Shown: positions 1 through 53,274 of the stretch, piece by piece | Numbering within the stretch: the first letter of the stretch is position 1 | Layout: each line of letters opens with the position of its first letter | DNA from: Cladosporium halotolerans | Taxonomy: Eukaryota | Assembly: GCF_011745625.1 (NCBI RefSeq) | Contig: NW_027191477.1 | Span: 310,001 to 363,274 of the forward strand | Direction of reading: 5' to 3' | Length of the DNA: 53,274 nucleotides | The notes under the pieces: model-generated | Database searches by the model: none | What the model was told of the DNA's origin: nothing | Seen by the model: the letters and a program-made list of their open reading frames with translations, nothing else | Made by a program: the position numbers and the translations under genes

Positions 1-535
1 TCGGCGAAGGCTGGTCTGCAGGTACGTGCCAACACGCGACTGGAGGGAAGATGGAGAAGGCGTGGTCGAGACGACAGGTCGCGCGTCGCAGCAGGCTGTC
101 GCAGAGGCTTCAGCGCACAGCACCGCTCTCGCACCACGCCACGCGACACGCGTTCTCCCTCCCCGCCAACCCCCACAAGACCCGCGAGCTAAGCTAACAA
201 TCCCTCCCTGCACACAGTTCCCCTGCGGCCGCGTCAAGCGCTTCCTGAAATCGCAGACGCAGAACAAGATGCGCGTCGGCGCCAAAGCAGCCGTCTACGT
301 GACGGCCGTGCTCGAGTACCTCACTGCCGAAGTGCTGGAGCTGGCGGGCAACGCGGCCAAGGACCTGAAGGTGAAGCGCATCACGCCGCGCCACCTGCAG
401 CTCGCGATCCGCGGCGACGAGGAGCTGGACACGCTGATCCACGCGACCATCGCGTTCGGTGGTGTGCTGCCGCACATCAACCGCGCGCTGCTGCTCAAGG
501 TCGAGCAGAAGAAGAAGAACAAGGTCGACGCGTAG
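1..535 (+). CDS. HTZ1: Histone H2A.Z (5'-truncated by window edge)
   Basis: Exon 1-21 (SAKAGLQ), intron 22-217 (GTACGT...CTAAC...CAG), exon 218-535 [11 protein letters not shown]...[51 protein letters not shown], the H2A.Z signature. Confidence 0.97.
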
Positions 536-1220
536 AGGCCGGGTTGCCGCGGGACTAGACACGGGCAGGGACGCGTCGTAAGCGCGCCTTGAGCCTCCGC
601 GCTGTTTTCTCTTCTTCTGCTCGCCGGCTCTGACTCATCCCCGGAGACCGGCTCTTTCTTTCTCTGATCTTTTCGCAAGCAAGAACGTGCGTGGGTGGGG
701 GGCTTATTGAGTGGAATACCAACGTCCACAAGGACCGGGCGAGCGGCGTACTACGGGAATCACTTGGGAGTGTGACGGCGATTATCTGGACTATTGGGGG
801 CTTGCTTTTCTCCTTTTCTGACTGCTGAGATTTTTTTGGTTTTGCGAGACAGATGTAGTGTGTGTGTTGCTTTTGGTATACACATTTCGCGCGTTTCGCT
901 ACCTTCCTTTGACCATGTGATGAAGTGTCTGGTACTTGGCCGCCATCCTCTCAGCTGCCAGAGCTGATCCTGAATGCCGTCTGGCCATGCTGTGCCATTC
1001 AACGTCGCGCCCTCTCGCGCTAAAAGCCTTCCATTGCCAAAGCCCCGAGTCCAAACCAGCTTACCCTCCCAAATGGAAGAGAAAAGCAAGAAGGGAGAAA
1101 AGAGAGAGAAAAAGCCGCCCCCGTTTCTCTCATCGACAACACTTCTCCCAACCCCACCGAAGCCCTCCCCAAGCAACTCGAAACTCAAACTCAGTCCTTT
1201 CCAGAAGACAAAAGACGACA

Positions 1221-2186
1221 TCACTTCGCCCCATCCTCCCAACTCCCCAAACACCTCCACCCCCTACTCACCCGCCCCAACTCCCCCAACGCCTCGTTAA
1301 CCACACCCCCCTGCCCCTCCGCCCTCTTGCGGCCCCTGAACTCCACGAAAAACACATACTCCCAGTTCCCCTCGCCGCTCGGCCGGCTGTTGATGCTCGT
1401 CAGGCTGATCCCGCGCTTCCCGAACACGCCCAGGCAGTCCGCGAGGGCGCCGGGCGACTCGTGCGAGGACACGGTGAAGGTGACGAGGGTCTTGTACGCG
1501 CGGGCCTCGACGGGGGACTCGACGAAGGTGCGGCGGTCGAGCGAGAGGGTGCTGGCCAGCGTGCGGAGGACGAGGAAGCGCGTCGTGTTGGTCTGCGAGT
1601 CTTGGATTGAGGGTGCGAGGATGGCGAGGTTGGATTGCTGCGCGGCGAGCGAGGAGGAGATTGCCGCTACGGTTGGGTCCTGGGGGTTGGCGGCGACGAG
1701 GGCGGCGCCGCGGGAGGTGGAGGAGACGTCTTGCTTCTCGGCGTGCTTGAGGTGGGCGGCGAGGAAGGCCTTGCACTGGCCCCAGGCCTGCGGGTGGGAG
1801 TAGACTTTGGTGATGCGGGAGAAGTCCGGGCCGTGGGGGTTGGAGGGGCGGGCGGCGGCGTGGCCGACGAGGCAGTGGTTGACGCGGACGTAGGCTTCGT
1901 TGACGACGACGAGGTCGGAGTAGCGGCCGGCGAGGTCGGCGAAGAGGTCGAGGGTGAAGACGACGGAGCCGTTGGAGGAGTTTTCGAACGGCACGACGCC
2001 GCGGGAGGCGCGGCCGGAGGCGACGGCCTGGAAGACGTCTTCGATCGAGACCTCGGGGCGCAGGACGAAGCGCGGTTCGGTGAAGGAGTCGAGGGCGGCT
2101 TGGTGTGTGTAGGAGGCGGGGGGGCCGAGGTAGGCGACGGGGGTTTCTTCGTCTAGGGGTGATGTTGGGGATTGCGGGTCGGCCAT
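1221..2186 (-). CDS. PHA2: Prephenate dehydratase
   Basis: Intronless 321 aa ORF with VAYLGP, VVPFENSSNGSV, YSHPQAWGQC and NTTRFLVL motifs, plus a C-terminal ACT domain (SLTSINSRP...WEYVFFVE). Confidence 0.95.
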   Translation of the reverse strand: MADPQSPTSPLDEETPVAYLGPPASYTHQAALDSFTEPRFVLRPEVSIEDVFQAVASGRASRGVVPFENSSNGSVVFTLDLFADLAGRYSDLVVVNEAYVRVNHCLVGHAAARPSNPHGPDFSRITKVYSHPQAWGQCKAFLAAHLKHAEKQDVSSTSRGAALVAANPQDPTVAAISSSLAAQQSNLAILAPSIQDSQTNTTRFLVLRTLASTLSLDRRTFVESPVEARAYKTLVTFTVSSHESPGALADCLGVFGKRGISLTSINSRPSGEGNWEYVFFVEFRGRKRAEGQGGVVNEALGELGRVSRGWRCLGSWEDGAK

Positions 2187-3173
2187 AGTGATGTTTTGGT
2201 GGATGTGAGTGTCGGTTGGTTGGAGTGGGATGCTGGTGAGTAGTCGTGAGAAATTGATGTAGAAATTGTTGATTTGGTTAAAGTTTCTCAGAATGCGTTC
2301 TCCTTTTCTACTCTTACGCTCCCATTCCCTGATGCCCGATCCTGGGGAATATCAAAGAAAGTGGCCACTCACTATTATTTGTCTTGCTCACGCAGAGCGA
2401 GGCCTTGACTACATGAAGTCGTTAGTCAATGTTGAAGCCATTATACAGTGTCGAAAAACGCATACATGCTTGCTAATTGAGAGTTTGCAGGGTCGATTGC
2501 TTGTGTGTCGTTAATGTTGCCGGAAATATGATCGTGTCGTGCGAGGTGGAGTGAGTTCTCCGAAGTCGCAAAGTTCAGGTGGGTGAGGTGAGGTGAGCGA
2601 CCGTTGCGGATGACGCAAATACGCAGCAACGGAATGACTTTTGGAAGGCCCGCGATCTTGTGTGAGATAGATACCAAGGATGTAAGGGAGACAAATATCT
2701 GTATCATGCTGGCAATGATCACGTGATTGTTGATTTGATCTACTTGCACCATTCGTGCACGATTTTGCCAGGAGTACGAATTGAAGCGAATAATATCAAC
2801 TCGTATCACAACACATCACACACAGACGTCCACTAGTTGGGATTCAAGCATCAAGAGCCTAAGGCCATTTCTCGAGCTACCTTAACGACAGGCAATAGTT
2901 GGACGCTCTGCAATCGAAAGTAAAATCAAGTGGGCAAACACGCATCATGAATCCAATCTGAGCAACACTTTTTTTTCATTTCCTCGGCAATCCTCGCCTG
3001 GTTAAGTATCAAAGAATGCCGTTCCCCGCATTACTCGTAAATCACATTCGTGAGAGCGTTCACGCCGCAGCGCCAATTGCCATGGTTGTCGTGAGAAAGC
3101 TTTGCTTGAAGCATTGGCCGATGCTGGCGCCATCGTAGTCAATGCCGGGGCTCACTGGGAGCTGGAAGGTAGC

Positions 3174-3225
3174 CTGGGGCATGTCAGTCTGGACCGGTGA
3201 ACAAAAACTCCTTTCAATGACTTAC
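3174..3225 (-). other. Predicted 3'UTR intron of eRF1 gene
   Basis: Minus strand reads GTAAGT (3225) ... CTGAC (3187-3183) ... CAG (3174). The intron is 52 nt and starts 240 nt downstream of the eRF1 stop. Confidence 0.75.
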
Positions 3226-3465
3226 GTGTTGCTGGTATATAGTTGTGCGTAGTGCGAGATCATCACGGCCACGCGGACCAGTCACGCCCTGCTCGGAAAG
3301 GCGGCGGGCCGGAAGCGAATCGCCCCTGAAGGTATCTGTCTAATGGTCTGCCGAGACAGTGACAGCCGCAGGCCGGTCGAGCGACTGCGGGCGAAGCGCC
3401 GTCAGATCTTGCGCCGGCAAGTCTGGGACAGGCGCCTCGCTTAGGTTTGCGAGGGTGCAATACCG

Positions 3466-4779
3466 TCAATCGTCGTAGTACTCGTCCTCGTCGCTGAGCT
3501 CGGCCAGCTGCTCAAAGTTGAGCTTGTAGCGCAGGATGCAGCCAATGCCACCGAAGCCCTTGACGAACTGGTTGCCCTCAGAAGAGCGGTCGGAGACGAA
3601 TTCGAGGTTGGTGCCAAACTCGCGGAAGTGCTCGGCCAGCCACTCGAGGAAGGGCATCTGGTCGACGATCTCCATTTCCTGGCCAGTCTCGGAGTCCATG
3701 AACTGGTCGCGGTTGCCAGTCTCCTGAGCCTTGGTGGTGTGCAGGATGATCTGCTGGCCGTCGCTGCTCTTGAGCTCCCAGCGGGTGATCTCCAAGTTCT
3801 CGAAGACGATGAGGGTCTCGGCGGCACCGGCGTCGAGGGCCTTGAGGGTGTCCTCAATACCGTAGCAGACCTTGCCGCTGTCCATGCTGATCTCGTCGAA
3901 GTACTTGTTGATGAGCTTCTTCTCCTGGATGAACTTGACGTTGCCGAGGGTCTCGGTAGACAGCTCGATGGCCTGGTTGAAGCCGTTCTCACCGCCGTAG
4001 GAAACGTCGACAATCTTGATGACCTTGGCCTGGAGACGACCGTCGAACAGATCAGACTGGTTCAGATCGTTCTTGAAGTCGGCGCTACCGGCGAGGACGA
4101 GACCGGCGCAGTTGCACTTGTTGTCGGTGATGAAGTTCTGCACAGCCAACTCGGCGACCTTGCGGACGTAGTTGTGACGCTTCTCCTCACGCAGACGGGC
4201 GAAACGCAGGGCGGACTGACCACCACGGCCGTGCTTCTTGGGGAGGTCGACGGAGAACTTCTGCAGGATTTCTCTGGTGTTTCCGGAAAGGGTGCCGAAG
4301 AGAGCGCCGTTACCGTCCATGATGATGAAGCCATACTTGGAGTCGGACTCCAGCAGCTCGCTCAGGGCCTCGGTGTGGAACTTGTTGTCACAAAGGTACA
4401 GCGAAGTGTTGATCGGCTTGAACGGCTCGAAGTCAATGTTGATCTTCCTCTCCTTGCCCTCGGAGGTGATGATTTCACCGCAGTAGACGACCAGGCCGTT
4501 CGGGGGGACCTTGGAGTAGAGCTTGAGCCTCTGCTGGGTGGAGGTGATGGCGGACAGGACGGAGAGACGGTTGACACGCGACTTGATGTTGGAGGCGGTA
4601 CCGAACTCTTCAGCCAACATCTTGGCGGCGCGCGAGACCTGGTCCTTGGGCGGGATAATGAGCGAGATCATGGAGGTTCCATTGCCGCGGGCGGCCTCGA
4701 GACGCTTGATCAGCTTCTTGACCTTCCAGATCTCGATGTTCTTGTCGGCATCGGTGCCGCCCTGCTGCTCGGAGGGCAT
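3466..4779 (-). CDS. SUP45: Eukaryotic peptide chain release factor 1
   Basis: NIKS, YLCDNKF and GGQ motifs. Likely ATG at 4779 (MPSEQQGG), giving 437 aa with no coding introns. Stop is TGA followed by CGG. Confidence 0.98.
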
Positions 4780-5834
4780 GATGGCGGTGGTGGTGTGGGG
4801 GAGTGTGGGCGGTGACTGGGAGTGAAAATCGCAGGCGGAGTGGTGAAGCGGCTGAAGTTTGAAGAGGTGTGTGGGGTGGAAAGGGCGCTCCCGACGGCGC
4901 ACACGTTGGCCGATCTGCGGTGCTGCAGGGAATGGAAGGGACTCGGGGGAGGGGGAGGTGTGTCTCACTGTGAGATGTTGTTACTACAGGTAGAGAAAGC
5001 TCACAATAATCTACTCCGCCATCACAAACCCCGTGACAGGCGCATACCGCTCGCTCATACTGGCGCTGGCGGGTGGCTACGAAAAATCACGGCCAGGGCC
5101 AGGGACGTCATATGCCCGCGCGCACCGCCTGTGAGCGCCTGTAGCCGCCCAGCGATTGCCCCACCAAAGCCAAAATCATTCATCGCCCAAAGTCGGGTGC
5201 ACCGCCGCACGAGTCGTGCGATCAAGGATCCTCAGGCCGCCGCGACTGTTGACAAACACTTTGCTGCCCCGGCTTTACCTGCTCGGCCATATCGATATCA
5301 GCCTGCCACCCACCCACACACCACCAACCTTCTGCCCTGCCCTGCCGTCCCCTATCTCTGCCACAGACACATCTGCCTTACCGTCGCTACCCGCCCTGCA
5401 GCCTCGCCCCTCCCTCTGCCCGCAATGCCCTGCTATTCCTTCCTATAGCCGTATGGTTCGGCGCCACTTCGCAGCACAGGGCACGCCGGTCTTAGATTGT
5501 AGCGGCCGACAGCGACCAGGCCTGCCAGGCCCAGCACGATAAGCAGCCAATTCTCTTGCATCCCGATCTCCCCCTTCCCTAGCGCATCTACCTGTACATA
5601 TCCTTGCCTATCCGCAATTCGCGATCCGGTAAAATACATCTTCTCCTCAACTGCTTTCTTTTCCTGCAGCGTTGTCGTTTATCGCTTCTTCCAGAGCTTC
5701 TCCGCTTTTGCGCAGAAGCAGGGCAAGTCTAGAGCCGGACAAAAGCCCGCGCTCACACCACCCGAGCGCGACCTCGACGTGCTCTGGCCACGACCGGTTC
5801 GTCGCCGCCAGCAGCTCGCTAACCCATCAACGGG

Positions 5835-7892
5835 ATGCCTTCCAAGAGGCAGCCCATCCCGTCCAACTGGGGCTCGTATGAGCGTGGAGGACGGACTGGC
5901 TCCACAGACTCTAGCTTGAGCCACAATCATGTGCAGTTCGACGAAGATAGCGAGGAGCACCACGACGGGACCGCCGCTGGATTGCTGCACCCAGATGGCG
6001 CTTACGAGCACAACGGGAACGCAGAGCGAGCGCTCAGGCCGCGCGCGTCCTCCATGTCCATGCGCATCAATTCTCTCCGACAGGCCGGCGGTGTGAACAG
6101 CTTCGACAACTTTGCGCGGTCCTGGCAGAGAGCGGCGGGATTTTACGAAATCGCTCCTGTGAGGCAGGGCTTCAGACACAGCGACGCGGGTCAGGACTTT
6201 GCGCGAGAGGATGTCGGAGAGACGCCCAAGGATCAGAGATCTCTGCTGCGACAGGCATTCCAAGAGCACGAGCGGAACAGGACTTCGGGCACAAATGCGA
6301 ATGCGATTGTGGAGGAGGACGACTATGACAGCGGCAGACCAGAGGCGTCCGGCGCGAGCTTTGGGAAAAGTTCAGGTTCGGGCACTCTGAAGGGAGAGCG
6401 TCAATCCCTGCTGAGGGAAAGACTGTCTGGCGTCCACGACGACAGCATTTTCTCGATCGAGCCCCAGCTGGCCTCGCCTTTTGGAGGGTCCTATGGCTCT
6501 ACCTGGGGATCTCTATCCTCCAGGGTGAATGAACCAGCTGTGCGACACGCCGGCCGTCTGTTCCGCCAGCAGCAGGTCACAGGCTCCACCGACCCCGACA
6601 AGGAGCGCGAGCCGCTGCTTGTGAAACAGGTCGAGGAAGATGACGGTCGTATTGTCAACGTTGTCGTTGGTCAATCTACCCTTCCGCAGACGATCTTCAA
6701 CTCGGTGAACGTTCTTATCGGAGTGGGCCTTCTCGCCCTTCCTCTGGCGATGCGCTACTCCGGCTGGATCCCAGGATTGATCTTCTTTTTCTTTGCCGCC
6801 GGAGCTACATCCTACACAGCTAAAGTTCTGGCCAAATGCTTAGACGTCGACAACAGTCTCATCACCTTCGCCGACCTTGCCTACGTCTCCTTTGGACCAA
6901 GAGCCCGCGTTGCGACGTCACTCTTGTTCTCTCTGGAGCTTCTGGCAACCTGCGTGGCTCTCGTTGTCCTCTTCGCCGACTCTCTCAACGCGCTGACTGA
7001 CAACTCTCTTGGATTGACTTCCTGGAAAATTGTCTGTGGCTTCATCCTTGTGCCGCTGTCCTTCCTCCCGTTGCGTTTCTTGTCATTCACATCCGTTCTT
7101 GGCATCGTTTGTTGCTTTGGCATTGTGGCAGCAGTGTTCGTGGATGGTCTTATCAAGCCCGACTCTCCCGGCTCTCTCATCTCGCCAGCCCCGCAGCATC
7201 TCTTCCCCGAGAACTGGGGCACTCTTCCTCTCTCCTTCGGCCTCCTGATGTCTCCTTGGGGCGGTCACAGTGTCTTCCCCAACATCTACCGTGACATGCG
7301 TCACCCTTACAAATACCGCCGTGGCGTCAACATCACCTACGCCTTCACCTTCACCCTGGACTTGTTCATGGCATGCGTCGGCCTGCTGATGTACGGAGAC
7401 GGCGTCAAAGACGAAGTCACCCGCAATATTCTCCTCACCGACGGCTACCCGGAGTGGCTCAGCCTGCTCATCGTCATCTGCGTGGCCATCATTCCTCTGA
7501 CCAAGGTCCCTCTCAACGCCCGCCCAATCGTCAGTACCCTCGAGCTCTTCCTCGGCCTCGACGCTCGCACCATTGGACCTGAGCCCTCCACCGGCTTATC
7601 CAGCCTCTCACGCGGCATTCTGAAATTTACCGTCCGCATTGCTTGCACAATCGCTTTCGTCGGACTCGCCATTCTCGTGCCGGACTTCGATCGCATCATG
7701 AGCTTGCTAGGCGCCGTCGCCTGCTTCACGATCTGCATCATCCTGCCGGCCGCTTTCCACTTGAAGCTCTTCGGTGACCAGCTCAGTTCGTGGGAGAAGG
7801 GCAGGGATTGGGTGCTGATCATCGTAAGCACTTTCTTGGCCGTTGTGAGCACTGCGTTCAATTTTGTGCCGAAGGAGAAACTTGGTCTCTGA
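5835..7892 (+). CDS. AVT1: Vacuolar amino acid transporter (Aa_trans/AVT1-like)
   Basis: Long hydrophilic N-terminus, then GQSTLPQTIFNSVNVLIGVGLLALP, GGHSVFPNIYRDMRHP and many hydrophobic segments. Confidence 0.88.
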   Translation: MPSKRQPIPSNWGSYERGGRTGSTDSSLSHNHVQFDEDSEEHHDGTAAGLLHPDGAYEHNGNAERALRPRASSMSMRINSLRQAGGVNSFDNFARSWQRAAGFYEIAPVRQGFRHSDAGQDFAREDVGETPKDQRSLLRQAFQEHERNRTSGTNANAIVEEDDYDSGRPEASGASFGKSSGSGTLKGERQSLLRERLSGVHDDSIFSIEPQLASPFGGSYGSTWGSLSSRVNEPAVRHAGRLFRQQQVTGSTDPDKEREPLLVKQVEEDDGRIVNVVVGQSTLPQTIFNSVNVLIGVGLLALPLAMRYSGWIPGLIFFFFAAGATSYTAKVLAKCLDVDNSLITFADLAYVSFGPRARVATSLLFSLELLATCVALVVLFADSLNALTDNSLGLTSWKIVCGFILVPLSFLPLRFLSFTSVLGIVCCFGIVAAVFVDGLIKPDSPGSLISPAPQHLFPENWGTLPLSFGLLMSPWGGHSVFPNIYRDMRHPYKYRRGVNITYAFTFTLDLFMACVGLLMYGDGVKDEVTRNILLTDGYPEWLSLLIVICVAIIPLTKVPLNARPIVSTLELFLGLDARTIGPEPSTGLSSLSRGILKFTVRIACTIAFVGLAILVPDFDRIMSLLGAVACFTICIILPAAFHLKLFGDQLSSWEKGRDWVLIIVSTFLAVVSTAFNFVPKEKLGL

Positions 7893-8086
7893 GTCATGAG
7901 CGAGACGCGATTGTACTACTGGTTTGATCTTTGAACTGTTCGGAGCGATTCCCAAATTTTGGCAAGGCATATGCGTTGGAATTATCACACTTTTTAATCT
8001 CAGCGAGCAGCGAGCAAGCGCCACGGCCTCTTTCAGCATCGCCTATACCAAATACAATGTCCAACACCTGTACAGCTACCTCACCC

Positions 8087-9295
8087 CTAAACCCTCTCCG
8101 TAACCACACTCCCCTTAACCGCCACGCCCCCCTCCGGCGTCTCCGTCCAAACCTCCCACTTCCCCTCTCCCGTCCGCGCCCCGCAAAACTTCACCTTCTC
8201 ATTACAATACAGCGGCGCCAGATTCCTATACTCGACCTCCCTCACGACCTCCCCCAGCCCCTCCCGCCTCAACTCCTGCTGCAGCAGCGTAATCATAAAC
8301 ACAAAGCTCAGCGGCCCGTGAAACAGCCTCTCCCGATGCCCCTCCACCGCCCGACAATACTCCGGGTCCAAGTGTATCGCGTGCGCGTTGAACGTCAGCG
8401 CCGAAAACCGAAATAGCAGCTTCGCGTCCGGCAGCACAACGTGCTCCCAGTCCGCCTGCTTCGCCGGCAGCAGCTTCTTCCCGGGCCCCTTCGCCGCGTC
8501 CTCCCGCGCCTGCGCCGGCGTCCGCGGCCGCAAAAACACGATGTTCCGCGTCTCGACCACGCTGCAGGGCCCGAAATCCCCCTCCCGGTCCCGCCACAGC
8601 CGCTGCCGCACGCGGTGCTCCAGCGCCTCCCTCGCCCCCTCCTCCCCGCGCGCAGCAGCCGCCAACCCCTCGACCTCGCTCTCGCTCGCCCGCGCGAGCC
8701 GCCGCTCGATCCGCACGAACAGCTTCTCCTCGCCCTCTTTCCCCTTCGCTTGAACACTCCGGATGAACTCCGCGCACACGCCGCGGCCGCCGTCGAGCGT
8801 GAGCGGGTTGGTGGGGTTGTACAGCACGTGGCCGCCGGCCCACATGCGGCGCGTGTAGGGTTCGCCGGGGGACTGGTCGGGGTTCGTGCCGTCGGGGAGC
8901 ATGTGGGAGGCGGGCTTGGTGGGCTCGAAGTAGATGAGGTGGTGCGGGATGGGGAGCGGGGTGTGGGGGGAGGTTGGGGGGAGGGTGGAAGGAGGGCTGA
9001 AGGAGGGAGGGGGTGTTAGTCTCTGTTTCTTTCTTGCGGTGGGTTCTTTTTGGGGGGGCATGGCGATTGCGTACTTGGTGGACGGCAGGTAGTCTGCGAG
9101 GCTCATGTCGAGGCGGTAGCTGGTTTGCGGGCTGAGGTCGTCGAAGATGGGCTGGATTTTGCGCAGGGGCATTGAGTGCTGGAGGTCGGCGAGGGTGGAT
9201 TGGCATCTTCTTGTTGCTTGTGTGATTGTGGGGGTTGGAAGGCGCAGGCTGGGTCTCAGCCATTGGGCTCGCAGGGCGCGGGTGGTAGTCGCCAT
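8087..9295 (-). CDS. HTD2: Mitochondrial hydroxyacyl-thioester dehydratase type 2-like (hot-dog fold)
   Basis: Arg/Thr-rich presequence-like N-terminus. Motifs HHLIYF, RRMWAGG, LLFRFSALTFNAHAIHLD, HGPL and YRNLAPLY. Confidence 0.8.
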   Translation of the reverse strand: MATTTRALRAQWLRPSLRLPTPTITQATRRCQSTLADLQHSMPLRKIQPIFDDLSPQTSYRLDMSLADYLPSTKYAIAMPPQKEPTARKKQRLTPPPSFSPPSTLPPTSPHTPLPIPHHLIYFEPTKPASHMLPDGTNPDQSPGEPYTRRMWAGGHVLYNPTNPLTLDGGRGVCAEFIRSVQAKGKEGEEKLFVRIERRLARASESEVEGLAAAARGEEGAREALEHRVRQRLWRDREGDFGPCSVVETRNIVFLRPRTPAQAREDAAKGPGKKLLPAKQADWEHVVLPDAKLLFRFSALTFNAHAIHLDPEYCRAVEGHRERLFHGPLSFVFMITLLQQELRREGLGEVVREVEYRNLAPLYCNEKVKFCGARTGEGKWEVWTETPEGGVAVKGSVVTERV

Positions 9296-9891
9296 GGTTG
9301 CTGCTCGGTGGTGTGAGGTTTGGTTTGGAGTGGTGACATCGTGGATTGGGTGGTGGTTTACCTTATGTAGGTGCTTGTGAGGTTTGGGAGCTGCCCGGTC
9401 CTCGGCTGCCGTTATCGATTGTGAGAGTTATTTCCGGGCGCGGGGATAGCTTTGTTCGGCTTTTGAGTGCTGCTTACTTTGCTGTACCCTTGTAACCCCA
9501 ATTGCAACCCTACCAACCCCAAGTATGTATCGCGAGAAATCTGTCGTACTCGCACGCGGCAATCGCACATCGGAGGCTCCAATACAAAATCTTGACCATA
9601 TTAGGACCGTTATTACACATTTCAAATTGCGGTACTCGGCCTGAAATTCACGGCGCGAATGGTTCACGCGTCGTGATCATACCAACGTCAGGCTCTAGTG
9701 GTTGCCTAGGCCACTTCGCTTATATTCAGCTCCCGGTAACGCAAACGAATCCTCCACAAATTTGGGCTTGACAACAGAAACATCGCTGCTTTTGTACCGA
9801 GATTCGGGTGGTTGCTGGGATATCGCATTAACCACGAACGTGAGCACAAGAGCGTACAGTCGACTCTACATGCTCAAATACGCCGGAAGAC

Positions 9892-10872
9892 ATGGCTCCA
9901 CAAACTCGCACTCGTCAAGCACGAAAGTCGTCCCAGCACCCTCCGAACAACTCGAGTCGACCATCGAGAGTGGTCAAAATCGATCAGAGTGAAGATCAAA
10001 ATGGAAACGAGCCTGAAGACTTGACAGAAGATATCGACGACGACGACCTTTGTCCGATCTGCCAAATGCTCTTACACGAACCAGTACTAACCACATGCGG
10101 CCACTCTCTATGCAACTTCTGCATGGCCACCTGGGCATCAACATCACTCGCAGCACCCATGACAATCGTCGACGTTGACGAAGAGCCCGTTCCCTTCGAC
10201 CCCGTCTCCGACCTCGAAGCCCGTTGTCCCATGTGCCGCACCCTCACGACCGCCAAACCCGACGAGCAGCGATCCTCCGCACTCGAAACCAAATACCCAC
10301 GAGCCCACCTCCAGCGCCTCCAAGAATCCTCCAGCTCCCAACCCTCCAAGGCCACCGCCAGCTCCATCCAAACCATAACCGTCCACATCGGCAACCGCCA
10401 CCGCCTCGTCCCGGCCCCACCCAACGGCCCCTCGCAAAACCAGCACGACTGGCACTTCTTCGTGCAGCCCTCGCGCACCGACATCATCGAAGAAGTGCAC
10501 ATACACCTGCACCCGACCTTCCGACAGCCGCACATCGTGCGCACGCGGCCTCCCTACGCCATCTCGCGCCTGGGCTGGGGCTTCTTCACCATCACGGCGT
10601 CGATCATCCTCAAAGCGGGCTACAGCTGGGTGTCGGAGGAGGCGGAGGAGGCGCCGGACGGAGCGGCGAAGGGCGCGCTGCCGCTGGAGTGGACGCTGGA
10701 TTTCGATGGGTTTGGCGGCAAGGGGAGCATGGGGAGGTGTAGGCTGAAGGTAAGGAATGATAAAGAGTGGGGAAGGACGGATAGGGAGCAGGCGAGGGAT
10801 GAAAGGGCTCGGAGGAGGATGGTTAGGGCGTATGAGGATGATGGGAGGTATGAGCCGGTTGACGAGGAGTGA
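9892..10872 (+). CDS. C3HC4 RING finger plus YEATS domain protein
   Basis: RING: CPIC...CGHSLCNFC...CPMC. YEATS: HDWHFFV...IEEVHIHLHPTF...PPYAISRLGWGFFTI. Confidence 0.85.
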   Translation: MAPQTRTRQARKSSQHPPNNSSRPSRVVKIDQSEDQNGNEPEDLTEDIDDDDLCPICQMLLHEPVLTTCGHSLCNFCMATWASTSLAAPMTIVDVDEEPVPFDPVSDLEARCPMCRTLTTAKPDEQRSSALETKYPRAHLQRLQESSSSQPSKATASSIQTITVHIGNRHRLVPAPPNGPSQNQHDWHFFVQPSRTDIIEEVHIHLHPTFRQPHIVRTRPPYAISRLGWGFFTITASIILKAGYSWVSEEAEEAPDGAAKGALPLEWTLDFDGFGGKGSMGRCRLKVRNDKEWGRTDREQARDERARRRMVRAYEDDGRYEPVDEE

Positions 10873-11335
10873 TGGTGGGGCGATCTGCTGGCGGAGTGTG
10901 GCGTTTGTGCTCAGATGGATGGAGCAAGCAGTTGGTTGCGGTGTGAATGTTAGATTTTCCAAATCTAGGTCCAGAAGAGCCAATAGGATTGCGTAGATTT
11001 TCAGTTCGTTGCGCACGCGTTAAGAGAACTCAGGTTTCACGTCCTGTGATATGTCCTCGACTATTCAAACCCATTAGACGATCCGCATTGTAGTCTCACG
11101 CAAGTGCTCGTTGCCCCTCAAATTGTAAAAAAGAACAGCAAAATGTAAGTAGTGTCATGTCCATTTGCATCTTACGTGCCCAAATCCGTGCGATATCTGC
11201 TGGCCGGAGGAGGCTTCTTGATGCTGCTTCGCGCCCGACGCCTTCCCGTTGCTGCCGCGGTATATATACAAGGCTCTTCGCTCTATCGCAGCAGTCTTTC
11301 ATGTCTTTCCACTCTTCTCCCAACTCCTCAATCGC

Positions 11336-11570
11336 TCAGTGGTCCCAAGGGTGCTTCAGGCCGAGAAGTGCCTGGCCGTCGTGGTATGCTCTGTACATAA
11401 GCTGCCAAATTGTTAGTCTTGACCCTTCTTTCCAGCCAACATACAAGTTCTGGACGTACGAAGAACCACATGGATGCGCCGAGTCCTCGCGCGGCGACTC
11501 TGTAGAGAGGCCTGACCGGGTGAATGTGGATGGGGTGCGCGCCGTGGGCGTTCGGGTTGGGGCCGGCCAT
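11336..11570 (-). CDS. Small complex I accessory subunit, NDUFB2 (AGGG)-like, 58 aa
   Basis: Exon 11570-11460 (...LYRVAARGLGASMWFF), intron 11459-11402 (GTACGT..CTAAC..CAG), exon 11401-11336 (LMYRAYHDGQALLGLKHPWDH*). The pattern resembles the fungal NDUFB2 family. Confidence 0.8.
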
Positions 11571-12079
11571 TGTGGGTAGAATGTGCTGTCAATTTGTCAG
11601 TGGCGGCTCTGTGGAACAATTCGAAACGGCCACATACTTCTCCTGCTGAATCTGAAGGCTTCGTGGAATGGCTCGTAGCTATCCTTACGCGCTCGTCTCC
11701 AGCACATGCGACATGCGAAGCCGCTGCAGTCCCCGCCAAGCTTCGCGCCAGCGGGATCTAGCGCCGGGATCTCCAACTCTGAGGTTAGCATCGAGCGCAG
11801 GCAATTGGAACAATTGATCGGAGGACAATAGGGAACACGGACCTTCACTTGTCCAAGTGAGCTGGCTCGACATCCAGCGACACGTCACGACCGCTCGATT
11901 TCATATTCAGCCGCGACCCGACGGAGCAAAGATTCAATTCAACTTTCGACCGACATACGAACTATAACCACTACATGAGCGCGCGCAGCCGGCGCATGGA
12001 CATTTAGAGCATCGCGAGGTGGCCGACTACTGCGGCATCGCAAGCACACAACTACGAACACCCACGTCAGCACTGCAAA

Positions 12080-13936
12080 ATGGCGCTGGCCGCCCCGCCG
12101 CCAGCCGGCATGACCGATCCGACACAGCGACGCTTTCGCGGCGCCGCCAGGATATCAGAGTACGAAGTCATGAAAGAGAAGCTGGGAGAGGGTACATTTG
12201 GTGTCGTTTCAAAAGGCGTCAGCAAGCGTTCTGGGAAGGTGTTTGCGCTGAAGAAGATCCTGATGCACAATGAGAAGGACGGCTTCCCAATCACCGCGCT
12301 GCGCGAGGTGAAGCTGCTGAAGATGCTCAGCCATCCGAATATCCTGAGATTGGAGGAGATGGCGGTTGAAAGGCAATCAGGTATGGCTTTGAAGAGACAT
12401 GCGAACATGCGCCAGGAATGCAGTGCTGACCGCAAAACCTAGCGGACGACAAGGGCAAGAACGGCAAGAAGCGAGCGACGCTTTACATGGTCTCACCATA
12501 TGCCGACCACGATCTGAGCGGCATGCTCACAAACCCCGACATTCGCTTCCAGGAGTCGCAAATCAAATGCTACATGCAGCAACTCTTGGAGGGGTTGAGA
12601 TATCTTCATGATGTAAGTCTACAGCTCACACGATGCGAAGGCGACCGCTGACAAAGAGAAGTCACATATTCTTCACCGCGACATGAAGGCCGCGAACATT
12701 CTGATCTCAAATACTGGCGTCTTACAAATTGCGGACTTCGGTCTTGCTCGACACTACGAAGGCCCAACGCCACAACCAGGAAAGGGCAATGGCGAGGCGG
12801 TTAGAGACTATACCAGCCTTGTCGTTACGAGGTGGTACCGACCGCCTGAGCTGCTTCTCACACTCAAGAAATACACTCCTGCCATTGATATGTGGGGCGT
12901 CGGGTAAGTCGCATGATCGGACAGACCACTTTGATCAAGACTAACATGACAAAGCTGCGTCTTTGGCGAAATGTTTGAGAGGAAACCCATTCTCGAAGGC
13001 CGGACGGATGTCGACCAGTGTGTCCGTATCTTCAAGCTTGTCGGCTCACCCAACGAAAGCAACATGCCAGGCTGGTCGTCCTTGCCAGGATGCGAAGGAC
13101 ATAAGGAGTGGGAGCAACGGAAGGGCGATATCGACCAGCGCTTCGGCCAACATCTGAAGCCGGAAGGGCTCGATCTTCTCAAAAGCCTCCTCTGCCTGGA
13201 CTACAAGAAGCGCGTCAACGCCATCGACGCTCTCCAGCACCCCTACTTCAAAACCGCACCTCTCCCCGCCAGGCCCGAAGACCTCCCCCGATACCAGGAC
13301 AGTCACGAGCTCGACGCCCGCCGCAGAGGCCAGGAGAAGAAAATGAACCTCCCCCCCGCCCCAGCAGGTGGCACGGTCGGCATGGGCCCCGACGAATGGA
13401 ACCCTCAAGGCGGACCCTACGGCGGCAACGGCTACCACAATGGTCCAAACTACCCCCGCGACCGTGGTCCTCCGCGCCGCTACGATGACCGCCGCGGCCC
13501 ACCACCCCCAGACAGCAGCCGCCAACCTCACTGGCGCCAAGACCGCGACAACCGCGCCCGCATGCCACCCGCCGCCAACGGGCACGGCCTGCCCCCACCG
13601 CCCGCTGACCTCCCACGCCGCCCCGACATGCGCAACGGCCCTCCGCCCCCGCCAGGCTCCCGCGGCCCCCCCGCCGGCGGCCCCAACGTCGACACCTATA
13701 TCCCCAGCTACGCGGGCGGCAGGGGCAGCAGGGAGGGCTCCTACCGCGACCCGGACGCCGTACCGCCGCCGCCGTCCCGAGGCTACAGAGACGATCCGTA
13801 CCGTGAGCGCGAGCGTGAGCGTGGGCCGCTGCCGGGGTACGATCGCGCGAGGCGCACGCGCAGTCGGAGTCCCGAGCAGGAGGATATGAGGAGGGCGAGG
13901 CTGCAGAATCGTGAGAGGGACTTTTATGGGCGGTGA
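12080..13936 (+). CDS. BUR1: CDK9-type kinase Bur1/Sgv1
   Basis: [29 protein letters not shown] and [10 protein letters not shown] motifs. Introns 12381-12442, 12613-12661 and 12904-12954 give a continuous frame. Pro/Arg-rich tail. Confidence 0.95.
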
Positions 13937-14911
13937 GGTGGTGAGTTTGGGAGAGGATGTAAAGGGCAGTTTTCAGAGGGATGATGTGGAGGTTAGTACG
14001 ATGGATGCATGCATTGAGATATGATACCCAAAGCGTGACACTGCACGCAGTCGAGCAGTGCGCAGTTCAGGCGTGTTTGCAATAAACAGTAGCAATGAGA
14101 CTATTCATGTCACGACACGTAGCTTTCTTCCACTGAGTGAAGAGTTAAATTTTTTTTTTTGGGATCTCATCTATAAATTATCCCTGCGAGACATGATCCA
14201 CGCATGTTACCTGCGTGATCTCTCCAAGAGTCCTTCGTGAGGGACTCTTCACTTCTAGTCCTCTTCCCACCAACTCCCGGGGTTTTGAAATCCTCAGTTC
14301 TCTCCCAAGCTGTTGTCCAAAAAGCCAGCTTCTTCCGCGAGGCGGCTGGACGGACATTCCCTAAATGCGTACAGACTTTCGCATGGTCTGCACGCGCCGT
14401 CCTACATCCTGAGCGTGTGGTCTTGTCGCCGCTGGAATCCAAGGCGCAGCCTTCGTCAATGTGTGCGGGCACGTATACAACCGAATCGAGCTTGCCTGCG
14501 AAAGCTGCGTTCGCAGACCTTGCCTCCTGGCCCATCTCATGCCTTCAAGTATGCTTTTGCGCTCCTCCCGCCTCGGCGTAGTAACCGCGTAGCTGCTGTT
14601 CGGCGTCCCGTTTCTGTGTATTGCGCGAAAGGAAGAAGGCTGGGACTGCTTCTCTCTCTCGCGCGAGAGCGGTATGTCCGGCGTCTCTGCGCGGTTGGGG
14701 CAAGGCTCTCCGGCTGGGGGGTGAAAGGGCGTGGCGTGTTGGCCGCGCTGCTGTCGCGCGTTCCATGGCCCTGTTGGAGTGGCTATTCCCACCCTGAGCA
14801 CGTGTGGCTTATCGGGTCTCTGCCCGTCTCGTGCCCACATCTCGAGCATACAAGTCTTGATTTATGCAAGTCGTCGCGCATGCGATGCGCAACTCCAACG
14901 CAATCCCCTCC

Positions 14912-16108
14912 TCACCCTCCACTCCCACTCCCACTCGACTTCGACTTCGACGACCCGCTCTCCGGCACAACCTCCCTCAACGCAGCCTCCAAATCCAAAT
15001 CCTCCGCCGCGCCGCCCTGCCCCCCCTTCTTCGTCCAGTCCCTCGCCATCGGCAACCCCGCATTGTGATGCCTGAACTCCGACGGATCGCTGATATCCAG
15101 ATCCACCACGCCCTCGGCCCTCTTCCTGCGCGCCTGCGCCGGGTCGCTGAAATCCGAGAACTCGCCCCTCAGGCCGTCGCTGGGCACGCTGCCGAGGCGC
15201 TGCAGCTTGTGCTGCTTCAGCCTGTCGAGGGCCGTCTTGAAGTCGTCGAGGATGATCGTGTCCGTGAAGCACTTGAAGACGAAGGCCAGCTTCCAGAAGG
15301 GGTTGATGCCGTCCGGCAGGCCGGGGCCCTCGACGACGTGCGTGACGGACAGGATGTCGATGACGATGAAGGCGACGCTGACGAGCATGGTGCCGAGGAG
15401 GATGGCGAAGCGGGGCGAGACGCGCATCAGCTCGATGTAGCCGAATTCGTAGCGCGTCTTGATGTTGTAGAAGAGCGAGAGGACGGTGAAGATCCACCAG
15501 GGGTCGCGGAAGAGCGCTTCGTAGGGGCGTGTGTAGACGAAGAGGCGGCTGTGGCCGCTGAAATAGAGGCTGCGGGGTTGGTTAGCGGTGGGGTGGGGTT
15601 GTGGGAAGGGGAAGGGGGGGAGCGTACAAGTTGGCGGTGATTTCGAGGATCCAGTATGGTTGGACCAGGATTACAGTGCCAATGTAGAACATGCTGCCCC
15701 ATCTGGGTAGGAAAGGTTTGTTCTTGATCCAGGCGATGACATTGTGGAGAGTCCAGGAAGCGTTCAGTAAGATGGCGGTTGAGCTGAGGTACCAGTTGTA
15801 GACCGGGGGCTCGACGAACATGAAGGTGCCGTGGAGCATGCCCAGGAAAAGCTGGAGAAGGGTCAGTCTGCGTCTCACGCAACCCGGTGCATTGCAGTGC
15901 CGGGGTTGCTCACCTCGACCAGAATGAGTTTGTGCAACAGCACGTGCCGGCGCATGTTCGCGAAGGTCACGCAGGCCATGATGATCAGGCTGCCGACCAG
16001 AAAGCCTTCGGCCCAGGACTCCAGGATGAGGCCCACCTGGTCCTGGGGCTTGTCGACGACGAACACCATGCTGGGTTCACGGAGGCTCTGCGGCGCAACG
16101 GCGCGCAT
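14912..16108 (-). CDS. Conserved-looking fungal multi-pass membrane protein, function unknown
   Basis: Introns 15913-15852 and 15627-15570 join three ORF pieces into one hydrophobic protein (...PYEALFRDPWWIF...GINPFWKLAFVFKCFTDTIILDDFKTALD). Start is at 16108 or 16069. Confidence 0.8.
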
Positions 16109-16690
16109 GTGGTTGTTTCAAGCCGTGAAGAGTCGCAAGGAATGAAGTCACCGGGTGTCGCGGATTGCCATCTCGCGACCACGTGCGGTGAACGCGGGAC
16201 GGGATGCTCGACTCACGGCGGGACTGGTGCAGGACAGAGGGTACAGTTGGAGGTCGTCGTGAAGGCGAAAGGACAGGGCCAGGCCATGATACCGGCGCAA
16301 AAGGCGTGGCAAGGGCAGGCATCGATGATTGTTGCGGGCGCCCGGCATGCCGACCATGGGGTTGCCACGTTCTGCTGGCGAATCGCGTCGTCGTCGTATG
16401 TGCCGGGGCCCACTGTTTGACTAACTCCAGGCCTCCAGGCGTGCGGCTAAACCTACTCGAGGGGAGGGCCCGGAGAAACTCGCTGCTTGCGGACTTGAAG
16501 ACGGGGAGGCTCTGGAGAGGCTCGCGTGTCCGTGCTGTAGGGCTTTTCCGGTGCGACGCGGGTTTGACATGATTATTCATTCGGTTTGACGGCATGCACA
16601 GGGCGAGCAGGGTCAGTATTTTGCCTGGCCAGGCACTGGCCGCCACCTCACCAGCCCGTCAATGGCATCTTCCGTCCCCAACAGCGCCGT

Positions 16691-16729
16691 GGCGAGGGCT
16701 ACGGCGAGGGCTACGGCGAGGGCGATGGC
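16691..16729. repeat. Short 12-bp tandem repeat (GGCGAGGGCTAC, about 3 copies, last degenerate)
   Basis: Sequence reads ggcgagggctac ggcgagggctac ggcgagggcgat ggc. Confidence 0.7.
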
Positions 16730-18898
16730 AGCGAGCAATGTGGGCACCCGTCGCGTTCAGAAGCGATTGAGCGTCTCAACGCTCGACGAACGCGCTGCAC
16801 CAAGGCTTGGCTGGCTTTGGGCAACCAATTCTTCCTTTGGAAGCGGATGGCGCCGATCAGGTTGAATGAAGGATGCAGAGTCTGTGAACAGACCTGTGTA
16901 TTGGCAATGGTACAGTCTCGTGACGATTGCCTGAAAATTATTTGCCGACAATTTCAGCGAGACGTGATAGCTGCCAGCATCAGTCATGGTTGTGAAGGCA
17001 CTACCGTCTGTGAGCGCCCTGGTCGCCCTCCCAGGCTCCTAGTAACTTGCGATCCTCACCACAAACTCTGCATTTTGCATTCAAAAGTCAGAGTCTCACA
17101 TTGCCACGTGGGAGAGCTTGGGTCCCATCCGTTCCGCGCGCCACCACGAGGCTGGGAGGACGCTGACGAATTCTCGCTGCTGGCGCTGACGGACGTACCG
17201 GCGAGACGAAGACGCAAGGCCTGGCCACGGCCTTTTTTATGTTGGTTCGCGCCGCGGGTGGAGTATATAGCTCACTGGACTCCGCGGCGCCGGACATCCC
17301 GTCTTTCGAACATCCACTATGGCGTAGGAATGTGCAACGATATAGACGGAACACCGCGCAAGACAAGCCGCGCAATACCGCGTCGCCCGCGCGCAACGCT
17401 CTCCCGCCAGCCTTCCGCCAGCCCGCCTCGCCCGCTCCCTCCCTGTACTCCTTTGTGAGACCCGCAGAAAAAGCACGTTGCTCGCCGACAAACTCGCGAG
17501 GTTGGCCCTTCGTCCTGCTCGCGCTCGTGAGTCGTGAGTCGGCGTGCGTTTGTGCGTTGGCGGAATGCTGGCATGGCTGCCCTGCCACTGCTGGACCATC
17601 CCTGATCATGGCGAGGTACGTATACACATTCGTGATACCTCACCGCACATCTACGCAAGCCGCACACGACTGTGCACGGTAACATTGCCATCAGCATCCT
17701 TCGCGTCGTGATCGTCGTCCCGGCACCACCGGATGGGCGCCCACGATCGCCTCCAGGGTCCTGGTTGCACAGCCGCATCTGGTATCAATCTATTATGCTT
17801 CTTCCTGTGCTTATGCCTTAAGCCAACGACATGTAAGACCTAACCCCTCCTTTCGAACCCCTCTCGCGGGACTGGCTGATCTTGCCAATCCCGTCCTGCC
17901 ACACGAAGTCCGACGCACCTACGGCTTCTCCAAGCATCGGACGAGACACACTCGTGTTGTGCTCGCCATGCACGCCGTCAGCTGCCTTCGCTTACCGCTG
18001 TTTATCCATGCATTCGAATGCGTTACCTTACTCATACCCGTCTGCACCCCACCGTAGCACGCCATATCCCCGGTTTTGCTTCTGTCGTTAGCGACTGTCG
18101 CCCGCGGCCAATTGTCAGGAGGCTGGTGTAAATTCTCCGTGGACTAACGAGGTACCTACTTGCTTGCAGCCGTGTCTCCACCGACAGGTTCAACTTGCCG
18201 TCTATGAACACACACACGGCACTGCAAGCTTTTGCGTCTGACGCTTTGCTGCCGAATCGAGCCACTGCGGAATCCTACCTGGGAAGGCCGGAGGACGCAA
18301 GCCAGCCGTTGGATCGACCGGTGATGTGCGCTGCACGTCTTTCGTGGTCACGCGCGGGCCAGCGATTCAGCTTACCTTGTCGCTGGACCGCAGTCCACCT
18401 GCACTTGCCAGGAACAGCTCCCAATACATCGCTGTCTTTGGATACACCGTCTATTCCCATATGCAGGCCATCGTCATATCCTCAAGATTTTTCCAATATC
18501 CCGACGCACCTCGCCTCGGATCCTCGGCTTGGCCAGGGGGCTAGCCATACCGAGACATTGTCTTGAGCGTCGATCAGCAAACGCACGATTCCTCATGCTA
18601 GCAGAAATCCCCGATACGAACAGCGTTCGCACGCGCGGAAGCTCGCCAGGAGAGCTGATCTGCTAAGGCCCGAATACTAGGCCTTGACCAGCCGTGTCAG
18701 TCTGCTGGGCCTGCTCTAGGGCATGTTGGCTGGGATTCCGTACAAAATGGCCTACTTCGCCCTCATCCCACTCGCTTTGTTCGTCTTGTCGTTGTAGAGT
18801 CCGGGCAGCATCTCTCTCCCCCAGCGTGTCATCTTGGTGGTCGTCTATCGCTATTCGCAATTACCTCTCGCTCTCGTCTTTCATTCCAACCCATCAAG

Positions 18899-20203
18899 AT
18901 GCTCGCTCCTACCCTCTTCTTCGCCGGCCTGCTCGCCCTTGCCCAGCCCGTCTTCTCTCGCCCAGTCGTAAAAGCAAACGATGTAGCCGTCATGGCACGG
19001 AAGTACCTCTCCAAACGAGCACCTGCAGGTCCGAAGATTGGAGGCGCCAACTTCCCCGGTATGATCTGACAAAGGTGCATGAAACGGTCTTGGCCAGCTC
19101 TAACCTCACCCGTCCAGACCCTGCTATCATTGGCGTCAACAACCGTTGGTACGCTTTCGCCACGCGGACGATGGGAGGCAACGTGCATATCCAGGTTGCC
19201 GAGTCTGCGGATTTCGAGTCTTGGAGCATGGTCCAGAACGGCGACGGCTCGCAGAAGGATGCTTTGCCTAATCTTCCTGGCTGGGTCGATGAGGGCAACT
19301 CTAATACTGTACGTTTGATCTGTGGCTCGATCCGCTCGATCCGTTGATCGTTGTACCTTCGATGGATCGCTAACATTTATCTCCTCAACAGTGGGCTCCC
19401 GACGTTCATGCACTCGTAAGTCACGTGTACTCCAATATTTGCATCTGACATTCCAGCTAATCAAACCTCCATAGGACGACGGCACCTTCGTGATGTACTA
19501 CAGCGCCACGACAAGACAAAACGCCGCCCTGCACTGCGTCGGCGTCGCCACATCCAACACCATTACCGGCCCTTACACCCCAGCCGGAGACGAAGCACTG
19601 ATCTGCCCCCTCGACCAAGGCGGCGCCATCGACGCCTCCGTCTTCAACAACAACGGCCAGCGCTGGATCACCTGGAAAGTCGACGGCAACGCGATCGGCA
19701 ACGGCGGCATCTGCGGCAACACTGGTAACCACCCCTCCCTTGCAACCTGCCCGTCCACCACCACCCGCTAACAAACGAAACCCCCAGTCGAACCCATCAA
19801 GCCAACCCCCCTCCGCCTCCAACGCCTCTCCGCCTCCGGCACCTCCCTCGTGGGCTCCGCGACCACAATCCTCGACAACAACGGCGCCTCCGACCAAGGC
19901 CTGATCGAAGCGCCCGCCCTCCTCAACCACGCAGGCACCTGGTTCCTCTTCTTCAGCGCCAACTGCTACACAACGGAGCAGTACAACGTCGCCTACGCGA
20001 CGGCGAGCTCAGTCACGGGGCCGTACACGCGCGCCGGCCGGCCGCTGTTCCAGACGGGCGATATGGGCTTGGTCGCGCCGGGCGGTGGCGATGCGGCGCA
20101 GGACGGGAGGCATTTTGCGTTTCATGCGCGGGAGGGCACGAACGGGGACAGGGCGATGTACACCGCGCTGCTCAATTTCGACGGGAATACTGTGAGTGCT
20201 TAG
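18899..20203 (+). CDS. Secreted glycoside hydrolase family 43 (arabinanase/xylosidase-like)
   Basis: Signal peptide MLAPTLFFAGLLALA. Motifs NFPDP, WAPDV, GGAIDAS and IEAP. Introns 19059-19117, 19309-19391, 19416-19474 and 19725-19787, with a 24-nt exon at 19392-19415. Confidence 0.9.
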
Positions 20204-20676
20204 ATGAGGTAGAGGGAATTGGGGATCCGATGACATATTCCTTTTGGCGCCTTTCCTTTTTCTTTTTGGGTTCTGCCTTTCGTTAACGAAACGATACCCG
20301 TGTGCATATCTGCATTTGGCATGAGGGGAAAAAGAGAACAGTCTTTAGGTATGAAACGAGGCAGATAGGCATAGCAGACCGCAGAGCAAAGCAAGATTGT
20401 GTTTGATTCATTCGATCGATCAACTCGAGTCGATCCTATCGGTCCATTTCCCTTCCTGAACGCCACGCAGCATGCCGATTAGGCGACTCTCATCGATCAT
20501 TGTTTCGTAGTCAGAGCTCGAGATTGGCGTCGAAGCCCGAGCGGGCGACTGGCAAGCAAGCCGCGACGCCAAAGACCCATCGAGCCCTCGAGCTCCCAAC
20601 ATCAAAAGCAAATCAAAACCCAAAGAAAAAGGATACCCGCGAAAGGCCCTCCGCCCTCACGCCCTAATCCACCCTC

Positions 20677-21278
20677 TCACTCCTCATCACCATCTCCCTC
20701 CCCCTCTCCCTCAGCCTTCTCAACCTCAACCTCCTTCTTCCCCTTCCCCAAATTCGGAAAAACCGGCGCCTTAGCAACCTTCTTCCCCTTGCGCTGCTTC
20801 TTCCTCGCGCTCTCCTCCTCGACCTCATCCTCGACCTCATCACCATGCTCGTCCTCCTGCTCAACAGCCGGCGGAGTCTTAAGAGACGCCGCGCGAGCCG
20901 GGGTGGCGCGGCGGCGCTTCGGGGTCGCCTTGGCCGGAGTGCCGGGGGAGTCGCCCCTGGCGTCGAGGCCGTCGAGGGGGCTGAGGGAGCGGAGCTTCTT
21001 GTTGTAGTGCTGGCTGCGTCGGTGCCTTCTCGTCAGCGGGATGCTCGTTCGTTGTTGTAGCGGTAGCGAGCCGCGATCGAGACTGCGAGCCTCGACGAAG
21101 GATGGGAAAGGGTGGTATGATGGGGGATCACGTACGAAACAGCACCGAAGGTCCAGCGGCCGCCGGCGGCTTTGACGGCGGCTTCGAACTGGTGCTTGGA
21201 AGGGCCTTCCGGGGCCATGCTTTGGATTAGGGCGAGGAGGAGGGCGCGGTCTTCGAGGGGGGTCCAGGCTGGGGCCAT
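20677..21278 (-). CDS. Small basic/acidic nuclear-type protein (helical N-terminal domain plus disordered tail)
   Basis: MAPAWTPLEDRALLLALI...WTFGAVS|QHYNKKLR joined across intron 21135-21014 (GTACGT..CTGAC..CAG). Tail carries TPKRRR and ARKKQRK NLS-like motifs and Glu-rich runs. Confidence 0.7.
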
Positions 21279-21793
21279 TGTGGGCGTTGTTCTTGGAGTT
21301 GTGGTGTTGGTTGGTTTGGTTTGGTTTGTGTGGTTTGTTGGCGATGGTTGGTGGGTGGAAGAGAGTTGGGTGTGGAAGGAGAAGGACGGATGGATGGACG
21401 GGGATTGTGTTTTTTGAGTGTGCGGGTAGCAGTGAGTGAAAGTGGAAGTGAAGATGGAGCATGTGATTGTCTTCGTTTGCTTGGTAAGGCCAGGGAATGA
21501 ATGACATGTGACGGCGGAGTGGGATAGAGTGAATGAAGCAAGAGTGAAGAGGTTTCGCGTGGGGGAGTGACTGAGCCCTCCACTGTTTCAACTTGAAGGG
21601 AGGAAGTGAAGACAGAACTGCAGTAGCATTAACAAATCAAAGACAAAGCGCGGTCTCATACATATCCGCAACCTGTAGTAATCCAACACTCACTCCCAAA
21701 ACGCCTGGGGTATCCCAGCAACCAATCCCATTCATGCACCTCATATCCCGTCCATTGACACCCACAAAGCATTTGACATCATTCTATCCCCTT

Positions 21794-24607
21794 TCAAGCT
21801 TGGACAGAAACACCATTCGACCCTCCAGCGCCCGCTCTGCGATTCTTGACCGCGCCAGGGCGATTCAGAGTGTACTTGGCAAAGGCGCGAGCCAAAGCCT
21901 TCTTGCACGACACCTTCTGGCTGCCAACGAAGCTGTCGACGGCCACGGCAATGGCGCGGTCGATGTCGGAAGCGTTACAGTATTCTGAGAGACGCATCTT
22001 CGCGAAAGATTCGGAGATACGGAGGATAGACTCAAGGTGACGAACCTGGAAGATGTGGTTAGTATGGCAGTTCGGCGCAGGCGGCACACAGGTGAGGACT
22101 TACAGTGATGGGATAGGCGCCAGTGGCAAGCGACTCGCGACGCATGTCCGCAAACAATCGCGCAATCTTGTCCTGGTCGATCTGGTACAGCTTAGGCCTG
22201 CACCTCTCGCGGGCATAGAGGATGTACTTCCTCAACAGCTCTTGCGGGATTTCAGTTGTAGGCGTGGCGGCGGCGCCGTTGTCTTGTTGTTCCGGCTCGT
22301 CGACGTGCATGCCATCCTCGTTCGCCGCGGTGGCTTGAGATTGCGAACCTAGTGCTGAGGACATGACGGGGTGGGCACGACCGTGGCTGTTCACCACGAA
22401 CTTTGCCAAGCGCTCATCTTCGGAAGGATCGACGGTATCGCGGACGACACACAGGATGTCGAAACGAGAGAGGATGGGTTCCGTGAGCTCGACGTTCTGG
22501 CTGAAAGGCACGGTGCTGTTGTAACGACCGCCGATGGGGTTGGCGGCAGCAACGACAGCGCAGCGAGCTTGCAGTGTAGTCACGATACCCGCCTTCGAGA
22601 TAGAGATCGTCTGCTGTTCCATTGCTTCGTGGATGGAAGTGCGATCCTGGTCGTTCATCTTGTCGAACTCGTCAATCAAGCAAGTTCCCTTGTCTGCAAG
22701 CACGAGGGCACCACCTTCCAGAGTCCATTCAGCCGTGAGCGGATCTCTCCTGACACTAGCAGTGAGACCGACAGCCGAAGCACCTTGACCTGTGGCGAAA
22801 ACGGCGCGGTGGGCAGTATTTTCGATGTACTTTAGGACTTGGGACTTGGCCGTACCAGGATCACCAAGGAGCAAGATGTTGATGTCACCACGTAGAACGT
22901 GCTTGCCAGAAGCCACCTTCGCAACACCACCAAAGAGCGACAATGCAACTGCGGTCTTGATGTCTTCATGGCCATAGATCGACGGAGCAATCGATCGGAT
23001 GAGCTTGTCGACAATCTTGGGATCGCGGCTCAGAGCGCGGATCTCCCTCTCGTCCTCTTCTGTCAGTCTGAAGCCAGCCAGTTGATCGTGGCTCTTGACG
23101 ACGTAATTAGCTTCAATGACGGTGGCAAAAACGGGGAAGCCGTTCTTGTTGTTCAGCTGAGCGTCGTAGCTGTTGCGATAGATACCAGTGATCTCAACTT
23201 CCTCGCCAGGCTTTGCGGAGTCAATCAAGTCCCAAAGAAGAATGACCTCACGGTGTCTAGGGAGACGACCGGCGGGAACTGTACCAGGAGACTCTTGCAG
23301 AGTCAGTTTCTGGTAGTTGCGGTACACAGTCTTCTCGCTGTTGACTGTGAAAGGTCCGCGAGACTGACAGTTCTGGCAAAAGCTAAGCTTGACCTCAGAG
23401 TGACTGTCCTGATGGAAAGGCCCGAGTGTGATACCACACTTGGTGCAGTCGAATTTGACATGCTTCAGCTGCGGGAAGACACCCGTTCTGCGGGTGACAA
23501 CACCTGAGACACGGAGCAGGGAGTTCAGATGGTTCTGACGGAGCTGGCGCAAGGTCAGGGAGATGGGCAAGTCCGTCATGCGGACGTGCAGTTCAGAGTG
23601 GATGCGCTCGTAGTCCGGGTAGTGGTAAAGTGTGACGTCCAGAGCGACAGCGTCGAAGATAGGCAAGATTGAAGAAGGCACCTGAGCGACAAACATACCC
23701 AAGACCGGCTTGGAATCTGAAAGGTGCACCCAGGAAACTTCGAGAGACTCAGCGTTGACTTCACCGAGTGTCCTGATACGGACACCATAAACGGATGTGC
23801 CCTTCTCGTCAGTGTATTCGGTGAGGAAGTTCTTGAACTCCCTAGCAATTGTTCGCGAGACCGAAGGCTGGGCGACCCATTCCACCAGGGAAGCAGCCTT
23901 CACATCCATCAGTGCCTCAAGCGAGAGCTCCTCGTTCATGATGTCCTCTGCCATGTCCATGTCCTCTTGATCTTCGTCGTAGCGGTGTCTCCTGCGACGC
24001 GGCTGGCGTGTCAATTCCATGATGTCGTCCTCTTCATCTTCAGGAAGTAGAGCAGCTCGTGGCAGATTGCGTTGGCGAGCGAGCTCTCTATCTCTGCGGT
24101 TGAGACGAGCTTCGAGCTGTCTTCGCTGCGCCATATCCATGTCATCGTAATCGCCCTCGTCGTCGATGTCGTTACCACGATATTGGTTGTTCTCGGTGCG
24201 CTCGTAATCGTTCTCGAAATTGTCGGCAAAGAGATCAATGCCAGCGTCATCCTCGGCCATCTCGTCGAGATCATCGATATCCTGGAGCAGCTCATCCTCG
24301 GGGTCCAGGTTGTTGTCCTCGTCGTCCATGTCCATGTCATTTTGGGGAAACACTGGCGGGGAGGAAGCAGGGGCTAAAGGAGAATTGTCAGTTTTGATAG
24401 GTCTTCAATCAATACGCATCTCTATGTACTTACGACTCGAAGGCGGCGCAGCGTTGGAAGAAGCATCCTCATCTGCCTCCCTTCCTCTTTTCCGCCCTCC
24501 TGGCGCAAGTCCACGGTTGGCGGAAGACATGTTTGGTCGCAGCGGGGAACTTTTTGCAGACAGCGACTCTGTTCGAAGATTGCCTTGTATCGTCAGCAAT
24601 ACCTCAT
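21794..24607 (-). CDS. MCM2: DNA replication licensing factor MCM2
   Basis: Zn finger CTKC..CQNC, Walker [17 protein letters not shown] and SRFD. Introns 24433-24374 and 22103-22046. Probable 5-nt first exon ATGAG (24607-24603) with intron 24602-24550 giving MSSPLR; alternative ATG at 24530. Confidence 0.97.
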
Positions 24608-24659
24608 ACGTATTGTGAGAAGTGGTATGTTTGGTGGGGTGTTTGATCCGTTTCCACGT

Positions 24660-24750
24660 CCTCCTCCGCGACGTATGCATGCACTTTCGACTAGCGCGAT
24701 TCAAGCGCGTGTTCGCGCGTTGACGTGTCACTAGCGCGACCGCGGGACCC
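24660..24750. promoter_or_regulatory. CGCG-rich (MCB-like) cluster in MCM2/UBR7 divergent promoter
   Basis: At least six CGCG cores within about 85 bp, including ACTAGCGCGA twice (24690, 24730) and TTCGCGCGT. Confidence 0.45.
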
Positions 24751-24869
24751 CGAGTGTCGCATCGCGATTGCATGTGAAGCGGCACTTATTGCCTCCATCC
24801 TATCAGCAGTCCTTTGAAGAGCAGGCCGATTAAATCTACATCCCCTCCACTGGGGAATCGTTGGCGACC

Positions 24870-26411
24870 ATGGATCCGTCGCCAAATGCCTCGCAAGCCC
24901 AGCCGAATGGCTCCCTCAAGCGAACCGGCAGCATGTCGCAAGCCTCAGAGAACTCGCAAACCGCAGCCGATTACATCTCATCGCAATTGCGCCTCGAAGC
25001 TGACGCTCGCGAAGCGCTGCCCTACCAGTTCGACACATGCACAAAACCGCTCGGTCCACTGAGGCAGTCCGTCTTCGCCTGCCTCACTTGCACTCCGCCG
25101 CCCGCATCCAAGCATCAGCAATTCACACCTGCCGGAGTATGCTACAGCTGTAGCATTAGCTGTCATGGCGAGCATACGCTTGTGGAGCTGTTCTCCAAGA
25201 GAGATTTTGTCTGCGACTGCGGAACAACAAGACTTGCGAACAGCGCGACGCCATGCAGCTTGCGACTAAACCCGGCGACTGGTGTCAAAGGAGGTGTGAT
25301 TGGCGAGGAAGCTAGGCAAGGAAACAAGTACAACCAGAACTTTCAGGGCAGATTCTGTGGATGCGGCGAGGAGTATGATCCTGAGAAAGAGAAAGGGACG
25401 ATGTTTCAGTGTCTAGGTTTGGGTACCGTCGAGGATGGCGGCTGCGGTGAAGATTGGTGGCATCCTGAGTGCTTGATCGGCGTGCCTAGGCAGCAGCCTC
25501 AAGAGCGGATGGAAGCTGTCGAGAGACTGCAGTCTGTCAAAGAGGAAACAGAAGAGGACGGGACCGCGACAAATGGAGACAGTGGAGCGGTCCAGGAGCC
25601 TCATGTCGAGGAGATACCTCTTCCTCCTGGGTTCCCGGCAGAGGATGACTTTGATCATTTGATTTGTCACAAGTGCGTCGACACCTTTCCCTGGATCAAG
25701 CGATACGCTGGAACAGCTGGCTTCCTGCCTGCAGTGCCTTCGAAGCCAGACACGGCCGGTGCAGATCAGACTGTAACCGAGCCCGTTGCTGAAGCGCCTG
25801 AAAGCAAGAAGCGCAAAGCCGAAGACGACGGCACAGAGGGACAAGATGTTAAGAAGGTCAAGTCTGATCCCGAAGATGACGGCAAGACTAGCACGACAAC
25901 GCAAACTAATGGCGAGCCTACACCAAAGCACAACAATCTTCCCGCAGCGACCGGTTCAAGCGTCAACGTCTTCCTCCACGACGAGTTCCGCGATCACTTC
26001 TGTCGGTGCCCAGAATGCTTTCCCCTTCTTGCCAAGCATCCTCAACTGCTAGAAGAAGAAGATTCATACGAGCCGCCCATGTCCGATTCAGACGGCGAGC
26101 AGCAAGACGACGCTCGCTCCGCCGCCGGTCGCAGTGTCAATTCTGGATCTCTACTCGAACGTGGCGAAGCTGCGCTGTCGAGCATGGACCGCGTGCGCGC
26201 CATTGAGGGCGTGATGGCGTACAACCATGTCAGAGACAAAGTCAAAGCGTTCCTGCAACCGTTCGCAGAGAGTGGACAGGCCGTTGGCGCCGAAGACATC
26301 AAGGCATACTTCGCGAAACTGAGAGGTGATGAGCAGACTGGCAAAGAGAATGATGCAGGTGCTGGAGAAGGAGTGAATGGCGACCACAGGAGGGAGCAGG
26401 GCGGCTATTAA
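24870..26411 (+). CDS. UBR7/Mlo2-like UBR-box and PHD-like zinc finger protein
   Basis: UBR box: LPYQFDTCTKPLGPLRQSVFACLTC...VCYSCSISCHGEHTLVELFSKRDFVCDCG. Also NKYNQNFQGRFCGC, CGEDWWHPECL and C-terminal DRVRAIEGVMAYN. Confidence 0.9.
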   Translation: MDPSPNASQAQPNGSLKRTGSMSQASENSQTAADYISSQLRLEADAREALPYQFDTCTKPLGPLRQSVFACLTCTPPPASKHQQFTPAGVCYSCSISCHGEHTLVELFSKRDFVCDCGTTRLANSATPCSLRLNPATGVKGGVIGEEARQGNKYNQNFQGRFCGCGEEYDPEKEKGTMFQCLGLGTVEDGGCGEDWWHPECLIGVPRQQPQERMEAVERLQSVKEETEEDGTATNGDSGAVQEPHVEEIPLPPGFPAEDDFDHLICHKCVDTFPWIKRYAGTAGFLPAVPSKPDTAGADQTVTEPVAEAPESKKRKAEDDGTEGQDVKKVKSDPEDDGKTSTTTQTNGEPTPKHNNLPAATGSSVNVFLHDEFRDHFCRCPECFPLLAKHPQLLEEEDSYEPPMSDSDGEQQDDARSAAGRSVNSGSLLERGEAALSSMDRVRAIEGVMAYNHVRDKVKAFLQPFAESGQAVGAEDIKAYFAKLRGDEQTGKENDAGAGEGVNGDHRREQGGY

Positions 26412-26878
26412 GAAGAGCTCTGGTGATGCGTATACGATGGATAGCCTTGGAAAACAAGGACATGAATGCAAGATTGTCTCCCCTGGAGCACGTATGATAA
26501 TCACAATATCTTCATCCAAGCTTTTGTTCTTTTCCCGTCACTACATTTGAATCGAAGAGAAGCTGCGACGAGACGCCATGAATGCTGCCATTGTCAACGT
26601 AAGAGCGTCAGTATCTATGAACTCAACGACCAATAATTCGAGTGAAAGCGTTTGCCGCCCTCAATTCCATGATTATCGTTGCATTTACCAAAGAGCAAGG
26701 TAGGTAGGAACCAGCGATCCTCAAAGTCGACCTCGGCCAGAAGCAGCCCGAGCAAAGTCCAGCGCGAAACGAGACCGACTTTCCACGCAGACGCGCCGCG
26801 CGACACATCCTCCCAACCACGCAGCGCAATGTAGCTGCCGGCCCGGTCGCACGACGTGCTCGAGACTCGTCCGCAAAG

Positions 26879-27997
26879 ATGGCAGGCCCTCTCCCACCAG
26901 CCATCACGTCGCCGCAGCACCGCGCGCCCGCCCGCACGCCGATGCATGGCCCGCAGAATGTCGGCAACGTCGTGCTTGGGAACTTGCGCATCACGCCGGA
27001 GTTCCCGTCCTTCTATCCTGAGGATCTGATCGGAGGGCGTAAGGCGCAGTGGCTGTATGTTTGCCGTTGGTGCTTCAGGTATACTCATGAGCTTATGAAG
27101 TATGCGGCGCATTGTGTGAGTTGCGTTGCTTGATGTGCTACTATGGCGGAGAGCGAGGGCTGACTGAAGGCTAGAAAGTATGTTCTGTGAAAGACGACTC
27201 GCCAATTGGAGACATAGTGTATGAAAAGGACGACTATGCGATCTACAAGATAGACGGCGAAGAGCACAAGGTATGTCACTCATGGCACGCAATCTTCAGA
27301 GCGCCAGTTAACCTCGCAACAGCTCTTCGCCCAAAACCTCTCCCTCTTCGCCAAACTCTTCCTCGACACCAAATCCGTCTTCTTCGACGTCTCCTCCTTC
27401 CTCTACTACCTCCTAGTCCAACGCCCCTCGCCCTCCGCAGACCAGCCGAACGGAACAGCTCCTTCGGACTCTGGCCAAATAATCGGCTTCTACAGCAAAG
27501 AGAAAATGAGCTGGGACAACAACAACCTCGCCTGCATCCTCGTATTCCCTCCCTGGCAGCGCAAAGGGCTCGGCCAGCTGCTCATGGGCGCATCGTACGT
27601 GCTCGGGCGCCGCGAAGGTCGGTTCGGAGGGCCGGAGAAGCCGCTCAGCGCGAGAGGGCTGAAGGGCTATTTGGCATATTGGTGTCGGGAGGTGGCGCGG
27701 TTTATCGTGGATGCTCCTGCGAAGAAGACTTTGAACGTTAAGGGCATCAGCGAGGGCACTTGGATCATGCCGGAGGATGTCGTTTTGGCTTTGCAGGAGA
27801 TGGGGTGTTTGGAGGCGAGGAAGACTGCCAGTGGGAGTCTGATTGTGAACAAGGCGAAAGTGAGAGATTGGGCGGCGAAGCACAAGGTTGTTCTTGCGCC
27901 TGTTGTGGACGTCGAAGCATTCTTTGAAGAGGAGACAAGCGAGGAAAGCGAAGAGGAAGAGGGGAGCGAAAGCGAAGAAGGGAGTGAGAGCAATTGA
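26879..27997 (+). CDS. MYST-family histone acetyltransferase (Sas2-like)
   Basis: C2HC finger LYVCRWCFRY...H.., then LFAQNLSLFAKLFLD, FYSKEK, NNLACILVFPPWQRKGLG and GPEKPLS. Introns 27116-27174 and 27271-27322. N-terminus uncertain. Confidence 0.9.
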
Positions 27998-28161
27998 GGC
28001 GTTGGTGAGTGTATGGCGTGCGGCGCTATGGAATGACCTTATGATACCCCCAACGTCAAACGCAAATCTGTTCATTTAGCAGCGATCAATTATTCAAAAA
28101 GTCGATTCTCGGGTATCTCATTTATCCATTGTCTCAACCGCCCAAAGGGCACCGGCCCATG

Positions 28162-29118
28162 TCAATCACGCCATGAGCGTCTCGACCTCGTCCGCCCAAA
28201 CGACAACTGCGGTTCCTCAATGCCGGTCCACTCGCCTCCCTCATACGCAGGCTTCTCCCAGCATTCATCGTCGTCGGTAGGACTTGGGTGGCGCCGGAAA
28301 AACGTAGCGAACCATTCCAAGTCCGACATCGTCAGGCCCATCATAGGATCCATCATTCCGCGATCGCGAATAGCTCTGTTGCAGGTGTTCAGGAATTCGC
28401 ACAGCACGCGAGTACCGTCGCCGACGTGATCGCCTTTGCATCGAAGCTGGGCAATGCCGCTGCGCTGGTGGATAACTTCCAATGTTACTTGCGCGAGGGG
28501 GCGGAAGGGAGTGCAAATGTCGAACCGGACGTGGCGGAAATTAAGGTTGCTCGGATCAATACTGTTGAGCGATTCCGACTTTTCGTCGGGCAGGCGCAGC
28601 TTGCCGCATGCCATGGCTCTGTCGCCCCTGAAGAACCGCTCCTCTGCGGCGTCGTAATTCATCCAGACCTTGACGGTGAAGATGGTGTTGTGGAGGTACA
28701 CTCTCAGGATATCGTCCCCCTGGTCGAAGTATGTGTTGCATTCGGGCGGTTTGACGAGGTTTTTGAGCTCGACCTTTTGGCCACGGCAGATGTTGGTGAA
28801 TAGCTCTAGGCGAAGGTTGGCATCTTCTGGTTCCTCGAAGTTGTACGGATCGTCAACGGAGATATCCGCGGTTGTTCCCACCACGAGGTCTTCGCTGTCA
28901 TCGTCGAGAATGATCAGGTCGGTGTCAATTTCCCCCATTTGGATGTCATCGCTGTCAGGGACTTGATCGTTAAGCTCGGACTGCGATGTCTCTACAGGCA
29001 GAGACGCCGTCAAATCAGTCATGTCGTCCATGGGGATATCAAGAAGCGATACTTCGCGCTTGCCACGAGAGGATTTGCGTGACACCGCCGACTTCTTTGT
29101 GCCGTGTCTGGAACGCAT
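28162..29118 (-). CDS. Hypothetical protein (318 aa)
   Basis: Long ATG-initiated ORF with protein-like composition (basic N-terminus, acidic linker, globular-looking C-half). No family recognised. Confidence 0.6.
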   Translation of the reverse strand: MRSRHGTKKSAVSRKSSRGKREVSLLDIPMDDMTDLTASLPVETSQSELNDQVPDSDDIQMGEIDTDLIILDDDSEDLVVGTTADISVDDPYNFEEPEDANLRLELFTNICRGQKVELKNLVKPPECNTYFDQGDDILRVYLHNTIFTVKVWMNYDAAEERFFRGDRAMACGKLRLPDEKSESLNSIDPSNLNFRHVRFDICTPFRPLAQVTLEVIHQRSGIAQLRCKGDHVGDGTRVLCEFLNTCNRAIRDRGMMDPMMGLTMSDLEWFATFFRRHPSPTDDDECWEKPAYEGGEWTGIEEPQLSFGRTRSRRSWRD

Positions 29119-30366
29119 GTCTGCTCTTGACCTGGCATGACCACAAAGCGAACGTCAAGTTTGCGCGATTGTGAATTGAGTGAATGGCGTTTGGGGGAAG
29201 GTCAGGCTGTGCGATTGCGGCTTGCCGATTGCCTGCCTGCATGCGGCGGCATTACGGAGTCAGACATGTGAATGACATGCCAGTCCGTATTCTGACAGTG
29301 AATGGGGATTCGAGCGTCAGAACGAATGACATGCAACTGGACTGGCGGACTATGTCAGTCTTGCGGGATCTTGTAAGACAGAATTAGACATATTATAGAT
29401 GTAGACCTACAGTGGCGCCAGCGGTTTGAGGCCCAATCGCAGTAGAGCGTCGCCATTTACGACTGCGCAACGTTGAGGATTATTTACATACTGCTGCTTA
29501 GCCGTGAGCAAGCACGTTTACATGTCGACCGACGCTACCTACCAGCGCGTGTCAAGCGGACTGGCGGGATGGCCATTCAAGACCGTTGTCGCATTCGCAG
29601 GTAATTCGGATATGGTGACGAGGTCAAATGGAGTCTGGAGCCCGATTCGGCTTGTGTCTTCTCCAGTGCCCCGCGGTACCGCGGAGCAGACTGATGAAAA
29701 TTATCTCGTCGTAAAGACGGTGGGGTGGCCAAAAATTCCCACACGATCCGAAGACCATGTGAAGCAGTCAGTTGATAGTTTTCAACTAGCAAAAACGCAA
29801 TCTCGGACGAATCCTCACTGATATGCGTAATGCCCTTGCACTCGGATGGGGAAAGGAAAGTCTAGCACGAAAGGGGGCGTTGTGAGGTTGATATAGACTG
29901 CCCGAAAGCACGAGCCAGCCAAGTCTTGGCGGGGGCAGGCAACGATAGGCAACGAGCCCTGACTCGACGTTCACGTGTGTAACTCACTACGCTGGTACTT
30001 CACTTCACTGCTGCAGGCTGCAGTCCTTTCACTTGTGAAGGCGCCTGTACCAGTACAATCCACGTGACAGTCTTCACCTCGATCAAATCAGGTCGTCTGA
30101 TGCAGCGAATGGCGCCGCGTGCAATCTCGACGCTTACATGGCAAAGTTGAGGCCCGATGACGGACTCTAGCATCATCACATGGGCGAAGATGCCCCGTCC
30201 ACGCTTTGTGTCGGTGCCCAAGATGGCAAAAAGTAAAAGTGAGAGCGCAGGCGATCCTTGACCTCGGATCGATATCCTGATGATCATCTTCTGCACTTTC
30301 TTTTATCTCCGAATCTGACTTCACCCACAAGAAAGCACGGGCTGCTAGGTCTCTCGAGTCACAACC

Positions 30367-31300
30367 ATGACCAATGGCTCGCATTACTCTGCGCAGCGCG
30401 GCGCACTGGTGATATTTGGCTCTGGACCTGGCATCGGCGTGCACGTCGCCTCTCGCTTTGCACGGGGCGGATTCGAAAAGATCGTCTTGCTGTCTCGCAA
30501 TCAGAGGAGGCTGAGTGACGACGCGTTCATCGTGTATTCGAACGCGCCGCAGGTGCAAGTCAGCACGATCACCGTGGACTTGACGGTACCGGCGGATTTA
30601 GATCGCGCTCTGCAAGAGATTGAGTATATTCTCGCTGGGACGCCGATTGAATGCGTTCATTATGGTAGGTGGTTCACTGAAGTCACATGTGTACGATTTT
30701 CTGATATCTTTGCAGTATGTCTCACTGTTCACAACGGTTCGCCAGCAGCTGAGCGAATGTTTAATCTCCGTGACAATCTCATTGTAAGCTTGAGCTTCGC
30801 GACTAACCAGATGCTTGTAGAACGCTGCAAAGACCTCAGAGACTTGGCTGCTTCGAGAATCTGCCGAAGGCCTGAGAAAGAACCTCGAGCTGTCCGTCAT
30901 CAGTCTCTACACGGTTGCTCAATGGGCAACGCCACAGCTCCTGCATCTCGCAGGCAGGCAAGAGTACAAGCCGGCGCTGCTGGTGACGAGCGGCTGGCTC
31001 GCTCATGCGCCGGAACCAAACTACTTCGCGCTGGGCGTGTGCAAATCGGCGCAGCAGAACGTCGTCGTCAGCCTGCACAACCAGCTCCGGCCGCAGGGCG
31101 TGCACTGCGCACTTGTGATGGTCAACAACCACGTGAGCGAGGACGCCAACGAGACGAATCCCTCCAACATCGCCGAAGAGAGCTGGAGGCTCTACAGTCA
31201 GCGCCCTGATTCGATGGCACTCGAGACGAACATCGACGAGCCGGCCGGCGACTTCGTGCAGGACTTCCCGTGGATTGATGGATGGGTGGATGGGGAATGA
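30367..31300 (+). CDS. Short-chain dehydrogenase/reductase-like protein
   Basis: Rossmann motif IFGSGPGIG. Exon 30367-30663 (...ECVHY) joins exon 30821-31300 (NAAKT...LLVTSG...YFALGVCKSAQ) across a complex intervening sequence at 30664-30820. Confidence 0.85.
30664..30820 (+). other. Predicted [D1,2] stwintron (intron nested in donor of another intron)
   Basis: Structure is G | GTAGGT...CTGAT...TTTGCAG (30665-30715) | TATGT...CTAAC...TAG (30820). Removing the inner intron creates a GTATGT donor. Confidence 0.75.
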
Positions 31301-31358
31301 TTCTGACATTCGTGTCTACATATCATGTTCGTCGCGTCGTCGTAACATCTACATCCAT

Positions 31359-32903
31359 CTACGCGGCGCTCTTGGGCTCGCCGCCATTGACCGGCGTCGC
31401 GGCAGCGGCAGCCGCAAGTCTCTTCTTGCTCACGACCCTGAAGCCACCGACCACTAGGATCAATGCCTCGAGGCCCAGGACGACCGCAAGGGTGACCATG
31501 GCGCCGATGACGCCGTTCACGGCCGGGCTGAGACCGTTGCCGCTCTTCTCTCCAGAAGAGGCAGAAGCTGAAGCGCCGTCGTTGCCCGAGCTCTCCGACG
31601 CATACGCGGCGCAAGTTCCATCGGTTTCGCCGCAGATGGTGCACCAGTGCTCGTTGTCGCGGATGGCGAAGTTGTCCATGCCGGCGGTGAACTCCTTCCA
31701 GCTGATGGCAGTCTGGCCAGAGCCGAAGAGGGGGTACGGGGTCGGCTCGGACTCGTTCGTCGCGGTGCCGTTGGAGAACAGGAAGCGGACGTAAATCTCG
31801 TCCTCGGACGGGTAGTTGTCGGCGGAGACGGTCACGGAGGAGTTGGTGAAGAGCTCGAAGGTCATGGAGCTGGCGTAGTCGACGACGCCGCGGAAGTCGT
31901 CGTTGACGTTCTGCAGGCCGGCGAGACCAAAGAATGAAGCGAAGGTCGCGTACGCGCCGAACTGGACGCCGATCTTCTGCTTGCCTTCGCTGGTGATGGT
32001 CTTGTTCAGGAACTCGACAATCTCGCCCGCGAGCACCATGGCACTGATGGCGCGGACATTCTCGGTGGCGCTCTCGCTCTCGTTGTAAGCGAGGCCCCAC
32101 TCGTGAGCGTTTGCCAGCCCAGTGAGCTGTTCGAAGCTAGTGTTGTTGATCAGGTCGGAGCCTCCGTAGGTGGAGTTGTGGATCTGGGCCACGTTGATAA
32201 GATCCCAAACTGAATCTCGTTAGCAACTGAATGTAAACATCTGGATTTCAAAAACACTGCAATACTTACTAGTGTAGGCATTCTTGTAGCTGATCTCGCT
32301 CTCGTTGAATGTACGCTCGAGAGCAGGGGTCAGACCAGTGTAGAAATCCTGAGTGCTCGCCAGCAGGTCATTATACTCCTTGCTGGAGAAGTACTGGTTC
32401 GAGCTGATAGTGGCTTGGCCACAGCCAGTGGCGCTCTGCAGCCAAGCGTTGTTCTCGCTATCAGTGCCGCTGTCGACTTGCGTGACGGGAATAAGCTGGT
32501 AGCCGTCCAGCGGGGCAGTGATCTCGGTACCGTTCCTGAGAGTCGTGGTGGCCAAGTCATCGCCGACGGGAGGGTACAGGCCCTGAAGGAAGCCCATAGT
32601 GGAGTCCTGAAGGACAACATCTTCCGGAGAGGACACGGCGATCTGCGTCTGCTTGACGATGTCGGGGTTGACGCCGTTGATGCGGAAGTCGGCGTCCGGG
32701 GCGATATACCTGCTGCGGTAGTACTGTCCAGATCTGTGGACTTCCTCGTAGCCTAGGCCGGTGAAGTTGGCGGGAGGAGTCATCTTGGCCGTGCGGTCGC
32801 CATGGCGGTGGAACATGTAGACACCGATGACCTGCTCATCGTTACTGCTCTGAGCAAGAGCGATGGGGAGCGCCGTGAGAGCGAGGGTGGTGAGCGACAA
32901 CAT
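31359..32903 (-). CDS. Histidine acid phosphatase-family protein, secreted/membrane-anchored
   Basis: Signal peptide, RHGDRT catalytic motif, intron 32269-32210, and a C-terminal TM helix (GVIGAMVTLAVVLGLEALILVV). Confidence 0.88.
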
Positions 32904-33826
32904 CTCTGCAGATCCTGGATACCGTGGGAGAAACTCGAGAAGAGGAAACGAGAGGTGGGAGGAGCTTTATCGTAATCTATTATACCGAAGCTGCCGACTG
33001 TCGGGTCGGGTTCCATTGCAACGCTACTGCATATCCATGTTACCTATGACTGCCGTCTCTGACACGGAAATACACCATCCGCTTGTGATTCGCTATCAGT
33101 GGTAGTATCTGCGGTGCAATGGAGCGGGGCCCTGCTCTCAACTGCGGCCACTGATCCGGTAGCGCTCGAGCTTCTCCTCGCTTGACCATCTAGCGCGCCA
33201 ATGGCTTGCAGCAGGAAGTGGGTCAACCATATATCTAGCGGGCGTCGATGGACAAGAAAGAAGCAAAGCGATCGACGAATGCTTTGAAAAACCTATTGAG
33301 GCTTTGTTGCCGCGGGAAGGCTTCGAGAGTATGGAAAATCCGTTCATTGGCTCCCGATATGATAAGTTGGAAGCATTCGGTTGAGGAAGCCGCCCACTTT
33401 CGGAGCAAAACACCGTACAAAGAGTCATTCTGCGCACATGTCCGGTCCCAGTCAGCTTTGCATGTGGGTCTAATCGCCTTAAACCCCAGCCGAACACCGG
33501 AGGACGCGCCTAGGGCTATGCCCGCCTTGTGCGCGTTGGTAAGGCCAGACCTCGCGGCGTGACTGCCTAATCGAGCTAAACGGCAGCGAGGAGGTCCGGA
33601 GGTAGCAAAAGCAATGAAAGCTGATAAGATAAGGTAGGCATTACCGGATACCTTACACCACCGCGGAGAACTGGGTTGAAATGCTCTACAAGTGATATGT
33701 AAAGATTGATAGCACCAAGGAATTGTATGGGTAGTCTAGGAGAACCCTGTTTGATGTAGATATATACAGAAAAACATCTTACAAGAAGCGAAGTCTATTA
33801 TATGGTAGCAGAAATACGAGCAGGAC

Positions 33827-34838
33827 CTACTCTTTATCTTGGAGGAACTCGACGACAGCTTGATGATCATTAGCAAAGTGAAGTTGTCTTTGGGGGACGA
33901 AAACGACTTACCTTTCCTGAAGTCTTCAGGCTTCTCCGAAATGACCCAATGGCCACAATCAACGTCCGCCAGCTCGAATCGAGGGAAGAATCGTCCCACT
34001 GTCGGCAGCATCTCATCCGCAACATAGTGGCTCTTCGTTCCTCTTACGAAAAGCGCAGGGCCTTCCCATCGTGCCTCATCCGGATTGTTGAATGGGAAGT
34101 CGGCCATGTTGTTCAGCGCGTCTGAAAGGTACTTGATCGGAATGCGCCACTTCATCACTCCGTCGGGACCTCTCATAAGGTTGGTGAGCAGAAACTGGCG
34201 AACGGGCATGGACTCCTCGTACTCCTTCAGAACCGCATCCGCCTCGCTCTGCTTCTTGAAACCCGCCTCCTCAATCTTCTTCATGCCCTTTACGTACTTC
34301 GCAAAGCCACTGTGCAGTGCAGCATCCACAGGCGCATTGTCGACGCTGATCAGATTGCTGATCGGGGTCTTCTTCCGCAGCGCGACAGCCATAGCAGTCT
34401 TCGCGCCCATCGAGTGTCCAATCAGCGTGCTGTCCTTGATGTTCTGCTTCTCCAAGAAGCCCTCCACATCCTCGGCGAGGGCAGTGTAGTCATGTCTAGG
34501 GTCGTGCGACGAGTCGCCGTGGTTTCGCAAGTCGATCGCGTAAACGGGTCGGTTCAGCTCGCGGGCAAAGACCCTGGTCGTTCGTGAGCGGCGTGGTCGC
34601 GTGGGAGAGCGCGGGCTGGAGCGTACTTACTCATGCTCCCGTTGTTTCTCTTCGAGCCGAACAGGCCGTGGATGAAGACGATGGGAGCATCTTTCGCGGT
34701 GGCCTCCTTCGCGGGCTCGAAGAAGTCGTACGCGATCTTGACGCCGCTGCCGAGCTCGGTTGTCGAGAAAGGGCGGAGCGCGTTAGGTTTGATGAAGGGC
34801 TGCTGGACGCGCAAGAGCCCTGCTCTGCGAGCGAACAT
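33827..34838 (-). CDS. Mitochondrial alpha/beta hydrolase (ABHD11-like)
   Basis: Presequence-like N-terminus. Motifs HGLFGSKRN, DLRNHG, GHSMG nucleophile and GHWV. Introns 34626-34574 and 33911-33859. Confidence 0.88.
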
Positions 34839-35069
34839 CTTCGTCGCGGTCGTGCAAGGGTTTCCTGAATGCGCCGGCTGGGTGTTGATCGGCTCCAAAC
34901 AGCCCCTCCGCGCGCGAAACAAATTCTGAAAGTTCCCAGCGATCACCGAGCTGCCCACCAACAACGTCATATGCTCCCTCGACTATCAGCTCTCAAACGA
35001 ACGGCGCCCACATTCTTGCGCCATACTAGGATTGCAAATACCACTGCGACTTTCAGAAGAATCACCACG

Positions 35070-35663
35070 ATGCTTCGCACCGAACCAAACATCATCATCA
35101 CCGGCACGCCTGGCACCGGCAAGTCCACGCACTGCGAAGAGCTTGCAAACAGAACCGGCCTGCACCACCTGAGCATAAACGACGTCGTGAAGAAGCACAG
35201 CATCGGCGAAGCCTCAGACGACCCCGAAGACCCGAACCTCCAGATCGTGGACGAAGACCGTCTGCTGGACTGCGTGGAGAATGATCTCGAGGAGGGCGGG
35301 CAGATTATCGACTGGCACGCTTGCGACCTGTTCCCTCCGAGCATGATCGATCTGGTCTGCGTGATTCGCTGCGACAACGGTGTGCTCTACGATCGCCTGA
35401 AAGCGCGCGGCTACAGTGGGAAGAAGCTGGAGGAGAACATGGACTGCGAGATCATGGAGGTGCTGCTGAACGAGGCGCGGGAGGCGTACGATGAGGAGAT
35501 CGTGGTAGAGCTCAGGAGCGAAAAGACGGAGGAGATCGATTCGAATGTGGACAGGATCGAGCAGTGGATCAAGAACTGGAAGAAGGATCACGGCAAGGAT
35601 GGAGAGGCCGCGGCGCAGTCTTCTGAGAAGCCAGAGGACGACCCTAAGTTCTTGCACGGTTAA
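35070..35663 (+). CDS. FAP7: Adenylate kinase 6 / Fap7
   Basis: PNIIITGTPGTGKST P-loop, IIDWHACDLFP, LYDRLKARGY..KLEENMDCEIM. An in-frame upstream ATG is present at 34971. Confidence 0.93.
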   Translation: MLRTEPNIIITGTPGTGKSTHCEELANRTGLHHLSINDVVKKHSIGEASDDPEDPNLQIVDEDRLLDCVENDLEEGGQIIDWHACDLFPPSMIDLVCVIRCDNGVLYDRLKARGYSGKKLEENMDCEIMEVLLNEAREAYDEEIVVELRSEKTEEIDSNVDRIEQWIKNWKKDHGKDGEAAAQSSEKPEDDPKFLHG

Positions 35664-35729
35664 GAGAATCTATTGACGACGTCTATCATATTCTGCGTTT
35701 GCTGCGGGCAAAGTTTCCTACGCGCCCAT

Positions 35730-36537
35730 TTACACCTCCTGCTTGAGCCACTCAACGAGCTTCGCGAGCGCTCTTCCGCGGTGAGAGATCTTGTTCTTCT
35801 CCGCCTTGGGCATCTCAGCGTACGTCTGGCCTTCGTACTCAAAGCATGCGTCCCAGCCTTGAAGAGATCGTTAGTATTTGCTTTCGGACGGGCAACTATC
35901 GAAAGATTTCTCACCAAAATCAGTCGGCCCGCGAGCCGCGACAATTTTGCCCTTCAATCGCAGTCAGTACTTGGCTCTAATGTAGATAGCATATCCTGAA
36001 ACTTACCGGCGTCCTGCCCTGAAAGACGATCGGCTCATGGCCGGGGCTCTCGCAGTAGGCGAAGGTGCACACTGCCTGAGCGGACTTGTTCTCGAAGCCC
36101 TCGAGCAGCTTATGGAATTGCTCCACGCCGAGAGCCTTGAGGAACCATTTTCTATAGGATCAATCCATGTCAGAAAATTAATTCGCACAAGTAATATTTC
36201 CTCGGTGGTTTTACATACACGTAAGGACCAGGCAGCTCGCTGAACGCATCAAAGCATAAGCATGTGTCCTCGACCAAAACCGGGCCCTTGACCTGTATTG
36301 TGCATCGTCAGTCCTGAGTCACCACCCAATTACGAAACCTAGTGAGGTCAGTGAGTGCCATACCGCCTCAGCAGCCCTCCGACACTTATCCGTCGAAATC
36401 TCCTCGATCGTGCCCTGGATCTCGACTAGATCGACGTTCTGCGACTGCAGCTGCACGGGCGTCTCGGACAAGATGGCCTGCACCTCGGCGAGCTTGTTCT
36501 TGTTGCCGGTGATGAAGTTGAGCTCTTTGGGCGCCAT
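35730..36537 (-). CDS. HAM1: Inosine triphosphate pyrophosphatase
   Basis: [30 protein letters not shown] and KNKISHR motifs. Introns 36363-36293, 36218-36152, 36006-35952 and 35914-35858. Confidence 0.95.
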
Positions 36538-37135
36538 TGTGATTTTTTTTTTGAGGTAGAATGTGTCTTCAAAGTGTGACGTTGATTGAGGAGGAAAGGT
36601 TTACAATCCTCGCGAGATATTACGTGCAGTATGGCGGGGCAGCAAGATCGGAAGCGCTTTATCTATGGGGAAACGCGAGGATCAAGAATGGCGTCAAGGG
36701 ACTCAGCCGAACAATATATACCCTCTGGAATACTAGTATCGATTCTCTACATGCTAGAAAAGGAAACAGCGCCGTCACGTTTCTGGACACCGCAGCTTCG
36801 GCGTTGCAGTGGGGCTTGGCCGGGTGTGACATTTTCTTTGATGTTCTCTGCCAATGCGGAGTGAACTGCAATTGCAGTGGCTGCGATGGTTGAGTGATCA
36901 AAACGTGTAGTGAGGCCGGAGAACAGTATGGGTATCAAAAGAAAATCGTTTCGGCAGCAAGAATACGGGACAGGCATTGTGACTTTCGAACCGATTTCTT
37001 GACTCCGTGGCTAGTTACGTCGCATCTATTGCCGCAATGCTAGCACTGAGAAAATGCACTGCTAACGCCGATAACTTTCCACGTTTCGAAGGCGGCGCGC
37101 CGCCAAAAACTCATCCCATCATCCTAGCGTCCCGC

Positions 37136-38042
37136 TTACACAGACTCAAGAACGGTCTCCTTGAACTCACGCTCAACCTTCTGGCCAGACTCGTCGGTGG
37201 TGGACTCGCCGTGGAGGGAGAGGAGGTTGCCGAGGTCGAACTTGGGGGCCTTGAGGAGCTTGACCTTGCGGACGTGGACCTAAAGTGATTGTTAGAAATG
37301 CGCGCAAGATGAACAATTCGCCGATACGTACGTCGCGCAGAGGGTAGATGCCCTGGGTGGCCTTCTCAATCTCACGGCCCATAACCTCAGGAATGAGCTT
37401 GGTGGTGAGCTGGCTGAGGGTGCAGCTGGAAGCCTCCCTCGACATGATGTCCACCATCTTCTTGCGGATCTGGCGGATCTGGGAAGACCGCGCGTAGGTG
37501 GTCTTCTTGATCTGGTTGGGGCGCCTCTTGGTGAAGGCAATGGCGAAAAGACGGAGGAGGTAGTCGTCGGTGGTCTTGACGACGACGTTGGCCTCGATCA
37601 GGCTCTGCCACTTGCGGACGAGGGAGGCGAGCTTGTCGTGGGTGAAGTCCAGACCGTAGAAGTTGGTCAGGCAGTTCTTGCCCTGGACCTCGTCGACGCG
37701 CAGCTTGATCTTGCGGAAGCTGTGGTCCTCATCCTTCTGGAGATCGGCGAGGGAAGCCTCGAAGACACGGCCCTTGAGAGAGTCGTTGGCGTTCTTGAGA
37801 CCGGTGGTGCGGTTCACGAGGGTCTTGCCGACACTGGCAGAGTGTTAGTACGGTGTTCTCAATTCCCCAGCGCTCTTTTCTCGTCCGGTGCGATCGGTGG
37901 TGGGTGGTGGTGCGGCGTACTCTCTGATGGCGAAGGTGGAGGGGGCCTTGACGGAGTACCAGTCCTTCTTCGCGAAGGGGTCGGTTCTCTTCTTCAAGCC
38001 CTTCTTGCCCTTGGACAATCTCTTGTTCTTGCCAACCGCCAT
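37136..38042 (-). CDS. RPS1: 40S ribosomal protein eS1 (S1/S3A)
   Basis: Starts [18 protein letters not shown]. Introns 37920-37834 and 37331-37280. Ends ...ETVLESV*. Confidence 0.98.
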
Positions 38043-38711
38043 GTTTGCGGAATGTCAAGAAGCTGTAGATTAGTAGTGGTTGTCGGCGACGTCGTGGTCA
38101 AGCAAAGTCTCGAAATTGCGCTGGATGCAAATGGAGGCTTTCGCTTTGGACTCGCCAAGCCTGAATTCGTGCCCACCATGAGCGTCGCACTCGCGGATGC
38201 TGCCGCTCTTCCCGCTGCCGCTGCCGTCGAGCGATTCCGATGATCAGCCGAAGCTGTTTTTGAAGACGGCCGATGATGAACAAAATTGACGGAGCCAGAC
38301 TCCGACTGCACTCAAGATTCCTGATTTGCCTGAAGCCTCACAGTCAATGCATGGGAAGAAATTGGACCTCGTCTATCTGAGCCATACGGATGACATCCCT
38401 CACGTGAGATGGACGGCCTCTCAACATCTTCAATGTTCCACAGAATACGCCGTGCGGTACAATCGTCTCTATCAAGATCAAGCGGACCAGATATTGCTTG
38501 CAGTACGGCGGATCCAATGATGTCGTCGATTGATTCCATTGACAAGCACAAGGTTCTTTCGGCGTGAAACACATATTCGTAAATCGTCTAGTTTACGGCT
38601 CCCTACCTATCCTCACACCCTCTAGCCATCACCACCCTCCTCAGCACCACTCATTCCCTCACTCCCTTACTCCCTTACTCTCCTCACCTCCCTCTCTCTA
38701 CCTCACCCAAA

Positions 38712-41228
38712 TCAAACCTTTCCCTTCTTCCCCTCAAGCGTAGTATCCATATCATAAAGCGGCTCGAGCGTAGCATCCTTGCGCTGCAGCACCCACCTCT
38801 TGAACCACCACGGCGCGGCCTTGCGCGTCTGGTACGCGATAAACTTCTTGCCGGGAACGGCGAAGATGTAGTCGAGCTCCTCTAGCGTGCGCTGCTTGGT
38901 CTCAGGCACGAAGAGGAAGATCATCACAAAGGCGCAGACGTTCAGGCCTGCATAGAAGCCGAAAGCGCCTGGGGAGGGAGGTGTGTTAGTCGGTGGGATT
39001 TGAAGGGGAGGAGAGTATAGGCGGGCTTACCGGTCGGTGTGAAAGCAGCTAGGATGGCAGGGAAAGAGATCGAGAGCACAGCGGCCCAGAACAGGCAGGT
39101 GGCGACGGCCCAGCCCATGCCGACTTCGCGGTGACTGAGCGGGAAGACTTCTGCGGAGTAGGTGAAGGGCACTGGGCCCTCGCCGGGGGAGTAGAAGGCC
39201 GCGAAGAGGTAGATGAAGAAGGCGACGAGTCCCAGGTGAGCTTTGCTCTCGTTCGGGATGTAGAAGCAGAAGCCAGCTGCGAGCAGAGTCCAGGCCATGT
39301 TCGGGAAAGTAAACAGAAGTAGCGACCTGCGGCCGAAGGTGTCGATGGTCCAGATGGCGGGCTTGGATGACTGTCAGTGGCCGTAACGGTCTGAAATTTT
39401 CAATATCATGTGCTTACCCAGGCGAAGACGAAGTTGACCAGACCAAATCCGAAGCTGGCAATCAGGGCGTTGCGTTCGCTAGCGCCCGCCTGCCTGAAGA
39501 CGGTAGAGCTGTCTGTTCACAGAAAGGTCAGCTATTGAATCTATCTCAGTGCTCTATGATGAGGAGGCTTTGAATCTCTCAAGCGTTGTGAGGTGCACGA
39601 AAAGCCCCGAAAGACGCCAGTTGACAAGGGTCATTGGGTAGCTTGTGCTGCGTCGGAACGTGGACATACTGCAAAGAGGTTAGCATTGACCGTCAATTCT
39701 AATGGTGTGAGTTTATTCGCTTACCAGAAAGCAATGATATTGATGCCGCACTGTACCAAACGGTTAGCTTCATTTCACCATGTTCCGCAGATACGAGTAA
39801 CTCACCATTTGCTGCGCAATCATGACAACGAAACTAGCCAGCGTGGCACGCCTGACGCGAGGAATGGTGAAAAGCTGGAGGAAACGAGACACGTAGTTGG
39901 TCTTGCCGACGATGCTGGCCTCAATCTGGAGCTGACAGTGAATATAGTACAGGTCGCGAGCGGCTTGAATCGGGTGGTGACGAAGGCGGAGGAGAGACTT
40001 GTATGCCTTCTGGTAACGGTTCTTCTTCATGTACCATCTGGGCGATCTGACATGGCGTGTTAGCAAGATGAGGGCTGCACTGAAAGTTTCACACCTCATT
40101 CTGGACTCACTCTGGACAAAAGTATATCCCGATCGTCAGCGGCACTGCCGGGATGAAAGCAGAACCAATCTGGAGGCGCCAGGCGATATCACCGACTTGG
40201 TAGACAGCGAGGTTTGCACAGAAGCCTAAGAAGATTCCAAAAGCCGTCCACATTTGCCAAGACATGACCAGTGCGCCTCGAATCCTTGCTGGAGAGTTCT
40301 CTGCGGCGAAGATAGGAACCGAGGAGCCCTTAAGGCCCATGCCGATGCCCATGAGAAGGCGAGTGATGAAGAGTTGTTCCCAGTTCTGGCTGACAGCACC
40401 GCCGATAGGGGTCAGAAGGCAGAAGATGGCGCTGATGAAAATTGTCTGGATGATTGTCAGACATCACTCTTGGGGAAGATGGGGCGGTCCGACTCACGCC
40501 TCGGCGACCGAAGTAGTAGTTGCAGGGGTCCGATACCCAGCAGCCGATGAAAGCACTACCTCACATCAGCAAATGAGCAGGTCTTAGTATTCCAGGCATC
40601 ATTGTCACCTTCCAATGTAGGGTCCAGCGTTGACAAGACCGACCAGCCAACTGTCGCGTACTTGGTTTGGTGCGCCTTCAGTCTCTCCTTCACCGATACC
40701 GAATTCCTGCGATGCCGTCAGATGAGGCGTGCTGGAATTGACCGTAGAGAATACATACGACAGGGAAACTGAGATTAGCACCGTTCGAACCAGTCTGGTC
40801 CCATCCTTGGACAGCGGCGCCGATTGAGCAGACGATAATGGTGAAGTAGAGCGCAAGAGGGTGCCTCCAACGATGGGCGGATTCAAAGCGCAGAGCCTCG
40901 CGCTCATCATCGGGCAGCTCGAGATTTTCGAAGTTGGTCGGGTCTTGCGCGATCAGGGCGCCTCTCTTGACAAGATCGGTGTGCTCCACAAGGCCTTTAT
41001 CGGAGCAGAAGGTCTCGACATCGTGCATAAGATCATTATACGAGATGTCCGCCAACGGGTTGGAGACTCTTAGCTTGTGGGTCAGCTGTGTGCTTGGAAA
41101 AAGAGGGTCTATTGCTTGCGCGAGGAAACTGACTTGGCGTCTAGGTTCTTGTTCAAGTTGATGTCGGCGAGAGATGAGCTGCGAACCGCATCCTCCTTCT
41201 GGATGCCGTTGGCTTCTTTCTCCGCCAT
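38712..41228 (-). CDS. MFS sugar porter (polyol/inositol/pentose transporter-like)
   Basis: Motifs [53 protein letters not shown] and [10 protein letters not shown]. Introns 41133-41069, 40758-40707, 40608-40556, 40497-40446, 40110-40047, 39805-39751, complex 39725-39513, 39417-39362 and 39030-38969. Confidence 0.92.
39513..39725 (-). other. Predicted [D1,2] stwintron
   Basis: Minus strand reads G(39725) | GTAAGC...GCTAAC...TTTGCAG (39724-39669) | TATGT...GCTGAC...CAG (39513). Two-step removal restores TTC T|AC AGC (F-Y-S). Confidence 0.85.
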
Positions 41229-43104
41229 GGTGTCTGGATAGAACAAAGATCACCTCGGCTGCTAGGATCACGAGGAATGAGGAGATACGCGAAACAATCG
41301 ACCTTACCTCGCGCGCGTGCCGCTGTATCATATATCCCTCTGACAGCTCGTCCGCGCTTTACCTTTATTGGCATCGATGGCTCAGAGACTTACTACCAAG
41401 ACCACGATCACCCACCCAGCATCGGGCGGGAAACCCCAGCATCGTTTCGGCGTGCCCATGGGGTCCTGCGTTGCGTACGCACAGGGTCGAGGCGCTTAGG
41501 TTTCGCCCTTGGCCATAGCGGTAAGCACACGACCGCGCTGAGTCTGTGACCGAAGAGGCTTGCCTTGTTATGCTTCGCTGCAGGCCAAGTGGAGGTCGTC
41601 CAAGAGGCTAAGACAATCGGCATTCCGATGGGCGAGGTGGTCCAGGCGGAGGCAAACGGCTCAAATATTGAGAGAATGCGGACATCGCCGACCGGTGCCC
41701 AACCAGCGGGGCGAGATGAAAAATAGTTTGGAGCAAATATACAAACTGTGATGCTGAAACGGTTTAGCACAGTCAGCAATACTTCTTCACAGTTCTGATG
41801 CGCTCGCCTGCGCTGTTCAGGCGATCAACCTGACCCCGCGCCAAGGTCTGGAGGTGGAGGTGCCCAGAAAACAAGCCGCTGGAGAGGTGCGGCGGCCGCG
41901 TTTCTGCTAAGGAGCGGCGAAATGAGCCTTGTCGGGAATTGGCAATCCGGACGCTGATGAAGGTGAACCCTGGCTAGGACATGTGACAGCGGCTGAGAGT
42001 GATAGTCTCCCTTCCCCACGGGCGATGAAGAGTGGAGATTCGTCTGGTCTCGACCCTATACCGGCTGGACGAAAGACCAGCCGCCGGCTTCACAAGCGTC
42101 CTAGTATCCCCAAGGACCCTCCACGGGAGAGCAGTTGCGGCTCCAGGATGGTCGCCGCGGGGCCGTTCTGGAGTTCTGGAGCAATCCAACGGGGTTGCTG
42201 AATGATGAGTCGGGGAGGCGGCCATGGTGGCTGCAAGCCACGAGTGGATGCCTCAAGCCACCGGTAATAGTGCTGGTGGACATCGCGCCCGGAAGGCGAA
42301 CCGTGCTCATGGCATCGTTACATTCGAGGTGATGTGCGTGGGCCTTGTCACCAGAACGTGGTATCGTGGTAGCCGCGTGCCGTTGAATCTGGGTAAGAAA
42401 TTCGTGTTGCTTGGTGTCTATGTTGGCGGTCTCGTTCGCAAGGAGGAAAACCCTTTGTGGGTGGCCCCTGCTCCTCTAACTGCTTCACTGATCTCTATTC
42501 ACTCACGACCAAGTGCATTGGGTCACACAGTTCTCCTTCGCATACATAGCATTTGTAGGCTGTGAGCGCCTGAGGCTGCTTTCACTTAGATTCCGCGGAA
42601 GCCGCCCAACGAGAGAGACCACAAAGTCGGCGCCGACCATAAACCCCACTTGCCTGTCGAGAGCGTGAGCTGATTGGAGCGCGGACTGCTCTAAGAACGA
42701 AGTCCCGCTTGACAACTTCAACGTTCATAGCGACGGTCCAAGGTGTAGAGAACCACACCTGTCAACACCCAGGGAACGCTTCCTGCTTTCGTGTGTGGTG
42801 CATTGAGCGGGCGAAACGCCAGAAAGAAAACACAGCATTCTCTTGATTACGTGCGGTCGTCCCCCGGTGTGGAGGCCGTTTCTCCTTTAGAGGACTTCGC
42901 ATTTCTTCAGTACTCCTTTCCATTGACTGCATTTTCATACGCATATACGCCTGGACTTCTGCATCAGATAAAGTTTTTTCTTTACACGGCGGCATTTTCC
43001 TGCGTTTTCCGGACTATTTATCGGAGATCAACATCGCGATCCAGGAGAAATCGCAAGCTTAGACGACCTACCGACACACCTTATTCACAAACCGCCTCGC
43101 CAAC

Positions 43105-44879
43105 ATGACAACTCCACCGCCACCAAATACCATGGCGCTCCGCGCAAACGCCATCTACGAAGCCTTCAGCGACCGACCCGTCCTGGCCTTAGCGATCCTG
43201 CTCGTCATCACCATCGCGATCACTCGGCTCCTCAGCTCCAAACAAGCCGACCAAAGCCCCAATGGCGCCAAACCCGTTCCCTCGGTCCCCTACACCCTTC
43301 CCATCATCGGCCACCTTCCTTCCATGATCTACGACGCGCAGAGCTTCACCCGACGACTCCGCGCGCTCTACCACCCGTCCGGCGCCTACAGCCTCAACTT
43401 CGGCGGCACGGTCCACAACATCCTATTCTCGCCACCCCTCGCGACGGCGCTGGTCAACGTCAAATCCGAGAACGCCAGCGAGCTCGAACTCTTCCGGGGC
43501 ATCATGGGCAAAGTCTTCGGCTTCCCGCTGGCGAGCGAGGGCCACAAGTACGACGAAGCCATCATCGGTCTGAACGCCCTGTACAAGAACTTCATGTCCG
43601 AGCCCGGGCTCGGCGACATGACGACCCGCACCGCGCAGCTGGTCAAAGAGAACCTCGCGAGCTTCGTCACAGGCTCCAAATCCCTTGTCGACCAAATGAT
43701 CTGGGAGCGCAACGCGGACGTCGAGATCAAGACCAACGCCAAGGGCGAGAAAGTGGTCGAGGCGAACTTCCTCGACCTCGTGCGCGACTGGAGCGCGACG
43801 TGCGCGAACCCGTCCATCATCGGCTCCGACTTCGGCCACAACTACCCGGAGTACATCCGCGACCTGTGGACGCTGGACGAGGGCTTCCTGCTGCTGGCCA
43901 CGGGCCTGCCGCGCTGGTTCCCCATCCCCGCGCTCACGCGCGCACACATTGCGCGGAAGAGCGTCACGGACAAACTGCTCGCGTTCGAGACCGCTATGGA
44001 CAAGTACGTCGCGGGCGAGGACCCGGGGCCCGACTGGCGCGACCTGGACGACGTGGGGCCCGTCGTCAGAGGCCGCATCGACCTGTACCGCAAGAAAGAC
44101 ATGAGCATGCAGGCGCGCGCCGCGACGGAGCTCGCGCTGCTCTGGGCCGCGAACGCCAACTCCAACCCGCTGGTCTTCTGGATGCTCGAGCGGATTTACG
44201 CGGACAAGGCGCTGCTGGCGCTGCTGCGCGAGCAGGTCGCGCCGTACGTGCGCGCCGTGCAGCCGCGGCAGGAGTTCGTCGTGCCGGACGCGCCGCGCCT
44301 GGAGAAGCTCGACATCGACGGCCTGTGCGCCAACTGCCCGCTGCTGAAGAGCTGCTACATCGAGTGCTTGCGCCTTGATGCCGCGCCGTGGAGTCTGAAG
44401 GTCGCGAAGAAGGATTTCGTGCTGTCGCCGAGGGACAAGGAAGTGCAGGGCATTGTGCTGCGCAAGGGCGAGTATGTCCACGTTGCGCACGACCTCCACA
44501 ATACCGACCCCAACGCGTTTGAGGACCCGGAGGTTTTCAAGGCGGACCGCCACGTGAAATATGATGAGAACGGCAAGGGCTCCGCTGAGATGGGGAGCAT
44601 GAGACCTTACGGTAAGTCTGACTGAGGTTCCCCAATGCACGGTAATCGCTAACTTTCATTCCTCCAGGCGGCGGCCACAGCATGTGCAAAGGACGCGCCT
44701 TCGCCTTTAAGGAAATCATGATCTTCGCCGCGTCTATCATCTCCATGTGGGACGTTGACGCGCCGAACGGCGGCGAGTGGAAACTGCCTAAGCAGCGCAA
44801 AGCGACCGCTGTCTACGGCACGGCAGACTCGACCAGAGTCTGGGTGAAGCAGAGGCAGCTTCCCGTGGTGCAGACGTAG
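43105..44879 (+). CDS. Cytochrome P450 (CYP7/CYP8-like type lacking I-helix Thr)
   Basis: N-terminal TM anchor, I-helix WAANANS, ECLR, and heme motif YGGGHSMCKG formed across intron 44612-44667. Confidence 0.92.
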
Positions 44880-44903
44880 ACATAGACCAGCGTGCGGACG
44901 CAT

Positions 44904-45481
44904 TCAATAGTCCGAGTCCATCTCCTCCATGATCGTCTGATCGAGCAAGTTGCGGTTCCGGACGCCTGGAGGGGACTGGCTGAGGCCGTCGGCGCCGGCG
45001 TTGAAGAAGGCGGGCGGGAGGACGAAGGGCTCGGTTTTGCGTTTGCTGCGCGCTTTGTCTTGTCGGTATTCTTTGGCGGTGCGGGCTTTGATGGGTTCGG
45101 GGTTGGGCGCCGAGTCGAGTCTGAGGAGGCGGTGCAGGACGTTGTAGATGTAGAATAGACATAGCCCGCCGCAGACGCCGAGGAGGGCTGCGACGCCGAC
45201 GTAGTTGTAGAGAGGCTGTTGATTGAGTCAATTGAGCATTGTGAGCTCTCGTGTGGCGATGGAATACTTACCTCAAGCCTTGCCAGTAAGCGGAATGGGA
45301 GAGCGAGGACTGCGAATATGAATTGCCCCAGATAGACGACTGGTTGCAAGATGAATGCAATCGGGCGATACAGCAGGTGCAGTACGTTGAGAACGAAGGT
45401 GAAGATGTAGTAGATGAGGATGCCGATGGGGTAGCAGATCCACCAGAGGATGGTGAGCAGCCAGGAGAGGGCGACGTGCAT
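44904..45481 (-). CDS. Small uncharacterised membrane protein
   Basis: Very hydrophobic exon 45481-45272, intron 45271-45216 (GTAAGT..CAG), exon 2 PLYNYVGVAALLG...TIMEEMDSDY*. Confidence 0.75.
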
Positions 45482-46027
45482 TGTGGTTGATGATCGAGGG
45501 TGCAGCGGCGGTCGATAGAGTGTGCCACCGCAATTGATCTGATTGGCGTTGCTTGTACAGCTCGTTACACACGATCAGGCGATGATCGAACAGAGCACGT
45601 GACGACACTTTCACATGTCAGGGCCAGAGTGCAGTCCAGACAGGCGGGATGGTGTGTCGTCGGGCTGTCAGCACCAACCCGCGCGCAACGGTACGGCACC
45701 CACTCCGCCGCCCGCGCGACCCCACCGACCGAGCGCCTCGTCTCCACGAGAGCACGCCTCGCCTGCCACTGCAGCTGCCGGCGGCCGATGCTGCTGTACA
45801 ACGTGCAACGTACTTCGCCCTCCTGCCCGGCTCGCCAATCGACCCACGGCATGCGCTGCCCATAGCCGCGCCATACCAGCCAGCCGCCAGCCGCCAGCAG
45901 AGTGCAGCACCGCAGCACCGCAGCACCGCAGACCGTCCGCCCCGCGAGCCACGAGCCACGCCCAGGCGAGCGCACCGCTCCTCGCCCACGCCCGCGCCCA
46001 CGCCCACGCCCGCCCTCACCCGCGGGG

Positions 46028-47739
46028 ATGGGCAACTCGCAGAGCAGCAGCGACGGCAAGCCCAATGCCACCTCGCCCACCTCGCCCACCGTCGCCCGCC
46101 ATGTCGCCCGCCGCAAGCACAGCGCCCACGCCCTCGCCCACGCCCACCAGAAGCCCGGCGCGCCCTCCATCCTGAGCACCACCAGCTCCGCCGTCACTGC
46201 CGCCCAGCCCACCCGCGCCTACGCCCATGCCACCGTGGCACAGAGCCCGGCCTCTTCGCACTCCCGCGCCCGCTCCATCACCACCGGTGGCACCCCTCGC
46301 CTGAAGCCTGAGGACTCGTCCGTCAGCCAGCAGTCCGACTCGAGCATCATGGGCAGCGAGTCCTCGCGACACCAGCGCCCGCCCTCGCGCACCTCGACCC
46401 TGCCCGCATCCCACACACCGGCCTCCCACGGTCCTTCTCCCGACGACAGACCCTCTCCTTCGCCTTCCACACGCCCAGTCGACGTCCCGCAGTCGGCCGG
46501 ATACTCAGAGAAGGAAGGCGGCCAGTTCTATCCCTCAGGACACCCCGACTCTGGATCGCCATATGGCCTGCCACCCTCCAACTTTAGTCGGCCACCTAGG
46601 CTGCCGCTGCCTATCGAGGAGGTACACGGGCCCGGGTCACCGATCATCACGCCGCAGGACATAAGCTCGCCCATAGGGCAGGCTGACATCAATGGCCTAC
46701 CGCGGCGGGCGAGCGTGCTCAGCTCGACAACGGTGGATGATGAGGATATGGGAGACAACGAGGCATTCACGGCGGACCAGGCTTCTCTGGCGCCGTCGGT
46801 GCCTATGGAGATCGAGTGGAAAGGACCTGGCGAGAAGGTGTACGTGACCGGCACTTTCGTGCAGTGGGATCGGAAATTCAAACTACACCGCGATAAGAAG
46901 GGAGGCTTTTCTACTACACTGCAGTTGAAGCCGGGGACTCATCATCTCAAGTTCCTCGTGGACGGGGACATGACGACATCCCACGAGCTCCCCACGACCG
47001 TCGATTATACAAATATACTCGTAAACTACATCGAGGTGGTGGCGCCGCTACCCGAGTCAACAGAGAAGGAGGCTCCCGCACCCGCCGAGCCCATGCCGAT
47101 ACCAGGAGCCGCGGCGACTCAAGGTCAGGTCTCGGGTACGGCGGAAGCGGAGGCGCAAACGATCCCTGTGAGGGAAGGAAAGCAGGCGCCCGAGACAGAA
47201 GCGGGTGGGATTTCAGCAGCGATAAATGAAGCCAACAAACAGACGTCAACTTCCGCCTCGCAGACACCACAGGCTCGCACACCCGCAGAGGAAACGCCAA
47301 AGGCCGAACAGGACCAGCAGAAAGACCAGCAGAAACCGCCTCGTCAGCCGCTCCCGACCGCAACTTACACGAACCAGATTCCCCAGTTCTTGCTCGACTT
47401 GGATACTTATAATACTCCCAACGACGAGAGGTTCCAGCGTTCATCACGAGTCGTCAACACCCTGCCGCAGCCGCCTTCACTGCCCATGTTCCTGGGCAAG
47501 AGCATCCTCAACGGCAACACCCCGCACAAAGACGACGCGAGCGTGCTCATCATGCCGAACCACACCGTACTCAATCACCTTGCTACCAGCAGTATTAAAA
47601 ATGGCGTGCTGGCTACTAGTGGGACCACGAGATACAAGCGAAAGGTGAGTACCAGCAGGACCCCAGAGCCGCACCCGCCACTGACGTTTTCCAGTTCCTT
47701 ACGACCATTATGTACAAACCCACTTCTGACGACGGATAA
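46028..47739 (+). CDS. GAL83: SNF1/AMPK beta subunit (Gal83/Sip2-like)
   Basis: MGNSQS myristoylation start, glycogen-binding domain (KVYVTGTF..W..GTHHLKFLVDG), ASC domain PNHTVLNHLATSSIKNGVLA..RYKRK|FLTTIMYKP across intron 47645-47694. Confidence 0.93.
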
Positions 47740-48706
47740 ACGGCACCCTTCCTTCCCACCGCTGGTGTGAGATTTTTCGGCACGACCGCAGAGGCAACCA
47801 TCTGCTTCCCTGCCCAGACGATAGACTTCTTTGTCCAAAAAGCAAAAACCGGGCTTCCGGGCAAAAGTCCCACAGGGCATAGCGCAGGCGAAAAACTTGC
47901 GTACTTGTTGATGAAAAGTCCTTTCTTTTTTTTTTCCTAAGATTCTCTCGAGCAAACTCTTCGAATAGACGGCCGCACTGCTTTGTTTCGCAGATCAGAT
48001 TCCTCAGGCTGGGGCGGGATCTCACGAATTGCGGAGGGATGTTCTATGATAGCCAATGCTGATGAAGGCAAGAATAGCAAGTCTTGAAATTACTACTGCG
48101 GACAGGTTTCCTGATCGAATACCCCAATATGATCTACATGTCTCGAGTTGATCTTCTGTCCAGGAAACCGTGCCATGACCGAACAAACATCCAAGTTAAC
48201 GATGCCACATCTGAACGGACAGCCAGCGCTGGTATCCTGTGCTACTGCACTGCCTTCTGTGCGTGGCGTGGTTTCGCGGAAGCCGAGAGCCTGAAGTGCC
48301 GCGGAGAGAGCCACATTCCTTTGTCTGCCTCCACCATTCCACCACGCGCTCACGGGCTGTTTTTGTTTTGACTCGCGATCACTCAGATGGCCGGCAATCT
48401 TCGCGAGCGATTGAGAAAATGTGGCGCCTCATGCTACTTCGTGCGGGCGCTCCGGCTGGACGACATCGGGTTCAGGACATCTTCCTTGACGATCAAGGTC
48501 ATTTTTCGGACCAACGCGACCTCTCACTTCAGCCACGCCAAGGGCTCCTTAGCATATCAGTGACCACCACCTTGGGAATGTGCCGCGCTCCGACCGGCCT
48601 CCTCACTATCTTAGCGAACGCCTCCTTGGTATTTCCAAATTAATAGAGCCGTCACTGCATTTGCATCGCCGCGTACTGCAGACACGCTTCGCCAGCGACA
48701 GCGAAC

Positions 48707-50621
48707 ATGTCGCGCTTTTTCACCACCATCACGTTGGCGTTCGCTCTTGTGAGCAGCGCCGACGCGTTCTTCCGTATCAACTGCGCAAACATCCAACGAG
48801 GCCGTATTGACCCTCTCGTCAACCCTGGCACCCTAGCTGCTCATTCTCACTCTATTGTAGGCGGCTCGAGTAAGCCATCGGTGTACTCAAGGATTCCGTT
48901 CAATCTCGCTGACTCTTTTAGACATCGGCGTGAATGCAACTTTCGATTCGTTGCTCAACTCTCGGTGCACGTCATGCGAAGTCGGCACCGACAAGTCCGC
49001 CTACTGGGCGCCCACGCTGTACTACAAGTATCCCAACGGCTCGTTCTACGAAGTCTACCACAACGGTGCCGTGGTATACTATCTCGGACGTGGGCCCAAC
49101 GTTAACCAGACTGTGCCGTTCCCCGAAGGCTTCATGATCTTGTCAGGAGACAAGTCCGCGCGAAGCTACGACAACACGACCTACACTTACGGCACAGAGC
49201 AGTATCCTGGTCGTCCCGTAGCAGACAGAATCAGTTTCAACTGCATTGACGACGAGATTGTTGAAAAGCAGTACATGCACGATACCTCATGCAAGAATGG
49301 GATGCGTGCCCAAGTCCATTTCCAAAGCTGCTGGAACGGAAGAGAACTTTACAAGCCCGATAACTCACACGTCGCCTATCAAAGCGCTATCGACAACGGT
49401 ATCTGCCCTCCCACTCACCCAGTTCAGATTCCTCACATCTTCCTCGAAGTGCTATACGCCGTCGCCGATGTCCCCGACCTGACAGACGATGGCTTGTTCG
49501 TCTTCTCCCAAGGCGATCCTACAGGCTACGGCTTCCACGCCGACTTTCAAAACGGCTGGGACCCAGACGTACTCGCCAACGCCACGCAGAACTGCCTCGC
49601 CACCGACGACTTCGGGCAGATCTCCAACTGCCCCATCCTCCTTGACTCCCAATCCAGCGCCTTCGGCTTCAACTGCCCCGAGCAACCACCTCAAGTCGAC
49701 GAGCCCACCCGCGGCCTCATCGACAAACTCCCCGGCTGCATCGAGATCACCTTCGGCCCCGAAGCCGCGTCCGCCTCCTCCATGACCTGCCCCCCCAGCG
49801 TCCCCAGACCCGTCATCCGCCAAACCGTCGACTCAGTCCCCCTCCCCACCGTCCGCCCCGCCGTAGGCTCCACCTACCCAACCCCCAATCAACAATACCT
49901 CGGCTGCTTCAACGACAGCGCGGGGACGCAGCGCACGTTGACGGCCTACAGCACGTCCAACTACTCCTTCATGACCGTCGCCTTCTGCCAGGAGATCTGC
50001 AACAGCCGCGGCTTCCGGCTCAGCGGCGTCGAGTACGCGATGGAGTGCTACTGCGACTCCGTCATCAACCCGACCGCCATCTCGGGCTGGCGGGACTGCA
50101 ACTGGAACTGCGGCGGGACGATGGACCTCCCGCAGCAGGAGGTCTGCGGTGGCTACGGGTACATCAATGTGTACAACAACACGGACCCGGACGATGAGAG
50201 GCTTGTGCCGGCGCGTGCGAAGGAGACTGTGGGCAAGTTTGCGAACAAGGGCTGCTTGACGGATCCGAACACGTCGGGCAGGGCGCTGCTGGGGCCGGCC
50301 AAGTTCGATGCGAACATGACGAACGAGATGTGTGTGGGGTTTTGCCAGGGGGAGGGGATGCATTTTGCTGGGTGAGTTGGACGGACTTGTTCCTTTTCCC
50401 GTTGACCGTCCTTCCATTTCCTTTTGACGCGAGATGCTAACACTGTTTCTTGCAGCATCGAGTTCGGCGCCGAATGCTACTGCGGCGACGACATCAACGA
50501 GGCCGGCGGCGCGGTGATACGCACGTGTCCCGTGCAAGGCCTTATGTTGTGTGCCGGCAACCAGAAGCAACTGTGTGGAGGGCCTAGTCTGATGACGCTG
50601 TTTTACTCGGCGACCTTGTGA
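48707..50621 (+). CDS. Secreted DUF1996 plus two WSC-domain protein
   Basis: Signal peptide, RIDPLVNPG..H.H, DKSAYWAP, QSCWNG, GYGFHADF.NGW, then WSC repeats (YLGCF...CQEIC...ECYC). Introns 48870-48921 and 50372-50455. Confidence 0.9.
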
Positions 50622-50768
50622 TTCGTCGATTGGTGAAAGGGATATGGAAGCAATTGGATGATTTAGATCGCGTGGTCACGGCGTTAGCTTTATCAGCATC
50701 GAATTTGAAATGACAATTGTTTTGTATACATGATGCCGTCGCCGCCCCTTCTTGATCTCTCCTGCTGA

Positions 50769-52105
50769 TTACATCAACATGCCGGCAAAAGCTCCCCCGG
50801 GCAAGAACGCAAGCACATCATGTCTGTCCCTATGGTACAGCTGCAAATACATGCAGATAGCAGGACACTCCACCCTAGCCCTCATCCCAACCCACCAGAT
50901 CCCACGCCCCGCCTTACAATACCACAAGTACAGCAAAACCAACGCCACCGGATCCCTCCCCCTAAGCAAACCCGCAAACCGCCCCCGGAAACTCCTCACA
51001 AACAGCCAAACCCGCCCCGTCCCCACCTCCTCATCCCGCAGCGCCAAAACCCGCGCCACGCCATGCGCAGCCTCGAAATACGCGTTCGTCTCCCCCGTAG
51101 ACTCCTCGTCGATCCCGCACAAATCAGCCACCGGCCCGGGCACACCGTCCGTACCCCTGCGTGGCAGCGGCGCGAACATCTCCGCGAACGTCGGCGCCAT
51201 GATGCGGAAAATGCTCCCTGGCCTCAGAGGGTTCACGGCGTGCCACAGGCTCATCTTGCCCTTGCTGATCCGCAGCCAGTCGAAATCTGACGCCCCCGAG
51301 GTCGCCATGGGCCATGCTTGCTCCGGCGTTTCTGCGTCGGGCGAGGTGAAGGTCAGGACGGCGAGGGCGGCGGCTGTGCCCCATGTTGGGTCGAGGGAGG
51401 CGGGTTTGAGGGGGTTTTTAAGGAGTTGGTTGAAGAGGGTTGTTGCTTGGGAGCGGTGGTAGTGTTCGGCTAGGGTGGGACGGGGCGGTTGGGGGTTTCG
51501 GAGGGAGCGGTCGTAGGTGTGGGCCACGGCGAGGGAGGCGTGCATTAGGGCGGGTTGCTGCGTGTGGTGTTGTCTGTCAGCTCGGGCTGGTGTTTCTGAG
51601 GATCGACGCCAAAGGCACGTCAAGTGATTCAAGGTGCAAACTTACCTCAAAGGCGAGTTTAAGGAGTCTGAGGTTGACTTGTGCTACCTCGGCGTCGTCG
51701 GGACTGATGAGGCTCCGTCCAAGATATCGGGTGATGAAGTCTTGACACTTTGCATTCAGCTCATAACGGGTGGACCCATCGCAAGACCATACGCCGCTTG
51801 ACAAGCATCGCGAAGGTCTCACATGCGATCGAAAAACCACTTGTTGCCCTCTAGCGACGGTGATAGGTTGAAGGTCGGGGATGTTGGGCAGGAAGTTACA
51901 TGATATGCCGAAGGAGTGGCACCTCCTGCATTGTGGTCTTTGTTCATCACACTGATAAATGAAAGAGTCAGGGAATCGATGAAACAGAGACTAATCTGCG
52001 AAAAAGGCGTACCTTAAGTTTTCGAAGCTTGCAATTACGACAGCCGTATCTCGATCTTCGCGAAACTCTGCTCTTTCGGCCTTCATTCGACGCAATTGAA
52101 GACAT
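50769..52105 (-). CDS. Zn(II)2Cys6 transcription factor (Upc2-like architecture)
   Basis: SRYGCRNCKLRKLK|CDEQRPQCRRCHSFGISC binuclear cluster. Introns 52012-51952 and 51645-51558. Downstream PALMHASLAV motif. Confidence 0.88.
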
Positions 52106-52678
52106 GGTCGTCCCTTGCTCGGGTTATCGCCCGGTGAATGCTTCAAAACCACCCTGAATTGTTATGTCTCCGAGCGAGGCACATTTACACTTGGGAGGCG
52201 AGATCTTTTGATTTCGAGATATATCTGTCGTTCACTTGCAATCAAATGTACATCATGAGATTCGTGAACGTTAGTATGTCATCTACATGCCAGCGGTAGT
52301 GATACGTGACTAGGTCATAGGAGAAAGTTTGGCTAAAAGTGTCAGAAGGATGTCGGAGCTGCAGTGTCCTTGGTGTTGGACTACGCGAAGGTGACCCGGC
52401 TTCGAGCGTACCCGCCGTCGACGCTAGCCATCTCTCGGAAGCAGATGCCTCTGATTGGCCGCCAGGCACGACACCAGGTCCATACGTATAACATGTTGAA
52501 CTCGAAAGATGGATTGAAAGGTACTGCGCAGCACGGTCACCGAGTCCATATAAGCGGCTCCTCCTCGACCTTTCCTTCCAAAACCCCTTCCAACGCCCCA
52601 CCAGAAACGTCAAACTGTTGTTCATAACACTATCGATCCACCAACAACGCATCCCCAAATCCTACCTAATCAATCAAA

Positions 52679-53274
52679 ATGCCGACTCACCTCGCCGCCC
52701 TCACCCCCTCGAAAGCCGAACCCCTCCAAACCCTCCCCCTCCCCACCCCCCGCCCGGGCCCCAACGACCTCCTCATCGAAACCCGCTCCCTCGCCCTCAA
52801 CCCCGCCGACCACCTCATCCGCTCCACGGGCCTCTTGATCCCGCCCGCCGCCTACCCGACCGCAACAGGCTTCGACCTCGCCGGCGTGGTCCTCGAAGTC
52901 GGCGAAAACGTGCCAGACGCGCACGAGGGCCCCGTCTTCCAGCCAGGGACGCGAGTAGCAGCCTACGCCGGCTGGGTCTGGAAAGGCTGCTGCGGGGCGG
53001 CCTACGGCGCGTTTCAGGAAAAGTGTCTCGTGCCGTGGCAGCACGCTGCCGTTCTGCCGCAGACCGGCGTGACGTGGAACGAGGCCGCGACGCTGCCCGT
53101 AGCGTTCTGCACGGCGCTGAGCGCGTGGGACGCGCTGGGCCTTCCACGCGTGGGCGGGTCGGACGGCGTGCAGACGGGAGAGGAGGAAGGGGGGAGAGAG
53201 GCGCTGCTGGTCTGGGGCGCGAGTTCGAGCGTGGGGACGGCGGGCGTGCAGAGCGCGTGCACGTTGCGGGGGGG
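52679..53274 (+). CDS. Medium-chain (GroES-like) dehydrogenase/enoyl-reductase-like, 3'-truncated by window
   Basis: ATG at 52679, open to the window end: ALNPAD, GFDLAGVV, YGAFQE, AATLP, LLVWGASSSVG. Absent from the ORF track because there is no stop in the window. Confidence 0.88.
   Translation, partial: MPTHLAALTPSKAEPLQTLPLPTPRPGPNDLLIETRSLALNPADHLIRSTGLLIPPAAYPTATGFDLAGVVLEVGENVPDAHEGPVFQPGTRVAAYAGWVWKGCCGAAYGAFQEKCLVPWQHAAVLPQTGVTWNEAATLPVAFCTALSAWDALGLPRVGGSDGVQTGEEEGGREALLVWGASSSVGTAGVQSACTLRG

Follow-up and report, generated by a model that had tools for sequence, protein, structure and literature searches.

Two [D1,2] stwintrons of a Cladosporium-type Dothideomycete share an identical 15-nucleotide splice junction

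Results

Two nested introns and their host genes

The window, by which we mean the whole stretch of 53,274 nucleotides analysed here, contains two nested introns, S1 and S2, lying about 9 kb apart in opposite orientation, the former within an SDR (short-chain dehydrogenase/reductase) gene and the latter within a sugar-transporter gene (Table 1). The first-pass annotation had described both as stwintrons of different phase, and both points hold: these are real [D1,2] stwintrons, spliceosomal twin introns with a disrupted donor, S2 by RNA contigs and S1 by reading frame and alignment with homologues, and their phases are 0 (TAT/AAC) and 1 (T/AC), respectively; slashes mark junctions throughout.

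Table 1. Nested introns, shared junction cores and host genes in the window
Feature	Position	Strand	Description
S1 host gene, SDR	30367..31300	+	exons 30367-30663, 30821-31300
S1, [D1,2] stwintron, 157 nt	30664..30820	+	phase 0, between codons ...CAT TAT / AAC GCT...; GGTAGGT start, TAG end
S1 inner intron, 51 nt	30665..30715	+	donor GTAGGT, branch point TCTGAT (30700-30705), 7-nt spacer ATCTTTG, acceptor CAG
S1 outer intron remainder	30716..30820	+	with G30664 a 106-nt intron; donor G/TATGT, branch point ACTAAC (30802-30807), 10-nt spacer, acceptor TAG
S1 shared junction core	30707..30730	+	TCTTTGCAG/TATGTCTCACTGTTC; first 15 nt identical to S2
S2 host gene, sugar transporter, 614 aa	38712..41228	-	nine RNA-supported intervening sequences including S2
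S2, [D1,2] stwintron, 213 nt	39513..39725	-	phase 1, inside Tyr codon (T/AC) of ...IIAF-Y-SSTVF...; GGTAAGC start
S2 inner intron, 56 nt	39669..39724	-	donor GTAAGC, branch point GCTAAC (39684-39679), 7-nt spacer CTCTTTG, acceptor CAG
S2 outer intron remainder	39513..39668	-	with G39725 a 157-nt intron; donor G/TATGT, branch point GCTGAC (39532-39527), 11-nt spacer, acceptor CAG
S2 shared junction core	39656..39677	-	TCTTTGCAG/TATGTCCACGTTC

The transporter gene matches Pfam Sugar_tr on two exons (1.6e-23 and 8.1e-20), and removal of S2 and of eight ordinary introns leaves a single open reading frame of 614 aa. Excision of S2 is exact: in RNA contigs of two runs, X6 at a depth of 1740 and X5 at a depth of 1109, position 39512 is followed by 39726. 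The skipped sequence ends in CT..CC on the forward strand, i.e. GG..AG on the reverse one, ends which one canonical reaction by itself could not yield, and a loose end at 39512 in X16, from another study, reads into the same upstream exon. The RNA contigs do not have the form that an in-frame canonical alternative, GT39724..AG39509, would give. The joint left by removal of the inner intron only (the "splinter" form) is absent among the 15 of 28 RNA joints listed, the contigs being of a kind that drops rare forms.

In the SDR gene, exon 1 matches Pfam KR/adh_short and exon 2 matches adh_short_C2, and homologues were found. Taking S1 out produces ECVHY/NAAK, which is contiguous in the homologues P0003 and P0007, and it is on this frame and alignment that S1 is judged to be a stwintron. 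Its inner intron is at the low end of the lengths seen in the 13 RNA-verified introns of the window (52-87 nt). A joint for S1 is absent among the 15 of 28 RNA joints listed; a contig of X15 spans from 30792 into exon 2, and is uninformative on S1 splicing. ORF callers read straight through S1, and the annotated homologue of its host gene in a related species is two residues short at the S1 junction.

In both elements the GGU start is made up of the G1 of the split donor and of the complete donor of the inner intron, which is a complete canonical U2 intron of ordinary size; in both, its removal sets G against TATGTC, yielding the canonical outer donor GTATGT. S1 fits the published [D1,2] search model, S2 does so once the outer distance is relaxed, and they are the sole matches to the model on both strands of the window. 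Integration is seamless in either case, without target-site duplication. A relaxed scan, demanding 40 open codons on each side, returned a single match, overlapping a verified ordinary intron, and excluded S1 and S2 as well; it is no census of stwintrons. S1 and S2 are further examples of the intron-within-intron kind already known from fungi; that the genome is rich in them, as proposed in the first pass, is no more than a suggestion drawn from two elements in 53 kb.

The shared junction

The 15-mer TCTTTGCAG/TATGTC, reported in the first pass as common to the two junctions, is indeed found at both, 30707-30721 of the forward strand being identical to 39677-39663 of the reverse one. Within the whole window TCTTTGCAGTATGTC occurs only at these two sites (30707-30721 forward and 39663-39677 reverse), even with two mismatches allowed, while shuffled sequences predict 0.09 matches and contain two or more in none of 100 cases. 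Both occurrences coincide with the inner-acceptor/outer-donor junction of a well-formed [D1,2] stwintron. The claimed extension is also present, TCTTTGCAGTATGTCTCACTGTTC aligning with TCTTTGCAGTATGTC-CAC-GTTC at 22 of 24 columns with two one-base gaps; the resulting local score, 34, is reached by one in 1000 dinucleotide shuffles.

Similarity ends with this 24-nt core, in keeping with the earlier impression that the remainder of the two introns does not align. Observed scores between the inner 5' parts were reached by 205 and 297 of 500 shuffles, and those between the outer remainders by 302 and 488 of 500, as expected by chance; a BLASTN-type comparison of S1 with S2 recovers the 15-mer alone. 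Two additional words had been pointed out in the outer introns, TCACAACG (30729-30736 in S1, 39591-39584 in S2) and GCTTGAG (30788-30794 and 39584-39578): both are there, but at a frequency which does not exceed chance, since words in common between the outer remainders number three for 7-mers (P=0.098) and one for 8-mers (P=0.14), and they add nothing to the case. A 14-mer, AGTATGTCCACGTT, matching the S2 junction at 44471-44484, was discarded as a chance match within a coding exon of a P450-like gene.

Identity beyond the splice consensus

The probability of the observed identity was evaluated against introns of the window itself. In an anchored null, in which sequences were aligned at the junction and composition was taken from the 13 RNA-verified introns, the product of per-position matches for 15 identities out of 15 is 3.4e-6, and the best of 12,168 pseudo-junction pairs reached 13 of 15, in two pairs. 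A second null, built on 73 motif-defined intron-like sequences, gave 15 of 15 in 16 of 2,000,000 sampled pseudo-junction pairs; none of the 2,628 real pairs of intron-like sequences scores above 25, against 34 for S1 and S2. Taken together, these own-intron nulls set the probability of full identity at about 3-8 x 10^-6. The identity of the junctions is non-random, and the splice consensus does not explain it.

It had been supposed that about 8 of the 15 nucleotides were dictated by consensus. Verified introns bring this figure down to about 4, the fixed positions being AG, T(+2) and, mostly, G(+5): only one of the 13 uses GTATGT as donor, and their acceptor-side spacers are without consensus. 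Taken singly, the acceptor-side and the donor-side matches are each ordinary among 136 intron pairs, and a general likeness of intron ends in the window, which would point to intron families, was not found.

Orthologous elements

Partial occupancy is observed at the S1 position, which is filled in the homologues P0014-16, and probably in P0005, P0006 and P0010, and empty in P0017-22 and P0007; this is the behaviour described in the literature for propagated stwintrons, although either gain or loss may lie behind it. In the related species represented by P0015/P0016, whose exon 1 protein is about 90% identical, the element lies at the same position but with another junction, approximately CAG/TACGT, and at least 2-3 changes within the 15-mer. 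Between S1 and these orthologues, the intron outside the core requires indels and a nucleotide change of about 30-38% at the least, whereas 3-5 changes suffice for the 24-nt core itself. The best-kept part is the 5' end of S1, GGTAGGTGGTTCAC, with 0-1 change, and this has nothing in common with S2 beyond GGTA.G. The P0016 element is compatible with identity to S2 at 13 of the 15 positions. For S2, the one orthologue seen, P0026, carries the element, and the five codons inside the 15-mer are unchanged.

Since the S1 orthologue uses a different junction, the exact 15-mer is not obligatory. The suggestion of a dedicated splicing signal thus finds no backing, the orthologue differing at no fewer than 2-3 of 15 bases and having an outer donor of the TACGT type.

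Search for further copies, repeats and structure

No further copy of S1 or S2 is present in the window. Neither element has terminal or near-terminal inverted repeats, their best self-complementary stretches being internal palindromes, and neither is predicted to form a stable fold: z is +1.78 for S1 and +1.34 for S2, with 195 and 184 of 200 shuffles, respectively, folding at least as well. The stwintron family suggested in the first pass thus finds no support within the window. An embedded RNA gene was considered and dismissed, as an Rfam search of 30300-40100 came up empty at E<=1. Base pairing between the core and the sequence around it was dismissed too: in S1 a complement of 9 bp lies in exon 2, but about 10% of the other sequence segments of the region have one as well, and S2 has none above 5 bp. 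A metagenome scan with the pattern GGTANG-N(25-55)-15-mer, which did not recover S1 and S2 themselves, returned 18 loci, mostly bacterial in appearance, and neither blastn nor tblastx relates any of them to the window.

Discussion

A splice site proposed to work twice

In each element an ordinary short intron (51 or 56 nt) splits the donor of a longer, outer intron, separating its first G from the T. In the proposed mechanism, the spliceosome would first take out the inner intron by means of its own donor (GTAGGT or GTAAGC), branch point, 7-nt spacer and CAG; the stranded G would then be joined to TATGTC, forming the outer donor GTATGTC, and a second splicing reaction would remove the outer intron. 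We infer this two-step order for both elements. Because removal of the inner intron builds the outer donor, the site of the 15-mer would work twice, as a 3' splice site and subsequently as the rest of a 5' splice site.

Origin of the junction identity

The identity may be read as homology of the junction segment within a genuine pair of [D1,2] stwintrons: S1 and S2, or at least this segment, would descend from one sequence, and the composite site would have been kept longer than the remainder, which diverges fast in this lineage. We favour this reading tentatively, giving it slightly less than an even chance. Loss of any other similarity between S1 and S2 is plausible, since the body of the intron diverges fast between S1 orthologues. 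Several observations stand against common descent. The similarity is one contiguous 24-nt tract only, and the best-kept part of S1, its 5' end, is unlike S2, a pattern other than the one expected of whole-element sisters subject to differential decay. As the S1 orthologues took at least 2-3 changes within the 15-mer, and the split between S1 and S2 must be older, the complete lack of changes between the latter is somewhat unexpected. Inverted repeats at the termini, folding beyond the level of shuffles and a further copy in the window are all missing, and the sample is one pair, in which either half of the match is ordinary when taken singly. A broader version, in which S1 and S2 are worn relics of a propagating [D1,2] stwintron family of a Cladosporium-type Dothideomycete, the core being its last recognisable signature and the genome holding hundreds of elements, a number to which two in 53 kb would point, appears unlikely.

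The main competitor is convergence aided by luck, in which the two stwintrons arose independently, a double-duty site had to be drawn from a narrow set (short U-rich spacer, CAG, donor of the GUAUGU type without help from the exon side) and the rest is coincidence. Outside the core S1 and S2 are indeed without similarity, either half of the junction match is ordinary by itself, and the 14-mer in the P450 exon indicates that unanchored matches of such size occur here. In Table S1 of PMC12403724, cag/tatgt dominates the 288 published sister stwintrons of Xylariales, and six sequences read ...ttgcag/tatgt with GCTAAC 8 nt upstream; a 7-nt inner spacer is the commonest length in Hypoxylon, according to the section of PMC9024468 on this distance. 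The Xylariales elements are, however, one family, and as such no independent evidence of constraint. Even granting that CAG/TATGT is obligatory, the six spacer bases and C(+7) still match at about 1e-4 under the intron composition of the window, where verified introns have no preference for U-rich spacers; the allowed set is moreover not narrow, because the S1 orthologue works with another spacer and a TACGT donor. We regard convergence as a possible but less probable explanation, and lean towards shared descent of the junction segment.

Two further explanations were weighed. A tract of about 24 nt might have been copied from one stwintron to the other, by templated repair, template switch or short conversion between loci 9 kb apart and inverted. 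In favour of this, the match is an uninterrupted, perfect 15-mer, bordered by near-matches and otherwise isolated, and the loci are close and in opposite orientation; such repair or conversion events are, however, usually known from loci much nearer to each other, there is no homology in the flanks from which a conversion could begin, and the compatibility of the P0016 element with 13 of the 15 matches to S2 implies that the likeness predates the species split, or that the copy is old. We hold such an event to be very unlikely. Least likely of all, in our view, is that the core is a binding site or structure ordering the two splicing reactions, or a mark of stwintrons for a special factor, under selection in all stwintrons here. 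It does evolve more slowly than the intron body between orthologues, but the P0015/P0016 orthologue differs at 2-3 of 15 bases and in donor type, S1 and S2 have no conserved pairing partner in common (9 bp in exon 2 for the former, at most 5 bp for the latter), and both the Rfam search of 30300-40100 and the folding analysis were negative.

The origin of new spliceosomal introns is an open question, and it is here that the choice between these explanations matters. If the likeness is coincidental, the finding merely adds a pair of examples to an intron type already known. If the junction is a trace of common descent, which we infer with the reserve expressed above, intron propagation could be studied in a second system, a common airborne Dothideomycete, and "unique" stwintrons could be old copies of propagated ones. 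On the practical side, stwintrons such as S1 and S2 mislead gene calling.

Comparison with known systems

Long animal introns offer a functional parallel in their recursive splice sites ("ratchet points"), where one composite site serves first as an acceptor and then as a regenerated donor, and the junction of S1 and S2 would work likewise, as acceptor in the first reaction and as donor regenerated for the second. There the whole of the regenerated donor is downstream of AG (AG/GTAAGT), and the first donor to be used is that of the upstream exon; a [D1,2] stwintron, in contrast, takes its G from a position upstream of the inner intron, which has a donor of its own.

Introner-like elements of Dothideomycetes, reportedly described by van der Burgt et al. 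in 2012, belong to the same fungal class. As treated in the relevant parts of Collemare et al. (2013, PMC3609843; 2015, PMC4457414), they exceed regular introns in length, arise at new positions and soon degenerate until unrecognisable, and in these respects S1 and S2 would be comparable; survival of the core alone would be explained by such rapid degeneration. Unlike S1 and S2, which are nested, have no copy in the window and fold worse than shuffles, the elements presented there are single introns with many near-identical copies and stable predicted folds.

Closer in architecture are the sister stwintrons of Hypoxylaceae and Xylariaceae, 288 elements thought to propagate (Fekete et al. 2021, 2025; PMC8469720, PMC12403724). 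The sections of these papers that we draw on describe [D1,2] elements, with a junction very often reading cag/tatgt, without target-site duplication, and at positions empty in related species, as the S1 position is in part of the relatives. The same sections set them apart in several respects: alignments between sister stwintrons cover the entire element, and BLASTN with one retrieves others, whereas S1 and S2 share 24 nt only; they have near-terminal inverted repeats (NTIRE-10; 5'-GUAUAAAAAC and its partner), of which S1 and S2 are devoid; their outer branch point lies 14 or 19 nt from the acceptor, leaving room for the 3' repeat, against 10 nt in the case of S1 and 11 nt in that of S2; and their first bases are GGTATGT and their inner introns measure about 85 nt, against GGTAGGT and GGTAAGC and 51 and 56 nt, respectively. 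In a word search, the junction region of S2 resembled that of some sister stwintrons of Xylaria arbuscula (AATGCTAAC...TTGCAG/TATGT), a lead only, as these were picked from the 288.

Hypoxylon sp. CO27-5 has 81 [D1,2] stwintrons of unique occurrence (Fekete et al. 2022, PMC9024468), which, in the sections of that paper considered here, likewise combine a GGU start, an inner intron of normal size, a hybrid HAG/URWGY junction, length variation in the outer intron, seamless integration and a lack of marked similarity between elements over most of their length. The modal distance between inner branch point and acceptor, 7 nt (section 3.5), is the value found in S1 and S2, and the hosts, too, include a short-chain dehydrogenase, of about 250 aa; an ancient position shared between S1 and the stwintron of that gene, no-7, finds no support, no-7 being of phase two and S1 of phase 0. 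Hypoxylon belongs to another fungal class, the closest named homologue here being from Cladosporium, a Dothideomycete, and the paper's unique stwintrons are, in these sections, unlike S1 and S2 in that the latter lie within 9 kb of each other and have an identical 15-nt junction. In the parts of the literature searched (PMC9024468, PMC8469720, PMC12403724), multiplying stwintrons are so far documented only in Xylariales; were S1 and S2 relics of a family of this kind, they would represent, besides Xylariales, a second independent fungal lineage with multiplying nested introns.

Anatomy of the two stwintrons

[D1,2] stwintrons are defined by an inner intron whose removal creates the outer donor from a stranded G (PMC8469720). 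S1, in a short-chain dehydrogenase (SDR) gene, and S2, in a sugar-transporter gene, are of this type in every anatomical respect: in both alike, removal of the inner intron would join the stranded G to TATGTC and so generate a GTATGT outer donor. With the search expression published for the type (PMC9024468, section 2.1), S1 and S2 were the only matches on both strands of the window, S2 being matched only with the longer outer distance of model C of the same source.

Table. Coordinates and splicing elements of the two stwintrons and of their shared junction (slashes mark boundaries)
Feature	Positions	Strand	Length	Elements
S1	30664-30820	+	157 nt	starts G/GTAGGT
S1 inner intron			51 nt	branch point TCTGAT, 7-nt spacer, CAG, then TATGTC
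S1 outer intron 3' end				branch point ACTAAC, 10-nt spacer, TAG
S2	39725-39513	-	213 nt	starts G/GTAAGC
S2 inner intron			56 nt	branch point GCTAAC, 7-nt spacer, CAG, then TATGTC
S2 outer intron 3' end				branch point GCTGAC, 11-nt spacer, CAG
Junction 15-mer, S1	30707-30721	+	15 nt	TCTTTGCAGTATGTC
Junction 15-mer, S2	39663-39677	-	15 nt	TCTTTGCAGTATGTC

Evidence for excision

The contigs of X6 and X5, two sequencing runs from one study, behave as RNA: between 24000 and 43999 they join across 13 ordinary GT..AG introns, 52-87 nt long, among the joints listed (15 of 28). In both runs 39512 is joined to 39726 (depth 1740 in X6, 1109 in X5), skipping 213 nt with GG..AG ends on the strand of the gene; this joint is beyond any single canonical reaction, and two nested reactions can yield it. 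Since S2 ends in ACAG/ACAG, one-step GT..AG removal of 216 nt (39509-39724, - strand; GT39724..AG39509) would also keep the frame, with a predicted product AF-C-STVF versus AF-YS-STVF, but the contigs show the 213-nt GG..AG form instead. A contig of X16, a run from another study, stops at 39512 and runs on into the upstream exon with one base change, which supports the same S2 junction. Once S2 and eight ordinary introns are taken out, the transporter is a single 614-aa ORF, two exons of which match Pfam Sugar_tr (1.6e-23 and 8.1e-20).

The transporter gene (38712-41228, - strand) contains nine intervening sequences within 2.5 kb, which may be an unusually high intron density for a Dothideomycete gene. 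Two of its RNA-verified introns (39362-39417 and 40446-40497, - strand) have in common CTGACA[G/A]TCATCCA (13/14), extending from branch point to acceptor; of the tail matches in 136 intron pairs this one ranks first, and at P about 0.07 it is borderline relative to the null. Upstream of the start codon at 41228, 56 nt (41507-41562) are absent from the RNA contigs of both X6 (depth 482) and X5 (depth 18.5); the skipped stretch has non-canonical ends, CC..TG, with a 5-nt ambiguity, and may represent an intron of non-canonical type, a deletion variant or an artefact of assembly.

The S1 joint is not among the 15 of 28 RNA joints listed, and excision of S1 rests on homology. Taking out the 157 nt joins ...ECVHY/NAAK..., and the homologues P0003 (ECVLYNAAR) and P0007 (ECVYYNAAR) are uninterrupted across the site, while a 156-nt GT-to-AG removal would cause a frameshift. 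The host is a short-chain dehydrogenase by Pfam (KR/adh_short), with its closest named homologue, 71% identical, in a Cladosporium species; DNA near-identical to the window is contained in air and dust metagenome runs. The source is therefore probably a Cladosporium-like Dothideomycete, a placement based on one named homologue. In the annotated Cladosporium homologue, P0008, the residues HY directly preceding the S1 site (30658-30663) are missing, as expected if a gene predictor had to place canonical GT..AG boundaries around an element with GG..AG ends. Gene models in these genomes may be systematically wrong at stwintrons.

The shared junction

A 15-mer common to the inner-acceptor/outer-donor junctions of S1 and S2, with a gapped extension, had been proposed in the first-pass annotation, and both are found as described. 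Even with up to two mismatches permitted, these two junctions are the only places in the window of 53,274 bases that match the 15-mer; 0.09 matches are expected from shuffled sequence, and two were seen in no shuffle out of 100. Aligned locally, S1 and S2 match best over a 24-column tract (22 identities, two single-base gaps), whose score of 34 was reached by 1 of 1000 dinucleotide shuffles. The presence of TCACAACG and GCTTGAG in both outer introns, also pointed out there, is correct and carries no information, because the outer remainders have in common three 7-mers (P=0.098) and one 8-mer (P=0.14).

Splice-site composition was taken into account by an anchored null, in which two junctions are drawn randomly from the organism's own acceptors and donors. 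For the 13 RNA-verified introns, the product of per-position match probabilities is 3.4e-6 for 15/15, and the maximum among all 12,168 pseudo-junction pairs is 13/15, found in 2 pairs; with 73 motif-defined intron-like sequences of the window, 15/15 was obtained in 16 of 2,000,000 sampled pairs. Local scores above 25 were found in none of 2,628 real intron-like pairs, against 34 for S1-S2. The initial estimate that about 8 of the 15 bases are dictated by consensus was too high: the verified introns are invariant only at AG and T(+2), and largely so at G(+5), the acceptor-side spacer has no consensus and the GTATGT donor is used once in 13. Even were CAG/TATGT taken to be obligatory, a match at the six spacer bases and C(+7) would by itself have a calculated probability of about 1e-4. 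The acceptor-side and donor-side matches (score 18 each) are singly ordinary among 136 intron pairs; the rare feature is that both fall in the same pair. By these statistics, which rest on the one pair S1-S2, chance from ordinary splice-site composition is excluded (about 1e-5), and the junction identity is statistically real.

The likeness ends at the core, the remainder of the two introns showing no alignment beyond shuffles, in line with the initial impression. Observed alignment scores were reached by 205/500 and 297/500 shuffles for the inner 5' parts, and by 302/500 and 488/500 for the outer remainders; when S1 and S2 were compared with the window by BLAST, the 15-mer was the only cross-match between them. 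Terminal inverted repeats are absent in S1 and S2, the best self-complements being internal palindromes, and neither is flanked by a target-site duplication. RNA folding is worse than for their own shuffles (z = +1.78 for S1, +1.34 for S2), Rfam gave no match in 30300-40100, and no pairing partner of the core is common to S1 and S2. The S1 inner-acceptor 9-mer TCTTTGCAG (30707-30715) is perfectly complementary to CTGCAAAGA (30825-30833), which starts 5 nt into exon 2, in codons Ala-Ala-Lys; such complementarity does not stand out in this region, and S2 shows nothing equivalent. An exact 14-mer of the S2 junction, AGTATGTCCACGTT, recurs at 44471-44484 (+) and was rejected as chance; the site belongs to the coding sequence of a P450-like gene, in an exon which reads ...GEYVHVAHD..., with a heme-binding-type motif further on.

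Orthologous elements

Frame 1 of the window is open for 286 codons (30349-31209, +) across exon 1, all of S1 and the out-of-frame exon 2, so that prokaryote-style ORF callers emit chimeric "proteins" (P0014-P0016) including the translated stwintron. Orthologous stwintrons were read from such translations of relatives' genomic contigs, and base changes are given as minimum counts. P0014 (96% identical) keeps the junction translation IFAVCLTV. In P0015 and P0016, with exon 1 close to 90% identical to that of the window, an intervening sequence lies at the S1 position; it starts with GRWFT or GRRFT, corresponding to GGTAGGTGGTTCAC with 0-1 change, and its junction region, ILTVRLMV or ILAVRLIV, fits CAG/TACGT. 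The 15-mer has at least 3 changes in P0015 and at least 2 in P0016, and the 24-nt core at least 5 and at least 3, respectively, while the intron body differs from the window by at least about 30-38% plus indels. With fewer changes than the body, the core evolves more slowly, but it does vary, and so can the type of donor.

P0017-P0022, together with P0007, read straight through the S1 site (ECIHYNAAK), and thus have no intron there. The six ORF calls P0017-P0022 are interrupted after ...NLEV, some 25 codons further downstream, at a point where coding sequence is continuous in the window. Judging from these translations, intron positions of the SDR gene appear to turn over among relatives. For S2, one orthologue, P0026, was seen via an antisense ORF: no change affects the five codons within the 15-mer, while one lies just upstream (39678) and one in the extension (39659). 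Given at least 9 changes in 75 nt, the calculated chance of 15 unchanged bases is roughly 1 in 7.

Origin of the shared junction

The initial interpretation is upheld as to an identity beyond splice-site chance, but not as to a dedicated, obligatory signal, which is contradicted by the S1 orthologue; a core acting as a dedicated splicing signal is very unlikely. With chance excluded and an obligatory signal contradicted, common descent, or convergence plus luck, is left. We tentatively favour, at less than even confidence, common descent, whether of S1 and S2 as wholes or of no more than their junction segments. The size of the coincidence argues for it, as do the slower evolution of the core relative to the body, the patchy occupation of the S1 site among relatives and the rapid divergence of intron bodies within the lineage, which would erase all other likeness. 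Common descent has to face, however, a 5' end of S1 that is well conserved, yet without counterpart in S2, the change of 2-3 core bases even between S1 orthologues, and a match consisting of one contiguous tract. Convergence of the two junctions on a narrow set of good composite sites, helped by luck, is possible and less probable than common descent, while the copying of a short tract between S1 and S2 seems improbable.

Comparison with known stwintrons

The Hypoxylon genome measures tens of megabases. According to PMC9024468, Hypoxylon sp. CO27-5 has 117 [D1,2] stwintrons, 36 of which are sequence-similar "sisters", and 288 sister stwintrons are catalogued for 14 Xylariales in PMC12403724. 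The inner spacer of S1 and S2 equals the modal value of the Hypoxylon [D1,2] stwintrons. Unlike the Xylariales sisters, S1 and S2 lack full-length similarity and NTIRE-10, have outer spacers of 10 and 11 nt instead of 14 or 19, and depart from the sister pattern in starts and inner-intron lengths; they also lack the stable folds of introner-like elements. In the sister table the junction is very often cag/tatgt, and ttgcagtatgt occurs in six stwintron sequences, preceded at 8 nt by GCTAAC (PMC12403724), resembling the S2 junction; this likeness is a lead only, since the examples belong to one family and were chosen by word search.

A literature search found no paper connecting stwintrons with Cladosporium; of twelve papers on record that name stwintrons, three name Dothideomycetes too, in connection with other stwintron types or positions. 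S1 and S2 add to the known [D1,2] type, in a fungal class for which we found no report of it. Two stwintrons per 53 kb, a figure resting on two elements, is far denser than 117 per Hypoxylon genome, and hints at a stwintron-rich genome.

Follow-up and report, generated by a model that had tools for sequence, protein, structure and literature searches.

The 213-nt sequence at positions 39725-39513 (minus strand) of the window, by which we mean the whole 53,274-nt stretch of DNA analysed, is very probably a [D1,2] stwintron that lies in a sugar-porter gene of a Cladosporium halotolerans-like fungus and would be spliced out in two steps. Three things are established directly: the DNA sequence, the mature junction to the base, and the lack of any canonical GT-AG solution that would yield this junction. 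We infer the two reactions and their order. Stwintrons of the [D1,2] class are already well described; what is added here is an RNA-verified case from a host lineage and at a gene position that are both new.

Anatomy of the intervening sequence

Four public sequencing runs were used as assembled contigs and placed on positions 38700-41250 of the window. The gene and the parts of the intervening sequence are given below, each with the evidence that defines it; joints are written as the two window positions that they bring together.

38712..41228, minus strand: sugar-porter gene (MFS, Pfam Sugar_tr), ATG to stop, 10 exons, 614 aa (joints in run X16; assembled CDS 1845 nt with a single terminal stop)
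39806..40046, minus strand: upstream exon, ending ...VVMIAQQM (ATTGCGCAGCAAATG) at 39806 (translation; joints 40046/40111 and 39750/39806)
39751..39805, minus strand: canonical 55-nt intron 5' of the microexon, GTGAGT..GCTAAC..ACAG, with a G before its donor (sequence; X16 joint 39750/39806, depth 1108.9)
39726..39750, minus strand: 25-nt microexon TGCGGCATCAATATCATTGCTTTCT, encoding CGINIIAF plus T, base 1 of the Tyr codon (sequence; X16 record 10 positions 243-267, between two joints)
39725..39725, minus strand: orphan G, the G1 of the external intron's split donor (in the X15 and X1 DNA contigs; missing from the X16 RNA contig)
39669..39724, minus strand: internal intron, 56 nt, with donor GTAAGC 39724-39719, branch element GCTAAC 39684-39679 and acceptor CAG 39671-39669 (TTTGCAG) (sequence)
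39513..39668, minus strand: external intron remainder, 156 nt (157 with G 39725), with TATGT 39668-39664, branch element GCTGAC 39532-39527 and acceptor CAG 39515-39513 (sequence; 3' end fixed by the RNA joint 39512/39726)
39509..39511, minus strand: second CAG, 4 nt 3' of the first, acceptor of an in-frame canonical alternative (model B) (sequence; no joint 39508/39725 in the X16 RNA contig)
39418..39512, minus strand: downstream exon, first codons AC AGC TCT, (Y)SSTVFRQAG..., beginning ACAGCTCTACC (X16 record 10 positions 268-362; sequence)

A sequence-only reading of this DNA had claimed the coordinates of the microexon, the orphan G and the inner and outer introns, with their nested geometry, and every one of them was reproduced on the minus strand. 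The elements of the [D1,2] class are all present: a G, a complete canonical U2 intron with an HAG acceptor, a five-base donor remainder, and the external intron's own branch element and acceptor. There is no GT between T 39726 and G 39725 that could serve as donor for the mature junction. TATGTCC lies directly 3' of the internal acceptor CAG 39669, and removal of the internal intron makes a GTATGT donor, G 39725 plus TATGT, exactly where that junction falls. The 213 nt contain 14 AG dinucleotides, and only one of these, in the CAG ending at 39669, is next to a T. At the other end, the external branch element GCTGAC is 11 nt from the CAG ending at 39513, and the 3' terminus of the external intron is AGCTGACCTTTCTGTGAACAG (AACAG), last base 39513. 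The gene's 8 other introns measure 52-65 nt; the internal intron, at 56 nt, is within this range, and the external one, at 157 nt, has about 2.4-3 times their length.

Joining 39726 to 39512 restores the conserved ...IIAFYSSTVF... motif, and canonical use of the GT to the same acceptor (joint 39725/39512) gives AF and then a TGA stop. The claim that simple splicing would shift the frame thus holds for GT 39724 to CAG 39513; it fails for the CAG ending at 39509, which had been overlooked and which with GT 39724 defines a 216-nt intron that stays in frame (AFCSTVF) and makes a product one residue shorter. Since this in-frame alternative exists, the stwintron is not forced by the sequence alone, and RNA evidence is needed.

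The mature junction in assembled contigs

We take X16 to be RNA on the ground that all nine intervening sequences of the gene are missing from its contigs; the run record does not say RNA. Its record 10 (931 nt, depth 1108.9, 0 mismatches) carries the joints 38967/39030, 39361/39418, 39512/39726 and 39750/39806. The third of these skips 213 nt, and its ends are CT..CC on the plus strand, that is GG..AG on the coding strand; 'both' is 0 and the placement is unambiguous. The mature RNA represented by this contig lacks the entire 213-nt intervening sequence and shows an exact exon-exon fusion, which is the joint 39726-39512, an apparent GG-AG intron, that had been predicted from the sequence. The gene's other 8 introns are all removed in X16 with GT..AG ends.

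The genomic arrangement is present in two further data sets. The DNA run X15 gives a single 23-kb contig at depth 33 with 0 differences and no indels relative to the window, extra G included, and is an independent assembly, though possibly from the source reads. Record 4 of X1 (634 nt, 39421-40054), a related strain with another study and organism label, is unspliced and keeps the same G, with 7 substitutions and 0 gaps; two of the substitutions are in the external intron (39659 and 39663), outside the six donor bases, and five are in the upstream exon. No joints occur in the X1 contigs. As X15 and X1 both carry the arrangement, G-GTAAGC...CAG-TATGT is real DNA in two data sets, and the extra G is genuine, as had been supposed, and not an assembly error.

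In X5, an RNA metatranscriptome of a relative, loose ends of contigs match the mature sequence, and a variant of the 25-nt microexon is joined to ACAGC; only the mature form was seen there.

No intermediate joint 39725/39668 is present in the X16 contigs, where depth is 0 over 39560-39645; assembled contigs lose rare forms, hence this is no counter-evidence. A protein search for the product of the open reading frame of the splicing intermediate returned 1 candidate and nothing significant, a weak test that provides no argument against the intermediate.

The deposited protein and its homologues

The closest database protein, P0003 ('hypothetical protein WHR41_06395 [Cladosporium halotolerans]'), is identical to our translation at 613/614 residues, and at the stwintron site it has 18 inserted residues and the Tyr changed to His. 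The predictor behind P0003 spliced out the internal intron, read a stretch of the external one as coding and made up a second intron, so that the expectation that gene predictors would mis-model the site is borne out by the deposited record. P0003 matches PF00083 Sugar_tr with E 1.2e-88 and 298.4 bits (cut-off 22.3) over profile positions 2-452 of 452. Among 120 listed homologues the junction codon is Tyr in 103 and Phe in 1, and the other 16 are P0003 and truncated or intron-reading models. The prevalence of Tyr at this codon indicates that exact removal of the intervening sequence is what selection requires.

Chance occurrence of the nested pattern

The [D1,2] search formula that we used (model A) is taken from section 2.1 of PMC9024468 and is a search heuristic, not a class definition. 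It is expected to give 0.04 matches per simulated window on both strands (4/100 first-order Markov simulations contained a match). The porter stwintron matches all five of its motifs, and to fit it needs the limit on the external donor-to-branch spacer raised from 110 to 131 nt; the 131-nt spacing exceeds the published search range of 25-110, and the unmodified formula does not return it. When the interior of the intervening sequence was shuffled, a complete inner intron with the T-donor remainder was regained in 86/20000 shuffles. The nested intron is not explained by chance. A relaxed [D1,2] pattern gave 9 matches over the window against 7.5 expected and is uninformative. The strict pattern, run over 287 kb of related fungal loci, gave one match, in L035, and 0 credible ones; the L035 match sits 3' of the stop codon and was rejected as chance.

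Proposed splicing pathway

We propose that the spliceosome, which in these fungi pairs splice sites across short introns, takes out the internal intron 39724-39669 first, and that this ligation would join G 39725 to TATGT and so create the donor GTATGT. A second reaction, with the branch element GCTGAC and the acceptor CAG 39513, would then remove the external intron and join ...TTTCT to ACAGC..., and it is after this reaction that the conserved porter motif would be restored. The geometry is that of the published definition of a [D1,2] stwintron, and consecutive splicing with a detectable intermediate is reported for other fungi (PMC9024468, PMC12403724).

The mature joint alone cannot separate two steps from one, and the whole 213 nt might be removed at once as a non-canonical GG-AG intron, cut one base 5' of GTAAGC, with the nested intron incidental. 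The intermediate was observed neither in the contigs, where rare forms are lost, nor by the protein search, as a one-step reaction would have it. We nevertheless consider such a reaction quite unlikely, given that the other 8 introns of the same transcript are GT..AG, that an internal intron followed by TATGT arose in only 86/20000 shuffles, that a second GG..AG candidate in the window (30664-30820) has the same nested anatomy, and that intermediates are described as detectable in published [D1,2] cases (PMC12403724).

A plain canonical intron from GT 39724 to CAG 39509 (model B), which would give ...IIAFCSTVF..., keeps the frame, but the sole X16 joint here is 39512/39726 and not 39508/39725, and AFCST occurs at this site in 0/120 listed homologues, where Tyr is found in 103. 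It is refuted as the major form, and we regard it as extremely improbable. We think it equally improbable that G 39725 arose in sequencing or assembly, which would make the locus an ordinary GT-AG intron of 212 nt: the 0 differences of X15, and the same G without any indel over 39421-40054 in X1, refute this unless both share one systematic error. Two other nested arrangements were rejected. An [A2,3] stwintron requires a G after the last acceptor, according to PMC9024468, and the base here is A. Were the downstream unit (G 39669 to 39513) spliced first, the model B product alone could result, and it is not observed. Two-step removal of a [D1,2] stwintron is the explanation that we retain for the porter gene.

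Intron positions in related loci

Eighty related loci were collected in one metagenome scan with the upstream exon as query. Canonical intron solutions were enumerated over the 42 nt after the QQM codon, and seven loci that this left unresolved were judged by eye; as a control, the window itself gives no canonical solution in the same enumeration. There is no intron in 46/80 loci, and some of these, such as L002, are without any introns and may be transcript-derived. Introns stand at offsets 0 and 19 in 12/80 loci and at offset 19 only in 5/80, with the remainder at offset 7 (4/80), offset 4 (3/80), offset 5 (2/80) and offset 0 only (1/80). The seven judged by eye comprise two with canonical introns at -3 and +21 (L020, L021), two without an intron (L039, L061), one with an intron upstream (L035) and two that reach the end of their contigs (L007, L072), which leaves 78 informative loci. 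An intron at offset 25, the T/AC position of the stwintron, was found in 0/78 of them. The orthologue check that the sequence-only reading had suggested gives no sign, in these 78 loci, of an intron conserved at this position.

A canonical intron 6 nt 5' of the stwintron position is present in 17 related loci. Like the window, the 12 loci closest to it (exon identity 93-95%) have the offset-0 intron, and in addition they carry a 48-57-nt canonical intron inside an Ala codon (ATT G/GT...AG/CN TTC TAC), 6 nt 5' of the window's position. The window is without this older Ala-codon intron, and its stwintron is two codons downstream in the same phase. Of 33 named proteins compared, those from Cladosporium come nearest to L001-L013 and to the 12 closest loci, by a rough measure: summed tblastn identity in which overlapping HSPs are summed.

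Exon duplication was tried as an origin and rejected: in local alignments to the rest of the gene the outer intron scores 20 and the inner 18, values equalled or exceeded in 121/200 and 95/200 shuffles, respectively.

A second candidate in the window

The unmodified published [D1,2] formula gives one more match in the window, on the plus strand at 30664.

30664..30820, plus strand: second candidate, consisting of G 30664, then GTAGGT...TCTGAT...TTTGCAG 30665-30715 (51 nt), then TATGTC...ACTAAC...TAG to 30820 (formula match)

Exon 1 of its host gene, a short-chain dehydrogenase, ends ...ECVHY at 30663, and exon 2 starts NAAKTSETWLL at 30821. Exon 1 matches Pfam KR with E 3.9e-08, above the cut-off, and scores 25.4 bits against adh_short, just under the 26.6 cut-off. 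Among 9 homologues, P0127 reads ...ECVYYNAARVE across the junction, and in five others the matched part has NAA[KRQ]T at or close to its beginning. By these homologues exact removal of the 157-nt GG..AG sequence is needed here too, and we regard 30664-30820 as a candidate second, homology-supported [D1,2] stwintron. A canonical in-frame alternative, GT 30665 to CAG 30839, may be used instead and would delete NAAKTS. The porter stwintron and the second candidate have an identical 15-mer, TCTTTGCAGTATGTC, across the inner/outer junction (E 0.14-0.19) and are otherwise unalignable.

Comparison with related kinds of intron

Stwintrons were reportedly first described in 2013. Published counts are 117 for a single Hypoxylon genome and over 1500 for the Hypoxylaceae (PMC9024468), and 288 sequence-similar stwintrons for 14 Xylariales (PMC12403724). 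As described by Fekete et al. (PMC8469720, PMC9024468, PMC12403724), the [D1,2] stwintrons of Hypoxylaceae and Xylariaceae consist, like the porter stwintron, of a G, a U2 intron with HAG, a T-R-W-G-Y remainder and an external branch element and acceptor. In common with those cases, exact removal is needed for the frame, and one-step use of the distal site leaves the G and shifts the frame. Unlike them, the present one has a Dothideomycete (Cladosporium-like) host and not a member of the Xylariales.

Two more traits are common to both: automatic annotation goes wrong at the stwintron, and its gene position is not shared with relatives, which these papers describe for 'sister' stwintrons. The porter stwintron departs from the known cases in lacking near-terminal inverted repeats, a stable fold and, across the window and the 80 loci, any copy similar in sequence. 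Blastn at word size 7 against the 53-kb window and the 80 loci returned only self matches and the 15-mer of the second candidate. Neither near-terminal inverted repeats nor complementary 10-nt elements were found in the stwintron, whose sole inverted repeat is an 11-nt hairpin in the internal intron (39680-39702), and the search for a stable predicted RNA fold gave z = +1.34, with 184/200 shuffles folding at least as well. As judged from these features and from the window and the 80 loci, the porter stwintron does not look like a Xylariales 'sister' stwintron or a structured introner.

A closer parallel to its surroundings is the stwintron of the Aspergillus reticulon-like gene (PMC6616335), which is reported to be donor-disrupted and to adjoin a small exon and a neighbouring intron, where alternative pairing can skip the exon. 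The same logic applies to 39805 and 39669: with donor 39805 spliced to acceptor 39669, skipping of the microexon, which had been put forward as a regulatory route, is possible as far as the bases go, and would make the product 26 nt shorter and shift its frame. In our case, as against what is described for Aspergillus, the small exon is 5' of the stwintron and the skipped product is out of frame. The microexon-skipped form was not seen among the contigs, which lose rare forms.

In recursive splicing at the ratchet points of long animal introns, a first reaction restores a 5' splice site for use in a second. There the regenerated donor is wholly downstream of the junction and the introns are very long, whereas here the donor is split, G/TATGT, across a 56-nt intron within 213 nt. 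Introner-like elements occur in Dothideomycetes, and the porter stwintron is like them in being lineage-specific, at a new position, longer than regular introns and in a Dothideomycete host; it is unlike them in that no stable structure is predicted for it and that neither the window nor the 80 loci contain another copy. Of the 12 papers in the collection searched that contain 'stwintron', one, a review, also contains 'Cladosporium', and there the two are unrelated.

Implications for intron gain

The effect of the stwintron on transporter biology is most likely neutral. It is of interest in the first place as a stwintron verified by RNA in the sugar-transporter gene of a Dothideomycete, and it sets right a deposited model in which a conserved transporter motif contains 18 spurious residues. 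Standard gene predictors fail on stwintrons, and verified cases show how GG..AG 'impossible' introns should be read.

Two facts bear on the gain of spliceosomal, and especially nested, introns: the stwintron's position is new and specific to the lineage, 6 nt away from an older canonical intron that the lineage lacks, and a second candidate lies nearby. It is conceivable, though on balance we doubt it, that active gain of [D1,2] stwintrons at new gene positions may be under way in the Cladosporium halotolerans lineage, as a development separate from that in the Xylariales. We raise this tentative idea because two such elements lie 9 kb apart in a 53-kb window for which 0.04 are expected, against 0 credible ones in 287 kb of related loci, because the two share a 15-nt string across the inner/outer junction, because the position of the porter stwintron is empty in all 78 informative relatives, and because the ancestral intron 6 nt 5' is missing from the window. 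Were this so, the genome would offer a second system, at a phylogenetic distance from the first, for studying the origin and spread of nested introns.

A candidate second stwintron in a dehydrogenase gene

In the window, the gene for a short-chain dehydrogenase holds what we regard, from its sequence, as a candidate for a second [D1,2] stwintron, with the following parts.

30664-30820, (+) strand: candidate second [D1,2] stwintron, within the short-chain dehydrogenase gene spanning 30367-31300
30664, (+) strand: its first base, G
30665-30715, (+) strand: its internal intron, 51 nt
to 30820, (+) strand: its external part, which begins TATGTC and ends in TAG at 30820

Sequence comparison with dehydrogenase homologues shows that they read ...CVYY|NAAR... 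across the junction, and removal of exactly the GG..AG sequence is therefore needed. An alternative is a canonical in-frame intron that would end at the CAG at 30839; such an intron would cost the protein the residues NAAKTS. The deposited model of one homologue, P0128 of Cladosporium fusiforme, reads ...PVECINAAKTSE and lacks the two residues preceding NAA, both of which are present in the window protein and in a further homologue, P0127; here, too, the gene predictor may have worked its way around an unusual intron. The candidate stwintron is also associated with a perfect 9-nt inverted repeat, of which one arm (TCTTTGCAG, 30707-30715) lies in its internal acceptor region and the other (CTGCAAAGA, 30825-30833) in the exon directly 3' of its external acceptor.

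Sequence common to the two stwintron candidates

The candidate and the stwintron of the sugar-porter gene have an identical 15-nt string, TCTTTGCAGTATGTC, at 30707-30721 (+) and 39677-39663 (-), respectively (E 0.14-0.19 by blastn, the database searched being small), and in both it spans the junction between inner acceptor and outer donor. Outside these 15 nt the two do not align with one another. The common string may reflect chance plus splice consensus, or it may be a trace of common origin.

Introns and intron positions in the porter gene

At the 3' end of the porter stwintron its final four bases are the same as the first four of the downstream exon (ACAG|ACAG, 39516-39509, (-) strand); thus, an unused in-frame alternative acceptor exists, and the repeat could be the mark of an insertion event. 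At this gene's fourth intron (40446-40500, (-) strand) the main joint in X16, a public run inferred to be RNA, is 40445|40498 (depth 1013.8), and a minor joint, 40445|40500 (depth 12.3), with one additional G between its sides, may represent a rare alternative donor.

X1, a public DNA run from another study and with another organism label, also contains a second, more divergent copy, whose contig diverges from the window inside the external intron at about 39522; its loose end resembles the branch-point region there, without being identical to it. This suggests a further relative with an intervening sequence at the porter stwintron site. Among 80 related porter loci from a metagenome scan, canonical introns lie, varying by lineage, at offsets of -3, 0, 4, 5, 7, 19 and 21 nt from the end of the QQM codon. 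The 45 nt after this codon, around the 25-nt microexon just upstream of the porter stwintron, form a local hot spot at which intron positions turn over.
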